Shown here: one piece after another, positions 1 to 39,972 of the stretch | Position numbering within the stretch: the stretch's first letter is position 1 | How the letters are laid out: every line of letters begins with the position of its first letter | Source of the DNA: Candidatus Daviesbacteria bacterium GW2011_GWA2_42_7 | GTDB taxonomy: Bacteria; Patescibacteriota; Microgenomatia; Daviesbacterales; UBA10151 | Length of the DNA: 39,972 nucleotides | NCBI GenBank assembly: GCA_000997105.1 | Contig: LCEJ01000006.1 | Coordinates: 1 to 39,972 of the forward strand | Direction: 5' to 3' | Made by a program: the position numbers and the translations under genes | The notes under the pieces: generated by a model | Told to the model about the DNA's origin: nothing | Database searches by the model: none | Seen by the model: only the letters and a program-made list of their open reading frames with translations

Positions 1-237
1 CATCGCCGCCAAAAAAATAGCGGAAGCGATTATCCAGTAAGTAGCACCTAACCAGCTGAACCAATCGCCCATTATCATTTTTGAGGCAGCAGCCACCATC
101 GAGGCCAGAGTCAAGACCCTAAATAAGCCCATATTAGAATCCCTGGTCTTCTGGAATTCCACTAGAAACAGCAATATGGTCGCTACGAACACAACCACTG
201 CAACCTGATAAATAGATGCCCACAGAACAAATTCCAC
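1..237 (-). CDS. small integral membrane protein, N-terminal 79 codons only (gene runs off the left edge); paralog of 881..1150
   Basis: Hand translation of the minus strand from GTG at 237 (AAGGAG 6 nt upstream) gives VEFVLWASIYQVAVVVFVATILLFLVEFQKTRDSNMGLFRVLTLASMVAAASKMIMGDWFSWLGATYWIIASAIFLAAM, open to position 1. It is hydrophobic and shares a GDWF motif and layout with the 881..1150 product. Not in the ORF track (non-ATG start, partial). Confidence 0.45.
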   Translation of the reverse strand, partial: MEFVLWASIYQVAVVVFVATILLFLVEFQKTRDSNMGLFRVLTLASMVAAASKMIMGDWFSWLGATYWIIASAIFLAAM

Positions 238-256
238 ATTACTCTCCTTAAATTTA

Positions 257-350
257 TTTACTACCCAAATGGATAGCTTACGGGACACCTCCTTTAGATG
301 CCCCAAAAGCTACCCATTTAGGCAAACTTCCGCAAATTATCAAGGTACAA
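257..350 (-). promoter_or_regulatory. conserved structured 5' leader, copy A (candidate cis-regulatory RNA)
   Basis: About 80% identical by eye to 1168..1262. It folds into the same nested hairpin (AAATGGGTAGCTT / AAGCTATCCATTT plus apical GGGGCA / TGTCCC). It lies between a promoter (364..392) and the CDS starting at 237. Confidence 0.5.
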
Positions 351-363
351 GAGAACAACCGAT

Positions 364-392
364 AGTATAACATGAAATTATGGACATGTCAA
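364..392 (-). promoter_or_regulatory. sigma70-like promoter TTGACA-17 nt-TATACT (minus strand)
   Basis: The reverse complement reads TTGACAtgtccataatttcatgtTATACT. It is upstream of leader copy A. Confidence 0.5.
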
Positions 393-418
393 ACTATAAG
401 CTATACCTCATGGCTACA

Positions 419-435
419 GCAAGGCCTGGCCTTGC
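419..435. repeat. 17-nt palindrome GCAAGGCCTGGCCTTGC
   Basis: Perfect inverted repeat. The same unit occurs twice in tandem inside pheT (21899..21938). Confidence 0.7.
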
Positions 436-462
436 AGGGATTAGTTATGCATTTTGGGTATG

Positions 463-497
463 AAAAAGCCCCATGCCATACGGCACATGGCTTCTCT
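463..497 (-). terminator. rho-independent terminator of the 881..1150 / 521..880 two-gene unit
   Basis: The minus strand reads CCATGtGCC-GTAT-GGCATGG followed by GGCTTTTTC, about 25 nt after the stop at 521. Confidence 0.5.
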
Positions 498-520
498 CTT
501 ATACATTTTATTGGGCCTAT

Positions 521-880
521 TTAGCCCCTTTGCGGAAGTTTGTGGGACCTGGCCTGCAGGAGAAGAAGAGATAGAATGATTAACCAGAACAATCCTGCTC
601 CTCCCTGCACAACCGGACTAAGTACCTCTAAGGTAATCATAGCTGCCAGCCCGCTTAGAAAAATGTGGGCTGTACAGCCGATGAAAAAGAGACTCAAGGC
701 ATATAGCCCCAAGCCGTAGCGGCACATCAAGGCCCAGACAAAGGCAAAGACGGCCACATACAAGACAAAGTTTGCAGAGGGAGGTACCTCTGTCTCCATT
801 CCCACCAGCACCAATGCCCATAGGAATCCCATCGTCCCTATCCCGGCCAGTACCCAAAGAACCTTATCCCTATCTTCCAA
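521..880 (-). CDS. integral membrane protein (about 4 TM segments), hypothetical
   Basis: 119-aa ORF, strongly hydrophobic. Its start abuts the stop of 881..1150, which suggests translational coupling. Confidence 0.5.
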   Translation of the reverse strand: MEDRDKVLWVLAGIGTMGFLWALVLVGMETEVPPSANFVLYVAVFAFVWALMCRYGLGLYALSLFFIGCTAHIFLSGLAAMITLEVLSPVVQGGAGLFWLIILSLLLLQARSHKLPQRG

Positions 881-1150
881 CTAATCCTCCTTATTTACTT
901 TTTTCGATAACTTATTTATCTCGCCAAAGTATAGCAAGGCAAGAAAGACCACCACTATACCCATAAACCAATCGCCTATCGCTAATCGGGCCAAGATAAT
1001 ATAGACCAAAACGATAAACTCTGATTTTAGGAGGATAATAAGAGATCTTTTACCTCTTTTACGCAGCACCAACTCCGTTAGTGCCATGAAGATGATTAAG
1101 GTATAGCCTATTATGGAAGAGGCTCTCCAAAAATCAGTTAACTCCTGCAT
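881..1150 (-). CDS. small integral membrane protein (GDWF motif), hypothetical
   Basis: The ORF track gives 881..1168. I prefer the second ATG (MQELTDF..) at 1150 because GGGGGAAG precedes it and the paralog at 1..237 aligns from there. The product is hydrophobic. Confidence 0.5.
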   Translation of the reverse strand: MQELTDFWRASSIIGYTLIIFMALTELVLRKRGKRSLIILLKSEFIVLVYIILARLAIGDWFMGIVVVFLALLYFGEINKLSKKVNKED

Positions 1151-1167
1151 GCTTCCCCCTATATTCA

Positions 1168-1262
1168 TTTACCACCCAAATGGATAGCTTACAGAGTATC
1201 TGCCTGGATACCCCAAAAGCTATCCACTTAGGTAAACTTTCCGCAAATTTTTAATGTACAAA
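1168..1262 (-). promoter_or_regulatory. conserved structured 5' leader, copy B (candidate cis-regulatory RNA)
   Basis: Homolog of 257..350. Middle stem is AAGTGGATAGCTT / AAGCTATCCATTT. The apical stem GGTATC / GATACT differs in sequence from copy A but still pairs. Confidence 0.5.
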
Positions 1263-1329
1263 AGATTTGAAAGGAAACCTTTAAAGGCTAGCGCAGCAAT
1301 TTGCACCTCTTTTCCGGTTTACAGAGGAA

Positions 1330-1358
1330 ATAATATCAAAAACATATTTAAAAGTCAA
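1330..1358 (-). promoter_or_regulatory. sigma70-like promoter TTGACT-17 nt-TATTAT (minus strand)
   Basis: The reverse complement reads TTGACTtttaaatatgtttttgaTATTAT. This would give a 5' UTR of about 170 nt containing leader copy B. Confidence 0.45.
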
Positions 1359-1377
1359 ACTATAGGGTGATATTAGG

Positions 1378-1408
1378 TATGCGCAATTATTTGCGTGATT
1401 ATTGCGTG
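1378..1408 (+). promoter_or_regulatory. 31-nt array of three TTGCG(T/C)G boxes spaced 11-12 nt (left copy), operator-like
   Basis: Sequence TATGCGCAATTATTTGCGTGATTATTGCGTG matches 2510..2540 at 25/31 positions by eye. It sits just upstream of the Fic extended -10 box (TGaTATACT, 1414..1422). Confidence 0.45.
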
Positions 1409-1428
1409 TTGTATGATATACTAACAAC

Positions 1429-2499
1429 ATGTATAAACCAAAATTTACAGTCACTTCACAGATTCTAACTTCCATCTCGGAAATTGCCGAAATTAAATCT
1501 ATTGTAGAGCGTTCCCGGGTACTTCCCCTAAACGAGGCCCAACTCCGTAGGGAAGCCATATCCCGAATGGCACATACTTCAACCTCAATTGAAGGCAATA
1601 AGTTAGCCCAATACCAGGTAGATAAGGTTTTATCCGGCATGTCGGTTAACGCCGATGAAAAATCCATCCTCGAAGTCAAAAATTACCAGGCTGCCTTAGT
1701 ACAAATGGATAAGATTGCCAAGGTCTCACAAGTTTTAAACATCGGGCAAGTCCTGGAGATCCACAAATTCTTAATGAATGGCTTAGTGGCAGAGGAGAAG
1801 CGGGGACATTTCCGCAAAGGTGCAATTTATGTCGTGGATGATTTAGGAGACGGAAGGGAACAACTCCGATACGAAGGCCCGCCGGCTACAAAAGTGCCAC
1901 ACCTTATTAATGAGCTCCTAAAATGGTTAGTTTTGGCAAAAAAAGAAGATCTCCATCCGGTTTTAATAAGTTCTATTTTCCATGTCCAATTTGTAACTAT
2001 CCACCCTTTTACCGACGGGAACGGAAGGATAGCAAGACTTTTAACAGCCCTAATTTTGTACCAAAGCGGCTGGGATTTTAGAAAAATTATAGTCCTTGAG
2101 GATTTTTACAACCAGGATAGGCAAGCCTACTATAACGCCCTAAACATTGTCCAGGGCAATAAGTATCACGAGGGGGAAGACTTAACACCTTGGGTAGAAT
2201 ATTTTATAGAGGGGTTCCTGGTTGAAGCAAGACAAGTAAACGAAAAGATTGCCCTGATGGGATTTGGCAAGGTCTCCGAAGCTGCCGAGCAGATATTTTT
2301 AGATAGGGACGAAATACAAATTATGGACTTTTTGGCCACAACCGGGCGGATTACCAGCCAGGATGTCCGGGAAATATTGGGGGTTGCCAAAAGGACAGCC
2401 CAGCTTAAGCTCAAAAACCTTACTGACAAGGGACTTCTAAAATCACAAGGCAGCGGTCCCTCAACTTACCATGTACTCTATGGTGGTGAGCGAGCATAG
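1429..2499 (+). CDS. fic: Fic family protein (AMPylase-type) with C-terminal winged-helix domain
   Basis: Carries the Fic motif HPFTDGNGRIARLL. An N-terminal inhibitory-helix-like motif S-x-x-x-E-G is present (STSIEGN). The C-terminal wHTH-like tail reads ITSQDVREILGVAKRTAQLKLKNL. Confidence 0.9.
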   Translation: MYKPKFTVTSQILTSISEIAEIKSIVERSRVLPLNEAQLRREAISRMAHTSTSIEGNKLAQYQVDKVLSGMSVNADEKSILEVKNYQAALVQMDKIAKVSQVLNIGQVLEIHKFLMNGLVAEEKRGHFRKGAIYVVDDLGDGREQLRYEGPPATKVPHLINELLKWLVLAKKEDLHPVLISSIFHVQFVTIHPFTDGNGRIARLLTALILYQSGWDFRKIIVLEDFYNQDRQAYYNALNIVQGNKYHEGEDLTPWVEYFIEGFLVEARQVNEKIALMGFGKVSEAAEQIFLDRDEIQIMDFLATTGRITSQDVREILGVAKRTAQLKLKNLTDKGLLKSQGSGPSTYHVLYGGERA

Positions 2500-2509
2500 T
2501 GAGTCGAAC

Positions 2510-2540
2510 TATGCGCGATAGTTTGCGCGGTTCTTGCGTG
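2510..2540 (+). promoter_or_regulatory. 31-nt array of three TTGCG(T/C)G boxes (right copy)
   Basis: Sequence TATGCGCGATAGTTTGCGCGGTTCTTGCGTG. It starts 11 nt after the Fic stop and lies 49 nt upstream of the zinc-ribbon gene. Confidence 0.45.
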
Positions 2541-2588
2541 ATTATAGCCACTTGTTTTTAGAAAAGGAATAATGTTATTGTTAATCGT

Positions 2589-3110
2589 ATGTCCGATGAA
2601 AGTTGTCCGAAATGTGGTTCTCCTTTAGGGGATATTACCGAAACTTCTACCGGTAAAAAATTACAGAGGTGTTCCCAGGGGTCCTGGAACCCCCAAACAA
2701 AGAAAAACGAAGGATGTGAGTATGTTAAATGGCTCCAGGTTGAGCCTCAAACTTTAGATGAAAAGTGCCCCAAATGCGGATCAGCCCTGATTATGCAGGT
2801 TACCCGCTTTGGCAAGAAGATGAAAAAGTGCTCCGCGGGTGGCTGGGATAAGGAAGCCAAAAAGGCTACCGGATGTGACTTTGTAGAGTGGATCAACGGC
2901 ACAACAGAAGCTTTGGATGGAAAATGCCCCGATTGTGGAGAGGGATTGGTCTTATATACTACAGCCGCAGGCAAAAAAATGGAAAAATGTTCCACAGCAG
3001 GCTGGGACAGGGAAGCAAGGAAAGCAACGGGATGTGCTTATATCAAGTGGCTTAAACCAGGAGAAATACCAAACAACGCCGGTGAAGAATTTTTACCTCC
3101 TGAAGAGTAG
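2589..3110 (+). CDS. protein made of three tandem C4 zinc-ribbon repeats (topoisomerase-type zinc-finger-like)
   Basis: The unit CPKCGS..(17-21 aa)..KCS.GGW...(K)ATGC.(Y/F)(V/I)KW occurs three times. It resembles the C-terminal zinc ribbons of bacterial TopA as I remember them. Confidence 0.6.
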   Translation: MSDESCPKCGSPLGDITETSTGKKLQRCSQGSWNPQTKKNEGCEYVKWLQVEPQTLDEKCPKCGSALIMQVTRFGKKMKKCSAGGWDKEAKKATGCDFVEWINGTTEALDGKCPDCGEGLVLYTTAAGKKMEKCSTAGWDREARKATGCAYIKWLKPGEIPNNAGEEFLPPEE

Positions 3111-3142
3111 GTTAACTTTCAAAAGTGATATAATCTCGTCAA

Positions 3143-3580
3143 ATGCATGACATTGAAAACCCATCTGGTAAAGAACTGAGCCCTGAGTGGCAAGAAGTGA
3201 TTCGGGAAAGTATTGACGAACAACTCGAAAGTTTTGAAGTTTTATTTGGAGCAACAGATGAAAATCCTGAGTCCGCATTAAATTTTTCCCCACTCTCATT
3301 TTCAAGCGGTTATGATGAAAGAGAATATGATGAATTATCTCCCGAAGAGAAAGATTTCATAAAACAGGCGATGTTTTCCGGAATTGGGTTTAATCCTGAA
3401 GATGCACAGATAGTTTCTACATATAAATATGACGGTCCCGAAGGTTCTAAGGGATATGGAGCAGCGGAAGTTACAGTGTACGAAACTACAAGGTCTGATG
3501 AGGGTATGTTTCTGCATATGGCAACATATCCGGACGGAAGAGAAGAACTTTTTGTAGCTTCCAAGGATTACCGCCTCTAA
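3143..3580 (+). CDS. acidic hypothetical protein
   Basis: 145-aa ORF with an extended -10 box TGaTATAAT 8 nt upstream of the ATG. No family recognised. Confidence 0.5.
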   Translation: MHDIENPSGKELSPEWQEVIRESIDEQLESFEVLFGATDENPESALNFSPLSFSSGYDEREYDELSPEEKDFIKQAMFSGIGFNPEDAQIVSTYKYDGPEGSKGYGAAEVTVYETTRSDEGMFLHMATYPDGREELFVASKDYRL

Positions 3581-3585
3581 AAAAA

Positions 3586-3879
3586 TTATTGCTTTCGCTT
3601 ACGGTATTTAAAAACAGACATATTCATAATAAATATCAGATTGGCATCTTCCCTGTGCCCTCCGTCATAACCAGGCATATCATAAATAGCCTTGGCAGCA
3701 TTCTCATGAAAATGCTGGGCTGCCAACAGGTCCTGGGCATAAGTTATGGCAAGTGATATTTTCTCTATCCCATTTACAGTCTCCGGACTTTGAGTGTCAG
3801 AATCCACAATTTGGGATAGATTGTAAATTTTACCTGTCTTACGATCCAGGAAAATAACATTTTCGAGCTCTTTAGGCAT
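3586..3879 (-). CDS. hypothetical protein
   Basis: 97-aa ORF convergent with 3143..3580. No family recognised. Confidence 0.4.
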   Translation of the reverse strand: MPKELENVIFLDRKTGKIYNLSQIVDSDTQSPETVNGIEKISLAITYAQDLLAAQHFHENAAKAIYDMPGYDGGHREDANLIFIMNMSVFKYRKRKQ

Positions 3880-4005
3880 GTCTTTGTTTTACCACAAACT
3901 AACGCCTATAGCTAGCTGCGGGACATGGATTAAGAAAATCTTGCCCATCCGCCTGCGGCGGAGGGTCGAACCGTAAACTGGGTTAAAATCAACAGCCCCC
4001 ATTTA

Positions 4006-4042
4006 GGTACAAAAATACCCTCACAAGGAGGGTTTTTGTACC
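4006..4042. terminator. long perfect-stem hairpin, probable bidirectional terminator
   Basis: Sequence GGTACAAAAAtACCCTC-ACAA-GGAGGGTTTTTGTACC, with T/A runs on both sides. It abuts the stop of the GIY-YIG gene. Confidence 0.55.
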
Positions 4043-4245
4043 TAGCTGTTTAGCTGCTTTTCTCTTGCTATAGCGTTTTCCTCACTCATACAAGCCTCGT
4101 AATATATCAATTCCATTGGTAATCGATACTTAGTAGCTTTTACCAAACCGTTGTTATGTTGTTCCAACCTATGCCTGAGATCAATACTCCATCCGATATA
4201 AAGCCAGCCATCCTTTTTACTTCTTAAAACATAAGTATAGAACAT
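4042..4245 (-). CDS. GIY-YIG nuclease family protein (short, C-terminally truncated relative to the family)
   Basis: Sequence MFYTYVLRSKKDGWLYIGWSIDLRHRLEQHNNG...REKQL shows the typical small GIY-YIG (YIG, R..H N G, REK) pattern. It ends before the usual KGW.R.KK tail. Confidence 0.75.
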   Translation of the reverse strand: MFYTYVLRSKKDGWLYIGWSIDLRHRLEQHNNGLVKATKYRLPMELIYYEACMSEENAIAREKQLNS

Positions 4246-4391
4246 ATCCTGCCATTAGACCTGCCCGCATTGCTTCGCCCACCCGAAACGCTTCGCATAT
4301 CGATGCGAGCGGGCAAAGCGATGCAGGCGGGCGATCCCGCAATACAAAGCATTAAGATTATATTCTATTGAGCTTATCTGTTCAAACCCTG

Positions 4392-4410
4392 ATCCTGGTC
4401 AAGCCAGGAT
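4392..4410. repeat. hairpin ATCCTGG-TCAAG-CCAGGAT followed by GACAA
   Basis: Perfect 7-bp stem. The second copy at 20900..20918 carries a compensatory C/G-G/C swap. Confidence 0.6.
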
Positions 4411-4472
4411 GACAAACTAATATTTGACAAGCGGGTAAATCCGTTTAATACTGGATATGAGGAGGTGATAAC

Positions 4473-4667
4473 ATGGGTTCATATAAGTCACTTGCGTTAA
4501 CTGTTGCTATTATCGGTGCTTTGAATTGGGGTTTGGTAGGACTCTTTGGGATTAATTTAGTAAGCACCTTATTCGGAGCCGGATCAGTATTGGAAAGGGT
4601 TGTATATAGCTTAATAGGCTTGGGAGGTCTTTTGGTTGCCTGGGGAACATGGGGTTCAAAGAAGTAA
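4473..4667 (+). CDS. DUF378 family small membrane protein
   Basis: ALTVAIIGALNWGLVGLFGINLV matches the remembered DUF378 (YuzA-like) signature IGALNWGL.G.F. A strong SD (GAGGAGG) lies upstream. Confidence 0.75.
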   Translation: MGSYKSLALTVAIIGALNWGLVGLFGINLVSTLFGAGSVLERVVYSLIGLGGLLVAWGTWGSKK

Positions 4668-4693
4668 ATTACCCTAAATAGTTGGTATTATTT

Positions 4694-4724
4694 AAGTCCC
4701 CCGAAAGTTCGGGGGACTTTTTCT
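4694..4724 (+). terminator. rho-independent terminator
   Basis: AGTCCCCCGAA / TTCGGGGGACT stem followed by TTTTT. Confidence 0.7.
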
Positions 4725-4868
4725 GAGCTCCTGACGTTATGTTACACAGACTGCCAGGATTCATCCAAGAATTTAACTCAACCCCTATTTTACCAGATTT
4801 TTTATATAACCCCTGTTAATTACGGGTTTTGTATGTATAATAAAGTATAGCAACAATTTTTAACAAGG

Positions 4869-5708
4869 ATGAATAAAGAAGTAACGCAGTCAACTAAAAT
4901 AGCTATCTTCCGAAACAGAAAAATAAGAAAAACTATTCATAAAAATGAGTGGTGGTTTGTAGTTGAGGATGTAGTTTTGGCGCTTATCGATTCAAATGAC
5001 TCAAAACAATATATCCAGCGCATGAAGCTCCGTGACCCCGAGCTTTCTAAAGGGTGGGTACAAATTGTACATACCCTTGCAATAGAAACCAGTGGCGGTA
5101 AACAGAAGATGAATTGCGCCAATACTGAAGGTATTTTTAGGATTATCCAATCAATTCCTTCAACTAAAGCAGAGCCGTTTAAAAGATGGTTAGCCAGAGT
5201 TGGATATGAAAGGGTGCAGGAGATAGAAGATCCGGAACTTGCTCAAAAACGAGCCAGAGCGCTTTACAAAGCAAAAGGATATCCGCAGGATTGGATTGAA
5301 AGACGGATGCGTTCTATTGCCATCAGGGAGGAATTAACGGATGAATGGCAAAAACACGGTGTAGAACTGGCAAAAGAGTATGAAATACTAACTGCGGAAA
5401 TATCTAAAGCCACTTTTGGCGTAACACCATCTGAATATAAGAAAATAAAAGGACTCGAACGCCAAAATTTGCGTGACCATATGAATGATTTGGAGCTTTT
5501 ATTTTCCCAGCTTGGTGAAGCTGCAACGACAGAAATTACCAAAACAGAACATCCTCAAGGGTTTGATAAAAATAAGCAAGTCTCAAGGCGTGGAGGCAAA
5601 ATTGCCGGAGATGCCAGATCTAATCTTGAAAAAGAAACAGGTAGAAAAGTAATTACTTCACAAAATTATTTACCCAAAAAACAGGCTAAAAAACTGCTAA
5701 AGAAATAA
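4869..5708 (+). CDS. BRO-N domain protein with DinD-like C-terminal region
   Basis: The N-terminus IAIFRNRKIRKTIHKNEWWFVVEDVVLAL fits the BRO-N pattern. The C-terminal half resembles remembered E. coli DinD-type proteins. Confidence 0.6.
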   Translation: MNKEVTQSTKIAIFRNRKIRKTIHKNEWWFVVEDVVLALIDSNDSKQYIQRMKLRDPELSKGWVQIVHTLAIETSGGKQKMNCANTEGIFRIIQSIPSTKAEPFKRWLARVGYERVQEIEDPELAQKRARALYKAKGYPQDWIERRMRSIAIREELTDEWQKHGVELAKEYEILTAEISKATFGVTPSEYKKIKGLERQNLRDHMNDLELLFSQLGEAATTEITKTEHPQGFDKNKQVSRRGGKIAGDARSNLEKETGRKVITSQNYLPKKQAKKLLKK

Positions 5709-5709
5709 C

Positions 5710-6411
5710 ATGCCATATAAGGTTCAATCAACTACAATATTACCTAAAGAATTTGTCCCAATTATTAAAGCTCTTAAAGACATTCATAGTTTGCATAATA
5801 AACATCAAATTTGGTATTTAGTAGGCGGATCAACTGCAATAGTAGCAGCTTCTGGCAAATATTTTAAGGTGCTAGGAGATGTGGATATAGTATGCGATAT
5901 TAAACAGCAGGAGGTTCTTCACAATGAGTTAATAAAACTTGGATACAAATTAATAAATATCCCTCCTGATTCAATTGTTAATCGAATCAAAAAACATTAT
6001 GTCAAAGATAAGCAAATAATTGATATCGCTTTTGGAAGCTTTACTAGAAAAGGTTATGAGATAAAGCTCCCAATGTTAATTCCCGGTATTTTATTAGTTT
6101 TTAGTAAGGCTATGATTCGACCTAGCATTTATGTCTTAAGTAATACTAAGTTTTTAGGGTTTTCTAAAGAAGCTCAATGGTTTGGGCTTGGAAGGTTTAT
6201 TGATACTATAGACGCCATGAATGATAAGGCTTCAAAAAGAAAGAGCAATTTGTCATTACTAGATGAAAATCTAAATAAAAAAGTAATAGAAGAAATAAAA
6301 CAAGGAGACCCTGGTATTTACATTCGAAGCATACCGATAGTAACACCTAATAATAGCACCCTCTTATTTTTGACAAACTGGTTTATTAAGTTCTGGAACA
6401 GATTTTTCTAA
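5710..6411 (+). CDS. nucleotidyltransferase-fold protein (Lnu / ANT(2'')-like motif layout)
   Basis: WYLVGGSTAIVAASGKYFKVLGDVDIVCD fits the G-G-x(n)-D-x-D Pol-beta-type NTase signature. It parallels W.(D/G)GGW..D...G...R...DIDI of lincosamide/aminoglycoside nucleotidyltransferases, and a later ..SKEAQ.. also parallels Lnu(A). The region is AT-rich, and the ATG lies 1 nt after the upstream stop. Confidence 0.5.
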   Translation: MPYKVQSTTILPKEFVPIIKALKDIHSLHNKHQIWYLVGGSTAIVAASGKYFKVLGDVDIVCDIKQQEVLHNELIKLGYKLINIPPDSIVNRIKKHYVKDKQIIDIAFGSFTRKGYEIKLPMLIPGILLVFSKAMIRPSIYVLSNTKFLGFSKEAQWFGLGRFIDTIDAMNDKASKRKSNLSLLDENLNKKVIEEIKQGDPGIYIRSIPIVTPNNSTLLFLTNWFIKFWNRFF

Positions 6412-6548
6412 AGATAAATTTAATAAGGTTGCAGGAATGATCCAAATTTCAGTTCGATTCCCGTTAGGGTATTATGTTATGGGATTAAATTTTAGCAAAA
6501 TTTAACAACCTTCCGAAGCTAAAATGCACGAATTCGATAAAAATCGTC

Positions 6549-6623
<75 letters not shown>

Positions 6624-6662
6624 ACTTCGTCACTTCGTTCCTCAGTGTAAACTACTCAGGAC

Positions 6663-6908
6663 TCAGTGTAAACTTTCTATAAGAACCAACTTCTTTTCCC
6701 TTCTCCAACCTTTAATTTCTTTTTCCCTTTTGGCAGCTTTATATTTATTCACGAGCTGCTCCAATACACTAGCCTAACAGGCAACCTTGCTTTTGTAGAA
6801 AGCACTTGACCGCTATTATGCTCCACCAGCCTCTTCTTAAGACTCCAAGTTATCCCTGTATAAAAGCTACTATCATTACACCCCAAGTATATAGACAAAG
6901 TAGGGCAT
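6663..6908 (-). pseudogene. GIY-YIG nuclease pseudogene (two frameshifts)
   Basis: Three successive frames read MPYFVYIL / LGCNDSSFYTGITWSLKKRLVEHNSGQVLSTKARLPVRLVYWSS* / EQLVNKYKAAKREKEIKGWRREKKLVLI... Together these form a full small GIY-YIG protein. Confidence 0.7.
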
Positions 6909-6949
6909 AATATGGGCTTGCCCTGAGGCCGCCATAGGCGGCCGAATGG

Positions 6950-6966
6950 GTGCCACAGCCAGGAAT
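6950..6966 (-). repeat. 17-nt duplicate of the 3' end of tRNA-Phe (att-like direct repeat)
   Basis: GTGCCACAGCCAGGAAT is identical to 7096..7112, which covers the 3' acceptor/T-arm of tRNA-Phe. Confidence 0.7.
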
Positions 6967-7057
6967 GAGTCTCGCTTCGCTCGTCTCCCCCGACATACGT
7001 CGGGGTCGAACCGCTCCGATTTTATCGGAGCTGGAATTAGATTCCTTCGACTGTAAA

Positions 7058-7094
7058 AATTTAACAAGCTAGTGAAAAACTAGCTTGTTAAATT
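7058..7094 (-). terminator. rho-independent terminator of the tRNA operon
   Basis: Perfect 15-bp stem AATTTAACAAGCTAG / CTAGCTTGTTAAATT, followed by TTTT on the minus strand, directly after the tRNA-Phe 3' end. Confidence 0.65.
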
Positions 7095-7096
7095 TG

Positions 7097-7169
7097 TGCC
7101 ACAGCCAGGAATCGAACCCGGATAAGACGCTCTTCAGGCGCCCGCCTTGACCAACTTGGCAACTGTGGC
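7097..7169 (-). tRNA. trnF: tRNA-Phe (GAA)
   Basis: Hand-folded 73 nt: GCCACAG..GGCGC-CTGAAGA-GCGTC..CCGGG-TTCGATT-CCTGG-CTGTGGC-A. Confidence 0.85.
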
Positions 7170-7203
7170 TCTTCGCTTCGCTCGACGTTCGTCGGGAGAA
7201 GGG

Positions 7204-7277
7204 TGGACCCGAGAGGACTTGAACCTCTGACCTCCTCAGTGTAAATGAGGCGCTCTGACCAACTGAGCTACGAGTCC
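7204..7277 (-). tRNA. trnV: tRNA-Val (TAC)
   Basis: Hand-folded 74 nt: GGACTCG-TA-GCTC..GAGC-G-CCTCA-TTTACAC-TGAGG..AGAGG-TTCAAGT-CCTCT-CGGGTCC-A. Confidence 0.9.
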
Positions 7278-7293
7278 AATTTTACCATACCTG

Positions 7294-7376
7294 TGCCGAA
7301 GAGAGGAGTCGAACCTCCACGAGCTTGCGCCCACAACGTTCTGAACGTTGCATGTCTACCATTCCATCACTTCGGC
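7294..7376 (-). tRNA. trnL: tRNA-Leu (CAG)
   Basis: Hand-folded 83 nt with a long variable arm. Anticodon stem-loop is CAACG-TTCAGAA-CGTTG. Confidence 0.9.
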
Positions 7377-7395
7377 ATGTTTGCCCTTAGTCAAG

Positions 7396-7478
7396 TGCCG
7401 GGAAGAGGACTCGAACCTCCACGCCATTGCTGGCACATACACCTCAAGCATGCCTGTCTACCATTTCAGCATCCCGGC
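7396..7478 (-). tRNA. trnL: tRNA-Leu (GAG)
   Basis: Hand-folded 83 nt with a long variable arm. Anticodon stem-loop is CATGC-TTGAGGT-GTATG. Confidence 0.9.
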
Positions 7479-8099
7479 TTTTTGCCTAGATATTATACCT
7501 AATGCATTCATAATTTTCGAGTGTTTTCTTCCTAAACACAAAATATCTGCATTATAATAAAGCTTATTTAAGAGTAGGACAGAGCTTTTTTTAGCATATT
7601 CCAGAGTAAAAACATTAGCTCGAAAACGTATTTTACCTTTAATTCTATAAAGTTGCTCTACCTGATCACTTAGCCACTCTAGATGTTTCTTGCTAGCTGA
7701 AGTAAAGCTGGTATATAACTGAAAACTGCTTTTCCAGCGCGGGTCAAAATAAGAATATGTATAACCATCACCATCTAAACAACCCCTTAAAAAATCAGCA
7801 AAAAATCTACTTGGTATTTTAAGCTCCCCAATAGTTTTAGATTTAGCAGACGTCAGACCAATACTGAGCAAGAATCTGTAGAGTTTTACGTTACTAAACT
7901 GCACAAAGTAATAGCGTTTCTGCGAGTAGCCTGAAGATTTTGATCCTATTTTACTTGTAATCCCAACTGCATGTAAGAAATTTTTGACTTGATCTAGATC
8001 CTTAGAGGTAAAATCTAAATGTCTTCCATCTTTCGACAGACATCCATCGGTAGCAATTAACCCCACAGCATAAGCGAATTCAGCGGTCCACACCACCAC
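7458..8099 (-). CDS. LAGLIDADG family homing endonuclease (double-motif)
   Basis: Two LAGLIDADG-type motifs are present (AYAVGLIATDGCL and FLRGCLDGDGY). The start is GTG. The last 7 codons (AGMLKW*) are the first 21 nt of tRNA-Leu(GAG). Confidence 0.85.
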   Translation of the reverse strand: MVVWTAEFAYAVGLIATDGCLSKDGRHLDFTSKDLDQVKNFLHAVGITSKIGSKSSGYSQKRYYFVQFSNVKLYRFLLSIGLTSAKSKTIGELKIPSRFFADFLRGCLDGDGYTYSYFDPRWKSSFQLYTSFTSASKKHLEWLSDQVEQLYRIKGKIRFRANVFTLEYAKKSSVLLLNKLYYNADILCLGRKHSKIMNALGIISRQKAGMLKW

Positions 8100-8112
8100 C
8101 TCATTATATCAT

Positions 8113-8150
8113 CCCTCAAGTTAATAGCGTCTACCATTAAATTTTCCGGC
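8113..8150 (-). pseudogene. degenerate 5' half of a tRNA-Leu(GAG)-like gene
   Basis: Compare GCCGGAAAATTTAATGGTAGACGCTATTAACTTGAGGG with the intact GCCGGGATGCTGAAATGGTAGACAGGCATGCTTGAGGT. Acceptor strand matches 6/7, AATGGTAGAC 10/10 and CTTGAGG 7/7. Similarity ends after the anticodon loop. Confidence 0.5.
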
Positions 8151-8189
8151 ATGATCTTAACCTACCTATTTTACCAGTATTTGATCCAG

Positions 8190-8218
8190 TTGACAAAAGA
8201 TAAAAATAACCCTAATAT
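8190..8218 (+). promoter_or_regulatory. sigma70-like promoter TTGACA-17 nt-TAATAT
   Basis: Read directly: TTGACAaaagataaaaataacccTAATAT. Confidence 0.5.
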
Positions 8219-8248
8219 TTTTGGCACTACTCTTTGGAAGACGGACCA

Positions 8249-8833
8249 ATGAGAAATATAAATTTTGCCCTAACCTGGTACACCACAACTATTTGCACGC
8301 TTGTATTTTCAATCCTTCTTTTAACTCATCTATCCTTTACCCGTCCGACAATTACACCTATAGGACAAAGCTACCAAAGCTACCGCGCACTGCCTACAAA
8401 CCTCACAACATTAACTACCCAAGAAGTAACTATCGGCAAAACCGATGCCCGTACATTGGTTATCTACCACTTCTTCAAACAAAACAATGCCCCCTTATCC
8501 CAAGCAGCCGAGAAATTTATAGAAGTGGCTGACAAATACAACCTGGATTTTAGGCTTTTACCTGCTATTGCCATGCAGGAGTCAAACGGGGGAAAGATTA
8601 TGCCCAACAACTCCTTTAACCCCTTCGGTTACGGAATCTATGGGGGTAAGGTTTTAAGGTTTACCTCTTTTGAAGAGGCAATCGAACGGGTGGGGCAGGG
8701 GCTTAAAGAAGATTATATAGATAAAGGCTTAAAAACACCTGACCAAATTATGGCAAAATATACCCCTCCTTCAATTGAAAAAGGAGGCCCCTGGGCAATC
8801 GGTGTTTCCTCTTTTATGGAAGAGCTCCACTAG
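8249..8833 (+). CDS. secreted/membrane-anchored protein with SLT-like (lysozyme-fold) E-S motif; paralog of 9047..9634
   Basis: The ATG at 8249 gives MRNINFALTWYTTTICTLVFSILL, an N-terminal TM or signal segment. DFRLLPAIAMQESNGG resembles the catalytic region of soluble lytic transglycosylases. The functional call is tentative. Confidence 0.55.
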   Translation: MRNINFALTWYTTTICTLVFSILLLTHLSFTRPTITPIGQSYQSYRALPTNLTTLTTQEVTIGKTDARTLVIYHFFKQNNAPLSQAAEKFIEVADKYNLDFRLLPAIAMQESNGGKIMPNNSFNPFGYGIYGGKVLRFTSFEEAIERVGQGLKEDYIDKGLKTPDQIMAKYTPPSIEKGGPWAIGVSSFMEELH

Positions 8834-8852
8834 ATTTAAACCCCTAAACTTT

Positions 8853-8873
8853 ACCCTGAGTTTACCGAAGGGT
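8853..8873. repeat. hairpin ACCCT-GAGTTTACCGA-AGGGT (REP-like)
   Basis: A near-identical unit GACCCTGAGTTTATCGAAGGGTC occurs at 31332..31354. Confidence 0.55.
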
Positions 8874-8922
8874 TAATACTACCTTCAACTGGCCCTGAGG
8901 GGCCGCTCAGGCCCTCGAACGG

Positions 8923-9023
8923 GAGCAAGGTCGAAGTATTAATACTGAGCAAGGTCGAAGTATTAATACTGAGCAAGGTCGAAGTATTAATACTGAGCAA
9001 GGTCGAAGTATTAATACTGAGCC
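8923..9023. repeat. perfect 24-bp tandem repeat, 4.2 copies (GAGCAAGGTCGAAGTATTAATACT)
   Basis: Units at 8923, 8947, 8971 and 8995, plus a partial fifth (GAGCC). There are no spacers, so this is not a CRISPR array. Confidence 0.95.
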
Positions 9024-9046
9024 AGGATTTTTTTGTGGTGAAAAAT

Positions 9047-9634
9047 ATGTTAACCAAAAAGCTTATTGCTTTACTTCTAACACCTATTCTCCTAATTAAT
9101 ATGCCTGCCCTGGCAGTAGAAAACGTGGAGCGAGACACTCCTAAAATTGAAAGCCGTCAGATGGATAAAAGGGCCGAAGTTTTACAAGGCTACCTTGCCA
9201 AATACAACTCACCAATGCAATACCAAGCACAGGACTTTATTGATGCTGCCGATGCAAGCGGTATGGACTGGAAACTGCTTCCGGCCATTGCCGGGGTTGA
9301 GTCAACCTTTGGTAAATTTATCCCTGGTGGATACAACGCCTGGGGATGGGGAGTTTATGGAAACCAGGCTATCTACTTTAAATCCTGGAGGGAAGGTATG
9401 TTTACCGTCTCAGCCGGACTCCGTAAAAACTATATCAATCGTGGTTTAACCGACCCTGCTTCTATTAACAGGATGTACTCCACATCTTCAAAATGGAGCA
9501 CTAATGTAACTTTCTTCCTTAATGATATGGAGAAATTCGAGGCCCAATATGAAAGAAAAAGGGGCCAGGCTGCCTCTATGCACTTAATTGCCCAAGCAGC
9601 CGGACAATCCGCCCAGCTTGCCATGAGCCGATAG
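9047..9634 (+). CDS. secreted protein with SLT-like E-S motif; paralog of 8249..8833
   Basis: MLTKKLIALLLTPILLINMPALA looks like a signal peptide. DWKLLPAIAGVESTFGK aligns with the paralog. I prefer the ATG at 9047 over the GTG at 9035. Confidence 0.55.
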   Translation: MLTKKLIALLLTPILLINMPALAVENVERDTPKIESRQMDKRAEVLQGYLAKYNSPMQYQAQDFIDAADASGMDWKLLPAIAGVESTFGKFIPGGYNAWGWGVYGNQAIYFKSWREGMFTVSAGLRKNYINRGLTDPASINRMYSTSSKWSTNVTFFLNDMEKFEAQYERKRGQAASMHLIAQAAGQSAQLAMSR

Positions 9635-9635
9635 T

Positions 9636-9665
9636 TTGACAAACCCATAATTAAAGGAGTATTAT
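9636..9665 (+). promoter_or_regulatory. sigma70-like promoter TTGACA-18 nt-TATTAT
   Basis: Read directly. The -10 box lies 10 nt upstream of the ATG at 9676. Confidence 0.4.
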
Positions 9666-9675
9666 ACCCCCTATA

Positions 9676-10062
9676 ATGGAAATAGAAACTATAAAATTCA
9701 ACCCTGGCGAAAAGTTAATTACCCGCCCGTTAGTTGAGAAAATCAGATACATTTTAAGTGGGGGAAGGTTGACTGTACAAGGTGACAGGAGAAAAACTAC
9801 CTTCAGGTTTGAATTAGGAGAAAGCAGTGTACTCCTATTAGGACAAGAGAATAGATCAGACTCGGGATTACTGAATGCCGATGTATGCATCTCTGCACCC
9901 AACGCAAGTTCAAAGATGACCGGCATCTCAGAAATTGAGCTTGTTGGAACTTTTAGACAGGTAGAGTTTATTCAAGAAACTATGTGCCACAAGCAATCAC
10001 TCATTATCCACAGTAGCGGCGGTTTTACCTCAAGAAGCAAAGTAGAAGCAGAATTACTCTAG
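9676..10062 (+). CDS. hypothetical protein
   Basis: 128-aa ORF. No family recognised. Confidence 0.45.
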   Translation: MEIETIKFNPGEKLITRPLVEKIRYILSGGRLTVQGDRRKTTFRFELGESSVLLLGQENRSDSGLLNADVCISAPNASSKMTGISEIELVGTFRQVEFIQETMCHKQSLIIHSSGGFTSRSKVEAELL

Positions 10063-10079
10063 TATTAAAGCTAGTTTCA

Positions 10080-10109
10080 TCGACAAATAATATCCTAAAC
10101 TGGTAAGAT
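10080..10109 (+). promoter_or_regulatory. promoter TCGACA-18 nt-TAAGAT, 6 nt upstream of the murT ATG
   Basis: Read directly. No SD lies between the -10 box and the ATG. Confidence 0.4.
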
Positions 10110-10115
10110 TCACTC

Positions 10116-11402
10116 ATGGGGTATAAGCTTTTAGCCATCATTTTAGGCAAGGTTATTATTTATCTTACAAAGATCCTTAAAATCGGTGGGGGATCAGCAG
10201 CTCCCGGCTATTATGCACTTAAGTTTTACCCCAATTTAGTGGCTGAACTAACTAAAGATATCCCTAAAACTGTAGTCATCACAGGCACAAATGGTAAAAC
10301 CACCACCTCCCGCATGCTTTACTACTTTGCCAGGGAGCAGGGTTTAAAAGTTATCCGTAACTCCACCGGCTCGAATCTTGAACGCGGTATCGCCTCAACC
10401 CTAATTTCGAACTCACACATGTCAAGTGGGAAGCTAAAAAATGTGGACCTGGCCATTTGGGAACTGGATGAGGCTGCTTTTAACCAACTTGTCCCTGAGA
10501 AAATTAAGCCCGACATCATAATTTTTCTTAATGTTTTCAGGGACCAGCTGGACCGTTACGGCGAGATAGATTCTATTCTAAGAGGCTGGAAAAAGACTCT
10601 GGAAAAGATAGGCAAAGACACAACTGTGCTTATAAACGGAGATGACCAGAACCTGCTCGGGTTAAAAAACAGCATCAAATGCAAGGTGGAAACTTTCGGG
10701 ATAGAGGATTATAAGATAAAAGGGGAAGGGACTGTTAAAAAAATAGGGGAAGAGAAACTCGATTTAGAAGCCAAAAATGTCAATTTACTTGGGCTTTCAG
10801 GCACCAATTTTGATATCCAGGACAGACACGAAACCTGGTCCTTTTCCATACCCTTACCGGGGATTTACCATGTTTATGATTTTTTGGCAGCCTATATCAC
10901 CTCACAGAAACTCGGGATAGGGAGGCAAGCTGTAATTTCTGCTCTTGACCATTACTCCCCGGCCTTTGGCAGGGCAGAGAAACTGGATTTTGGGTATATC
11001 TTATTAATTAAAAATCCGACAGGGGCAACCCAGGTCTTGGAGACTCTAAAAGGGGAATTAAAAGTTGGGGACAGGCTGCTTTTTGCTTTAAATGATAATA
11101 TAGCCGACGGGACGGATGTTTCCTGGATCTGGGACAGTGAGTTTGAAATGCTGTCGGCTGTCAGCAGTCAGCTGTCAGCTATCTGTTCAGGCACCCGTGC
11201 AGAAGATATGGCTTTAAGGCTAAAATATGCAGGCTTGGAGCCTGAACAGATAATAATCCAGAGAGACCTTAAAAAGGCCCTCAAACAGGCTAGAGAGGGC
11301 CTAGGAGGCCGGCTCTTCATCTTGCCCACTTATACAGCACTCCTGAGATTGCAAAAGATTTTAGCCAGGGAAGGAACTAAAGAGCACTATTGGAAGGAGT
11401 AA
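10116..11402 (+). CDS. murT: lipid II isoglutaminyl synthase subunit MurT (Mur ligase family)
   Basis: P-loop VVITGTNGKTTTSRM is present, with Mur-ligase central-domain layout and a DUF1727-like C-terminus (DGTDVSWIWDSEFE..GTRAEDMALRLKYAG). The gene is adjacent to gatD. Confidence 0.85.
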   Translation: MGYKLLAIILGKVIIYLTKILKIGGGSAAPGYYALKFYPNLVAELTKDIPKTVVITGTNGKTTTSRMLYYFAREQGLKVIRNSTGSNLERGIASTLISNSHMSSGKLKNVDLAIWELDEAAFNQLVPEKIKPDIIIFLNVFRDQLDRYGEIDSILRGWKKTLEKIGKDTTVLINGDDQNLLGLKNSIKCKVETFGIEDYKIKGEGTVKKIGEEKLDLEAKNVNLLGLSGTNFDIQDRHETWSFSIPLPGIYHVYDFLAAYITSQKLGIGRQAVISALDHYSPAFGRAEKLDFGYILLIKNPTGATQVLETLKGELKVGDRLLFALNDNIADGTDVSWIWDSEFEMLSAVSSQLSAICSGTRAEDMALRLKYAGLEPEQIIIQRDLKKALKQAREGLGGRLFILPTYTALLRLQKILAREGTKEHYWKE

Positions 11403-11538
11403 AATAAAATATAATTTCTAATTCCTAATTAACCTAATTTACCTAAATAATGACCAAATGTCAGAATGTCTAATTTAGAAACTGGTAATTGGGATTTCTT
11501 TAGAAATTAGAGTACTTAGGAATTAGGTCAATTTAACT
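11403..11538. repeat. CTAATT-word inverted-repeat element; miniature derivative of the four-helix-bundle gene cassette
   Basis: Left arm is ..TTCTAATTCCTAATTAACCTAATTTACCTAAATA. The core ATGACCAAATGTCAGAATGTCTAATTTAGAAACTGG resembles the start of 39535..39891. Right arm is ..TAGAAATTAGAGTACTTAGGAATTAGGTCAATT. It fills the whole murT-gatD spacer. Confidence 0.6.
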
Positions 11539-12324
11539 ATGAAACTAATAATAGGCCATCTTTACCCTGAATTAATGAATATCTATGGTGACATGGGCAA
11601 TATTATTGCTTTACAAAAACGCGCTGAATGGAGAGGGATAGAAGTCGTTATCAAAAAGTTTTCGATCGAAAACAAATTGAAACAAGGGAAAGTTGACCTG
11701 TTTTTCTTTGGCGGAGGACAGGACCAGGCACAGGAATTAGTAGCTGGGGACTTAGTAGCTAGTAGTAAGGGTAAAATTATTAAGAAAGAAGTGGAAAAGG
11801 GGGTACCGTTGCTGGCTATTTGTGGAGGGTACCAGCTTTTAGGGGAATATTACCAACCTCACAATGCGACAAAGCTGACAGGTATCGGCGTTTTTCCGGC
11901 TTACACAGTGGCAGGAGATAATCGTATGATCGGCAACATAGTAGTTCAGAGTTCATGGTTCACGGTTCATGGACAAGAGGAAACGTCTATGAACAATGAA
12001 CTACCAGCGAAGCATACTATGAACTATCTTGTTGGTTTTGAAAACCACTCCGGTAAAACTTTTCTTAAGGAAGGTGCCCAGCCTCTGGGCCAAGTAGTCA
12101 AAGGTTTTGGTAACAACGGGGAAGACCAAACCGAAGGATGTATCTACAAAAACGCTGTCGGGTCTTACATGCATGGCTCGCTTTTGCCTAAAAACCCGGG
12201 ACTTGCCGACTGGCTGCTTACTAAAGCCTTAGAGCTAAAATATGGCAAGGAGATTGCACTGGAGCCTCTGGATAACACCCTGGAAAACCTAGCCCACAAA
12301 GCAGCTGTGCTAAAATACTCTTGA
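11539..12324 (+). CDS. gatD: lipid II isoglutaminyl synthase glutaminase subunit GatD (CobQ-type amidotransferase)
   Basis: MKLIIGHLYPELMNIYGDMGNIIAL.. and ..LAICGGYQLLG.. match the remembered S. aureus GatD. The protein carries an insertion of about 20 aa (see 11943..12025). Confidence 0.85.
   Translation: MKLIIGHLYPELMNIYGDMGNIIALQKRAEWRGIEVVIKKFSIENKLKQGKVDLFFFGGGQDQAQELVAGDLVASSKGKIIKKEVEKGVPLLAICGGYQLLGEYYQPHNATKLTGIGVFPAYTVAGDNRMIGNIVVQSSWFTVHGQEETSMNNELPAKHTMNYLVGFENHSGKTFLKEGAQPLGQVVKGFGNNGEDQTEGCIYKNAVGSYMHGSLLPKNPGLADWLLTKALELKYGKEIALEPLDNTLENLAHKAAVLKYS
11943..12025 (+). repeat. GTTCAT-word palindromic element inserted in frame in gatD
   Basis: AGTTCAGAGTTCATGGTTCACGGTTCATGGACAAGAGGAAACGTCTATGAACAATGAACTACC..ACTATGAACT is homologous to 37288..37365 and 33380..33446. 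It encodes SSWFTVHGQEETSMNNELPAKHTMNY. Confidence 0.7.
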
Positions 12325-12408
12325 GCCGGGATGGTGAAATGGTATACACGCATGGTTTAGGACCATGTGCCGCAAGGCATGGAGGTTCGATTCCTCTTCC
12401 CGGCACCA
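12325..12408 (+). tRNA. trnL: tRNA-Leu (TAG), CCA encoded
   Basis: Hand-folded: GCCGGGA..CATGG-TTTAGGA-CCATG, a long variable arm, GGAGG-TTCGATT-CCTCT-TCCCGGC-A-CCA. Confidence 0.9.
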
Positions 12409-12435
12409 CACCCCAAGATTACCCCGAAGTTTTAG

Positions 12436-12463
12436 TTGACTTTAGATTAGAAAGTGCTAGACT
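12436..12463 (+). promoter_or_regulatory. promoter TTGACT-16 nt-TAGACT
   Basis: Read directly. The -10 box abuts the ATG at 12464, so the in-frame ATG at 12476 may be the real start. Confidence 0.35.
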
Positions 12464-13453
12464 ATGAGGCAAGATATGAGCAGTGTATCAAGCCAAACAT
12501 TAAATACTTCTAATCCTAAAGAAGTTAAAAAACAGCCTGTTCAACAAATCGGCGGCCGGATGGGTGATTTTGATGAGACGGAAAACTACTTTGAAACTTC
12601 AAGGTTTGTAAGTTCAGAAAACTTTGTTATGGAACCTGCCGCAGTAGTTGAAGCTGCAGAAACGATAATAGAAGGTACTGTTACAGTCAAAGCAGCAGAA
12701 GCTATTATTAGGGAAGCAGCAGTTGTAAACGCCGCAGAAAATATAATCCGGGAAGCAGCTGCCAAACCTATCCAGGAAGAAAACACCATCTATGGTGAAT
12801 ACCAAGGGTCTCTAGCTATCGGGGAAAGTATTAAACAATTCCTTGAACAAACTACCGAGCTTAAAGCAGACACTACTGGGCCAAGAGAGATCAATATATC
12901 CCCAAGTGACCAAAAAGAGGCCTTTGTAGGATTATTTTCAGCCGGGGCAGATACTATTAAGGACACAGCAAATAAGGTAATTTCAACTGCAGCCGATACA
13001 TTAACCACCACTGCAGGAGTGACCAAGGATATGGTAGTAAAAGATATTATGGGTTTGGGTAAGAAAGAAAGTCCCAAAACCAGGGAAGAAATAGAGAAAG
13101 CTAATGAAGATGCGGCACAGAGAGCCCATGAACAAAAATTCCAGATCAATTTAACTGTTCCTCACCCGGAGGTAAGTGTATTTGAGCTGGATAATAAGGT
13201 AGTCAGCAAGTCCCAACTTGAAGAAGCATTAGGTGCAAGGGTTACCAGTAGCCACATAGATGAAAAAGGGGGATTAAGGACATATATAAAAACAGAGGCA
13301 GAGAGAGTTCTGGGTGAGAAGGATAAGGAACAGGAAAACGCAGTCCAGAAAGCAAATACCCTGGCCGTGGCTACAAAAGACAAAGGTTTAGGCAGGGGAG
13401 GACTTGATAAGGGCACTGAAAACCCCAACCACTTCACCAAAGCCACCAGCTAA
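12464..13453 (+). CDS. hypothetical protein with internal A/E/I-rich repeats
   Basis: 329-aa ORF with repeats of the form AAE.IIREAA. No family recognised. The start may be at 12476. Confidence 0.5.
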   Translation: MRQDMSSVSSQTLNTSNPKEVKKQPVQQIGGRMGDFDETENYFETSRFVSSENFVMEPAAVVEAAETIIEGTVTVKAAEAIIREAAVVNAAENIIREAAAKPIQEENTIYGEYQGSLAIGESIKQFLEQTTELKADTTGPREINISPSDQKEAFVGLFSAGADTIKDTANKVISTAADTLTTTAGVTKDMVVKDIMGLGKKESPKTREEIEKANEDAAQRAHEQKFQINLTVPHPEVSVFELDNKVVSKSQLEEALGARVTSSHIDEKGGLRTYIKTEAERVLGEKDKEQENAVQKANTLAVATKDKGLGRGGLDKGTENPNHFTKATS

Positions 13454-13463
13454 CCAATCTGTG

Positions 13464-13536
13464 TGGGCGGTACAGGATTCGAACCTGTGACCTTTTCTAC
13501 GTCAAAGAAACGCTCTACCAACTGAGCTAACCGCCC
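13464..13536 (-). tRNA. trnV: tRNA-Val (GAC)
   Basis: Hand-folded 73 nt: GGGCGGT-TA-GCTC..GAGC-G-TTTCT-TTGACGT-AGAAA..ACAGG-TTCGAAT-CCTGT-ACCGCCC-A. Confidence 0.9.
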
Positions 13537-13603
13537 GAACAAAACTATCTAAACCGCCCTTTCAACCGTAAATGTTACCATTACTTGACTCAATCCTCAA
13601 GCT

Positions 13604-13870
13604 ATGGGTACAATCAAAGGAGTGTTACCCCAAACTGACCAGATCAGGCAGCACTTATCTGCCAATTTAGGCCGGGAAAGAAGAGAGATCATGCTTGCCA
13701 ACTTCCTGGGAGGGCTTGCCTGGGGGTTTGGAACAGTTATAGGTGCCACCGTAGTTGTTGCCTTACTCCTTTGGATCATGCAAGTTGTTAATATCGTCCC
13801 TTTTGTCGGTGATTTTGTAAGCGGGATTGTCGAGGTAGTAAATAAAGGCCAGCCGGCACGCTTACGCTGA
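13604..13870 (+). CDS. small membrane protein (DUF5665-like)
   Basis: NFLGGLAWGFGTVIGATVVVALLLWIM resembles the remembered NF.(A/G)G..RG.G..IG pattern. The start is uncertain because a TTGACT-18-TACAAT promoter-like site overlaps 13604; an alternative start is ATG 13691. Confidence 0.45.
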   Translation: MGTIKGVLPQTDQIRQHLSANLGRERREIMLANFLGGLAWGFGTVIGATVVVALLLWIMQVVNIVPFVGDFVSGIVEVVNKGQPARLR

Positions 13871-14892
13871 TGCCAAAAAACCCCAAAGTCTCGTTAGTTA
13901 AAAGCCCGGATTCATATAGTGGAGTTACCACTGCCTTAAAGTTAATTGAAAAAGAGGTGAAACTTGCCCTCAAGGGTAAAAAAAGGGTTCTTATCAAGCC
14001 GAATATGGTCTCCGTCCGCCACCCGCTCGCCTCAACACCCGTGGAAGCCGTCAGGGCAGTATTAGACTTCCTCTTACCTTTTGTAAAAAGCGAAATTATA
14101 ATAGCCGAGGGCAGTGCCGAAAATACCGAAAAAGCCTTCAAAAGACTTGGGTTTTATAACCTAAAAAGGGGCTACAAAATAAAGTTTGTTGACTTAAATA
14201 AGGACAAGGTCGGCAAAGAGGTAAAAATTATGGATGCCGCAGGCTATCCGGTTAAGGTTGATATTGCCAAAACTATAATAAACGCAGATTTTATTATCTC
14301 CATAACCCGCCCGAAGACACATAATACAGGGGTCGTTACCCTTTCCCTAAAAAATCTCCTGGTTGGCTCTATTTTTGAAAGGTGGAAAATCCACCAAGGG
14401 ATGAGGTTTCATTCTAACCTTCTTTCTATCTCCAAGGCTATAAAACCACACCTTTCCGTAATTGACGGGACAGTTTCCATGGAGGGGGAAGGACCAGCCT
14501 TCGGCACCCCTAAAAAGACAAACTTTGCTGTAGCTGGCCTAGATCCATTGGCGGTAGATAGCCTAGTGACAAGTTTAATGGGGTTTAACCTAAAAGATGT
14601 GGGGTACTTAAAACTTATGGATGATAACAGGATTGGGCAGGGGGATTTGTCCAAAATAGTAGTCCTGGGAGAAAAACCCGGGAAGTTCCAATATCGTTTT
14701 AAGCCTCATCCCACCCATAAACGTCAAATTCTCTGGCAGAACTTAAACCTACCCCCAAAAACCCTTATTTCCAAAATAATCGGCTTGACCCTAGGCAAAG
14801 TTAAAAAAATGATTCCTGGAAGGCTTATTATCGAGATGCAGGAGATCGGGCCTTTAAGACAATTCGTCACCCGCATCCAAAACGGTTTTTAA
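13870..14892 (+). CDS. DUF362 domain protein
   Basis: VLIKPNMV near the N-terminus and ..IDGTVSMEGEGP.. are typical of DUF362 as I remember it. The start overlaps the upstream stop (TGATG). Confidence 0.6.
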   Translation: MPKNPKVSLVKSPDSYSGVTTALKLIEKEVKLALKGKKRVLIKPNMVSVRHPLASTPVEAVRAVLDFLLPFVKSEIIIAEGSAENTEKAFKRLGFYNLKRGYKIKFVDLNKDKVGKEVKIMDAAGYPVKVDIAKTIINADFIISITRPKTHNTGVVTLSLKNLLVGSIFERWKIHQGMRFHSNLLSISKAIKPHLSVIDGTVSMEGEGPAFGTPKKTNFAVAGLDPLAVDSLVTSLMGFNLKDVGYLKLMDDNRIGQGDLSKIVVLGEKPGKFQYRFKPHPTHKRQILWQNLNLPPKTLISKIIGLTLGKVKKMIPGRLIIEMQEIGPLRQFVTRIQNGF

Positions 14893-14941
14893 ACCGCATT
14901 TTGACTTTTGACCCCCTCAAGGTTAATATCAGCCAAGATAT

Positions 14942-16176
14942 ATGAAAAAAGTATACTATTGGCAAAAATGTATCGCTTGTGACGCTAAAATTTCACCCGA
15001 GAAGTTTTACTATACTTGCCCAAAATGCGGCAACCTGCTTTTGGTGGAACGGGACGAGGCCTGGATTGATAAAACAGTCGGGCGGGGAAAGATAGCGCGG
15101 CAGTTTTTTGATAATTTAAGATTCAGCAAAAAGGGAGACGAATATCCGTATGGCAGCGGGGTTTTTATGTGGCTGCCACATATCCTCCCCGGCTTCCCTA
15201 AAGAGATGGCAGTATCTTTACATGAGGGCTTTACCGACCTTTTTGAAATCCCCGATTGGCTTAAAAAACAGATCGGGCTTAAAAACCTGCTCATAAAAAT
15301 GGAGGGGCAGCTTCCTTCGGAAAGCTTTAAGGACCGCGGGATGTCGGTAGCAATTTCTGAGGCAATCAGGCTCCAGGCTTGGTACCCTAACTTAAATATC
15401 CGATATGTTGCCTGTGCCAGCACCGGAGATACATCTGCCTCGGCAGCCGTTTATAGCGGCTATGTCCGGGACAAACTAACCTGCTTGGTATTCCTTCCCC
15501 ACGAGAAGGTCTCACCCGAACAGCTTTTCCAGGCTATGGCCCATGGTGCCAAGGTACTTTCCATAAAACACCCCCAGGGATTTGACGGATGCATGAAGTT
15601 AATCCAGGAGTTTTGTGATGCACACCCTGAGATAGTCTTATTAAACTCCAAAAACGCATTCCGGGTAGCAGGACAGGAAACAATTGCCCTGGAGATTTGC
15701 CACGACTTAAGATGGAAAACCCCGGATTGGATCGCAGTTCCGGCAGGCAACGGCGGCAACTTAACAGCCCTGCTTATATCGCTTCTTCGGATGAAAGAGC
15801 GGGGGTTAATTGACAGACTTCCAATATTCAGGATCCGGTCAGCTTTCCCAGGATTAAAAAACTTTACGGTAATTTTAAAATCAAGTTTTATGATGTCCCG
15901 GAGGAGTCTATCCAAAGGACCAGGGCACGTTTTATGATGGCCGGGGCCAATATCTGCCCCCAAACGGCAGTGGCACTGGATGGAGTGCTTCAGGCCCGGG
16001 GAGATAGGTTTATTAAGGAAGATGAGGTCGTGGTCACTATCGGGACCGCCAGTGGTATTAAATTTGCCGCTTCCGGTATTACACACCATCTAAAAGGCAG
16101 CCCAAAGGATTTTGCCAACCCGCCGCAGGTTTTACCGGGTAATATTGCCGCCATTGAAAAAGCACTCTCCTTATAG
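14942..16176 (+). pseudogene. thrC: threonine synthase, disrupted (frame change plus internal deletion of about 20 codons near 15812-15840)
   Basis: The N-terminal part carries the zinc ribbon CIAC..CPKCG and the PLP lysine motif SFKDRG, and is in frame up to ..GLIDRLP. Frame -1 opens at 15814 and reads QTSNIQDPVSF...ANICPQTAVALDGV...VVVTIGTASGIKF, which is the TS C-terminus. The segment normally lying between the ..LP(R).. and ..(T)AI.IG.PVS motifs is missing. Confidence 0.6.
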
Positions 16177-16212
16177 CTTCCTATAGTTCATTTCTGTTAT
16201 ATTAAAGGAAAT

Positions 16213-17970
16213 ATGAGTAAAGTAAGCCAAGAATACTTGAACAATTTAAGGCACAGCTGTGCTCATCTTTTAGCCGCTGCCGTGGTTAAGTTGTATCCAT
16301 CAGCCAAGCCCACCATCGGGCCGGTAATTGAGAACGGCTTTTATTATGACTTTGAATTTTCAAAACCTATCTCCGAAGAAGATTTACCTAAAATTGAGGC
16401 AGAGATGGCCAAACTTGTCCAGAAATGGGGGAGTATTGAGGGTAAAGAAATCTCCCTTTACGAGGCCAAGGAAAAATTTGCCAAAAACCCTTATAAGTTA
16501 GAGCTCATTGAGGAGCTGGCCCAAAAAGATGAACCAATTATGATTTATAGAAGTGGAGATTTTGAGGATTTGTGCCGCGGGGGACATATTGAAAAGCCTT
16601 TTCAGGAAATTAAAGCCTTTAAGCTTTTATCCATTGCCGGAGCCTATTGGCGGGGAGATGAAAAAAACAAAATGTTAACCAGAATCTACGGAACCTGCTT
16701 CCCAACCCAGGAAGAGCTTGATGAATACCTAAAACAACTCGAGGAAGCAAAAAATAGAGACCACAGGAAAATAGGCAAAGACCTGGGGTTATTTGTTTTT
16801 TCAGATTTGGTAGGCAAAGGGCTGCCTCTTTTTACCGCCAAAGGTGCAACCATCAGACGGGAATTGGAACGCTTTGTAGTTGATGAAGAAATTAAGAGGG
16901 GATACCAACATGTTGTAACACCACCGCTTGCCAAAACCGAATTGTATAAAGTTTCCGGCCACTACCCCTACTACGCAAACACAATGTACCCACCGATGAG
17001 GATTGACGAGGAGGAACTGATCTTACGTCCGATGACTTGTCCTCATCATTTTATGTTGTACAAGTCACAGCCACAAAGTTACAAAGATCTTCCTCTCAAA
17101 TTGGCAGAGTTATCTCCTCAATTTCGCTATGAAAAAAGCGGAGAGTTAAGCGGTCTCACCAGAGTAAGGATGTTTTGTCTTGCAGATGCCCACATCTTTT
17201 GCACAGTTGAACAAGCCAAGGCAACAATCCTGGAAGTCTTGAACCTTATCGATTACGCCAATAAGGTCCTGGGATTTGTTAAGGGACAGGATTATAGATA
17301 CAGGTTATCACTAGGGGATAGAAAAGATGATAAAAAATATTACAAAGATGACAAGGCTTGGGAAACAGCCGAGAATACCCTACGGGAAGTTTTGACTGAA
17401 GCAAAAGCACCATTTTTCGAAGCCCCTAACGAAGCAGCTTTTTATGGCCCAAAAATTGATATCCAAATTAAAAATGTTAGTGGTAAAGAAGAGACCGCTT
17501 TTACTGTGCAGTACGACTTTGTTATGCCCAAAAGGTTTAATTTAACTTATACCGATAAGGATGGCAAAGAACAAGAAGTAGTTGTAATACACCGCTCCTC
17601 TATAGGGGCAATAGAAAGGACCATGGCTTTCTTGATTGAAAAGTACAAAGGTGCCTTTCCTGTCTGGCTTTCTCCTGTCCAGGTACAAATTATACCCATT
17701 GCCGAAAGGCATAATAAATATGGACAAAATGTACTCGATCAACTTTTAACTGCAAATATTAGAGTTGAGCTTGATGAGAGAGCTGAAACAATGCAAGCCA
17801 AAATTCGTGATGCCCAAATGCAAAAAATTCCTTATATGTTAATAGTAGGGGATAGGGAAGAAAAAGAAAAGACCGTTGCTGTAAGAACCAGAGAGGGGGG
17901 AAATCTGAGGGCTATAAAAATTAAAGAGTTTATTGATAAAGTAAAAGAGGATATTGAATCTAGATCCTAG
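16213..17970 (+). CDS. thrS: threonine--tRNA ligase (no N-terminal TGS domain)
   Basis: The protein starts at the editing/SAD region (RHSCAHLLAAAV). A class II core and a C-terminal anticodon-binding domain follow. Length is 585 aa. Confidence 0.92.
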   Translation: MSKVSQEYLNNLRHSCAHLLAAAVVKLYPSAKPTIGPVIENGFYYDFEFSKPISEEDLPKIEAEMAKLVQKWGSIEGKEISLYEAKEKFAKNPYKLELIEELAQKDEPIMIYRSGDFEDLCRGGHIEKPFQEIKAFKLLSIAGAYWRGDEKNKMLTRIYGTCFPTQEELDEYLKQLEEAKNRDHRKIGKDLGLFVFSDLVGKGLPLFTAKGATIRRELERFVVDEEIKRGYQHVVTPPLAKTELYKVSGHYPYYANTMYPPMRIDEEELILRPMTCPHHFMLYKSQPQSYKDLPLKLAELSPQFRYEKSGELSGLTRVRMFCLADAHIFCTVEQAKATILEVLNLIDYANKVLGFVKGQDYRYRLSLGDRKDDKKYYKDDKAWETAENTLREVLTEAKAPFFEAPNEAAFYGPKIDIQIKNVSGKEETAFTVQYDFVMPKRFNLTYTDKDGKEQEVVVIHRSSIGAIERTMAFLIEKYKGAFPVWLSPVQVQIIPIAERHNKYGQNVLDQLLTANIRVELDERAETMQAKIRDAQMQKIPYMLIVGDREEKEKTVAVRTREGGNLRAIKIKEFIDKVKEDIESRS

Positions 17971-18045
17971 CTATGTTAATATTTGTGGTCGAATGAGCCG
18001 CGTTAAACGTGTCTTATTTCTAACAAAAATGGAGGAAGCCTAACA

Positions 18046-18579
18046 ATTAAATATTTCAGGGTAAACGACCGGATCCAGGCGCCGCAGCTTCGTGTAATCG
18101 ATGCTGACGGCACACAGCTTGGGGTTATTAGTCGTGAGGAAGCTCTACAAAAAGCCCGGGAACGGGAGCTTGATTTGGTGGAAGTGGCGCCAAACATCAA
18201 CCCTCCGGTTGCAAGGATTACAGAATTTGAAAAGTTCAGGTATAAAGAGGAGAAGAGGGAACAGGCTGCCAAAAAGCATGCAAAAGATGTGGAGCTTAAA
18301 GAAATTTGGCTTTCACCAAGAATTGCCGAGCATGACCTAAAGGTAAGGCTTAAGAGAGCCGAGGAGTTTATTGAGAAAGGGGACAAGGTAAAGCTTACTG
18401 TTAAGTTTAAAGGCAGGGAGATGGCCCATCCCGAGGTAGGACACCAGGTAGTACGAAAAGCCCTGGAGTATTTTGGAGATAGAATAGGGATCGAAAGAGA
18501 AACAAAATTTGAAGGTAGAAATTTAACTACTATTATTGGACAAGCAAAGGGAAAAACAAATGCCGAAAGTCAAGACTAA
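18046..18579 (+). CDS. infC: translation initiation factor IF-3, ATT start codon
   Basis: The frame is open from 18007. GGAGGA at 18031-18036 lies 9 nt upstream of ATT at 18046. Translation gives IKYFRVNDRIQAPQLRVIDADGTQLGVISREEALQKARERELDLVEVAP.., the canonical IF-3 N-domain. The ORF track only starts at the internal ATG at 18175. Confidence 0.85.
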   Translation: MKYFRVNDRIQAPQLRVIDADGTQLGVISREEALQKARERELDLVEVAPNINPPVARITEFEKFRYKEEKREQAAKKHAKDVELKEIWLSPRIAEHDLKVRLKRAEEFIEKGDKVKLTVKFKGREMAHPEVGHQVVRKALEYFGDRIGIERETKFEGRNLTTIIGQAKGKTNAESQD

Positions 18580-18763
18580 AAAAATATTATCGAAAAAAAT
18601 AAAGGTTACCGGAACCGGAAAGATTATGCGGAGCCACCAGCTCCGTTCCGGCCATCTAAGGCGCCATAAAAGCAAACAGGCTTTAAGGCGTCATAGGGTA
18701 CCTATTGAAGTAAGCAGCACTATTGTAAGAAGCATCCGGAGGATGCTTTCCATTAAAGGATAA
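18560..18763 (+). CDS. rpmI: 50S ribosomal protein L35
   Basis: MPKVKTKKILSKKIKVTGTGKIMR.. is the canonical L35 start. The gene overlaps the infC 3' end by 20 nt. Confidence 0.9.
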   Translation: MPKVKTKKILSKKIKVTGTGKIMRSHQLRSGHLRRHKSKQALRRHRVPIEVSSTIVRSIRRMLSIKG

Positions 18764-18764
18764 A

Positions 18765-19112
18765 ATGGCAAGAGTAAAACGCGGTGTTACCGCCCACCAA
18801 AAACATAAAAAATTACTGAAGCTGACCAAAGGTTACAGGGGTGGCCGAAGCAAGCTGGTAAAACAAGCTAAAGAGGCGAGCCTTCATGCAGGTGAGTATG
18901 CTTTTGCCGGCAGGAAACAAAAAAGACGCGACATGAGAAAACTTTGGATCACCCAGATGGGAATTGCCCTAAGAAATGAAGGGTTATCCTATTCCAAATT
19001 TATCCCAGCCCTCAAGGCCAAAAATATTTTATTAAACCGTAAGATCCTGGCAGAACTTGCCGCCCACGACCTGGAAGCCTTCAAAAAAGTTATCACCAAA
19101 GCCACTGAGTAA
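18765..19112 (+). CDS. rplT: 50S ribosomal protein L20
   Basis: MARVKRGVTAHQKHKKLLKLTKGYRGGRSKL.. is canonical L20. Confidence 0.95.
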   Translation: MARVKRGVTAHQKHKKLLKLTKGYRGGRSKLVKQAKEASLHAGEYAFAGRKQKRRDMRKLWITQMGIALRNEGLSYSKFIPALKAKNILLNRKILAELAAHDLEAFKKVITKATE

Positions 19113-19132
19113 AAGTTTATAGCTCATAGTTG

Positions 19133-19161
19133 TTGACTTCCCAGCAAACATATAGTACAAT
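19133..19161 (+). promoter_or_regulatory. sigma70-like promoter TTGACT-17 nt-TACAAT, 7 nt upstream of ATG 19169
   Basis: Read directly. No SD is present. Confidence 0.5.
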
Positions 19162-19168
19162 TCGCGGT

Positions 19169-19750
19169 ATGGAAAGAGGCCAAGAAGGTTCAAGCCAACC
19201 ACCAATACTCCCTATATCACCTGAAGTAGTTCAGGAAATTTTAATCCTACTTGCAAATGATGATGATGGCAGCATTTATAGACAAGCAGCAGAGGAAATA
19301 GCCAAATATCCTGCCTTACAAGAGCTACATGACGTAAAAGTTACCTCCATCATCAGTAGAAAATTTCCTAACTTTAGAAAGAGCTACGAGGAGGGATTTA
19401 TTTACGCTTATTTAATGCTTAAAGAGCAAGCTAAGAGATTAGCTATTAACTTACCTGAAATTACCCATATAGATGTTGGTAAACTTTTGAATAAGCAGCT
19501 ACAAGACATTTCTGAAATAAAACGATCGGGTGGTCCGGGTTATGAAACAGTTCTAGCTGGACTAGAGCAGAGGCTTACCACTGCAGAACCGCACTTGGCC
19601 CGTGGAATCAATTCGTTTAAAAATACTACCGACAAAAATACTGCCGGAGGCGACACGGGTGAAGTATTAGGTTACGTTAGCGGCCTCTTAGATATTCTTA
19701 CTATTCTTACTATAAATAGAATAGACGATAGACATAAACAAAACATCTAA
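19169..19750 (+). CDS. hypothetical protein
   Basis: The ORF track starts at TTG 19130, which lies inside the promoter. The ATG at 19169 (MERGQEG..) fits the leaderless geometry. Confidence 0.5.
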   Translation: MERGQEGSSQPPILPISPEVVQEILILLANDDDGSIYRQAAEEIAKYPALQELHDVKVTSIISRKFPNFRKSYEEGFIYAYLMLKEQAKRLAINLPEITHIDVGKLLNKQLQDISEIKRSGGPGYETVLAGLEQRLTTAEPHLARGINSFKNTTDKNTAGGDTGEVLGYVSGLLDILTILTINRIDDRHKQNI

Positions 19751-19817
19751 CATATTCCTGCTACTCTAATTGTCAGTCTTGGGCTAAACTCCTTGATATG
19801 CTAGAATTGAACCCAGG

Positions 19818-20858
19818 ATGGAAAGTAGTATTTCCCAAATCAAAAAGGATTATTTAGATAAAATAAGCCGGGCAAAAACCTTAAAAGAGCTTGATGATAT
19901 TTTTTTGGCGCTTTTTGGTAAAAACGGGGAGATTACCTTGCTTCCCAAGGAATTTTCCAAACTCACACCTTCCGAGAAACAAAAAATCGGGCCATTATTT
20001 AACGCTGTTAAAACCGAACTAGAGTCTGCCATAGAAAAAAGGCGGGAAGAGATAAGAGAGGTGGGTTATGCAGAGTTAACCGGGGAGGGCTTGGACCTTC
20101 AGCCTGTTGAGGTTAAACCCCGGAAAGGCCACCTGCACCCTATAACCCAGTTTGAAAAAGAGATTATTGACCTGTTTGATAAATTAGGTTTTCAGCAATT
20201 TGATGCTCCGCATGTTGACACTGATGAGTACAACTTCGAACTGCTAAACATTCCGGCCGAACATCCGGCCCGGGATTTATGGGACACTTTGTATATTGAT
20301 TCAAAAAACAGTGGAATTCAGCCAGGCAAGCTCCTTTTAAGAACTCATACCTCAAATGCCCAAATCAGGGCTATGCGGGATATAAAAACACCTCTAAGAA
20401 TGATGAGTTTAGGGCGATGTTTCCGTTATGAAGCAGTTGATGCCAGACATAATCATACTTTCGAACAATTTGAGATTGTTTATGTAGACAAAAGAGTTTC
20501 TATGACCAACTTACAATATTTGTCCGAAACATTCCTTAAGGCCATCTTTGGCCCAGAAATTAAAACCAGGCTGCGCCCCAAATATTTTCCTTTTGTTGAA
20601 CCCGGAGCGGGGGTAGAGGGAGAATGCGTTTTTTGCAAAGGTAAAGGTTGCCGGATCTGCGGAGGAGTAGGGTGGTTGGAACTGGCCGGAGCGGGAATGA
20701 TTCATCCCACAGTACTCCAAAATGGCGGAATCAATCCTAGTGAATATAGCGGCATAGCCTGGGGCTTTGGACCGGAAAGGCTAATCATGCTCAAATACGG
20801 AATAGCCGATTTACGGGAGTTTTTAAGCGGCGATTTAAAATTTTTGGAGAAATTTTAA
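19818..20858 (+). CDS. pheS: phenylalanine--tRNA ligase alpha subunit
   Basis: Class II motifs are present (..LRTHTSNAQIRAM.., ..FRYEAVDARHNHTFEQFE.., ..GAGMIHP..). The gene is adjacent to pheT. Confidence 0.93.
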   Translation: MESSISQIKKDYLDKISRAKTLKELDDIFLALFGKNGEITLLPKEFSKLTPSEKQKIGPLFNAVKTELESAIEKRREEIREVGYAELTGEGLDLQPVEVKPRKGHLHPITQFEKEIIDLFDKLGFQQFDAPHVDTDEYNFELLNIPAEHPARDLWDTLYIDSKNSGIQPGKLLLRTHTSNAQIRAMRDIKTPLRMMSLGRCFRYEAVDARHNHTFEQFEIVYVDKRVSMTNLQYLSETFLKAIFGPEIKTRLRPKYFPFVEPGAGVEGECVFCKGKGCRICGGVGWLELAGAGMIHPTVLQNGGINPSEYSGIAWGFGPERLIMLKYGIADLREFLSGDLKFLEKF

Positions 20859-20859
20859 T

Positions 20860-20923
20860 GTCATTCTGGCAAGCGAAGCGCGTCCAGAATCAAAGAAAGA
20901 TGCTGGTCAAGCCAGCATGACAA
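20860..20923. repeat. REP-like hairpin doublet in the pheS-pheT spacer
   Basis: First hairpin is ATTCTGG-(14 nt)-CCAGAAT. Second is ATGCTGG-TCAAG-CCAGCAT followed by GACAA, and it is related to 4392..4410. Confidence 0.6.
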
Positions 20924-20933
20924 GAGAGAAAAT

Positions 20934-22679
20934 ATGAAAGTATCAATAACTTGGTTAAAAGAATTAGTTGATTTAAAAGTTCCCGTAGAGGAGGTTGTAC
21001 GCCTTTTACCCCTTCACACCATTGGCACAAAAGAAGTAACAGAAGATTTTATCGAACTGGATATGAAAGGCTACAACCGAGCCGACCTTTTATCCATGAG
21101 GGGAGTAGCTTATGAGATAGCTGCCATTACGGATTCTGAAGTTACCTTTACTGAACCTTATTCATCCACCTTTGCCTGGACCGGCAAGGACTTACCGGAA
21201 GCACAGGTGAAAGTGGAAAACACCCAGCTTGCCCCACTGTATTGTATTGCCAAAATCAGTGGGTTAAAGGTTGGCCCCTCATCACCAGAGTGGGTTAAAA
21301 AACTTGAGGATTGCGGTATAAGGTCAATAAATAACGTGGCTGATGTAACCAACTTGGTAATGCTGGAATACGGCCAGCCTTCCCATGCTTTTGACGCCGC
21401 AGTCGTACAAGATGAATCTATAATAGTCCGAACTGCCAAAGAAGGGGAAACCCTGCTGACTTTGGATAATAAAATAAGACAGTTGTCTTCTGCTGACCTG
21501 CTGATTACCGACTCACTGAAACCGCTGGGACTGGCTGGTGTCATGGGAGGCAAGGACTCTGAGGTTACAGATTCTACAACCTCTATACTTTTAGAAGTGG
21601 CCATTTTTGACCCCGGAACCATCCGAAAAACAGCCCAAAGACATAACCTGCCATCAGAAGCAAGCAAGAGATTCCAGCACGGTTTAACCAAGGTTAGGGC
21701 TTTACAGGCTTTAGACGCGTTAATACGTATGTACCAGGGATTGGGAGGTAAGCTCGAGGCAATTTCCATCACAGACAACTTGGAGGAAGAAACCAAAAAT
21801 GTACCCTTAACCCAACAAAAGGTAAATTCCCTAATTGGCATTGAAATCAAACCCGAGGATACTATCTCCTACCTTGAAAAACTCCGCTTCCACGCCTCCG
21901 CAAGGCCTGGCCTTGCAGCGCAAGGCCTGGCCTTGCAAGCATGGGAGGTGACTATCCCTTATTGGAGGATGGATATTGGGATAGAGGAAGATTTAATTGA
22001 GGAAGTGGCCAGGATGTACGGCTATGAGAAAATTCCGGCTAAAGAACTTGGGGGAGCGTTGCCGGAAAAAATTGACCAGTCCCTGTTTGACTTAATCTAT
22101 AGCCTCAAAACTAGACTGGCAGAGCTGGGGCTGACCGAAGTTCAAACTTATTCTTTTTATTCCACCAAAGTAATTGAAAATTTAAAATTAGAAATTGAAA
22201 ATTTAATTCGTGTTGCCAATCCCATCTCTTCCGAAACCGAGTATTTAAGAACCCATCTTTGGCCAAATTTGGTGGAAACCGTGGCTAAAAATATCCGGCA
22301 AGGGTTTGAGGATATAGCTATTTTTGAAATTGGCAAGACTTATCAGACAACTAAATCAGGGGAGATCCAGGAAGAATACAAGCTGGCCATTGCCTTACTT
22401 AACGATACAGACAATCCTACCCAGGAGCTTTATCAAATTTTCCAAAGCCTAGGCTCACACCTCCGAGGTTTGAACCTAGCAACTTCTCATCTTAACCTCG
22501 GAGGTGAGTCCAAGAGACAAGAGCTTTTCCATCCAACCAGGCATGCTGTTTTAGAAAAAGACGGCCAACAAATCGGCAAAATTGCCGAGGTTCACCCAAG
22601 AATTACCGACAAGTTAGGAATAGACAAAAGGGTGGCGATACTGGAAATACTGCTTACAAGCTTACTGTTACCCCGATAG
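20934..22679 (+). CDS. pheT: phenylalanine--tRNA ligase beta subunit (short form, 581 aa)
   Basis: MKVSITWLKELVDL.. is the canonical PheT start, and B3/4 and B5 regions are recognisable. The protein lacks the long N- and C-terminal accessory domains of the E. coli enzyme. It contains the tandem palindrome insertion at 21899..21938. Confidence 0.88.
   Translation: MKVSITWLKELVDLKVPVEEVVRLLPLHTIGTKEVTEDFIELDMKGYNRADLLSMRGVAYEIAAITDSEVTFTEPYSSTFAWTGKDLPEAQVKVENTQLAPLYCIAKISGLKVGPSSPEWVKKLEDCGIRSINNVADVTNLVMLEYGQPSHAFDAAVVQDESIIVRTAKEGETLLTLDNKIRQLSSADLLITDSLKPLGLAGVMGGKDSEVTDSTTSILLEVAIFDPGTIRKTAQRHNLPSEASKRFQHGLTKVRALQALDALIRMYQGLGGKLEAISITDNLEEETKNVPLTQQKVNSLIGIEIKPEDTISYLEKLRFHASARPGLAAQGLALQAWEVTIPYWRMDIGIEEDLIEEVARMYGYEKIPAKELGGALPEKIDQSLFDLIYSLKTRLAELGLTEVQTYSFYSTKVIENLKLEIENLIRVANPISSETEYLRTHLWPNLVETVAKNIRQGFEDIAIFEIGKTYQTTKSGEIQEEYKLAIALLNDTDNPTQELYQIFQSLGSHLRGLNLATSHLNLGGESKRQELFHPTRHAVLEKDGQQIGKIAEVHPRITDKLGIDKRVAILEILLTSLLLPR
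21899..21938 (+). repeat. two tandem copies of the 20-nt unit CGCAAGGCCTGGCCTTGCA(G/A) inside pheT
   Basis: The same palindrome is intergenic at 419..435. It is translated as ..ARPGLAAQGLALQ.. Confidence 0.75.
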
Positions 22680-23106
22680 AGGTTGAAAAGTTTGCCCCAT
22701 TATTATCTTCCAAAGTTGCCGTTATTGTGTGTGACCCTTTATCACCCTGGGAAAATTCCACATGCAGGGAATATGGCCCGGAAGTTTGGGTTGCCTTTTG
22801 CGCACCATCAACCGTCCAGGTTACCTTTTTTACTCCGTTTGAAGAATTTGTATTGGCTAAAACATCAAAAATCCGCGGCACATTTGCCCCGTTATTTACA
22901 TTGGAAATAGAGATTACACCTCCTGATGACCCGGCATCAGAAAATCCCGGGATCCCGCTACATCCTTTTGTTGCTCCAACAAACCGTCCGTCAGGGGCAG
23001 TCAAAACCCATTTATCTACACCCTCCTGCCATTTATCGGTACACAGAAGACGCCGAACTGGGCTCGGTACCTTTAATATAATATTCCCGCCGGGTAGGCG
23101 AACCAT
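22654..23106 (-). CDS. detached C-terminal Ig-like/beta-sandwich domain, probably the frameshifted continuation of the PBP
   Basis: The frame overlaps the PBP 3' end (23033..23106). The part downstream of the PBP stop reads LCTDKWQEGVDKWVLTAPDG...VTWTVDGAQKATQTSGPYSLHVEFSQGDKGSHTITATLEDNNG... No convincing independent start exists. Confidence 0.45.
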   Translation of the reverse strand: MVRLPGGNIILKVPSPVRRLLCTDKWQEGVDKWVLTAPDGRFVGATKGCSGIPGFSDAGSSGGVISISNVNNGANVPRIFDVLANTNSSNGVKKVTWTVDGAQKATQTSGPYSLHVEFSQGDKGSHTITATLEDNNGANFSTSIGVTVSL

Positions 23107-31414: not shown

Positions 31415-32104
31415 ATGAATTATTTGGAAAGAAACGAACTAATTTTGCAAGAAGTTGGGGAGCAATTTCATACCCATGCTTTTAGAAGAGGTCGGGAGGT
31501 AGGGCAGAGTCATGCAATAAGGTTTACTGCAATTGGCTCTTACCCATCTTCAGTATTAGGACATGATATACATGTCGGCCTCAAGGAAAGCATTCAGGGA
31601 GAAGAGTTGGAAACAAGATCTGATTTAGAGCTTGCGCGAATCGCTGTGATTGCCAAGCACCAACCCTTTTTGGCCTCTGCTTTGCCTGTCTTTTATGGCT
31701 GTTTGACTGAAAATGGTGAGAGGACTGCAATTGTCATGGAAGATTTTTCTCAAGGAGAAAAGTACAAAGTCAAACAATGGCCTTATAGGTGGGCAAATAT
31801 ACCTAGCATGTCAGAGTTACTGGAAGCACAAAAACAAGGAGACATGGATTATTTCAGCTTGCTCAACTCATGGCTTGTATTTAAAGAAAAACTAATACAC
31901 ATGGATCAAGGATTAGAACATGAGGATTACGATTTAACATCCATGTGTTTCACCGCAAATAATAGATTACGTTTAGGAGATTTTGACAAACTTTTCTTCT
32001 ACAGAAGCATGGAACAAATTTTTACCGATTTTCCCATAGATCTAACATTCGAAGAATTTGTAGAGTACACGAGAAGAAATCAGTTGAGAGCCAATTTACC
32101 CTAG
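31415..32104 (+). CDS. hypothetical protein, possibly a degenerate protein-kinase-like fold
   Basis: ..TAIVMEDFSQG.., ..HEDYDLTSMCF.. and ..LRLGDFDKL.. loosely parallel kinase-like hinge, catalytic-loop and DFG regions. The start is chosen 7 nt downstream of TATAAT (31402..31407). Alternatives are ATG 31409 and TTG 31379. Confidence 0.4.
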   Translation: MNYLERNELILQEVGEQFHTHAFRRGREVGQSHAIRFTAIGSYPSSVLGHDIHVGLKESIQGEELETRSDLELARIAVIAKHQPFLASALPVFYGCLTENGERTAIVMEDFSQGEKYKVKQWPYRWANIPSMSELLEAQKQGDMDYFSLLNSWLVFKEKLIHMDQGLEHEDYDLTSMCFTANNRLRLGDFDKLFFYRSMEQIFTDFPIDLTFEEFVEYTRRNQLRANLP

Positions 32105-32118
32105 GATAGATAAAAAAA

Positions 32119-33637
<1,519 letters not shown>

Positions 33638-33727
33638 AATATTTAGATGCTAGATATTAGATAGCTAGATAGTTAGTTTTAAAAACATAGTGTTTTTTAA
33701 CTATTATCTAGTATCTAGTTAACTAGT
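33638..33727. repeat. CTAGAT-word imperfect palindrome in the atpG-atpD spacer
   Basis: The arms TTAGATGCTAGATATTAGATAGCTAGATAGTTAG and CTATTATCTAGTATCTAGTTAACTAG flank a central A/T hairpin. Confidence 0.55.
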
Positions 33728-33738
33728 CCCATTCTTTC

Positions 33739-34632
33739 TCATTCCAACGCTGCTCCTGCAGAGGTTATCTCCAAAAGCTCGTTAGTAATTGCCCCCTGGC
33801 GTACCTGATTATAAGTAAGTGTTAAATCCGAAACAAGGTCTTTAGCATTGTCCGTTGCATTTTGCATAGCAATCATCCTGGCCGAATGTTCAGAGGCCCT
33901 GGTTTCAAGAAGCGCCTGGTAAATTTGGGTATCAACCAAATGTGTTAAAGCAAAGTCTAAAACCTGGTCCGCATCCGGTTCAAAGATAAACTCACCCGTT
34001 TTTCCTTCATCTGTCATTCCGGCCACTTCTCTGTCATTCTGGCGAATGACATTTGGGTCAACAGGCAGCAGTTTTACCAGTCTCGGTTCCTGGCGCAAGG
34101 TTGAAACAAAATGCGGATACACTAAATAGACCTCTCCTATTTCACAGTTATCAAAAGTCCTAAGCATAAAATTCCGCAACTTCATGGCCTGGGTAAAATC
34201 AATATGCTCAAAACTTTCAAAATCAGCCTCCAGGTTTTTTCCGGTCCTTACCACAAAATCCCGCCCCTTTTTCCCAACCGTATAGAAAACAATATTTTCT
34301 GCTTTTTTACCTGCAACTATGAACTCCGAACTCTGAACTAACCTTACCAAGTTGGTATTTAAGGCTCCACAAAGGCCCTTGTCAGTTGAAAAAACTAAAA
34401 CCCCGACCTTACCTGAGCTATTAGCCATTAAAAGCTTGTGGGCTTCCGGATGGATTTTACCGGATACTTGGGATAAGGCATAACTTATGATCGAACTATA
34501 AGGCCTGCCTGAAAGGGCCTGGCTTTGGGCCCGGCGCATTTTAGTGGCCGAAACCATCTGCATCGCTTTGGTAATTTGCGATGTATTTTTCACAGATTTT
34601 ATTCTTCTTCTAAGATCACGTGTACTAGCCAT
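33739..34632 (-). CDS. atpG: F1 ATP synthase gamma subunit
   Basis: ..IKSVKNTSQITKAMQMVSATKMRRAQ.. is the N-terminus and ..ITNELLEITSGAAAL is the C-terminus. Both are canonical. Confidence 0.93.
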   Translation of the reverse strand: MASTRDLRRRIKSVKNTSQITKAMQMVSATKMRRAQSQALSGRPYSSIISYALSQVSGKIHPEAHKLLMANSSGKVGVLVFSTDKGLCGALNTNLVRLVQSSEFIVAGKKAENIVFYTVGKKGRDFVVRTGKNLEADFESFEHIDFTQAMKLRNFMLRTFDNCEIGEVYLVYPHFVSTLRQEPRLVKLLPVDPNVIRQNDREVAGMTDEGKTGEFIFEPDADQVLDFALTHLVDTQIYQALLETRASEHSARMIAMQNATDNAKDLVSDLTLTYNQVRQGAITNELLEITSAGAALE

Positions 34633-34744
34633 ATACTTGTCAAATTAACCTAATTGACCTAATTTCTAATTACCTAATTAAATCCCAATGTACCAATTTA
34701 GAAATTTGGCATTGGTACTTATTTAGAGTTTAGAAATTAGAAAT
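34633..34744. repeat. CTAATT-word inverted-repeat element; miniature derivative of the four-helix-bundle cassette
   Basis: Left arm is AAATTAACCTAATTGACCTAATTTCTAATTACCTAATTAA. Core is ATCCCAATGTACCAATTTAGAAATTTGGCATTGG. Right arm is ..TTTAGAGTTTAGAAATTAGAAATTT. It fills the whole atpA-atpG spacer. Confidence 0.6.
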
Positions 34745-36367
34745 TTATTTAACTCCTCTCTTAAATGTTTCTACAAACTTTTTCGTGACACTCTCAAGCT
34801 TCTTGGTTAATTTTTCATCCAGTTCCTTTTTTTCGGCAATTTCTTTTAAAATTTCCTTCTCTTTAAGCTTTAAGTGGGATATAAATTTATTCTCAAAGTC
34901 CCTAACCTTTTCCACCGGTAGCTCATCCAGATACCCTTGAGTCACTGCCCAAAGGATAGCGATCTGTTCTTCAACAGGCACCGGTTGGTAAGGAGGCTGT
35001 TTTAAAATCTCTGTAATCCTTTTTCCTCTTTCAATTTGGGCCTTGGTACCGGGATCTAAATCAGAAGAAAACTGGGCAAAAGCAGCCAACTCCCTAAATT
35101 GGGCCAGGTCCAGCCTAAGCTTTCCGGCTACACCTTTCATAGCCTTATTTTGCGCCGATCCGCCGACCCGGGAAACGGAAAGCCCGACATTTAGTGCCGG
35201 CCTCATCCCGGCAAAGAAAAGGTCGGATTCAAGGTATATTTGCCCGTCGGTAATAGAAATAACATTGGTAGGGATATAGGCCGAAACATCACCGGCCTGG
35301 GTTTCAATAATCGGAAGCGAAGTTAGTGACCCCCCGCCAAAATCTTTAAGACTGCCATCAGGTAGTCGCAAGCTCTGCTTACTCATCCGGGCCGACCTTT
35401 CCAAAAGCCGGGAGTGGAGGTAAAAAACATCTCCCGGGTAAGCCTCACGTCCGGAAGGCCTTCGGAGTAAAAGTGAAACCTGTCGGTAAGCCCAAGCGTG
35501 CTTGGATAAATCGTCGTAGATAATCAAGGCGTCTTTTCCCTGGTCCATAAAATATTCACCAATCGCAGTGCCGGAGTAGGGGGCAAGGTATTGCATAGGT
35601 GCCGGGTCAGAAGCAGAGGCAGATACCACAATGGTATGGTCCATTGCCCCATGCTCTTCCAATTTAGCCACCAGCTGGGCAATCTTGGAGGATTTTTGGC
35701 CAATAGCTACATAGATGCAAATTACCGGAGAGCTTTCAGTCTTCAGACTCGCTTCGCTGTCAGATTTCAGACTTTTATCTTTTTTGTCTGACGACTGACG
35801 ACTGACGACTGACGACTTCCCTTGGTTAATAATCGTATCAACCGCAATGGTAGTTTTTCCGGTATTTCTATCACCAATAATAAGCTCTCTTTGCCCGCGT
35901 CCTATCGGGATCATGGCATCAATTGCTTTAATCCCGGTCTGCAAGGGGACTGAGACGCTCTGGCGGGTAATAACTCCGGAGGCCACTTTTTCTACAGGGT
36001 AAGACTGCTTTGTTTTAATCGGTCCTTTGCCATCAATCGGTTTCCCTAAGGCATCAACCACCCGGCCTAACATCTCCTCACCAACCGGGATTTGTAATAA
36101 CTTGCCGGTAGTTTTTACCTCGTCACCCTCGCGGATCCCGGTAAAATCCCCTAGGATAATTGCCCCCACGCTGTATTGTTCTAAATTCAGGGCCAAACCG
36201 AAAACCCCACCGGGGAATTCAATAAGTTCTGATGCCTGGACCTCCGATAGCCCTTCAATCTTGGCAATACCGTCACCAACCTCAACCACTTTACCCACAT
36301 TCTGCTTTGCAGCTTTGGTTTTTAAGTTAAAAATATCACTCTCTATTGATTTAATTAAATCGCTCAT
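34745..36367 (-). CDS. atpA: F1 ATP synthase alpha subunit
   Basis: Walker A GDRNTGKT is present, and the protein is collinear with the remembered E. coli AtpA apart from an insertion of about 28 aa between ..TIINQ and ..CIYVAIGQK. Confidence 0.95.
35737..35818 (-). repeat. GTC(G/T)TCAG-word palindromic element inserted in frame in atpA
   Basis: The plus strand reads CAGTCTTCAGACTCGCTTCGCTGTCAGATTTCAGAC-TTTTATCTTTTTT-GTCTGACGACTGACGACTGACGACTGACGAC. It encodes ..[30 protein letters not shown]... Confidence 0.65.
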
Positions 36368-36758
36368 ATAATTGCGTCTTTAGTGCCGCTATTTTTTGGG
36401 CCAAGGAATTATCATACACCAAATCACCGATTTTCACCCTAACCCCTCCTAAAAGTTTGCCATCAACCCCAGCCTGTACAGCGTTTACATTGTGTTTTAC
36501 CTTTACAGCTTTAGTAACTTCATTTACCTGAGTGGAGGAAAGGGGTACAGCGCTTGTAATCTCAAGGGCTGTTTTTCCTACTTCTGTTTTAATCCTTTTT
36601 ACAAATTCGGACAGGGCAGCAATCGCCTGAGGGGCAGAAAGAGATTTAAGATCTCTAACAAACCTTTCGGCTTTTTTGGTATCAAGCTCACCCCGGGAAT
36701 TAAAACTTGCCAAGGCATATTTTTCTACAACCTTCTTCAATCTTTTATCAATCCTCAT
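36351..36758 (-). CDS. atpH: F1 ATP synthase delta (OSCP) subunit, short form
   Basis: The gene sits between atpF and atpA. The C-terminal ..[22 protein letters not shown].. is typical of delta. It overlaps the atpA start by 17 nt. Confidence 0.8.
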
Positions 36759-36793
36759 ATATAAATTTGAGAGCTTTGCTCATCTAACTTCAT

Positions 36794-37285
36794 TTAAAGC
36801 TCCTTTATTGATTTATCAATCAAATCTTTTTGATCTTTCCCGTAGATTACTTTGCCGGTTACTTTTTGCATTGCCAAAACTACCAGGTTGGAAATTTCCT
36901 CCCGCACCTCCTGGTGTAACTTTTCCCGCTCCCGTTTCATTGCCTCCTCTGATTTAGCAATCATTTTTTTAATATCCTCACCGGCCTTAACATGCGCCTC
37001 ATTGATAATCTGCCCGGCAGCCTGGGTTGCCTCTTTGATAACTTCTTCTGCTTCCTTACCGGCTTTTCTTAGAGCCTCTTCACGTTCCTCGCTGATCTTT
37101 TGTAACTTTTTCTCAATTTCTTCGGCATTTTTCATGCTCTCGGCAATAACTCCCTTCCTTTTTTCGAGCATCCCCAAGATGGGTTTATAGAGGAACTTCT
37201 TTAAGATAAAAAGGAGTATAAAAAAGTTAACCGCCTGCGCAGCCAAAAGGACAGGTTTAACTCCAAAGTCATTAAGAAAATCCAT
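36794..37285 (-). CDS. atpF: Fo ATP synthase subunit b
   Basis: A single N-terminal TM segment is followed by a long charged helix. The position in the operon fits. Confidence 0.85.
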   Translation of the reverse strand: MDFLNDFGVKPVLLAAQAVNFFILLFILKKFLYKPILGMLEKRKGVIAESMKNAEEIEKKLQKISEEREEALRKAGKEAEEVIKEATQAAGQIINEAHVKAGEDIKKMIAKSEEAMKREREKLHQEVREEISNLVVLAMQKVTGKVIYGKDQKDLIDKSIKEL

Positions 37286-37287
37286 GA

Positions 37288-37362
37288 TTAGTTATGAGTT
37301 CACAGTTCATAGTTCATGGACAGAGAAAGTTCTTCTATGAACCATGAACCAATAACTATGAA

Positions 37363-37365
<3 letters not shown>
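37288..37365. repeat. GTTCAT-word palindromic element, intergenic copy (atpE-atpF spacer)
   Basis: Sequence is ..GAGTTCACAGTTCATAGTTCATGGACAGAGAAAGTTCTTCTATGAACCATGAACCAATAACTATGAACT. The arms are reverse complements of each other with a few mismatches. Confidence 0.7.
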
Positions 37366-38318
<953 letters not shown>

Positions 38319-38337
38319 ATTTTTTACCCGACGCTCT

Positions 38338-38367
38338 ATTGTACCTGAGGAAGTAAAACAGCGTCAA
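38338..38367 (-). promoter_or_regulatory. atp operon promoter TTGACG-18 nt-TACAAT (minus strand)
   Basis: The reverse complement reads TTGACGctgttttacttcctcaggTACAAT, 19 nt upstream of the atpB ATG. It is back-to-back with the tyrS -10 box. Confidence 0.5.
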
Positions 38368-38395
38368 CCTAAAATTTGTGTTGTATAATCAAGCT

Positions 38396-39499
38396 ATGAC
38401 CAATGACGAAAAATTTAATCTAATCACCAGAAACCTGGAAGAAACCCTGACCCCTGAGGAATTAAAGTCCTTAATAGAATCCGGAACCCCTTTAAAACAC
38501 TACATAGGTTTCGAAATTTCCGGAAAAGTCCATTTAGGAACCGGGCTTTACGCTATGCTTAAGATTAGGGACTTGCAAAAGGCTGGGGTAGAGACAACCG
38601 TCCTTTTAGCCGACTGGCATACTTGGCTTAATAAAAAGCTTGATGGCACTTTAGGGACCGCTTCAAGACTGGGAAGGGAGTATTTTCAGGAAGGGTTAAA
38701 AGCAGCCGCCCTTTGTGCCGGGGCAGACATTGAAAAAATCGAGTTTGTCTTAGGCAGTGAACACTACCAAAAGTCAGGCTTGGGTTATTGGTCAGCTGTA
38801 ATTAAAGTCTCCAAGGCTACAACCCTAGCCCGGATGATGCGTTCAACCACCATCATGGGACGCAAGGAGGGAGAAATCTCCGATGCAGCCATGTTGATTT
38901 ACCCCCCGATGCAGGCAGCCGATATCTTTACCTTGGGAGTCAATCTTTCCCATGCAGGCACAGACCAGAGAAATGTCCATGTTGTCGCCCGGGACACTGC
39001 TTCCGAAACAGGTTTCCCTAAGCCCATGGTTATCCATCACCATTTACTCCAGGGATTACTCAAACCACCTGTCTGGCCAATTCCTGAAGGTGACAGGGAA
39101 GCGGCGGTTGAGGCAATTAAAATGAGCAAATCCAAACCGGACAGTGCAATATTTATCCATGACACTCCCGAAGAAATAAGAAGAAAATTGAGTAACGCCT
39201 TTTGCCCCGAGGGGGAAGTGAATTTCAATCCTATTTTGGATTGGGTAAAACATTTAATCTTTTGCGACCAAGATTCTAAATTGGAAATTAAGAGGGATGA
39301 AAAGTGGGGAGGGAATTTGACCTACACGTTCTATGGAGACTTAGAAAAAGACTATGCAGAGAAAAAATTGCACCCTCAGGACTTAAAAAACGCTGTGGCC
39401 GAGTGGTTAATCATCAAACTTGAGCCGGCCAGGAAATACTTTGAAGACCCAAAAAGAAAAGCAGCTTTAGAAGAGATTGAGAAATTAACATCGAGATAA
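38396..39499 (+). CDS. tyrS: tyrosine--tRNA ligase, archaeal/eukaryotic-type (no bacterial C-terminal S4-like domain)
   Basis: The protein is collinear with the remembered M. jannaschii TyrRS (..YIGFE.SGK.HLG.., ..YP.MQ..DI.., KMSKS, ..LHP.DLKNAVAE.LI..LEP.R). The start is set at ATG 38396, 6 nt after TATAAT (38384..38389). Confidence 0.88.
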   Translation: MTNDEKFNLITRNLEETLTPEELKSLIESGTPLKHYIGFEISGKVHLGTGLYAMLKIRDLQKAGVETTVLLADWHTWLNKKLDGTLGTASRLGREYFQEGLKAAALCAGADIEKIEFVLGSEHYQKSGLGYWSAVIKVSKATTLARMMRSTTIMGRKEGEISDAAMLIYPPMQAADIFTLGVNLSHAGTDQRNVHVVARDTASETGFPKPMVIHHHLLQGLLKPPVWPIPEGDREAAVEAIKMSKSKPDSAIFIHDTPEEIRRKLSNAFCPEGEVNFNPILDWVKHLIFCDQDSKLEIKRDEKWGGNLTYTFYGDLEKDYAEKKLHPQDLKNAVAEWLIIKLEPARKYFEDPKRKAALEEIEKLTSR

Positions 39500-39534
39500 T
39501 TACTAATTAACCTAATTACTAATTGACCTAATTA
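39500..39534 (+). repeat. CTAATT-word left arm of the four-helix-bundle gene cassette
   Basis: TTACTAATTAACCTAATTACTAATTGACCTAATTA shares ATTAACCTAATTGACCTAATT-type words with 11415..11440 and 34652..34690. Confidence 0.6.
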
Positions 39535-39891
39535 ATGACTAATGGAGAAAATGACAAAAAGTTTGATTTAGAAGAAAGAACAGCGAAATTTGGTGAAAAT
39601 ATAATTAAATTCTGTCAGAAAGTTCCTAGAGGCCCAATAACAGACCCTTTAATTACACAATTAGTTAAATGTGGAACCAGTACCGGTGCAAATTATTGCG
39701 AAGCAGACGATGCTGAAAGCAGACAAGATTTTAGGCATAAAATTGGAATTTGCAAAAAGGAATCAAGAGAGTCAAAGCACTTTGTTAGGATGATTGTAAT
39801 GGCTTTGCCAGAACTTAAAGAAGAAGCCAAACCATTATGGCAAGAAGCCAAGGAGCTAAACTTGATATTTAACTCCTACATTCAAGGTTGA
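39535..39891 (+). CDS. four-helix-bundle protein (23S rRNA intervening-sequence protein family)
   Basis: ..FDLEERTAKFGENIIKFCQKVP.. and ..QLVKCGTSTGANYCEADDAESRQDFRHKIGICKKESRESKHF.. match the remembered family pattern (GANY.EA......DF..K......E..E). Confidence 0.8.
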   Translation: MTNGENDKKFDLEERTAKFGENIIKFCQKVPRGPITDPLITQLVKCGTSTGANYCEADDAESRQDFRHKIGICKKESRESKHFVRMIVMALPELKEEAKPLWQEAKELNLIFNSYIQG

Positions 39892-39971
39892 ATCGCAACC
39901 CCTCCCATTTGTAGCTCTCTAAAGAATACCTCTTTTGGGGTGTAAAATCCAAGACACTTTCTGGGTCTATC
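39882..39971 (-). mobile_element. IS30-family transposase, C-terminal 29 codons (gene continues beyond the right edge)
   Basis: Hand translation of the minus strand gives DRPRKCLGFYTPKEVFFRELQMGGVAIQP*. NRPRK.LG..TP.E.F is the characteristic IS30 transposase C-terminus. It overlaps the 3' end of 39535..39891 by 10 nt. Confidence 0.6.
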
Positions 39972-39972
39972 G

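Follow-up and report, generated by a model that had tools for sequence, protein, structure and literature searches.

Two short noncoding segments on the minus strand of the window, by which we mean the whole 39,972-nucleotide stretch of Candidatus Daviesbacteria DNA analyzed here, raise the question of why the leader of a gene should be better conserved than the gene itself. According to the original prediction, the two segments are about 80% identical 5′ leaders with a common fold, each preceding a small membrane-protein gene, and they represent a candidate new cis-regulatory RNA. The likeness is real, with 257-355 and 1171-1266 aligning at the predicted sites with 79.6% identity over 113 nt, and the leader is indeed more constrained than the coding part, as the leaders are 80% identical while BLASTP similarity between the proteins behind them, A and B, is limited to 9 residues around their shared GDWF motif (E = 0.021).

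The two units in the window

Exactly two copies of the 19-mer GTAAGCTATCCATTTGGGT are present in the window (0.00 expected), and the 115-nt leader segments have minus-strand folding energies of −50.2 and −41.5 kcal/mol (z = −7.2 and −6.4), compared with only −21.4 and −23.1 kcal/mol on the plus strand. This agrees with the like fold that had been described, both leaders being predicted to form G-U-rich hairpins of 28-29 bp whose stability is much greater on the sense strand. The similarity of the two units extends beyond the leader to the promoter, a 67-nt 3′ element and the end of the terminator. The promoters proposed for unit A (DavA; TTGACA-17-TATACT, 392..364) and unit B (DavB; TTGACT-17-TATTAT, 1358..1330) were confirmed, with 11/12 and 10/12 matches and an upstream TG in both, and 5′ leaders of ~120 and 173 nt, in line with the lengths first proposed, are derived from their positions.

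All parts of both units lie on the minus strand. In unit B, the promoter with its TG-extended −10 (1330..1358), just 5′ of whose −35 stands a YATAGT that is common to unit A and other lineages, is followed by a first leader part of ~58 nt (1266..1323) that is specific to this unit and absent from unit A. The 5′ block (1235..1265), whose predicted pairing partner is 540..495, consists of an outer-helix strand, UCUUUUGUACAUU (1265..1253), then an A-rich loop, and the core with its extension, UUUGCGGAAAGUU (1247..1235). It leads into the leader hairpin (1172..1235; 28 bp, seven G-U pairs, 6-nt loop), the Shine-Dalgarno (SD) sequence GGGGGAAG (1152..1159) and the start codon, ATG 1150..1148, of gene B (881..1150), which encodes an orphan membrane protein of 89 aa with 3 TM. 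A second cargo gene, C (521..880, GC 51%), encodes an orphan membrane protein of 119 aa. The 3′ element (495..540) comprises AACUUCCGCAAA (540..529), the predicted partner of the 5′ core, a small hairpin, GGGGCUAAAUAGGCCC (528..513), that holds the stop codon of C, and AAUGUAUAAGAGA (507..495), the predicted partner of the outer-helix strand, and an intrinsic terminator lies at 463..490.

Unit A has a TG-extended promoter (364..392), a 5′ block (324..354) with the core and extension UUUGCGGAAGUUU (336..324), and a leader hairpin (261..325) of 29 bp with seven G-U pairs and a 5-nt loop. Part of its block, UCUCUUGUACCUUG (354..341), is also the anti-SD in the predicted leader-only fold. The SD of gene A, AAGGAGAG (242..249), precedes the start codon GTG 237, and on reading of the sequence, the frame from the ATG at 239 is closed by a stop codon. 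The window holds the first 79 of the 93 codons of gene A (1..237), which is cut by the window edge, apparently the contig start. The 3′ partner of 5′ block A lies past this edge (L001, 11368-11414), and 541..528 in the 3′ element of unit B is a perfect 14-nt complement of 5′ block A (336..323) as well.

Distribution and conservation of the leader

A motif search in other genomes recovered the leader in two further lineages of the Microgenomates group, giving a sample of six distinct units in three lineages. Among the units compared, the 5′ block has the consensus CUUUGYACNUURANAAUUUGCGGAA, and the hairpin is G-U-rich and 22-29 bp long with at most a 1 × 1 internal loop. Its base is conserved in sequence, ARUGGRUAGC / GCUAUCCAUUU (in short form UGGRUAGC / GCUAUCCA), and its top covaries. 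Sense and antisense energies are −44/−21, −38/−23, −34/−18, −32/−16, and −26/−23 kcal/mol, with 3-7 G-U pairs in each hairpin. When the alignment was checked for covariation, the 28 hairpin pairs were found to be 94% paired, nine of them altered on both sides (five distinct sequences), and the observed values were matched by 0-1 of 500 shuffles, with slid controls being 38-46% paired. Part of the invariance of TTTGCGGAA and GCTATCCATTTGG is circular, since both were required by the metagenome scan pattern. One of the blocks originally described as unpaired and invariant, TTTTGGGG, is paired in the fold, forming the upper stem's 5′ strand, and the other lineages do not conserve it. A second hairpin is present in L014, L023, and L020 and absent from the Daviesbacteria units and L057.

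No Rfam family was recognized. With Rfam 15, the threshold matches in the window and in L014, L016, L017, L020, and L023 are tRNAs only, and at the E-value threshold there are only matches to eukaryotic miRNA precursors, which are generic hairpins, at 20-31 bits against thresholds of 80-100. Two scans of viral contigs gave chance matches only, at 1 locus in the first and 29 in the second, the covariance model accepting 0/29 as members and the lone locus being called chance on reading, and there were no true matches in IMG/VR, INPHARED, or PLSDB, with blastn against phage and plasmid collections also empty. A pattern scan of genome contigs with TAGCTTTTGGGGN{8,38}GTAAGCTA returned seven chance matches and no true member, and this pattern is specific to the Daviesbacteria copies, which makes the scan uninformative on the distribution of the family in GTDB genomes. 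A literature search found no relevant description of such an RNA motif from the candidate phyla radiation (CPR). As judged from these sequence comparisons, the element appears to be new as a family, with no match to the catalogued RNA families.

The supposed tie between the leader and these membrane-protein genes did not survive the comparison. Outside Daviesbacteria, the leader precedes genes for a Ku-like protein (PF02735, 1.9e-7), a DUF3164-like protein (6.7e-5, just under the cutoff) and proteins of unknown function. Each unit encloses one to three unrelated ORFs, the cargo ranges from 89 to 286 aa, and its GC content is frequently atypical for the host. Proteins A, B, and C are orphans with no relatives among 5.8 billion protein clusters and no match in Pfam, NCBIfam, PHROGs, or PADLOC. 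The cargo as a whole shares no function from which a signal might be read.

A stand-alone riboswitch, whose leader would bind an ion or metabolite and thereby gate the expression of small membrane proteins, might be expected to have a long, conserved, structured leader without an Rfam match and a ribosome binding site (RBS) that is predicted to be paired, and L014 even has a terminator-like second hairpin with a U-run between the main hairpin and the RBS. The leader is, however, a single near-perfect hairpin from which a multi-helix junction and conserved internal loops are absent, its sole conserved single-stranded block is predicted to pair with a sequence at the 3′ end that is conserved as well, and the genes downstream (membrane proteins, Ku-like, DUF3164-like, unknown) are functionally unrelated. 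The riboswitch reading is strongly weakened by this lack of a gene association, and we regard it as very improbable. What stands of the proposed cis-regulatory RNA is a conserved and strand-specific structure in a long leader that is absent from Rfam and present in other genomes, while the stand-alone ligand sensor does not stand.

Predicted pairing of the 5′ block with the 3′ end of the transcript

The second block that had been taken to be invariant and unpaired, AATTTGCGGAA, has a predicted partner in a conserved complement at the 3′ end of its own transcript. In every complete unit, the exact reverse complement of the block UUUGCGGAA, UUCCGCA(AA), lies between the last cargo gene and the terminator, and the complement of the 5′ core is a 9-mer, or a 7-mer in the case of unit A. 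The 3′ block TTCCGCAAA (TTCCGCA in unit A), which was part of no search pattern, is found as a single copy on the same strand in the interval from cargo stop to terminator in L001, L014, L023, L020, and L057. The 3′ element consists of the reverse complement of the 5′ core (UUCCGCAAA) and lineage-specific extensions. The reading frame of AAACTTCCGCA differs between C and ORF D, so that what is conserved is the nucleotide sequence.

Partition-function calculations on full-length transcripts predict core pair probabilities of 0.7-1.0 in five units, and in the predicted minimum-free-energy folds the 5′-3′ pairing is kept in 6/6 units, including L057, across 550-1080 nt. The outer helix has three columns with compensatory changes (U-A/C-G; C-G/A-U/U-A; G-C/A-U) and three further columns with G-U-compatible changes, and the duplex of 5′ and 3′ strands is more stable within a lineage than across lineages, L020 excepted. 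L020 and L057 have a core helix of 11-13 bp only, without an outer helix, and in the L018 allele the entire 3′ element is missing. A helix CUUUGYA / UGCGGAA, which RNAalifold placed around the 5′ block, was dropped, as it has no covariation and competes with the better-supported 5′-3′ pairing. The units thus have the complementarity of mRNAs with long-distance interactions between their 5′ and 3′ UTRs and, on a small sample of six units, the covariation as well. In leader-only folds, the predicted probability that the SD is unpaired is 0.00 in L020, 0.01 in L014, 0.04 in unit A, where the SD pairs with the 5′ block, 0.26 in unit B and 0.36 in L023; the partner sequences that would mask the RBS vary between units, and the predicted masking is weak in L023 and unit B.

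With a 5′ block predicted to pair with the 3′ trailer of its own transcript, unrelated cargo and no aptamer-like architecture, the leader is best regarded as half of a bipartite module. The explanation that we favor, with a probability of roughly 0.55, is that each leader would be the 5′ half of a portable mRNA frame conserved among Microgenomates-group CPR bacteria, in which the ends pair, the RBS is masked, and the stability and translation of an accessory gene are controlled. The structural basis is thermodynamic prediction together with covariation in only six distinct units from three lineages. In such a frame, the 5′-3′ helix would close the transcript, like the terminal helix of a stable RNA, the hairpin would clamp the upstream pyrimidine-rich anti-SD on the RBS, and closing helix and clamp would jointly set the stability and translation of the enclosed gene. 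The anti-SD of unit A would sit in the very strand that pairs with the 3′ trailer, so that completion of the transcript would free the RBS. RNase III processing at the long regular duplexes would be the most likely switch or maturation step, to judge by their shape only.

A masked RBS in a closed transcript would also fit a type I toxin-antitoxin-like arrangement, with toxic small membrane proteins encoded by an mRNA that is kept inert by its 5′-3′ interaction and by an antisense RNA. Just such a fold-back is used by the hok and aapA1 mRNAs (PMC5416894, PMC6733600), and in addition to the predicted long-distance interaction and RBS masking, the Daviesbacteria cargo consists of small hydrophobic proteins and there are weak antisense promoter-like sites over the start codons in unit B and L020. 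These sites, however, have 9/12 matches, are missing in unit A and L014, and occur at a frequency within shuffled-sequence expectation. Moreover, the cargo, at 89-286 aa, includes a Ku-like DNA-end-binding protein and soluble proteins, and the partner of the 3′ element is the 5′ block rather than the RBS, which makes this arrangement quite unlikely.

The same parts could alternatively serve nut-like antitermination, the 5′ block being a boxA and the hairpin a boxB that load Nus factors so that terminators are read through. GYACNUURANAA resembles GCUCUUUAACAA, which we take to be the rrn boxA of E. coli, a consensus that may not be that of the hosts; GCACUUUAACAAUUU of L023 matches it at 11/12 positions and the units overall at 8-11/12. 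The order of block, spacer, and hairpin behind a strong promoter would be in keeping with this role, as would the terminator-like hairpin 2 in L014 and the terminators that set apart unit B, unit A, and the ugd/glycosyltransferase genes. It is difficult to reconcile with a block that is predicted to pair with the 3′ trailer through pairs that covary, with an invariant A in place of the U at boxA position 3, with a position 5 that is free and with viral collections that hold no matches, and we consider antitermination hardly likely at all.

Behavior of the units in their genomes

The order of parts in a unit is near-consensus promoter, 5′ block, hairpin, RBS (predicted to be mostly paired), cargo, 3′ element, and terminator, and the sequence near the promoter is common to several lineages. 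L014 and L023 have flanks that are 97-100% identical, hairpin regions that are 78% identical and unrelated cargo. One Shapirobacteria-like chromosomal site has three alleles, with a Ku cargo, a 286-aa cargo, or no unit, the empty-site alleles (L063, L069, and L070) being without the whole promoter-to-terminator stretch. The neighboring genes are ileS, ftsW, parB, and those for L21, L27, and signal peptidase, and elsewhere fic and ugd. In this reading, the units are autonomous accessory modules, moron-like but chromosomal, whose cargo is swapped among related strains and which are absent as a whole from others.

Cargo swaps might also be explained by signals in the DNA, if the inverted blocks and a hairpin in single-stranded DNA were the recombination or transposition sites of a mobile cassette (attC-like, IS200/IS605-like, TIR, or invertible). 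The exchangeable segment is bracketed by inverted repeats, the divergence of L014 and L023 begins at both blocks, whole units are polymorphic in presence as well as in cargo, and the cargo GC is often foreign to the host. Swap breakpoints, however, vary by pair, leaving no fixed crossover point: in L020/L057 they directly follow hairpin 1 and closely precede the 3′ core, in L014/L023 they come after hairpin 2 and ~40 nt before the core, and in units A and B after the SD. What is present in one allele and absent in another reaches past the repeats, beginning ~85 nt before the 5′ block and ending ~65 nt beyond the 3′ core; it takes in promoter and terminator, and no target-site duplication was seen. 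There is no integrase or transposase among the called genes within 10 kb, GTTRRRY core sites are absent at the hairpin ends as read from the sequence, every unit has its own promoter, the orientation is identical in all of ~40 assemblies, and the mismatches are G-U on the transcribed strand. A TIR transposon or MITE, an integron attC, and an invertible segment were rejected on this boundary, breakpoint, and orientation evidence, and we hold DNA-level signals of a mobile cassette to be unlikely. An uptake sequence was likewise rejected, the 9-mer occurring only four times in the 40-kb window.

Comparison with known systems

The known cases of bacterial mRNAs whose 5′ and 3′ UTRs base-pair come from a handful of individual genes. 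In the processing stems of rRNA operons and other stable RNAs, the flanks pair over ~1 kb or more, the helix protects the ends, and RNase III cuts, and the units described here are similar in the predicted long-range pairing of the sequences that flank the enclosed RNA. Such terminal processing stems are, to our knowledge, a feature of rRNA and tRNA precursors and not of protein-coding accessory genes. Phage morons are self-contained units with their own strong promoter and terminator that often have an atypical GC content and vary among close relatives. Our units resemble them in being autonomous, with their own promoter and terminator, in being variably present, and in having phage-like cargo (Ku/Gam-like, DUF3164-like, and small membrane proteins), but a moron's location inside a phage or prophage was not found, as the flanks are chromosomal, with housekeeping genes on them and no recognizable prophage, and the viral collections contain no true match. 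We know of no conserved RNA frame that is shared by morons. Integron cassettes with their attC sites are likewise exchangeable ORFs bounded by imperfect inverted repeats with strand-specific folding, but the units described here have no attC core sites, no integrase, a promoter in each unit and variable breakpoints.

The icaR mRNA of Staphylococcus aureus offers a parallel for 3′ UTR-5′ UTR pairing within one mRNA, a segment of its 3′ UTR pairing with the 5′ UTR, which affects translation and makes a double-stranded substrate for RNase III (PMC3868564). The icaR 3′ UTR pairs directly with the SD and does so for one gene only (PMC3868564), whereas here the predicted partner of the 3′ element is a dedicated 5′ block that precedes a separate long hairpin, and this pair recurs with unrelated genes in different genera. 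In Bacillus subtilis, the access of ribonucleases to the hbs mRNA is controlled, and its stability coupled to translation, by a structured 5′ UTR and a 5′/3′-UTR interaction (PMC5737220), but this is one housekeeping mRNA, which does not resemble the units in sequence and has no portable frame. The full-length hok and aapA1 mRNAs are closed by pairing of their 5′ and 3′ ends, with the RBS masked (PMC5416894, PMC6733600), and they share with the predicted folds of the units this end pairing and the masked RBS, and with the units a cargo that can be small membrane proteins. They differ in encoding toxins of 30-50 aa opposed by a defined antisense antitoxin, while the cargo here is larger and heterogeneous and there is no convincing antisense gene.

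Implications

The same set of 5′ block, hairpin, and 3′ block recurs in at least three lineages of the Microgenomates group around genes that are unrelated to one another, and it behaves as a portable module, with cargo swaps, a tandem duplication, and an empty-site allele. More speculatively, and as a doubtful extension of the portable-frame reading, the frame might represent a hitherto unrecognized class of horizontally exchanged CPR expression cassettes, in which a standard RNA chassis of promoter, 5′ block, hairpin, 3′ block, and terminator, recognized by a dedicated trans-acting factor, would serve the plug-in, silencing, and conditional expression of foreign, often phage-like genes in these organisms with tiny genomes, and the blocks would provide portable homology for swapping. 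If confirmed, the element would be the first family-level, gene-independent mRNA-end-pairing element and would join a very short list of cis-acting RNA elements described in CPR bacteria. It would also suggest a compact natural design for insulating transgene expression and provide a possible handle on how accessory genes are acquired and controlled in reduced genomes.

Two related transcription units in a probably variable chromosomal region

The source organism is a CPR bacterium of the Microgenomates group, and the window, which is a contig start, carries ordinary flanking chromosomal genes (thrS, pheT, atpA, PBP1A, a murT-like gene and tRNAs). The complete layout is visible on L001, a longer contig from the same organism whose plus strand is the minus strand of the window (window position = 11151 − L001 position). 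On L001, unit B runs from its promoter through the leader, gene B (89 aa) and gene C (119 aa) to a terminator, and unit A from its promoter through the leader, gene A (93 aa, start corrected to GTG 237) and ORF D (68 aa) to a terminator, after which come ugd and a large glycosyltransferase gene. ORF D, downstream of gene A and past the left edge of the window (L001 11202-11408), would encode a very basic protein and has a GC content of 56% and a good Shine-Dalgarno (SD) sequence, although it is doubtful as a real gene. Divergent from unit B is a gene for a Fic-domain protein with a C-terminal winged-helix HTH (window 1429-2499, plus strand), and a 173-aa protein with three tandem topoisomerase-type C4 zinc ribbon repeats, each followed by a similar linker, is encoded at 2589-3110 (plus strand). 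A patch of genes of mobile-element type (window about 4100-8300) separates the units from the murT-like gene. It comprises Bro-N, a small GIY-YIG ORF, DUF378 and a LAGLIDADG-like ORF that adjoins a cluster of five tRNA genes (6551-7478), and it suggests a variable chromosomal region as the location of the units.

Much of the original prediction for these units held on re-analysis. The leader segments (257-355 in unit A, 1171-1266 in unit B) are 79.6% identical over 113 nt and share a 19-mer with no other occurrence in the window, the predicted promoters lie exactly where they had been placed (364-392 and 1330-1358), and a GDWF stretch is the only similarity between proteins A and B. Proteins A, B and C are each orphans in a database of 5.8 billion protein clusters. 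The leader is indeed conserved between the units, but the similarity is not limited to it, extending also to the promoter region, the terminator end and a 67-nt stretch that closes C and D. This stretch includes AAACTTCCGCA, the reverse complement of the leader block TGCGGAAGTTT that had been called unpaired and invariant; since C translates AAACTTCCGCA as K-L-P-Q and D, in another frame, as K-T-S-A, it is the nucleotide sequence that is conserved.

Relatives in other lineages

A scan of a genome collection with a pattern that later proved Daviesbacteria-specific gave chance matches only, and searches of IMG/VR, INPHARED and PLSDB found no member. A metagenome scan with TTTGCGGAAN{35,65}GCTATCCATTTGG returned true diverged relatives together with chance matches (L015, L019, L021, L022). 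L014 and L023 are two alleles of one lineage, and L016, L017, L018 and L020 form a second, which by its neighbouring proteins belongs to the Microgenomates group (Candidatus Shapirobacteria or Woesebacteria). Because the members were found through the two exact scan blocks, the invariance of these blocks is partly circular; the features shared outside the pattern are CTTTGYACNTTRANAA upstream of the core, ARTGGRTAGC in the 5′ arm, a promoter-proximal YATAGT and the 3′ element.

The unit promoters of all three lineages also have in common CYYATAGT(A)TTGAC directly upstream of and into the −35 element (L001 9779-9798 and 10745-10764; L014 about 3731-3745; L020 about 6672-6688). Since three lineages share these bases and CTATAG is palindromic, the promoter may belong to the module as one of its homologous parts, or may carry a binding site. 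The unit of the L014 lineage has an XRE-family HTH gene directly upstream, with a second XRE copy on another contig (L074); the Fic/winged-helix HTH protein and the XRE-family proteins are possible regulators of the unit promoters.

The leader hairpin

Both Daviesbacteria leaders fold as long minus-strand hairpins (−50.2 kcal/mol, z = −7.2 for unit A; −41.5 kcal/mol, z = −6.4 for unit B), as predicted; the 7 G-U pairs of each stem limit the plus-strand folds to −21.4 and −23.1 kcal/mol. The segment TTTTGGGG, originally described as unpaired, is paired in these folds. In a search of Rfam 15 no family matched the leaders, the sole faint likeness of the frame being to miRNA precursors, and a covariance model built on five distinct sequences recovered only the known copies from all DNA examined. 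When the sequences were aligned to the model, the hairpin of 28 pairs proved 94% paired (38-46% in slid controls). Both sides change in nine pairs, a covariation that no more than 0-1 of 500 column shuffles equalled; sequence is conserved at the stem base, and the top covaries. A small helix that RNAalifold placed around the 5′ block was dropped, as it showed no covariation.

A second small hairpin (CACAC-AAAA-GUGUG or CAGAC-GGAA-GUCUG, with a compensatory C/G swap) follows the main one in L014 (3523-3536, minus strand), L020 (6852-6865, plus strand) and L023, and is missing from both Daviesbacteria units and from L057, an allele of the Shapirobacteria-like site described below. In L014 it is followed by a six-U run and is terminator-like; the close allele L023 lacks the U-run.

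Predicted pairing between transcript ends

Each complete unit has one same-strand copy of TTCCGCAAA (TTCCGCA in unit A), located after the stop codon of the last cargo gene and before the terminator; we estimate the chance of a given 9-mer in such a ~150-nt stretch at about 6e-4 per locus. When predicted full-length transcripts (742-1205 nt) were folded, the 5′ block paired with the 3′ element in 6/6 minimum-free-energy folds, with core pair probabilities of 0.7-1.0 in the five units computed. The extension of the core is lineage-specific (GUUU/AAAC in Daviesbacteria, UACAA/UUGUA in L014, UAA/UUA in L020 and L057). Four units have an outer helix, namely B (UCUUUUGUACAUU/AAUGUAUAAGAGA), A (UCUCUU/AAGAGA and ACCUUG/CAAGGU), L014 (UUGCAC/GUGCAA) and L023 (UUUGCACU/AGUGCAAA), with compensatory changes in three columns and G-U-compatible changes in three; L020 and L057 have the core helix only. 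Same-lineage 5′/3′ duplexes are more stable than cross-lineage ones, with the exception of L020. The L018 allele shows a genome rearrangement at the 3′ border of the unit, in which the 3′ element was lost at the end of the Ku gene: similarity to L020 stops exactly at the Ku stop codon, and a mechanosensitive-channel-like gene comes next (L018 981-1300).

The 3′ element of unit B (window 528-541, minus strand) is also a 14-nt perfect complement of the unit A 5′ block (323-336, minus strand), 190 nt downstream, and fits it better than its own 5′ block, with which pairing requires a bulged A. A read-through transcript could bring these two segments together in a duplex that encloses terminator B and promoter A.

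In leader-only folds the SD is mostly paired (P(unpaired) 0.00 in L020, 0.01 in L014, 0.04 in unit A, 0.26 in unit B and 0.36 in L023). An anti-SD (CCUCCUUU or UCUCCU) lies just 5′ of the hairpin in L020 and L014, and that of unit A (CUCUU, CCUU) is within the strand predicted to pair with the 3′ trailer; when unit A is folded at full length, the ribosome-binding site (RBS) loses this partner and its P(unpaired) rises to 0.37. The RBS partner sequences are non-homologous between units, and these predictions are only suggestive of RBS masking as a gating step.

Cargo exchange within a conserved frame

The leader had been tied to small membrane-protein genes, a tie that does not extend to the other units. 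Cargo is unrelated between units, comprising orphan membrane proteins in Daviesbacteria, a Ku-like protein in L020 (6896-7726), a DUF3164-like 286-aa protein in L057 (4815-5675) and unknown soluble proteins in L014 and L023. Gam/Ku-like and DUF3164 proteins are both found in the early regions of Mu-like phages, which would hint that the alternative cargo genes of L020 and L057 are functionally analogous and phage-derived. Cargo GC is often far from that of the host (49-50% vs 31-36% in the L014 lineage; 51-56% in C and D vs 42%); that of L057 is host-like (36%).

L014 and L023 are 97-100% identical outside the two blocks, with 78% identity across the hairpin and unrelated cargo. In the Shapirobacteria-like lineage a single site, with a 145/158-aa gene on one side and a convergent gene on the other, has three alleles. 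One carries the Ku cargo; a second carries the 286-aa cargo, with the leader the same up to GCTATCCATTT and the 3′ frame the same from TTCCGCAAATTA on; the third (L063, L069, L070) is empty, missing everything from promoter through terminator. At the empty junction (L063 4575-4600; first 300 nt of L069 and L070, reverse strand), AGAAATCGGGAC and TTTTTTTGGG flank GGGGTA in place of the ~1.2-kb unit; strains that carry the unit have a 7-bp hairpin (GGACAAA-TTTG-TTTGTCC) at the left junction, immediately before the −35 element. The evidence speaks against recombination at specific sites, against transposon ends and against an invertible switch, since no target-site duplication was seen at the presence/absence boundaries, these boundaries fall outside the inverted blocks, swap breakpoints vary among allele pairs, one orientation is found in all assemblies examined, and no recombinase gene was found near the units. 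These observations fit ordinary recombination as the route of exchange, for which the conserved frame would provide portable homology.

Interpretation

The leader is real, structured and conserved and matches no Rfam family, as originally proposed; rather than a riboswitch for membrane proteins, it is, from six distinct units in three lineages, the 5′ part of a two-part frame, in which the 5′ block is predicted to pair with the 3′ block across the whole message. The frame most likely serves post-transcriptional control of stability and translation, in which the paired transcript ends would act as in stable RNAs and the hairpin would clamp the anti-SD onto the RBS. The frame duplexes match RNase III substrates in size; the parts of this control that we infer are the action of a nuclease, the gating of the RBS and any trigger. 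The nearest functional analogues are the 5′-3′ UTR interactions of icaR (PMC3868564), hbs (PMC5737220) and type I toxin mRNAs (PMC5416894, PMC6733600). Those, however, are single-gene devices, whereas the frame described here would be a reusable chassis for accessory, partly phage-like genes, its units organised like a moron but chromosomal.

What the first reader, a model, noticed from the sequence alone, without database searches (positions are those of the whole stretch)
7396..8150. LAGLIDADG homing-endonuclease ORF bracketed by a tRNA-Leu 5'-half duplication and terminating inside the intact tRNA
The minus-strand order begins with a degenerate tRNA-Leu(GAG)-like 5' half (8150->8113). Compared with the intact gene, its acceptor strand matches 6/7, AATGGTAGAC 10/10 and the anticodon loop CTTGAGG 7/7. 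Similarity stops right after the anticodon loop, which is the canonical tRNA intron position 37/38. About 13 nt later the 213-codon LAGLIDADG ORF starts. Its last seven codons (AGMLKW, then TAG) are the first 21 nt of the intact tRNA-Leu(GAG). That tRNA heads a Leu-Leu-Val-Phe operon ending at the terminator 7058..7094. The endonuclease gene is therefore flanked by a direct repeat of the tRNA 5' half. This is consistent with a former insertion in the anticodon loop healed by duplication. One consequence follows: RNase P cleavage at the tRNA 5' end (7478) would remove the ORF stop codon from the mRNA, which would couple endonuclease expression inversely to tRNA maturation.
Basis: partly seen in the sequence, partly recalled or inferred. 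Interest (0 to 1): 0.62.

Follow-up and report, generated by a model that had tools for sequence, protein, structure and literature searches.

The report
Endonuclease gene welded to tRNA-Leu
A LAGLIDADG endonuclease gene sits directly in front of tRNA-Leu(GAG), ends inside that tRNA, and is preceded by a relic of the tRNA's front half; the same unit recurs in hundreds of candidate-phyla-radiation bacteria and was not described in the papers I could search.

Summary
ORF 7458-8099(-) is a two-motif LAGLIDADG endonuclease. Its last seven codons and its stop codon are the first 21 nt of tRNA-Leu(GAG) (7395-7478). A tRNA-Leu(GAG)-like 5' fragment lies at 8113-8150.

The arrangement is not a local accident. 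In all 75 loci with enough downstream sequence (74 relatives plus the window), the ORF ends from 16 nt before to about 114 nt after the first base of a tRNA-Leu (71 GAG, 2 AAG, 2 CAG). About 50 of 84 related loci carry the same conserved 'Leu box' (GGTAKACGCTATnnnCTTGAGG) just upstream of the ORF's -10 element. A profile built from 42 foreign boxes hits the window only at 8105-8138 (E=2e-9).

The ORF's last ~13 codons also encode the tRNA's own promoter. Three related loci lack both the ORF and the box.

Best reading: a free-standing homing-endonuclease cassette specialised on the tRNA-Leu(GAG) locus. It keeps the tRNA expressed and retains a target-derived box as promoter/operator.

The 'intron position 37/38' and 'recent healing duplication' parts are not supported: there is no ribozyme, and the boxes do not track the resident tRNA. 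The RNase P/stop-codon idea is sequence-consistent and was proposed before for T4 segB, but it holds for only about half the family. No biochemistry or transcript data exist.

The parts
8168..8196 (-). Sigma-70-like promoter TTGTCA-17-TAAAAT (TG-extended). This is the ancestral tRNA-operon promoter, now upstream of the relic and the endonuclease gene.
   Evidence: Promoter scan scores 10/12. TTGTCAA-N17-TARAAT aligns with the promoter that precedes tRNA-Leu(CAG) in the endonuclease-less loci L085 and L086. The region 8151-8233 is 97.6% identical to L081.
8144..8150 (-). Acceptor-stem-like heptamer GCCGGAA (6/7 to GCCGGGA of the intact tRNA).
   Evidence: Direct reading. The relative L081 reads GTTGGAA at this place, a sign that it is decaying. 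Fuller acceptor-bearing relics occur in L082, L001 and L042.
8105..8138 (-). 'Leu box': a conserved relic of the tRNA-Leu(GAG) D-loop to anticodon loop (AATGGTAGACGCTATTAACTTGAGG...).
   Evidence: A profile of 42 boxes from other loci hits here at 32.7 bits, E=2e-9, and this is the only strong hit in the window. The box is significant in about 50 of 84 related loci, always on the ORF strand and just upstream of the ORF. It is absent from the 3 empty loci.
8103..8111 (-). Extended -10 element TGATATAAT of the endonuclease gene, 3 nt before the first GTG.
   Evidence: Direct reading. TGnTAnAAT follows the box in most loci. Positions 8100-8112 are 13/13 identical to L081.
7458..8099 (-). Single-chain LAGLIDADG endonuclease ORF, 213 aa from GTG 8099 (211 aa from GTG 8093). 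The stop is TAG 7458-7460.
   Evidence: Pfam LAGLIDADG_3, E=1.3e-8. AlphaFold2 model with pLDDT 92 and pTM 0.89. Best structural match is I-Tsp061I (2DCH), TM 0.67-0.70. D18, G19, D111 and G112 are invariant in 74/74 sequences. dN/dS is 0.20 against L081.
7492..7520 (-). Promoter of tRNA-Leu(GAG), embedded in the ORF's last codons: TCGAAA-17-TATAAT. The TATAAT lies within the codons for L-G-I-I and ends 13 nt before tRNA +1.
   Evidence: Promoter scan scores 10/12. A -10-like hexamer ends 5-16 nt before tRNA +1 in 30 of 75 loci, with a peak at -10, against 45 of 600 ORF-internal control windows. The motif TTTAAA-17-TATAAT corresponds to the peptide F-K-I...L-G-I-I.
7395..7478 (-). Intact tRNA-Leu(GAG). 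Its first 21 nt (7458-7478) are read as AGMLKW plus the stop codon of the ORF.
   Evidence: ARAGORN. Rfam tRNA, 46.9 bits. The C-termini of homologues (AGVLKLV..., AGMLEW) are translations of tRNA 5' ends.
7096..7376 (-). Downstream tRNAs of the operon: Leu(CAG) 7293-7376, Val(TAC) 7201-7278, Phe(GAA) 7096-7169.
   Evidence: ARAGORN and Rfam.
7058..7094 (-). Intrinsic-terminator hairpin (17-bp stem plus U-run) directly after tRNA-Phe.
   Evidence: RNA fold gives dG -19.8 kcal/mol, z=-7.1. It lies inside the 470-nt segment that related contigs lack.

Best explanation
The region is one copy of a three-part unit found across the candidate phyla radiation (CPR, Patescibacteria).

The three parts are:
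1. A 22-34-nt 'Leu box' descended from the D-loop-to-anticodon-loop part of a tRNA-Leu(GAG) gene.
2. A roughly 212-codon single-chain LAGLIDADG endonuclease gene. Its extended -10 promoter is wedged between the box and the start codon.
3. The functional tRNA-Leu(GAG). The tRNA's promoter and first bases are read as the ORF's C-terminal codons and stop codon.

I read this as a free-standing homing-endonuclease cassette specialised on the tRNA-Leu(GAG) locus.

Shown:
- The anatomy of the unit and its recurrence across loci.
- An intact catalytic signature and purifying selection on the ORF.
- Related loci that lack the ORF.
- Rare copies at other Leu tRNAs.

Inferred:
- The enzyme cuts unoccupied tRNA-Leu(GAG) loci, and repair copies the cassette in.
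- The cassette avoids harming its host because it carries an outward promoter in its last codons that restarts tRNA transcription a few bases before tRNA +1. Ancestrally it probably also carried a replacement 5' part of the tRNA.
- The displaced 5'-half relic has been kept because it spans the -35 to -10 region of the endonuclease promoter. It probably serves as an operator that the enzyme binds without cutting, as I-TevI does at its own promoter.
- tRNA 5' processing by RNase P cuts the endonuclease message at or beside its stop codon and so limits expression. In this window the cut removes the stop codon.
For: Protein:
- Pfam LAGLIDADG_3 match.
- Confident two-domain AlphaFold2 model. Its nearest structures are I-Tsp061I, I-DmoI, I-AniI and I-SceI.
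- Both catalytic Asp-Gly pairs are invariant in 74/74 sequences.
- dN/dS is 0.20.

Linkage to the tRNA:
- 586 GTDB species genomes encode a relative.
- In all 75 loci with enough downstream sequence (74 relatives plus the window), a tRNA-Leu follows directly: 71 GAG, 2 AAG, 2 CAG.
- In the 72 loci with intact ORFs, the ORF ends from -16 to +114 nt relative to tRNA +1.

Leu box:
- 44 of 81 loci match the 22-mer with at most 3 substitutions, against 5 matches elsewhere in 756 kb.
- The box profile gives E=2e-9 in the window.
- It gives about 50 upstream hits in the same orientation across 87 loci, and none in the empty loci.
- The relic keeps the acceptor stem and promoter in L082, where the repeat spans 115 nt (z=16.6).

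Promoter inside the ORF's 3' end.

Presence/absence and mobility:
- L086 and L087 have Leu(CAG) directly followed by Leu(GAG), with no ORF and no box.
- L085 holds a different insert in the same slot.
- L040 has one copy at Leu(CAG) and a second box-plus-ORF copy truncated by an IS.

Precedent: T4 SegB is a free-standing homing endonuclease in a tRNA cluster. It recognises a tRNA motif, and its stop codon is separated from the ORF by tRNA-Arg processing (PMC2330249).
Against: - No enzyme assay and no transcript data exist. The RNA runs listed do not hold the locus.
- No empty allele was found in the window organism's own population.
- tRNA-Leu(GAG) positions 8-45 are identical in occupied loci (L006, L026, L059) and unoccupied loci (L085-L087). 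A target inside the tRNA would therefore also exist in the host copy. Immunity would then have to rest on low expression, as proposed for SegB, or the target must include the upstream leader.
- The endonuclease tree separates Microgenomates-labelled from Parcubacteria-labelled loci. Long vertical residence with occasional loss could therefore explain much of the linkage without ongoing homing.
- About 34 of 84 loci lack a recognisable box.
- Between the window and L081 the relic is only 79% identical. This is close to the roughly 75% expected at neutral sites from dS 0.32, so the box is not constrained everywhere.
- The operator role of the box is pure inference.
Confidence: 0.55

Rival explanations
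1. The endonuclease element inserted into the anticodon loop of this genome's tRNA-Leu(GAG) at the intron position 37/38. The gene was then healed by duplicating its own 5' half. The fragment at 8113-8150 is the displaced resident half.
For: - Similarity between the relic and the tRNA ends at G37/T38.
- Some relics keep an acceptor stem close to their own tRNA: L042 matches 10/10 first bases, and L082 has a 115-nt repeat.
- The window's relic sits directly behind the ancestral operon promoter, where a tRNA would start.
- As the ancient founding event of the whole family, this remains plausible.
Against: - The boxes from 44 loci share derived features absent from real tRNAs: the ACGCTAT motif and a D-loop-to-anticodon spacing of 17 rather than 16.
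- The boxes do not match their own tRNA better than other genomes' tRNAs (p=0.69). The relic was therefore inherited with the ORF and not made locally.
- No intron ribozyme is present.
- The repeat also covers the tRNA promoter and the ORF's 3' end.
- Occupied loci of the L006 type have no relic at all.
- A perfectly healed tRNA would still contain the cleavage site.
Confidence: 0.2
2. The protein is a domesticated LAGLIDADG DNA-binding protein (as WhiA is), inherited vertically since early in the CPR. It regulates the tRNA-Leu operon by binding the Leu box and is no longer mobile.
For: - The deep split of the protein tree follows the host superphyla.
- Purifying selection is strong and very few ORFs are broken, 3 of 80.
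- The box lies in promoter position.
- WhiA is the second-best structural match.
- The window and L081 show flank divergence consistent with vertical descent.
Against: - Both catalytic aspartates are invariant in 74/74 sequences. Loss of these residues in WhiA is stated from my own knowledge.
- The protein has no extra helix-turn-helix domain.
- Related lineages with the same tRNA lack the gene.
- Ectopic and duplicated copies occur at Leu(CAG), and one copy is broken by an IS.
- Daviesbacteria-labelled and Liptonbacteria-labelled copies are scattered in the tree.
- One third of loci have no box.
Confidence: 0.2
3. The upstream similarity is chance, and the ORF/tRNA overlap is an incidental result of tight gene packing.
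For: - Within the window alone the similarity is modest (z=3.0, p about 0.015).
- Rfam's tRNA model does not report the fragment.
Against: - The box profile hits the window at E=2e-9.
- Boxes recur in about 50 loci in the same place and orientation.
- All 75 loci with enough downstream sequence have a tRNA-Leu directly downstream.
Confidence: 0.02

Closest known systems
Phage T4 SegB, a free-standing GIY-YIG homing endonuclease in the T4 tRNA gene cluster (PMC2330249)
   Same: - It is a free-standing nuclease gene, not inside an intron, embedded in a tRNA operon in the same orientation.
- Its recognition site is built on a conserved tRNA motif.
- The host's own tRNA genes remain cleavable, and protection is ascribed to low expression.
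- The ORF's stop codon is separated from the ORF by 5' processing of the next tRNA.
- The nuclease gene and its neighbouring tRNA genes are inherited together.
   Different: - It uses an unrelated fold (GIY-YIG rather than LAGLIDADG).
- It is a phage gene rather than a bacterial chromosomal gene.
- SegB targets the T-psi-C arm of many tRNAs, whereas this family is tied to one isoacceptor.
- SegB has no conserved tRNA-derived box upstream.
- SegB has no tRNA promoter encoded inside its ORF.
Archaeal rRNA-intron LAGLIDADG enzymes I-Tsp061I (2DCH) and I-DmoI
   Same: They are the closest solved sequence and fold. They are single-chain enzymes of about 200 aa with two motifs, each ending in an acidic residue followed by Gly.
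   Different: They are encoded inside rRNA introns and target rRNA genes. Sequence identity is only 17%. They have no link to tRNA.
CPR rRNA-intron LAGLIDADG homing endonucleases such as I-ShaI (PMC11270868)
   Same: They occur in the same host group, belong to the same enzyme superfamily, and target a conserved structural-RNA gene.
   Different: They sit in self-splicing introns of 16S/23S rRNA. That paper does not mention tRNA at all. The present family is intron-less and sits 5' of a tRNA.
I-Ssp6803I, the endonuclease of the group I intron in cyanobacterial tRNA-fMet (from my own knowledge, not checked here)
   Same: It is a bacterial homing endonuclease whose target is the anticodon region of a tRNA gene.
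   Different: It is a PD-(D/E)XK enzyme inside a self-splicing intron that interrupts the tRNA. Here there is no ribozyme, and the tRNA is uninterrupted.
I-TevI autorepression at an operator resembling its homing site (from my own knowledge, not checked here)
   Same: A target-like sequence overlaps the endonuclease's own promoter. This is the model I propose for the Leu box.
   Different: It is a GIY-YIG enzyme in a phage intron. Binding of the CPR protein to the box is untested.
Integrase-driven genomic islands that duplicate part of a tRNA gene at their ends (from my own knowledge)
   Same: The insert is flanked by an intact tRNA on one side and a partial tRNA copy on the other, so the tRNA stays functional.
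   Different: Those elements use a tyrosine integrase and duplicate the 3' part of the tRNA. Here the whole insert is a single 640-bp LAGLIDADG ORF, and the 5' part is duplicated.

Membership tests
LAGLIDADG homing endonuclease, single-chain (Pfam LAGLIDADG_3) | Significant match to the family profile | tested here: met
   PF14528 scores 35.4 bits against a cutoff of 22.5, E=1.3e-8. The family profile hits PDB 2DCH at E=1.3e-8.
LAGLIDADG homing endonuclease, single-chain (Pfam LAGLIDADG_3) | Two LAGLIDADG helices, each ending in a catalytic acidic residue followed by Gly | tested here: met
   GLIATD18-G19 and GCLDGD111-G112. D18, G19, D111 and G112 are invariant in 74/74 family members.
LAGLIDADG homing endonuclease, single-chain (Pfam LAGLIDADG_3) | Pseudo-dimeric alpha-beta-beta-alpha-beta-beta-alpha fold | tested here: met
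   AlphaFold2 model with pLDDT 92 and pTM 0.89, showing two repeats of helix plus four strands. All 50 Foldseek matches listed are LAGLIDADG-fold proteins: enzymes, inteins, a maturase and WhiA.
LAGLIDADG homing endonuclease, single-chain (Pfam LAGLIDADG_3) | Site-specific double-strand cleavage of a 14-22-bp target | not testable with these tools
   Needs purified protein and substrate DNA.
LAGLIDADG homing endonuclease, single-chain (Pfam LAGLIDADG_3) | Presence/absence polymorphism at a fixed genomic site (mobility) | tested here: inconclusive
   Empty loci L086 and L087 have the same tRNA core as occupied L006 and L026. Extra copies occur at Leu(CAG). However, no polymorphism was seen within one population, and the deep phylogeny looks vertical.
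Intron-encoded endonuclease in a tRNA intron (group I, or archaeal bulge-helix-bulge) | Self-splicing ribozyme core or splice motif around the ORF | tested here: not met
   Rfam at E<=10 over 6400-8700 reports no intron family. Only 13 nt lie between the relic and the ORF, and 0 nt between the ORF and the tRNA. The leader has no significant fold (z -1.1 and -1.3). A bulge-helix-bulge motif was not searched for specifically.
Intron-encoded endonuclease in a tRNA intron (group I, or archaeal bulge-helix-bulge) | The insert separates a 5' exon from a matching 3' exon of one tRNA | tested here: not met
   The 3' side is a complete tRNA of 84 nt scoring 46.9 bits. The 5' relic has one extra base and no pairing partner.
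Free-standing homing endonuclease in a tRNA cluster (SegB type, 'intronless homing') | Nuclease ORF between genes of a tRNA operon, in the same orientation, with no intron or intein | tested here: met
Free-standing homing endonuclease in a tRNA cluster (SegB type, 'intronless homing') | ORF end coincides with the 5' processing site of the next tRNA | tested here: met
   In the window the stop codon is 21 nt inside the tRNA. Across the family the ORF end lies from -16 to +114 nt, and it is inside the tRNA in 38 of 72 loci. The segB description is in PMC2330249.
Free-standing homing endonuclease in a tRNA cluster (SegB type, 'intronless homing') | Homology to SegB (GIY-YIG domain) | tested here: not met
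   The protein is a LAGLIDADG enzyme. The resemblance is in the way of working, not in descent.
tRNA-targeting integrative element | Integrase gene, and duplication of the tRNA's 3' part | tested here: not met
   The only ORF between the repeats is the LAGLIDADG gene, and the duplicated part is the 5' half.
WhiA-like domesticated LAGLIDADG regulator | Loss of the catalytic acidic residues and an added C-terminal helix-turn-helix domain | tested here: not met
   The catalytic Asp residues are retained in 74/74 sequences. The protein is 213 aa and has only one C-terminal helix, residues 190-212.

The most novel reading that the evidence does not exclude
This would be a 'self-healing' homing cassette that invades an essential tRNA gene without needing an intron. 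It carries a replacement promoter and 5' half for the tRNA, so the gene is rebuilt on its right side. The displaced resident 5' half on its left side becomes the endonuclease's promoter and operator. The nuclease and a functional copy of its own essential target would then travel as one unit through the CPR, a natural analogue of a cleave-and-rescue gene drive.
Probability: 0.3. Interest if true: 0.85.

Novelty: new variant of a known kind. Interest (0 to 1): 0.68.

Why it matters
Homing endonucleases are thought to survive in essential genes only by hiding in self-splicing introns or inteins. This unit suggests a third solution.

- The nuclease gene abuts an essential tRNA.
- It overlaps the tRNA's promoter and first bases with its own coding sequence.
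- It keeps a relic of the target as a conserved control box.

If confirmed, it would add a large, compact (about 212 aa) and naturally diverse set of LAGLIDADG enzymes with a guessable target. It would explain a recurrent 'hypothetical protein' in at least 586 CPR species genomes. It would also give a concrete case of coding sequence that doubles as a promoter, and of endonuclease expression tied to tRNA processing.

Tried and rejected
- Rfam scan at E<=10 over 6400-8700 found no intron family and did not call the relic a tRNA. The intron model was dropped.
- RNA folds of the leader (8085-8165 and 8085-8150) were not better than shuffles, z -1.1 and -1.3. No case for an RNA-level role of the relic.
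- Contigs from four metagenome runs were laid on 6400-8800 to look for an allele lacking the ORF. No joint skips it. The runs are kept only as contigs, so absence is weak evidence.
- The RNA runs listed hold none of the locus, so transcription starts and processing could not be checked.
- Empty loci (L085-L087) were aligned with occupied loci (L006, L026, L059) to place the insertion junctions. The tRNAs align but the flanks are too diverged, so the junctions could not be defined.
- I tested whether the ORF upstream of the relic in L082 is a decayed older endonuclease copy. It shows no similarity.
- I tested whether boxes are copies of each genome's own tRNA. They are not (permutation p=0.69).
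- A first fuzzy motif search allowing 5 substitutions plus indels was too loose, matching 36% of background windows. It was replaced by a search allowing at most 3 substitutions and by a profile.
- The viral-contig scan found only distant LAGLIDADG relatives at 24-40% identity. No phage carrier was found.
- Four literature searches found no description of a tRNA-Leu-linked LAGLIDADG gene in the CPR. The library is incomplete, so this is not proof of novelty.
Full report
**What is in the window**

On the minus strand the order is as follows.
- A sigma-70-like promoter, TTGTCA-17-TAAAAT, at 8196-8168.
- A tRNA-like fragment at 8150-8113.
- An extended -10 element, TGATATAAT, at 8111-8103.
- A 213-codon ORF at 8099-7458.
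- tRNA-Leu(GAG) 7478-7395, tRNA-Leu(CAG) 7376-7293, tRNA-Val(TAC) 7278-7201 and tRNA-Phe(GAA) 7169-7096.
- A 17-bp hairpin with a U-run at 7094-7058 (dG -19.8, z -7.1).

The acceptor matches 6/7, AATGGTAGAC matches 10/10 and CTTGAGG matches 7/7. The gap to the ORF start is 13 nt. The ORF's last seven codons plus TAG are the first 21 nt of the tRNA.

**The protein**

- It matches Pfam LAGLIDADG_3.
- A profile of the family finds only the archaeal intron enzyme 2DCH among solved structures.
- An AlphaFold2 model (pLDDT 92, pTM 0.89) shows two helix-plus-four-strand repeats and a long C-terminal helix at residues 190-212.
- Foldseek puts I-Tsp061I first (TM 0.67-0.70). WhiA, intein endonucleases, I-AniI, I-DmoI and I-SceI follow.
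- The two Asp-Gly pairs that end the LAGLIDADG helices (D18-G19 and D111-G112) are invariant in 74 of 74 relatives.
- Against the closest relative with DNA in hand (L081, 86% protein identity), dN/dS is 0.20 with dS 0.32.

This is what an active, selected endonuclease looks like. Activity itself is untested.

**The arrangement is family-wide**

- A protein search returned more than 1,500 relatives at 55-86% identity. The few that carry names come from Daviesbacteria and Levybacteria.
- Their C-termini (AGVLKLVNRLP, AGVAKLVYA, AGMLEW) are translations of tRNA 5' ends.
Where the record titles name a group reliably, it is a Patescibacteria lineage.
- I fetched 80 of those loci. Together with the window, all 75 loci with enough downstream sequence have a tRNA-Leu directly after the ORF: 71 GAG, 2 AAG, 2 CAG.
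- Across 72 intact ORFs the stop codon lies inside the tRNA in 38 and ends 0-16 nt before it in 34. Only 3 of 80 ORFs have premature stops.
- An exhaustive profile search counts 304 clusters (at 50% identity) with E<=1e-30.
- Viral contigs hold only distant relatives.

**The upstream relic is a conserved box**

- Most loci carry AATTGGTAKACGCTATnnnCTTGAGG upstream of the ORF, followed by TGnTATAAT or TATAAT and a start codon a few bases later.
- With at most 3 substitutions the 22-mer occurs in 44 of 81 loci within 160 nt of the ORF. Elsewhere it occurs 5 times in 756 kb. Three of those are real tRNA-Leu(TAA) genes and two are further boxes.
- A profile built from 42 boxes, excluding the window, hits the window once, at 8105-8138(-), with 32.7 bits and E=2e-9. 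The real Leu tRNAs score under 5 bits.
- Across 87 loci the profile gives about 50 significant hits. All are on the ORF strand and all but one lie directly upstream of an ORF copy; the L075 hit is about 200 nt upstream. The three ORF-less loci have none.
- The box clearly resembles the tRNA's D-loop and GAG anticodon loop.
- It has its own derived features, however. It contains ACGCTAT, and its D-loop-to-anticodon spacing is 17 nt, against 16 nt in 63 of 70 real tRNAs; the other 7 reach 17 through an extra D-loop base.
- At the variable positions a box is no more like its own genome's tRNA than like another genome's (p=0.69).

The relic therefore descends from a tRNA-Leu(GAG) 5' half, but it is inherited with the ORF and is not re-made in each genome.

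Some copies are fuller.
- L082 has a 115-nt repeat (z=16.6). It runs from 69 nt upstream of tRNA +1, inside the ORF's 3' end, to about +45.
- L001 and L042 keep acceptor stems.
- In the window the repeat reaches from about -21 to +37.

**The ORF's tail is the tRNA's promoter**

- In the window, TCGAAA-17-TATAAT (7520-7492) lies in the last codons. The TATAAT is inside the codons for L-G-I-I and ends 13 nt before tRNA +1.
- Across loci a -10-like hexamer ends 5-16 nt before tRNA +1 in 30 of 75 cases, with a sharp peak at -10. Only 45 of 600 ORF-internal control windows do the same.
- In the Microgenomates-type loci the motif TTTAAA-17-TATAAT corresponds to the conserved peptide F-K-I...L-G-I-I.

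The cassette therefore carries an outward promoter that restarts tRNA transcription just before the tRNA. This explains both the tight packing and the conservation of the C-terminal peptide.

**Empty sites and mobility**

One metagenome scan with the tRNA core shared by L006, L026 and the window returned three loci.
- L087 has Leu(CAG), a 19-nt spacer, then Leu(GAG).
- L086 has Leu(CAG), a 56-nt spacer, then Leu(GAG). It lies next to the same glucosaminidase-like neighbour gene as in the window.
- L085 has a 23S-rRNA-IVS-type ORF in the same slot (Pfam 4e-29).

None of the three has the endonuclease or the box.

The operon promoter TTGTCAA-N17-TARAAT that precedes Leu(CAG) in L085 and L086 aligns with the promoter upstream of the window's relic. 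In the window and L081 the relic-plus-ORF block therefore follows the ancestral promoter directly, and Leu(CAG) lies after Leu(GAG). Other Microgenomates have the order Leu(CAG)-box-ORF-Leu(GAG).

L040 carries one full copy next to Leu(CAG). It also carries a second box-plus-ORF copy cut by an IS4/5 transposase.

A neighbour-joining tree separates Microgenomates-labelled from Parcubacteria/Berkelbacteria-labelled copies. Daviesbacteria and Liptonbacteria copies are scattered within their halves. Descent is thus mostly vertical at depth, with some signs of movement.

**How it most likely works**

Shown: the anatomy, its recurrence, the catalytic signature, purifying selection, the empty sites and the ectopic copies.

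Inferred:
- The enzyme cuts unoccupied tRNA-Leu(GAG) loci, and repair copies the cassette in.
- The internal promoter removes the polar cost of sitting in a tRNA operon.
- The box, which spans the -35 to -10 region of the endonuclease promoter, acts as a promoter and probably as an operator that the enzyme binds but cannot cut.
- RNase P cleavage at 7478 cuts the message within its last seven codons, 18 nt upstream of the stop codon.

The last point has a published precedent. For T4 segB, processing of tRNA-Arg separates the last codon from the stop codon, and this was proposed to keep the enzyme scarce. T4's own tRNA genes remain cleavable (PMC2330249).

**Unresolved weaknesses**

- Positions 8-45 of the tRNA are identical in occupied and empty loci. 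Self-immunity cannot come from sequence differences there.
- The box is missing from a third of loci.
- The box drifts at a near-neutral rate between the window and L081: 79% identity against 97.6% for the adjacent 83 nt.
- No transcript or population evidence could be obtained.

The endonuclease, the 5'-half relic, the overlap and the processing coupling hold up.

It over-reaches on three points.
- The intron position is not supported, because no ribozyme is present.
- A local healing event is not supported.
- The generality of stop-codon loss is not supported.

**Novelty**

Four searches of the paper library found CPR rRNA-intron LAGLIDADG enzymes (PMC11270868, which never mentions tRNA) and SegB. 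They found no description of this tRNA-Leu-linked family. I rate it a new variant of a known kind: a free-standing homing endonuclease in a tRNA operon.

Noticed in passing
window 6626-7095 (minus strand), between tRNA-Phe and tRNA-Gly: A second nuclease insert sits in the same operon. After tRNA-Phe come the terminator hairpin and a T-arm-like fragment (7002-7019). Next is a deleted mini-copy of tRNA-Phe: its leader (6972-6983) is identical to 7173-7184, and its 3' end (6945-6966) is 91% identical to 7091-7112. Last is a frameshifted GIY-YIG ORF (6749-7067; Pfam GIY-YIG E=1.5e-5 for the 6749-6898 part). Contigs in runs X1 and X2 join 6625 to 7096 with only 'AAA' between, and L005 has Phe-3 nt-Gly. 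The 470 nt are therefore an insertion.
   Followed up: partly
L085 1304-1690: In a relative that lacks the endonuclease, the same slot between tRNA-Leu(CAG) and tRNA-Leu(GAG) holds a 128-aa 23S-rRNA-intervening-sequence protein gene (PF05635, E=4e-29). The slot seems to be a hotspot for small inserts.
   Followed up: partly
L040 2489-3145 and 4634-4777: One Daviesbacteria contig has two copies. A full endonuclease gene abuts tRNA-Leu(CAG) and has no box. A second copy with a box encodes only the first 34 codons before an IS4/5 transposase (4838-5605, minus strand) interrupts it.
   Followed up: partly
window 7904-7917 (minus strand, inside the ORF): ACGCTATTACTTTG, in the codons for K-R-Y-Y-F-V, resembles the core of the Leu box (86% to 8117-8130; profile E=0.64). 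It is probably chance, but it falls in a conserved KKYY peptide.
   Followed up: no
window 8923-9026: A 24-nt tandem repeat (4.3 copies, 98% matches) lies between two paralogous glucosaminidase-like genes (8234-8833 and 9035-9634, both on the plus strand).
   Followed up: no
Parcubacteria-type loci, e.g. L033, L034, L068 (about 36 nt upstream of the aligned ORF start): Parcubacteria-type copies start with an extra basic N-terminal peptide (MGKRGPKPKGKV...) that the window and other Microgenomates-type copies lack. Their ATG lies only 6-10 nt after the -10 box, which looks like a leaderless message.
   Followed up: no
window 6497-6511 and 7056-7070: AAAATTTAACAA(C/G)CT occurs both in the hairpin after tRNA-Phe and just after tRNA-Gly (93% identity). 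The terminator may have been duplicated along with the GIY-YIG insert.
   Followed up: no

What the first reader, a model, noticed from the sequence alone, without database searches (positions are those of the whole stretch)
11943..12025. The same GTTCAT-word palindromic element is intergenic in the atp operon and inserted in frame, in the same reading frame, in gatD and atpD
Three copies were seen. One is intergenic at 37288..37365 in the atpE-atpF spacer. One is inside gatD (11943..12025). One is inside atpD (33380..33446, gene on the minus strand). In gene orientation the two coding copies share AGTTCATGGTTCA and ACAATGAACTAC exactly. They are translated in the same frame, giving related peptides: SSWFTVHGQEETSMNNELPAKH in GatD and [19 protein letters not shown] in AtpD. 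Compared with remembered reference sequences the insertions add about 20 aa at loop positions. In GatD this lies between G(D/N)IV(I/V).S and VGFENH. In AtpD it lies between ..ALEV and LVLEVQQ. The reading frames stay open. This resembles Rickettsia palindromic elements (RPEs), which colonise protein-coding genes. I am not aware of it being described for this kind of organism. Two essential enzymes, ATP synthase beta and the lipid II amidotransferase, carry it.
Basis: partly seen in the sequence, partly recalled or inferred. Interest (0 to 1): 0.8.

Follow-up and report, generated by a model that had tools for sequence, protein, structure and literature searches.

The report
Heptamer-armed hairpin repeats inside essential genes
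A tiny groundwater bacterium (Candidatus Daviesbacteria, candidate phyla radiation) carries short hairpin-forming DNA repeats built from 7-base units, both between genes and, kept in frame, inside essential genes such as ATP synthase and a cell-wall enzyme, much as Rickettsia does with its palindromic elements.

Summary
All three GTTCA copies sit at the stated coordinates, and atpG holds a fourth, half copy. Their similarity is far above chance. Each copy has 3-4 tandem GTTCAnn heptamers, a purine-rich loop, then nnTGAAC heptamers.

The GatD and AtpD copies add 21 and 16 residues at beta-hairpin turns. A 94%-identical AtpD ortholog lacks the insert, so it is not ancestral sequence.

The same frame is forced. 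Only 1 of 6 frames is stop-free, because TGAAC units carry TGA.

The phenomenon is much wider than reported:
- The window holds other heptamer families, in atpA, murT and three spacers.
- The same protein turns carry different inserts in many other Daviesbacteria.
- The atpA element here is 68/71 nt identical to an element inside gatD of another Daviesbacteria genome. This shows discrete dispersed elements.
- GTTCA-heptamer hairpins are specifically enriched in viral and metagenome contigs. There they are mostly intergenic, but some lie in frame in P-type ATPase and RadA genes.

Best reading: selfish or neutral hairpin repeats that work like Rickettsia palindromic elements. Their arms behave like heptameric microsatellites. 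How they move is unknown. I found no description for candidate phyla radiation bacteria. I rate it a new variant of a known kind.

The parts
11942..12025 (+). GTTCA-family heptamer hairpin inside gatD (gene 11539-12324). It is translated as QSSWFTVHGQEETSMNNELPAKHTMNY and adds 21 aa between RMIGNIV and LVGFENH.
   Evidence: AF2 model: the insert has pLDDT below 50 and lies between strands 132-137 and 162-168.
33380..33449 (-). GTTCA-family hairpin inside atpD (gene 32119-33534, ATG at 33534). It is translated as [21 protein letters not shown] and adds 16 aa at a turn of the N-terminal beta-barrel.
37288..37365 (.). GTTCA-family hairpin that fills the atpE/atpF spacer. It overlaps the atpE stop codon and ends 2 nt before the atpF ATG. 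It has stops in all six frames.
   Evidence: (63 nt extra against relative L175, whose spacer is 14 nt).
34310..34341 (-). Left-arm-only GTTCA array (GTTCAGA GTTCGGA GTTCATA GTTGCAG) inside atpG, peptide VQSSEFIVAG. A relative (L177) has a GAGTTAA array at the same site.
35736..35818 (-). Second family: (GTCGTCA)x4 hairpin inside atpA (gene 34745-36367). It is 90 nt extra against the relative and translates as [29 protein letters not shown]. It is 68/71 nt identical to an element inside gatD of genome GCA_030648645.1.
33644..33717 (.). Third family: TAGATnn heptamer hairpin in the atpG/atpD spacer.
   Evidence: z = -5.5.
34640..34745 (.). Heptamer-armed hairpin (AATTTCT / TAATTAG units) filling the atpA/atpG spacer. 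It is 111 nt extra against the relative. L177 has an AAACTCA array in the same spacer.
   Evidence: z = -4.8.
11405..11530 (.). TAATTCC/GGAATTA-armed hairpin in the murT/gatD spacer. It shares a 40-nt stretch with the atpA/atpG spacer element.
   Evidence: D10, D15, I25; z = -3.4.
11150..11183 (+). Tandem heptamer array (GCTGTCA x4.4) inside murT, peptide MLSAVSSQLSAI, with no opposing arm. Eight other Daviesbacteria loci have a period-7 array with a different word at this same murT site.
39497..39535 (.). TAATTAC/TAATTAA repeat cluster in the spacer before the last ORF. The word is the same as in the murT/gatD spacer element.
   Evidence: (D10).

Best explanation
The window comes from Candidatus Daviesbacteria bacterium RIFCSPLOWO2_01_FULL_43_38 or a near-identical strain (Microgenomates, candidate phyla radiation). 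Its genome is colonised by several families of short (about 55-110 nt), non-coding-origin hairpin repeats. Each arm is a run of tandem 7-nt units.

The elements are discrete sequences that get copied to new loci, between genes and into genes. Once in place, the arms behave like heptameric microsatellites. Unit numbers change by slippage. The two arms and neighbouring units keep each other alike. The loop drifts.

An element that lands in a gene survives only under three conditions. Its length must keep the frame. The frame read must have no stop. The site must tolerate 10-30 extra residues. For the GTTCA family only one of six frames qualifies, because every TGAAC unit holds a TGA, and the unit that would fall in phase has to be degenerate. 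The tolerant sites are exposed beta-hairpin turns and loops, so the same few turns of GatD, AtpD, AtpA and MurT are found occupied again and again across the lineage. The surviving copies are translated as extra loop peptides.

Shown here: the existence, anatomy and similarity of the copies; empty sites in close orthologs; the single open frame; near-identity of one element between different genes of different genomes.

Inferred: that the peptides are made; that the elements are neutral or selfish; slippage and arm homogenisation.

Unknown: the enzyme or recombination route that moves them.
For: Identity of the organism.

Discrete dispersed elements:
- The atpA element here and the gatD element in L339 (GCA_030648645.1) match at 68/71 nt, plus one 12-nt loop indel. 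The alignment scores 88 against a shuffle maximum of 13.
- At the peptide level E = 2e-8. The two GatD proteins themselves are only 71% identical.
- The gatD and spacer GTTCA copies share arms, loop start (CATGGACA-GAG-AAA) and ends, with 64 of 90 columns identical.

Insertion, not ancestry:
- An empty site occurs in a 94%-identical AtpD.
- Against that relative's atp operon the window has extra blocks exactly at the hairpins. In the order atpE/F spacer, atpA, atpA/G spacer, atpG, atpG/D spacer and atpD, they measure 63, 90, 111, about 10, 202 and 48 nt.

Frame constraint: exactly 1 of 6 frames is open in each coding copy and none in the spacer copy. The in-phase TGA is replaced by CCA in gatD and CAA in atpD.

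Tolerant sites:
- 79 of 120 GatD homologs and 47 of 120 AtpD homologs carry extra residues at these turns, with many different sequences.
- The GatD insert lies between two strands in the AF2 model.
- The segments are absent from solved structures.

Microsatellite behaviour:
- Period-7 arrays number 7 against 0.25 expected in the window, with none at periods 5, 6 or 8-12.
- Unit number and loops vary between copies.
- Related words occur at orthologous loci. In atpG the window has GAGTTCn and L177 has GAGTTAA. In the atpA/G spacer the window has AAACTCT and L177 has AAACTCA.

Generality:
- GTTCA period-7 hairpins occur in 88 IMG/VR stretches. Period 6 gives 13, period 8 gives 20, and two scrambled words give 2 and 3.
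- More than 120 metagenome loci carry them. 112 are intergenic and 8 lie in ORFs of at least 150 aa. Five of these are in recognisable proteins read in the same frame and peptide pattern: a P-type ATPase with two copies, a second P-type ATPase at the same site, a RadA-like protein, a Wzy_C/TPR protein and a 4399-aa protein. The other three, in short ORFs or high-GC contigs, were not checked and may be spurious.
Against: No transposase, Y1/HUH (RAYT-type) gene or parent insertion sequence was seen. Pfam found none in ten window proteins, and the precomputed hits on the called genes show none, but the rest of the genome was not available.

No target-site duplication or fixed element end could be defined. 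Arm length varies, and the arms are often unequal.

Across more than 120 metagenome loci the loops of GTTCA hairpins are all different. A classical copy-and-paste repeat family would not look like this.

The many different words at one and the same protein site fit in-place array turnover at least as well as repeated insertion.

Period-7 words are not significantly more alike within a locus than between loci: 7% against 5% of pairs within one mismatch.

No strain-level presence/absence polymorphism was found among six 99.5-100% identical assemblies.

Translation of the inserts is inferred only from intact frames.
Confidence: 0.68

Rival explanations
1. Purely local origin. The hairpins are not mobile. 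Certain DNA sites are mutational hot spots where a 7-nt unit expands by polymerase slippage and is turned into an inverted array by template switching. Likeness between copies comes from shared constraints: no stops, tolerated residues and AT-rich composition.
For: - The same site of murT carries a period-7 array with a different word in nine genomes. pheS and the gatD N-terminus show the same pattern.
- Loops of GTTCA hairpins are all different, and arm lengths are variable and often unequal.
- Orthologous loci have related but drifted words.
- Heptameric repeats are known to be over-represented in bacteria. They vary quickly between close relatives, and a polymerase-slippage cause has been proposed (PMC4692102).
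- There is no within-locus excess of shared words overall.
Against: - 68/71 nt identity, loop side included, between an element in atpA here and one in gatD of a genome whose GatD is 71% identical.
- The gatD and spacer copies share the loop start and the ends.
- The word GTTCA at period 7 is 30-40 times more frequent in hairpin form than scrambled words of the same composition. Slippage alone does not predict this.
Confidence: 0.17
2. Functional cis-element. The heptad arrays are binding sites for a protein that reads 7-bp units in direct and inverted order, as the ribbon-helix-helix omega repressor of plasmid pSM19035 does (from my own knowledge). Alternatively they are RNA hairpins that set mRNA stability, termination or translation within operons. 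The coding copies would then be by-products, or would regulate the host gene.
For: - In viral contigs the hairpins sit in nearly every spacer between co-directional genes. Some lie directly before a ribosome-binding site and start codon.
- In the window four of the atp operon spacers are filled by such hairpins.
- The word GTTCA and the period of 7 are specifically favoured across contigs of 34-70% G+C. This suggests recognition by something conserved.
- Three heptads equal two turns of the double helix (inference).
Against: - Relative L175 runs the same atp operon with none of these hairpins.
- No Rfam family matches them.
- No candidate binding protein was identified.
- A regulatory role does not explain in-frame copies in the middle of gatD, atpA and atpD.
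Confidence: 0.1
3. Adaptive protein loops. The inserted peptides were kept because they give ATP synthase and MurT/GatD new surface features, for example contacts suited to the episymbiotic lifestyle. The DNA palindrome would then be incidental.
For: - The frames are kept open in essential genes.
- The inserts are identical across many samples.
- The arm-loop-arm layout would encode a strand-turn-strand extension of an existing beta-hairpin (inference).
Against: - Insert sequence and length at a given site differ wildly between close relatives, and 41 of 120 GatD and 71 of 120 AtpD homologs do without.
- The same DNA also sits in spacers with stops in all frames.
- The AF2 model gives no confident structure for the insert.
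Confidence: 0.05

Closest known systems
Rickettsia palindromic elements (RPEs; Ogata et al. 2000, as summarised in PMC3184786)
   Same: Short palindromic repeats occur both between genes and inside protein-coding genes. They are kept in frame and add a peptide segment to otherwise conserved, often essential proteins in a small-genome bacterium. No transposase of their own is known.
   Different: RPEs are about 105-146 bp and are conserved along their whole length. Heptamer-built arms are not part of their description. The elements here are 55-110 nt, have arms made of tandem 7-nt units of variable number, and have fast-changing loops. The host is a candidate phyla radiation bacterium, not an alphaproteobacterium. 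Sequence relatedness to RPE families was not tested.
Heptameric simple sequence repeats: STRR of Calothrix/Nostoc, GGGAATC of Xanthomonas, GGGGAYT of Nostoc (PMC4692102)
   Same: Both are tandem 7-nt units over-represented in particular genomes. Length and sequence change quickly between close relatives at the same locus. Some arrays occur as inverted pairs able to form stem-loops.
   Different: The known repeats are described as intergenic and G-rich (quadruplex-forming). The arrays here are AT-rich, are regularly organised as arm-loop-arm hairpins, recur as whole units at unrelated loci, and sit in frame inside essential genes.
MITEs and REP/REPIN elements (PMC3184786 and PMC3116915, listed)
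   Same: Both are small, non-autonomous, hairpin-forming dispersed repeats. They are mostly extragenic and are sometimes fused to reading frames.
   Different: I found no terminal inverted repeats of fixed length, no target-site duplication, no conserved GTAG-type head and no linked RAYT or parent IS. The arms are internally periodic.
Heptad operator/centromere arrays bound by omega protein of pSM19035 (from my own knowledge, not checked in the library)
   Same: Both are runs of contiguous 7-bp units in direct and inverted orientation, placed before genes.
   Different: Those arrays have a known binding protein, a different word (WATCACW) and a plasmid location. No binding protein is known here, and many copies lie inside genes.

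Membership tests
Rickettsia palindromic elements (RPE) | Palindromic repeat present in many copies, intergenic and inside ORFs, with the host frame preserved | tested here: met
   Hairpin folds have z from -2.8 to -6. Copies lie in gatD, atpD, atpA and atpG and in spacers. One open frame is retained.
Rickettsia palindromic elements (RPE) | Sequence belongs to one of the RPE families (about 105-146 bp consensus, Rickettsia) | not tested
   No RPE consensus was available to align. Size (55-110 nt), heptamer arms and host differ from the description in PMC3184786. I therefore do not file it as an RPE.
MITE | Terminal inverted repeats of defined length flanked by a target-site duplication | tested here: inconclusive
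   The ends often read TAGTTCA...TGAACTA. Outward palindrome extension over 120 loci gave no fixed end and no consistent flanking duplication. The only empty-site comparisons are at 77% nt identity.
MITE | A related autonomous insertion sequence with the same ends | not testable with these tools
   Only about 48 kb of this genome could be read (window plus L178). No transposase appears among the called genes or in the Pfam scan of ten window proteins.
REP/REPIN with RAYT | Extragenic 20-40 nt palindrome with a conserved head motif, and a RAYT (Y1 transposase) gene flanked by REPs | tested here: not met
   The elements are larger, periodic and partly intragenic. No Y1_Tnp hit appears in the window or its flanks. 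The genome-wide search was not possible, so a distant RAYT is not excluded.
Heptameric SSR / STRR-type repeats | Tandem head-to-tail 7-nt units over-represented relative to other periods | tested here: met
   Period 7 gives 7 arrays against 0.25 expected, with none at periods 5, 6 or 8-12. TRF lists 13 rows with period 7, some overlapping the same array. Relatives show the same.
Heptameric SSR / STRR-type repeats | Intergenic location | tested here: not met
   Arrays and hairpins lie inside gatD, atpD, atpA, atpG and murT. In relatives they lie inside murT, pheS and gatD.
Heptad arrays bound by ribbon-helix-helix proteins (omega type) | Cognate DNA-binding protein that reads each heptad | not testable with these tools
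   No candidate protein was identified. Only the layout (direct plus inverted heptads before genes) and the word and period specificity resemble it.

The most novel reading that the evidence does not exclude
GTTCA-heptad hairpins, and sister families such as GTCGTCA, may be a cross-phylum class of element with its own still unrecognised machinery. One candidate is an enzyme that writes or copies 7-nt units onto both sides of a DNA break or hairpin. Another is a conserved heptad-reading protein that mobilises them. In that reading, candidate phyla radiation bacteria tolerate the activity inside essential genes. Their core enzymes would then be continually remodelled at a fixed set of beta-turns, as a natural, ongoing loop-insertion mutagenesis of ATP synthase, MurT/GatD, aminoacyl-tRNA synthetases, RadA and P-type ATPases.
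Probability: 0.15. Interest if true: 0.9.

Novelty: new variant of a known kind. Interest (0 to 1): 0.72.

Why it matters
In-frame colonisation of essential genes by selfish palindromes has been a textbook curiosity of Rickettsia. Finding the same outcome in a candidate phyla radiation bacterium points to a general route by which very small genomes gain protein loops. The element type here is different: heptamer-armed and related to microsatellites. The same few turns of core enzymes are occupied over and over across a whole lineage.

It has practical consequences as well:
- These inserts inflate and fragment alignments of marker proteins such as AtpD, AtpA and PheS/T used for phylogeny of these groups.
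- They place frameshift-prone 7-nt arrays inside essential genes.
- They can mislead gene callers and structure predictors.

The strong and specific enrichment of the GTTCA word at period 7 across unrelated metagenome and viral contigs suggests an unrecognised, widespread repeat class. Its mechanism could now be sought by co-occurrence analysis.

Tried and rejected
- Peptide search for further host proteins. A concatenate of 12 GTTCA-type insert peptides returned only the GatD/AtpD proteins they came from, plus one further AtpD-type fragment (P0247). More hosts were found only through the DNA scan.
- BLAST of a typical hairpin against PLSDB plasmids gave no match. The low-complexity filter probably masked the query.
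- Search for a target-site duplication or fixed ends by outward palindrome extension gave no consistent signal.
- Test for same genome, same word over all period-7 arrays was not significant (7% against 5%). The idea holds only for particular families: GTTCA at four window loci, and GAGTTAA at two L177 loci.
- Strain-level presence/absence among six near-identical assemblies showed no hairpin polymorphism, only unrelated indels.
- The AF2 model of GatD has no confident structure for the insert (pLDDT below 50). Only its position between two strands can be used.
- Rfam matched only tRNAs.
- Strict exact-word hairpin detection found few hits in the relatives. The looser period-7 scan was needed.
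- The genome-contig scan with a GatD profile saturated on non-Daviesbacteria and did not return the source genome.
- Four literature searches for a prior description in candidate phyla radiation/Patescibacteria, or of the printed repeat sequences, found nothing relevant. A fifth, on STRR heptanucleotides, only re-listed Rehm et al. 2015.
- I considered that the loop is the retained native turn, because of KNGK in the L177 AtpD loop and GK in several GatD loops. I rejected this as unproven. The spacer copy of the GTTCA element has the same CAT-GGA-CA loop start, so the Gly codon belongs to the element.
- I considered a tRNA T-loop or LexA-box origin for GTTCA. I dropped it because the variable positions do not fit.
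Full report
**Source and context**

The exact GatD and AtpD proteins of the window are those of Candidatus Daviesbacteria bacterium RIFCSPLOWO2_01_FULL_43_38 (GCA_001776675.1, contig MFCT01000011). They recur in many independent assemblies from NCBI, JGI, ENA and Logan. The organism belongs to the Microgenomates, within the candidate phyla radiation. The window differs from that NCBI contig by a few indels, so it comes from a sister assembly of the same population.

Genes relevant here:
- murT 10116-11402 and gatD 11539-12324 on the plus strand.
- The atp operon on the minus strand: atpB 37587-38318, atpE, atpF 36794-37285, atpH, atpA 34745-36367, atpG 33739-34632 and atpD 32119-33534.

The three copies are at the stated places. 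Each has 3-4 tandem heptamers GTTCAnn, a 15-20 nt purine-rich loop, then nnTGAAC heptamers. The ends read TAGTT...AACTA.
- The word pair GTTCATRGTTCA (up to 1 mismatch) occurs 8 times against 0.23 expected.
- Hairpins defined by a word at i and i+7, with its complement twice downstream, number 4 in the window and 0 in 50 simulations.
- A global alignment of the gatD and spacer copies has 64 identical columns of 90 (z = 22). It includes the loop start CATGGACA-GAG-AAA and both ends. gatD against atpD gives z = 8.8.
- All copies fold as hairpins well beyond shuffled controls.
- A fourth, left-arm-only copy lies in atpG (34310-34341).

**The inserts are lineage-specific**
- GatD is 261 aa against 240 aa for orthologs with a plain turn (IESMF-GK-LVGFENH). 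AtpD is 471 aa against 455 aa (EI-GK[12 protein letters not shown]).
- Solved GatD (9sq9) and F1 beta (2qe7) align with gaps of about 19 and 15 residues at exactly these points.
- Within the 90% cluster of this AtpD, one member (P0242, 94% identical) has the empty site. Another (P0243, 93%) has a different, longer hairpin there.
- I aligned the whole atp operon with that of the P0242 organism (L175, 77% nt identity). The window has extra blocks precisely at hairpins: 63 nt in the atpE/F spacer, 90 nt in atpA, 111 nt in the atpA/G spacer, about 10 nt in atpG, 202 nt in the atpG/D spacer and 48 nt in atpD.
- The AF2 model of GatD places the insert between two beta-strands, with no confident structure of its own.

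**Why the same frame**

Each coding copy is open in exactly one of six frames. The spacer copy has stops in all six. Every TGAAC unit contains TGA, and three consecutive units put it in all three phases. The unit that would be in phase is degenerate in the coding copies: CCA in gatD and CAA in atpD. The shared frame is therefore a survivorship filter, not evidence of targeted integration.

**The phenomenon is broader than the finding**

Period-7 tandem arrays are specifically enriched in the window: 7 against 0.25 expected, with none at periods 5, 6 or 8-12 (TRF). Other word families are present:
- (GTCGTCA)x4 hairpin in atpA, peptide [29 protein letters not shown].
- TAGAT hairpin in the atpG/D spacer.
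- AATTTCT/TAATTAG hairpins in the atpA/G and murT/gatD spacers.
- A GCTGTCA tandem array in murT.

Among the 120 closest homologs, 79 GatD and 47 AtpD proteins carry extra residues at these same turns, up to +32 and +28 aa. The sequences are very diverse and look like translated repeat hairpins. DNA from relatives confirms this:
- L095 has CGATAA-type heptamer arms.
- L101 has 8-mer arms.
- L104 has a GTTCA-type hairpin like the window's.
- L099 has (AAATTTC)x4.

Period-7 arrays with different words occupy the same position of murT (between WDxxFE and CSGTRA) in nine genomes. They also recur in pheS and at the gatD N-terminus.

**Evidence for discrete, dispersed elements**

The atpA element of the window and the element inside gatD of another Daviesbacteria genome (GCA_030648645.1, L339) match at 68 of 71 aligned bases, plus one 12-nt loop indel. 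BLASTP of the peptides gives E = 2e-8. The two GatD proteins are only 71% identical. The same about 80-nt sequence in two unrelated genes of two diverged genomes cannot be explained by local slippage.

The same peptide family (SSVVSRQSS...SLK.DSEA.LKT) occurs in GatD of at least five further homologs. The GAGTTAA family occurs in both AtpD and GatD of different genomes.

**Beyond Daviesbacteria**
- The hairpin pattern GTTCANNGTTCA-N(8-38)-TGAACNNTGAAC hits 88 stretches of IMG/VR contigs, several with 3-10 copies.
- The same word at period 6 gives 13 and at period 8 gives 20. Two scrambled words at period 7 give 2 and 3.
- 112 of the 120 are intergenic and 8 lie in ORFs of at least 150 aa. Five are in recognisable proteins: a P-type ATPase with two copies, a second P-type ATPase at the same site, a RadA-like protein, a Wzy_C/TPR membrane protein and a 4399-aa protein. 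They are read in the same frame and give the same peptide pattern, SxF[IMT]VHG...[ST]MN[NYH]E[LP]. The other three are in short ORFs or high-GC contigs, were not checked, and may be spurious.
- In viral contigs the hairpins sit in spacers between co-directional genes, sometimes just before a ribosome-binding site.
- (GTCGTCA)n hairpins also occur in high-GC viral contigs.

**What argues for microsatellite-like behaviour on top of dispersal**
- Loops of the GTTCA hairpins are all different between loci, and arm lengths vary and are often unequal.
- Orthologous loci of the window and L177 carry related but shifted words. In atpG these are GAGTTCn and GAGTTAA. In the atpA/G spacer they are AAACTCT and AAACTCA.
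- Rehm et al. 2015 (PMC4692102) report three relevant things. Heptameric repeats are over-represented in many bacteria. They vary fast between close relatives at conserved loci. Some form inverted pairs. A polymerase-slippage cause has been proposed.

**Interpretation**

I conclude that these are selfish or neutral hairpin repeats. They are copied between loci by an unknown route. Their arms are then maintained and reshaped by slippage and arm-to-arm correction. Inside genes they persist only when in frame, stop-free and at tolerant turns. This is what RPEs do in Rickettsia (PMC3184786), but the element is of a different build and the host is different.

I found no transposase or target-site duplication. 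Five literature searches, and reading of two of the papers they listed, turned up no prior description for candidate phyla radiation bacteria. Absence from the held library is not proof of novelty.

**Caveats**
- Translation of the inserts is inferred from intact frames only.
- Only about 48 kb of this genome could be inspected.
- The taxonomic origin of most metagenome and viral hits is unknown.
- The best empty-site comparison is at 77% nucleotide identity, too distant to read exact junctions.

Noticed in passing
window 21899-21942 (pheT) and 419-441: A GC-rich 17-nt palindrome, GCAAGGCCTGGCCTTGC, occurs twice in tandem in frame in pheT (peptide ARPGLAAQGLALQAW) and once more at 419-441. Other Daviesbacteria have one LASQG..L.AW unit or nothing at this PheT turn. 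This is a second, non-heptamer kind of in-frame palindrome at a recurrently occupied site.
   Followed up: partly
window 33550-33640 (between the TAGAT hairpin and atpD): A second copy of the atpD 5' end (ATGAATAAAGGAAAAATAGCACAAGTCAT..., [10 protein letters not shown]...) lies just upstream of the real atpD start. It reads on into 28 unrelated codons and a stop. It looks like a duplicated or displaced gene start created when the 202-nt extra block arose.
   Followed up: no
window 15822/15823 (PALP-domain gene, ORFs 14942-15937 and 15934-16176): The window lacks 112 nt that five sister assemblies have here, and L005 has a 96-nt version. The gene is split by a frameshift in the window. This is either an assembly error or a strain deletion.
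   Followed up: partly
window 4048/4049: Sister assembly L001 has 117 extra nt here. The segment looks like a tRNA gene on the minus strand and is absent from the window.
   Followed up: no
window 7458-8099 (-), overlapping tRNA-Leu 7395-7478: A LAGLIDADG-type ORF is called next to the tRNA cluster in some sister assemblies (L002, L003, L005, L006) but not in L001 or L004. L001 has a run of N just upstream of it (window 6965-7004).
   Followed up: no
window 8923-9026: A perfect 24-nt tandem repeat (GAGCAAGGTCGAAGTATTAATACT, 4.3 copies) lies between or within two small ORFs of unknown function. Copy number appears to differ between sister assemblies.
   Followed up: no
window 35349-35381 (atpA) and 34009-34023 (atpG): Two further in-frame extra blocks relative to L175. 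One is 33 nt in atpA ([11 protein letters not shown]). The other is 15 nt in atpG, inside a 20-nt near-duplication. Neither has heptamer structure.
   Followed up: no
window 39535-39891: The last ORF is a 23S rRNA intervening-sequence protein (PF05635). All assemblies break just after it, which suggests an rRNA operon with an intervening sequence next door.
   Followed up: no
AtpD homologs P0005, P0011, P0019, P0043, P0062: A different insert type at the same AtpD turn (PSRHPERSEGS...SS.SAQND) looks like the translation of another, non-heptamer palindromic repeat. From memory, the same peptide turns up in other candidate phyla radiation proteins.
   Followed up: no
L190 (metagenome contig Ga0075722_101): One P-type ATPase gene carries two separate GTTCA-type in-frame hairpins. 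A second organism (L201) has one at the same second site, before the VAFVGDGINDAPALA motif.
   Followed up: partly

What the first reader, a model, noticed from the sequence alone, without database searches (positions are those of the whole stretch)
35737..35818. Separate hairpin element (GTCGTCAG / GTCTTCAG words) inserted in frame in atpA, adding about 28 aa next to the nucleotide-binding domain
Between ..AVDTIINQ and ..CIYVAIGQK, the remembered E. coli AtpA has about 6 residues. This protein has 34 ([34 protein letters not shown]). The underlying DNA is an imperfect palindrome built from 7-8-nt words. One arm is GTCGTCAGTCGTCAGTCGTCAGTCGTCAGAC, followed by an A/T loop and then GTCTGAAATCTGACAGCGAAGCGAGTCTGAAGAC (gene orientation). 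This is the same architecture as the other hairpin families here but with a different word. The result is a Ser/Lys/Asp-rich low-complexity loop in a highly conserved enzyme.
Basis: partly seen in the sequence, partly recalled or inferred. Interest (0 to 1): 0.7.

Follow-up and report, generated by a model that had tools for sequence, protein, structure and literature searches.

The report
Optional hairpin insert inside ATP synthase gene
A 96-base hairpin-forming DNA element sits in frame in the ATP synthase alpha gene of a groundwater Daviesbacteria (CPR) genome, and the same element lies at the same codon position in two other, deeply diverged atpA genes whose close relatives lack it, so it looks like small mobile DNA rather than local repeat slippage.

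Summary
atpA (34745-36367, minus strand) carries a 96-nt, 32-codon segment (35726-35821). It consists of (GTCGTCA)x4.3, an A-rich loop and a degenerate complementary arm. It folds better than shuffles (RNA z = -4.25).

- **It is an insertion.** The closest relatives (94% aa identity outside the insert) have only 'KD' there, and solved F1 alpha structures align up to both edges.
- **It is real.** The same protein is encoded on at least 18 independently assembled contigs.
- **It is shared laterally.** The two arms are 74-75/75 nt identical in three atpA genes. Their flanks are only 76-79% identical (window vs L001) or 49-54% identical (either vs L095, whose AtpA is 37% identical in protein). Close relatives of all three lack it. 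This excludes independent local slippage and argues strongly against plain vertical descent.
- **It is probably translated.** Only one of its six reading frames is open, and that is the frame in use. AlphaFold places it as a low-confidence loop between the Walker-A helix and the next strand.
- **The site is a hot spot.** About 30 of 120 Daviesbacteria AtpA proteins carry unrelated inserts there, and about half of the long ones I could fold are strong hairpins.
- **The architecture is common here.** Heptamer-word hairpins are frequent in this genome, including in-frame copies in atpD and a GatD-like gene.

No transposase was identified. I read it as an RPE-like selfish insert with an unusual same-site distribution.

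The parts
34745..36367 (-). atpA (F1 ATP synthase alpha subunit, 540 aa), the host gene
   Evidence: ORF. It is 100% identical to P0001, Cand. Daviesbacteria GW2011_GWA1_42_6. Best PDB hits are F1 alpha chains, E down to 6e-212. Foldseek TM-score (normalised by target length) is 0.86-0.96 across the listed F1 alpha chains.
35726..35821 (-). The in-frame insert: 96 nt, residues G183-P214 ([32 protein letters not shown]). It stands where the nearest relatives have 'KD'.
   Evidence: Alignment A1. Loop lengths across 80 loci. HMMER alignments to solved structures stop at residues 183-186 and resume at 213-214. pLDDT by 10-residue block is 65/54/45 for residues 181-210 in a model with mean pLDDT 88.5.
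35787..35816 (-). Left arm in gene orientation: (GTCGTCA)x4 plus GA, a perfect heptamer tandem array
   Evidence: TRF gives period 7, 4.3 copies, 100% matches. The arm is 30/30 nt identical in L001 and L095.
35775..35786 (-). A-rich loop (CAAAAAAGATAA). This is the variable part of the element: 12 nt here, 10 nt in L001, absent in L095.
35730..35774 (-). Right arm: AAGTCTGAAATCTGACAGCGAAGCGAGTCTGAAGACTGAAAGCTC, a degenerate complement of the heptamer array. It encodes [14 protein letters not shown].
   Evidence: Inverted repeats I1-I4. It is 44/45 nt identical to L001 and to L095, and L001 vs L095 is 45/45.
35348..35380 (-). Second, smaller in-frame insert in the same gene ([11 protein letters not shown], residues 330-340). 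Among the 26 aligned Daviesbacteria AtpA sequences only this one has it, and it is also absent from L095 and from the solved structures. Its DNA contains two short stem-loops.
   Evidence: Only the window sequence has it in alignment A1. It is a gap against PDB chains and L095. Fold. Predicted as a beta-hairpin, strands 330-334 and 340-344.
33373..33447 (-). Context, same architecture class: an in-frame hairpin insert in atpD (word AGTTCAT/ATGAACT). AtpD is 476 aa here against 455 aa in the closest relative.
   Evidence: Fold z = -4.2.
37291..37366 (.). Context: intergenic atpE-atpF hairpin of the same AGTTCAT word family. The closest relative, L082, has a 14-nt spacer here.
11937..12022 (+). 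Context: third copy of the AGTTCAT-word hairpin, lying inside the GATase_3 (GatD-like) ORF 11539-12324
   Evidence: Fold z = -4.7.
34643..34745 (.). Context: intergenic atpA-atpG hairpin of the CCTAATT-word family, which also occurs at 11412-11528 and 39497-39535. The closest relative has a 1-nt spacer here.
33639..33728 (.). Context: intergenic atpG-atpD hairpin (word TAGATAG/CTATCTA)

Best explanation
The segment is a small, optional, laterally spreading hairpin element lodged in a permissive surface loop of AtpA. It is not a product of local slippage and not an ancestral part of the enzyme.

**Anatomy (shown).**
- The left arm is four perfect GTCGTCA heptamers.
- The loop is short and variable.
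- The 45-nt right arm is a degenerate complement of the left arm.
- Only one of the six reading frames is open, and that is the frame joined to atpA.

**Distribution (shown).**
- The same arms (74-75 of 75 nt identical) occupy the homologous codon position, just after the '..INQ' that ends the Walker-A helix, in three atpA genes.
- Those genes are saturated at synonymous sites (window vs L001) or only 37% identical in protein (L095).
- The closest relatives of all three lack the element.
- A degenerate relative of the element sits at the same place in a fourth lineage (L083).

**Class (shown).**
- The genome carries many hairpins whose arms are tandem 7-nt words.
- At least one word family (AGTTCAT) is dispersed over intergenic and coding sites.
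- The closest relative has none of these hairpins in its atp operon.

**How it most likely works (inferred).**
- The element is selfish or neutral DNA that moves between co-occurring Daviesbacteria. It survives only where it lands in frame in a loop that tolerates extra residues.
- It is read through by the ribosome and adds a disordered Ser/Lys/Asp/Glu-rich loop on the alpha subunit.
- The junction-plus-loop lengths differ between the three copies (17, 11 and 8 nt, all equal to 2 mod 3). Changing the junction and the loop one at a time inside atpA would pass through a frameshifted gene. I infer that the three copies arose from separate insertion events drawing on a variable donor pool.

**Transfer mechanism (not identified).** Candidates are a single-strand, hairpin-dependent transposition, or DNA uptake followed by short-patch or microhomology recombination at the conserved TTAA(T/C)CAAGG junction.
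For: - **Real and inserted:**
- **Reproducible:** 12 cluster members carry the identical insert, and the protein is found on at least 18 contigs.
- **Identity island:** the arms are 30/30 and 44-45/45 nt identical. Flanks are 115/146 and 109/144 (window vs L001) and 73-81 of 146-150 (vs L095) (alignments).
- **Saturated background:** third-position identity at identical residues is 0.44-0.55 across the gene.
- **Host divergence:** AtpA of L095 is 37% identical to the window protein.
- **Patchy distribution:** in the neighbour-joining tree of 120 insert-masked AtpA sequences, P0001 nests among KDVI-only sequences and P0007 is sister to a KDVI sequence. P0134 is the only one of the roughly 50 L095-type AtpA sequences that the loop pattern could read to carry the insert, and its closest readable relatives have 6-residue loops.
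- **Reading frame:** only one of six frames is open.
- **Disordered loop:**
- **Hot spot with other hairpins:** L002 z = -5.2, L011 z = -3.3, L084 z = -4.5, L085 z = -4.7.
- **Class enrichment:** six period-7 arrays against 0.07 in shuffles. Across 1.04 Mb of mostly CPR loci there are 76 period-7 arrays against 12 of period 8.
- **Dispersed family:** three AGTTCAT copies align with each other.
- **Clean relative:** L082 lacks every hairpin in the operon.
Against: - No other copy of this particular element was seen outside atpA in any held locus. A donor pool is therefore inferred, not observed.
- No transposase or homing enzyme is encoded in the window.
- No target-site duplication or terminal inverted repeat distinct from the stem is visible.
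- In the main Daviesbacteria clade the insert replaces 'KD' rather than sitting cleanly beside it.
- The phylogeny is a neighbour-joining tree of one protein, not a species tree.
- Translation of the insert is inferred from the frame only.
- I could not exclude that the two AtpA types coexist in one genome, although the MAG accessions seen differ.
- Perfectly conserved arms alongside variable loops could also reflect nucleotide-level selection.
Confidence: 0.6

Rival explanations
1. Local origin: replication slippage expanded a 7-nt unit in situ, and a template switch created the inverted arm. Nothing moved.
For: The left arm is a perfect tandem array. No other copy of the word exists in the window. 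(GTCGTCA)n arrays, often with inverted (TGACGAC)n partners, arise in many unrelated high-GC organisms, so the word itself recurs convergently.
Against: The 45-nt degenerate right arm is non-repetitive, yet it is 44-45/45 nt identical in three atpA genes with diverged flanks. Independent slippage cannot reproduce it. Slippage may well have built the ancestral element, but it does not explain this copy.
Confidence: 0.04
2. An ancient, vertically inherited functional loop. It was inserted once in an early Daviesbacteria AtpA, kept by selection on the peptide or on the RNA structure, and lost many times.
For: A diverged version exists at the same site in L083. Many inserts at the site begin with G-[RKQ] and end with P/S-V-I. 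The arms are conserved while the loops vary, as expected under constraint.
Against: - It requires dozens of losses that each restore exactly 'KD'.
- It requires near-perfect nucleotide conservation, including mismatched stem positions and third codon positions, while the rest of the gene is saturated.
- It cannot explain presence in the 37%-identical L095-type AtpA, whose closest readable relatives lack it.
Confidence: 0.1
3. A REP/REPIN-like or IS200/IS605-derived element mobilised in trans by a Y1 (HUH) tyrosine transposase acting on single-stranded hairpins. Target choice would be set by a short sequence next to the hairpin foot.
For: Y1_Tnp genes lie beside the atp operon in L001 (two copies) and L087. 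They match NCBIfam REP-associated tyrosine transposase at E = 4.5e-15 to 1.2e-9. Intragenic REPs are documented in other phyla (PMC3733652). The heptamer contains CGTC, the head motif of one REP superfamily.
Against: - The matches are below the curated cutoff (38-56 bits against 80).
- Those genes are flanked by short TTCCCAC/GTGGGAA hairpins, not by heptamer hairpins.
- No Y1 gene is present in the window.
- The element is 90-96 nt with 30-45-nt arms, not a 20-40-bp REP with an 8-9-bp stem.
- A 4-5-nt target would not by itself give the same codon three times.
Confidence: 0.15
4. The hairpin is kept for a cis-acting role in the atp operon mRNA, such as a processing or stability signal or a ribosome pause. 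The added peptide would be a by-product.
For: The RNA fold is strong. Hairpins also sit in three intergenic spacers of the same operon. L001 has hairpins in the same spacers with other words.
Against: The closest relative runs the same operon with no hairpins at all. There is no Rfam match. With three near-identical copies there is no covariation to test. The frame constraint shows that the peptide must at least be tolerated.
Confidence: 0.08

Closest known systems
Rickettsia palindromic elements (RPE), described as selfish DNA in protein-coding genes (from my own knowledge of Ogata et al. 2000; RPE-4 and RPE-6 are equated with CGTC-type REPs in PMC3733652)
   Same: Both are short palindromic repeats inserted in frame into conserved housekeeping genes. 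Both are translated as hydrophilic extra loops at tolerated positions. Both also occur in intergenic DNA, and neither encodes an enzyme.
   Different: - The arms here are built from tandem heptamers, and there is no known sequence relation to RPEs.
- The host is a CPR bacterium.
- The same element occupies the same codon in genes that are not vertically related. RPE copies shared between species are orthologous by descent.
- Only one copy was seen per sampled locus.
Intragenic REPs of the GTAG/CGTC superfamilies (Di Nocera et al. 2013, PMC3733652)
   Same: Both are hairpin repeats found between unidirectional genes and occasionally inside ORFs, where they encode 20-30 aa as dimers. The paper notes REPs at about the same site of recB in two Xanthomonas species.
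   Different: REPs are 20-40 bp with 8-9-bp stems, 4-5-nt loops, an unpaired tetranucleotide head and a CCA tail. None of these features fits the 90-96-nt element.
Optional mobile GC clusters of yeast mitochondrial DNA, including in-frame clusters in var1 (PMC4478555, seen as a search hit but not read; var1 mobility is from my own knowledge), and repetitive hairpin elements of sponge mitochondria (PMC2800124, also a search hit only)
   Same: These are protein-less palindromic mini-elements that are optional between strains. They land in both coding and intergenic DNA and appear to spread by conversion-like events.
   Different: They occur in organelle genomes, are GC-rich in an AT-rich background, and have no heptamer tandem structure.
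Short tandemly repeated heptamers of bacteria (cyanobacterial STRR, from my own knowledge; TAACTGA repeats of Beggiatoaceae, Cyanobacteria and Bacteroidetes, PMC4679880)
   Same: Both show period-7 tandem arrays that are over-represented in intergenic DNA, and a phylogenetic distribution that suggests horizontal spread with no known mechanism.
   Different: The TAACTGA arrays are described as almost entirely direct repeats (169 direct sets against one indirect) lying mostly upstream of start codons. Here an array is paired with an inverted degenerate copy to form a long hairpin, and the copy of interest is inside a gene.
Translational-bypass 'byp' inserts of Magnusiomyces mitochondria and T4 gene 60 (from my own knowledge)
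   Same: Both are small mobile inserts with secondary structure inside conserved protein genes.
   Different: Byps break the reading frame and are skipped by the ribosome. Here every copy is in frame and free of stop codons in the one open frame, so read-through is the simpler reading.

Membership tests
Rickettsia palindromic elements (RPE) | Palindromic, hairpin-forming repeat | tested here: met
   RNA z = -4.25 and DNA z = -2.8
Rickettsia palindromic elements (RPE) | In-frame insertion in a conserved ORF, absent from orthologues | tested here: met
Rickettsia palindromic elements (RPE) | Many dispersed copies of the same element within one genome | tested here: inconclusive
   There is one copy in the 40-kb window and one in each carrier locus. 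The whole genome is not available. A sister word family (AGTTCAT) has 3 copies in the window.
Rickettsia palindromic elements (RPE) | Sequence similarity to the RPE-1 to RPE-8 consensus sequences | not tested
   No RPE sequences were on hand. The heptamer architecture makes similarity unlikely.
REP (GTAG/CGTC-tagged) elements | 20-40 bp, 8-9-bp stem, 4-5-nt loop, unpaired GTAG or CGTC head, short tail (PMC3733652) | tested here: not met
   The element is 90-96 nt with 30-nt and 45-nt arms and a 0-12-nt loop. CGTC occurs only as part of the repeated word.
REP (GTAG/CGTC-tagged) elements | Cognate RAYT gene flanked by the same repeat | tested here: not met
   There is no Y1 gene in the window. 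The RAYT-like genes of L001 and L087 are flanked by TTCCCAC/GTGGGAA hairpins.
MITE | Terminal inverted repeats plus a target-site duplication, with a parent IS element | tested here: not met
   No duplication is present at the three junctions and no parent IS was seen. The whole element is a single hairpin.
Simple heptamer microsatellite (slippage product) | Tandem array whose presence and length are explained by local slippage alone | tested here: not met
   The array is present, but the linked non-repetitive arm is shared across genomes. Copy number is invariant across the 12 cluster members examined.
Intein, intron or bypass element | Removed from the RNA or the protein; carries splicing motifs or breaks the frame | tested here: not met
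   At 32 aa it is too short for an intein. There is no Rfam intron match. It is always in frame with no stop codon. Actual removal is not testable here.

The most novel reading that the evidence does not exclude
The element is a protein-less, site-specific 'homing' hairpin. On this reading, a roughly 75-nt pair of arms recognises, or is recognised at, the DNA that encodes the end of the Walker-A helix of F1 alpha. That would let it enter atpA genes as different as 37% protein identity at the same codon and in the one workable frame. It would be one of several hairpin families competing for the same loop across Daviesbacteria and other CPR lineages. This would be a new way for selfish DNA to home into a universal gene without an intein, an intron or an encoded endonuclease.
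Probability: 0.3. Interest if true: 0.8.

Novelty: new variant of a known kind. Interest (0 to 1): 0.62.

Why it matters
In-frame palindromic 'selfish DNA' in housekeeping genes is known from Rickettsia and a few other bacteria, and from organelles. I found no published description of it in CPR/Patescibacteria in four of the five literature searches I ran; the fifth covered mitochondria. These bacteria have tiny genomes and are usually thought of as streamlined.

- **A tractable mobility case.** The same mini-element sits at the same codon of a universal enzyme gene in lineages that share no recent ancestry at that locus, and the empty site is preserved in sister lineages. Few examples show so clearly that such elements move between genomes and are filtered by protein structure.
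- **Annotation and phylogeny.** AtpA lengths in this clade range from 495 to 559 aa, largely because of optional inserts and C-terminal tails. Alignment-based phylogenies and MAG quality checks need to take this into account.
- **Testability.** If the same-site pattern reflects true target specificity, the mechanism could be tested with synthetic DNA.

Tried and rejected
- **Peptide search for the insert in other proteins.** A concatenated 61-aa query found 25 word-sharing candidates, none scoring E <= 10, probably because of composition-bias correction.
- **RAYT link.** Y1 transposase genes beside the atp operon in two relatives looked promising. Their flanking hairpins belong to a different, short type, and the window has no such gene.
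- **Recombination tract.** I looked for raised identity around the insert between the window and L001. Third-position identity in the adjacent 30-codon blocks is 0.60-0.70 against 0.55 gene-wide. The high-identity block therefore ends at the element, and I rejected simple homologous transfer of a gene segment.
- **First AlphaFold run.** A 26-sequence alignment gave a poor model (pLDDT 57). It was redone with 115 sequences (pLDDT 88.5).
- **Local-fold census.** A generic scan at -20 kcal/mol returned 118 and 148 hairpins on the two strands and was uninformative. I replaced it with a period-specific tandem-array census. In that census the 'inverted partner' criterion was too lenient to be used as a statistic, so only the array count is used.
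- **A second shared insert.** The NPSTSSGQG insert shared by P0006 and P0077 is 25/27 nt identical, but by my own calculation this is not significant on its own (p about 0.08; sequence data).
- **Other readings considered and dropped.** An integron attC-like site (the end motifs do not fit on inspection), a bypass element (always in frame), and an intein or intron (wrong size, no motifs).
Full report
**1. What is there**

The window comes from Candidatus Daviesbacteria bacterium GW2011_GWA1_42_6, a CPR/Microgenomates bacterium from groundwater. Its AtpA is 100% identical to the named protein P0001.

atpA is the ORF at 34745-36367 on the minus strand. It lies in an atpB-E-F-H-A-G-D operon.

Between the conserved '..AVDTIINQ' and '[11 protein letters not shown]' the gene carries 96 nt (35726-35821). 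In gene orientation the segment reads GGGAA, then (GTCGTCA)x4, GAC, an A-rich loop, and a 45-nt arm that is a degenerate complement of the heptamer array.

- Tandem Repeats Finder gives period 7, 4.3 copies, 100% matches.
- The arms pair.
- The region folds significantly better than dinucleotide-preserving shuffles. As RNA it reaches -34.3 kcal/mol with z = -4.25. As DNA z = -2.8.

**2. It is an insertion, and it is real**

Across 66 readable loci from many phyla the loop at this site is 6 residues (KGQDVI-like). In most Daviesbacteria it is 4 residues (KDVI).

The nearest relatives of the window protein are 94% identical outside the insert and have exactly KDVI. HMMER alignments to solved F1 alpha chains stop at residues 183-186 and resume at 213-214.

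Twelve other members of the 90% cluster carry the identical insert, ten of them full length at 540 aa. The exact protein is encoded on at least 18 contigs from NCBI, JGI and ENA assemblies. It is therefore not an assembly artefact, and no copy-number variation of the heptamer array is seen among these sequences.

**3. Where it sits in the protein**

AlphaFold with a 115-sequence alignment gives a confident model (mean pLDDT 88.5, pTM 0.87). Its best PDB matches are F1 alpha subunits.

The insert lies between helix 171-184, which follows the P-loop, and strand 216-224. Block pLDDT values there are 65, 54 and 45, against above 85 in the block on either side.

I read it as a flexible loop. From general knowledge of F1 structures this loop is surface-exposed and naturally longer in mitochondria. 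I saw a 19-residue, non-hairpin loop in Akkermansia.

**4. The decisive comparison**

The same element is present in two other genomes at the homologous position.

| Comparison | Left arm | Right arm | Upstream flank (142-nt segments, gapped alignment) | Downstream flank (144-nt segments, gapped alignment) |
|---|---|---|---|---|
| Window vs L001 | 30/30 | 44/45 | 115/146 | 109/144 |
| Window vs L095 | 30/30 | 44/45 | 73/146 | 81/149 |
| L001 vs L095 | 30/30 | 45/45 | 79/150 | 74/147 |

- **L001** is a Daviesbacteria MAG from a different aquifer, GCA_016184225.1. Its AtpA is 78% identical to the window protein.
- **L095** is a Rifle Daviesbacteria MAG. It has a divergent type of atp operon, and its AtpA is only 37% identical to the window protein.
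- Third-position identity at identical residues is 0.44-0.55 across atpA for every pair tested. Synonymous sites are therefore saturated, and the identity island ends at the borders of the element.
- In a neighbour-joining tree of 120 insert-masked AtpA sequences, the window protein nests among KDVI-only sequences. P0007 (L001) is sister to a KDVI sequence in a distant clade.
- In the L095-type family, P0134 is the only carrier among the roughly 50 of 120 sequences that my loop pattern could read. Its closest readable relatives have a 6-residue loop.
- A degenerate relative of the element (GTCGTCA GACATCA GACGTCA GTCATCA ...) sits at the same site in a further lineage, L083.

Independent slippage cannot reproduce a 45-nt non-repetitive arm. 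Vertical descent would need dozens of exact losses plus near-perfect nucleotide conservation against a saturated background. Lateral spread of the element itself is the economical reading.

**5. Reading-frame logic**

Only one of the six frames of the element is free of stop codons, and that is the frame fused to atpA in all three copies. The heptamer array is open in all three forward frames. The right arm is open in only one.

The three copies differ in the few bases before the array (5, 1 and 8 nt) and in the loop (12, 10 and 0 nt). The sums are 17, 11 and 8, all equal to 2 mod 3.

Changing the junction and the loop one at a time inside atpA would pass through a frameshifted gene. I therefore infer that these differences predate each insertion, which points to separate insertion events from a variable donor pool. 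This step is inference.

**6. The site is a hot spot and the architecture is a class**

About 30 of 120 Daviesbacteria AtpA proteins carry inserts of 5-30 residues at this loop. They fall into several unrelated sequence families, and each family is itself scattered over the tree.

I could read the DNA of fourteen CPR inserts. Seven fold significantly:
- the window copy, L001 and L002 (13-bp stem CACCTCGGGGGTG, z = -5.2);
- L011, L084 and L085 (z between -3.3 and -4.7);
- L095, which gives a stable stem (-28.8 kcal/mol) although no shuffle z-score was computed for it.

L083, L086, L087, L054 and the short inserts (L003, L004, L017) do not fold significantly. The 27-nt L208/L209 insert folds only weakly.

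L087 uses the AGTTCA word, which in the window occurs in atpD, in a GatD-like gene and between atpE and atpF.

The window holds six period-7 arrays (at least 3 copies, at most 1 mismatch) against 0.07 in dinucleotide shuffles. Each lies next to reverse-complement copies of its word. That word test was too lenient to use as a statistic. Inverted arms or significant folds were seen separately for five of the six; the 11150 array has only an adjacent inverted repeat.

Over 1.04 Mb of mostly CPR loci, period 7 is far commoner (76 arrays) than period 8 (12) or 9 (5).

The closest relative, L082, has spacers of 1-15 nt in the four gaps inspected and an AtpD of 455 aa. The window has hairpin-bearing spacers of 77-189 nt and an AtpD of 476 aa. 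The window lineage has therefore gained hairpins throughout the operon.

atpD carries hairpin inserts at one common site in the window, L001 and L084 (z = -4.2, -3.5, -4.5). The L084 atpD stem is nearly the same as the L002 atpA stem, so a hairpin family can appear in different genes.

**7. Mechanism of movement**

The mechanism is not identified.

- Pfam scans of 30 window ORFs found no transposase.
- RAYT-like Y1 transposase genes lie beside the atp operon in L001 and L087. They score below the NCBIfam cutoff and are flanked by short TTCCCAC/GTGGGAA hairpins, not heptamer hairpins.
- No target-site duplication is visible.
- An 11-nt identity (TTAATCAAGGT) spans the upstream junction in L001 and L095. 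It could serve microhomology-based recombination after DNA uptake, but that is speculation.
- Rfam has no family for any of the hairpins.

**8. Comparison with what is known**

- **Closest in behaviour:** Rickettsia palindromic elements and the intragenic REPs catalogued by Di Nocera et al. (PMC3733652).
- **Closest for optional, protein-less mobility:** mitochondrial GC clusters and hairpin elements (literature hits).
- **Not a REP:** the element fails the structural definition of REPs, and no RAYT link was found.
- **Not a MITE:** it lacks MITE hallmarks.

What is new:
- the host group;
- the heptamer-tandem architecture of the arms;
- recurrence of an identical element at one codon of atpA across genes that are not related by recent descent.

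I classify it as a new variant of a known kind.

**9. Verdict**

Confidence that this is a laterally spreading selfish or neutral in-frame hairpin insert is about 0.6. The remaining weight lies mainly on an ancient constrained loop and on specific enzyme-driven versions of mobility. Whether the same-site pattern reflects true target specificity or only strong structural filtering is the open and interesting question.

Noticed in passing
window 35348-35380 (-): A second in-frame insert in the same atpA ([11 protein letters not shown], residues 330-340). Among the 26 aligned Daviesbacteria AtpA sequences only this one has it, and it is also absent from L095 and from the solved structures. The DNA forms two small stem-loops, and AlphaFold predicts a beta-hairpin.
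   Followed up: partly
window 33373-33447 (-), 11937-12022 (+), 37291-37366: Three alignable copies of one hairpin family (word AGTTCAT/ATGAACT). One is in frame in atpD, one lies inside a GATase_3 (GatD-like) gene, and one is intergenic between atpE and atpF. This is direct evidence of a dispersed hairpin family that enters coding regions.
   Followed up: partly
window 11150-11252 (+): A (GCTGTCA)x4 heptamer array followed by a 16-nt inverted repeat, inside the MurT-like ORF 10116-11402. I did not check whether it is an insert relative to orthologues.
   Followed up: no
window 8923-9026: A 24-nt unit (GAGCAAGGTCGAAGTATTAATACT) repeated 4.3 times at 98% identity. Each unit holds the palindrome AGTATTAATACT. 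The array overlaps short ORFs that have no Pfam match.
   Followed up: no
window 402-463 and 21899-21937: The GC-rich palindrome GCAAGGCCTGGCCTTGC appears at two distant places. The second is a 20-nt x2 tandem repeat inside the pheT-like ORF. It may be another small palindromic family.
   Followed up: no
window 7458-8099 (-) with tRNAs at 7097-7478: An ORF with a LAGLIDADG_3 domain, resembling a free-standing homing endonuclease, abuts a cluster of four tRNA genes.
   Followed up: no
L001 7240-7911 and 14542-15111; L087 1377-2084: RAYT-like Y1 transposase genes flank the atp operon in two relatives. They are bordered by short hairpins such as GTATTCCCAC-TTGACGA-GTGGGAATAC, a REP-like family distinct from the heptamer hairpins.
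   Followed up: partly
L084 atpD (7566-8966) and L002 atpA (6547-6612): Nearly the same GC-rich hairpin stem (CACCTCCGAGGTG vs CACCTCGGGGGTG) is inserted in frame in different genes of different Daviesbacteria genomes.
   Followed up: no
L133 1014-1071, L123 110-197, L132, L125, L101/L113 (metagenome contigs, GC 0.6-0.7): (GTCGTCA)n arrays paired with inverted (TGACGAC)n arrays occur in unrelated high-GC organisms. Heptamer-tandem hairpins with this very word therefore arise widely outside CPR.
   Followed up: no
L095 2140-6153: A divergent second type of F1 operon in Daviesbacteria and other Patescibacteria. Its alpha subunit has GAARSGKT in place of GDRNTGKT and an N-terminal extension, and NCBI annotates it as a hypothetical protein.
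   Followed up: no
window 27256-27669 (-): The ORF I took to be atpC (epsilon), judged from its translation only, lies about 4.4 kb from the rest of the operon and is separated from it by unrelated genes. L001 shows a similar separation, and there the detached gene has ATP-synt_DE Pfam hits.
   Followed up: no
P0009, P0011, P0014, P0020, P0025, P0040, P0049, P0054 (alignment A1, columns 570-603): Several Daviesbacteria AtpA proteins carry lysine-rich C-terminal tails of 15-40 residues that the window protein lacks. This is another source of length variation in the family.
   Followed up: no
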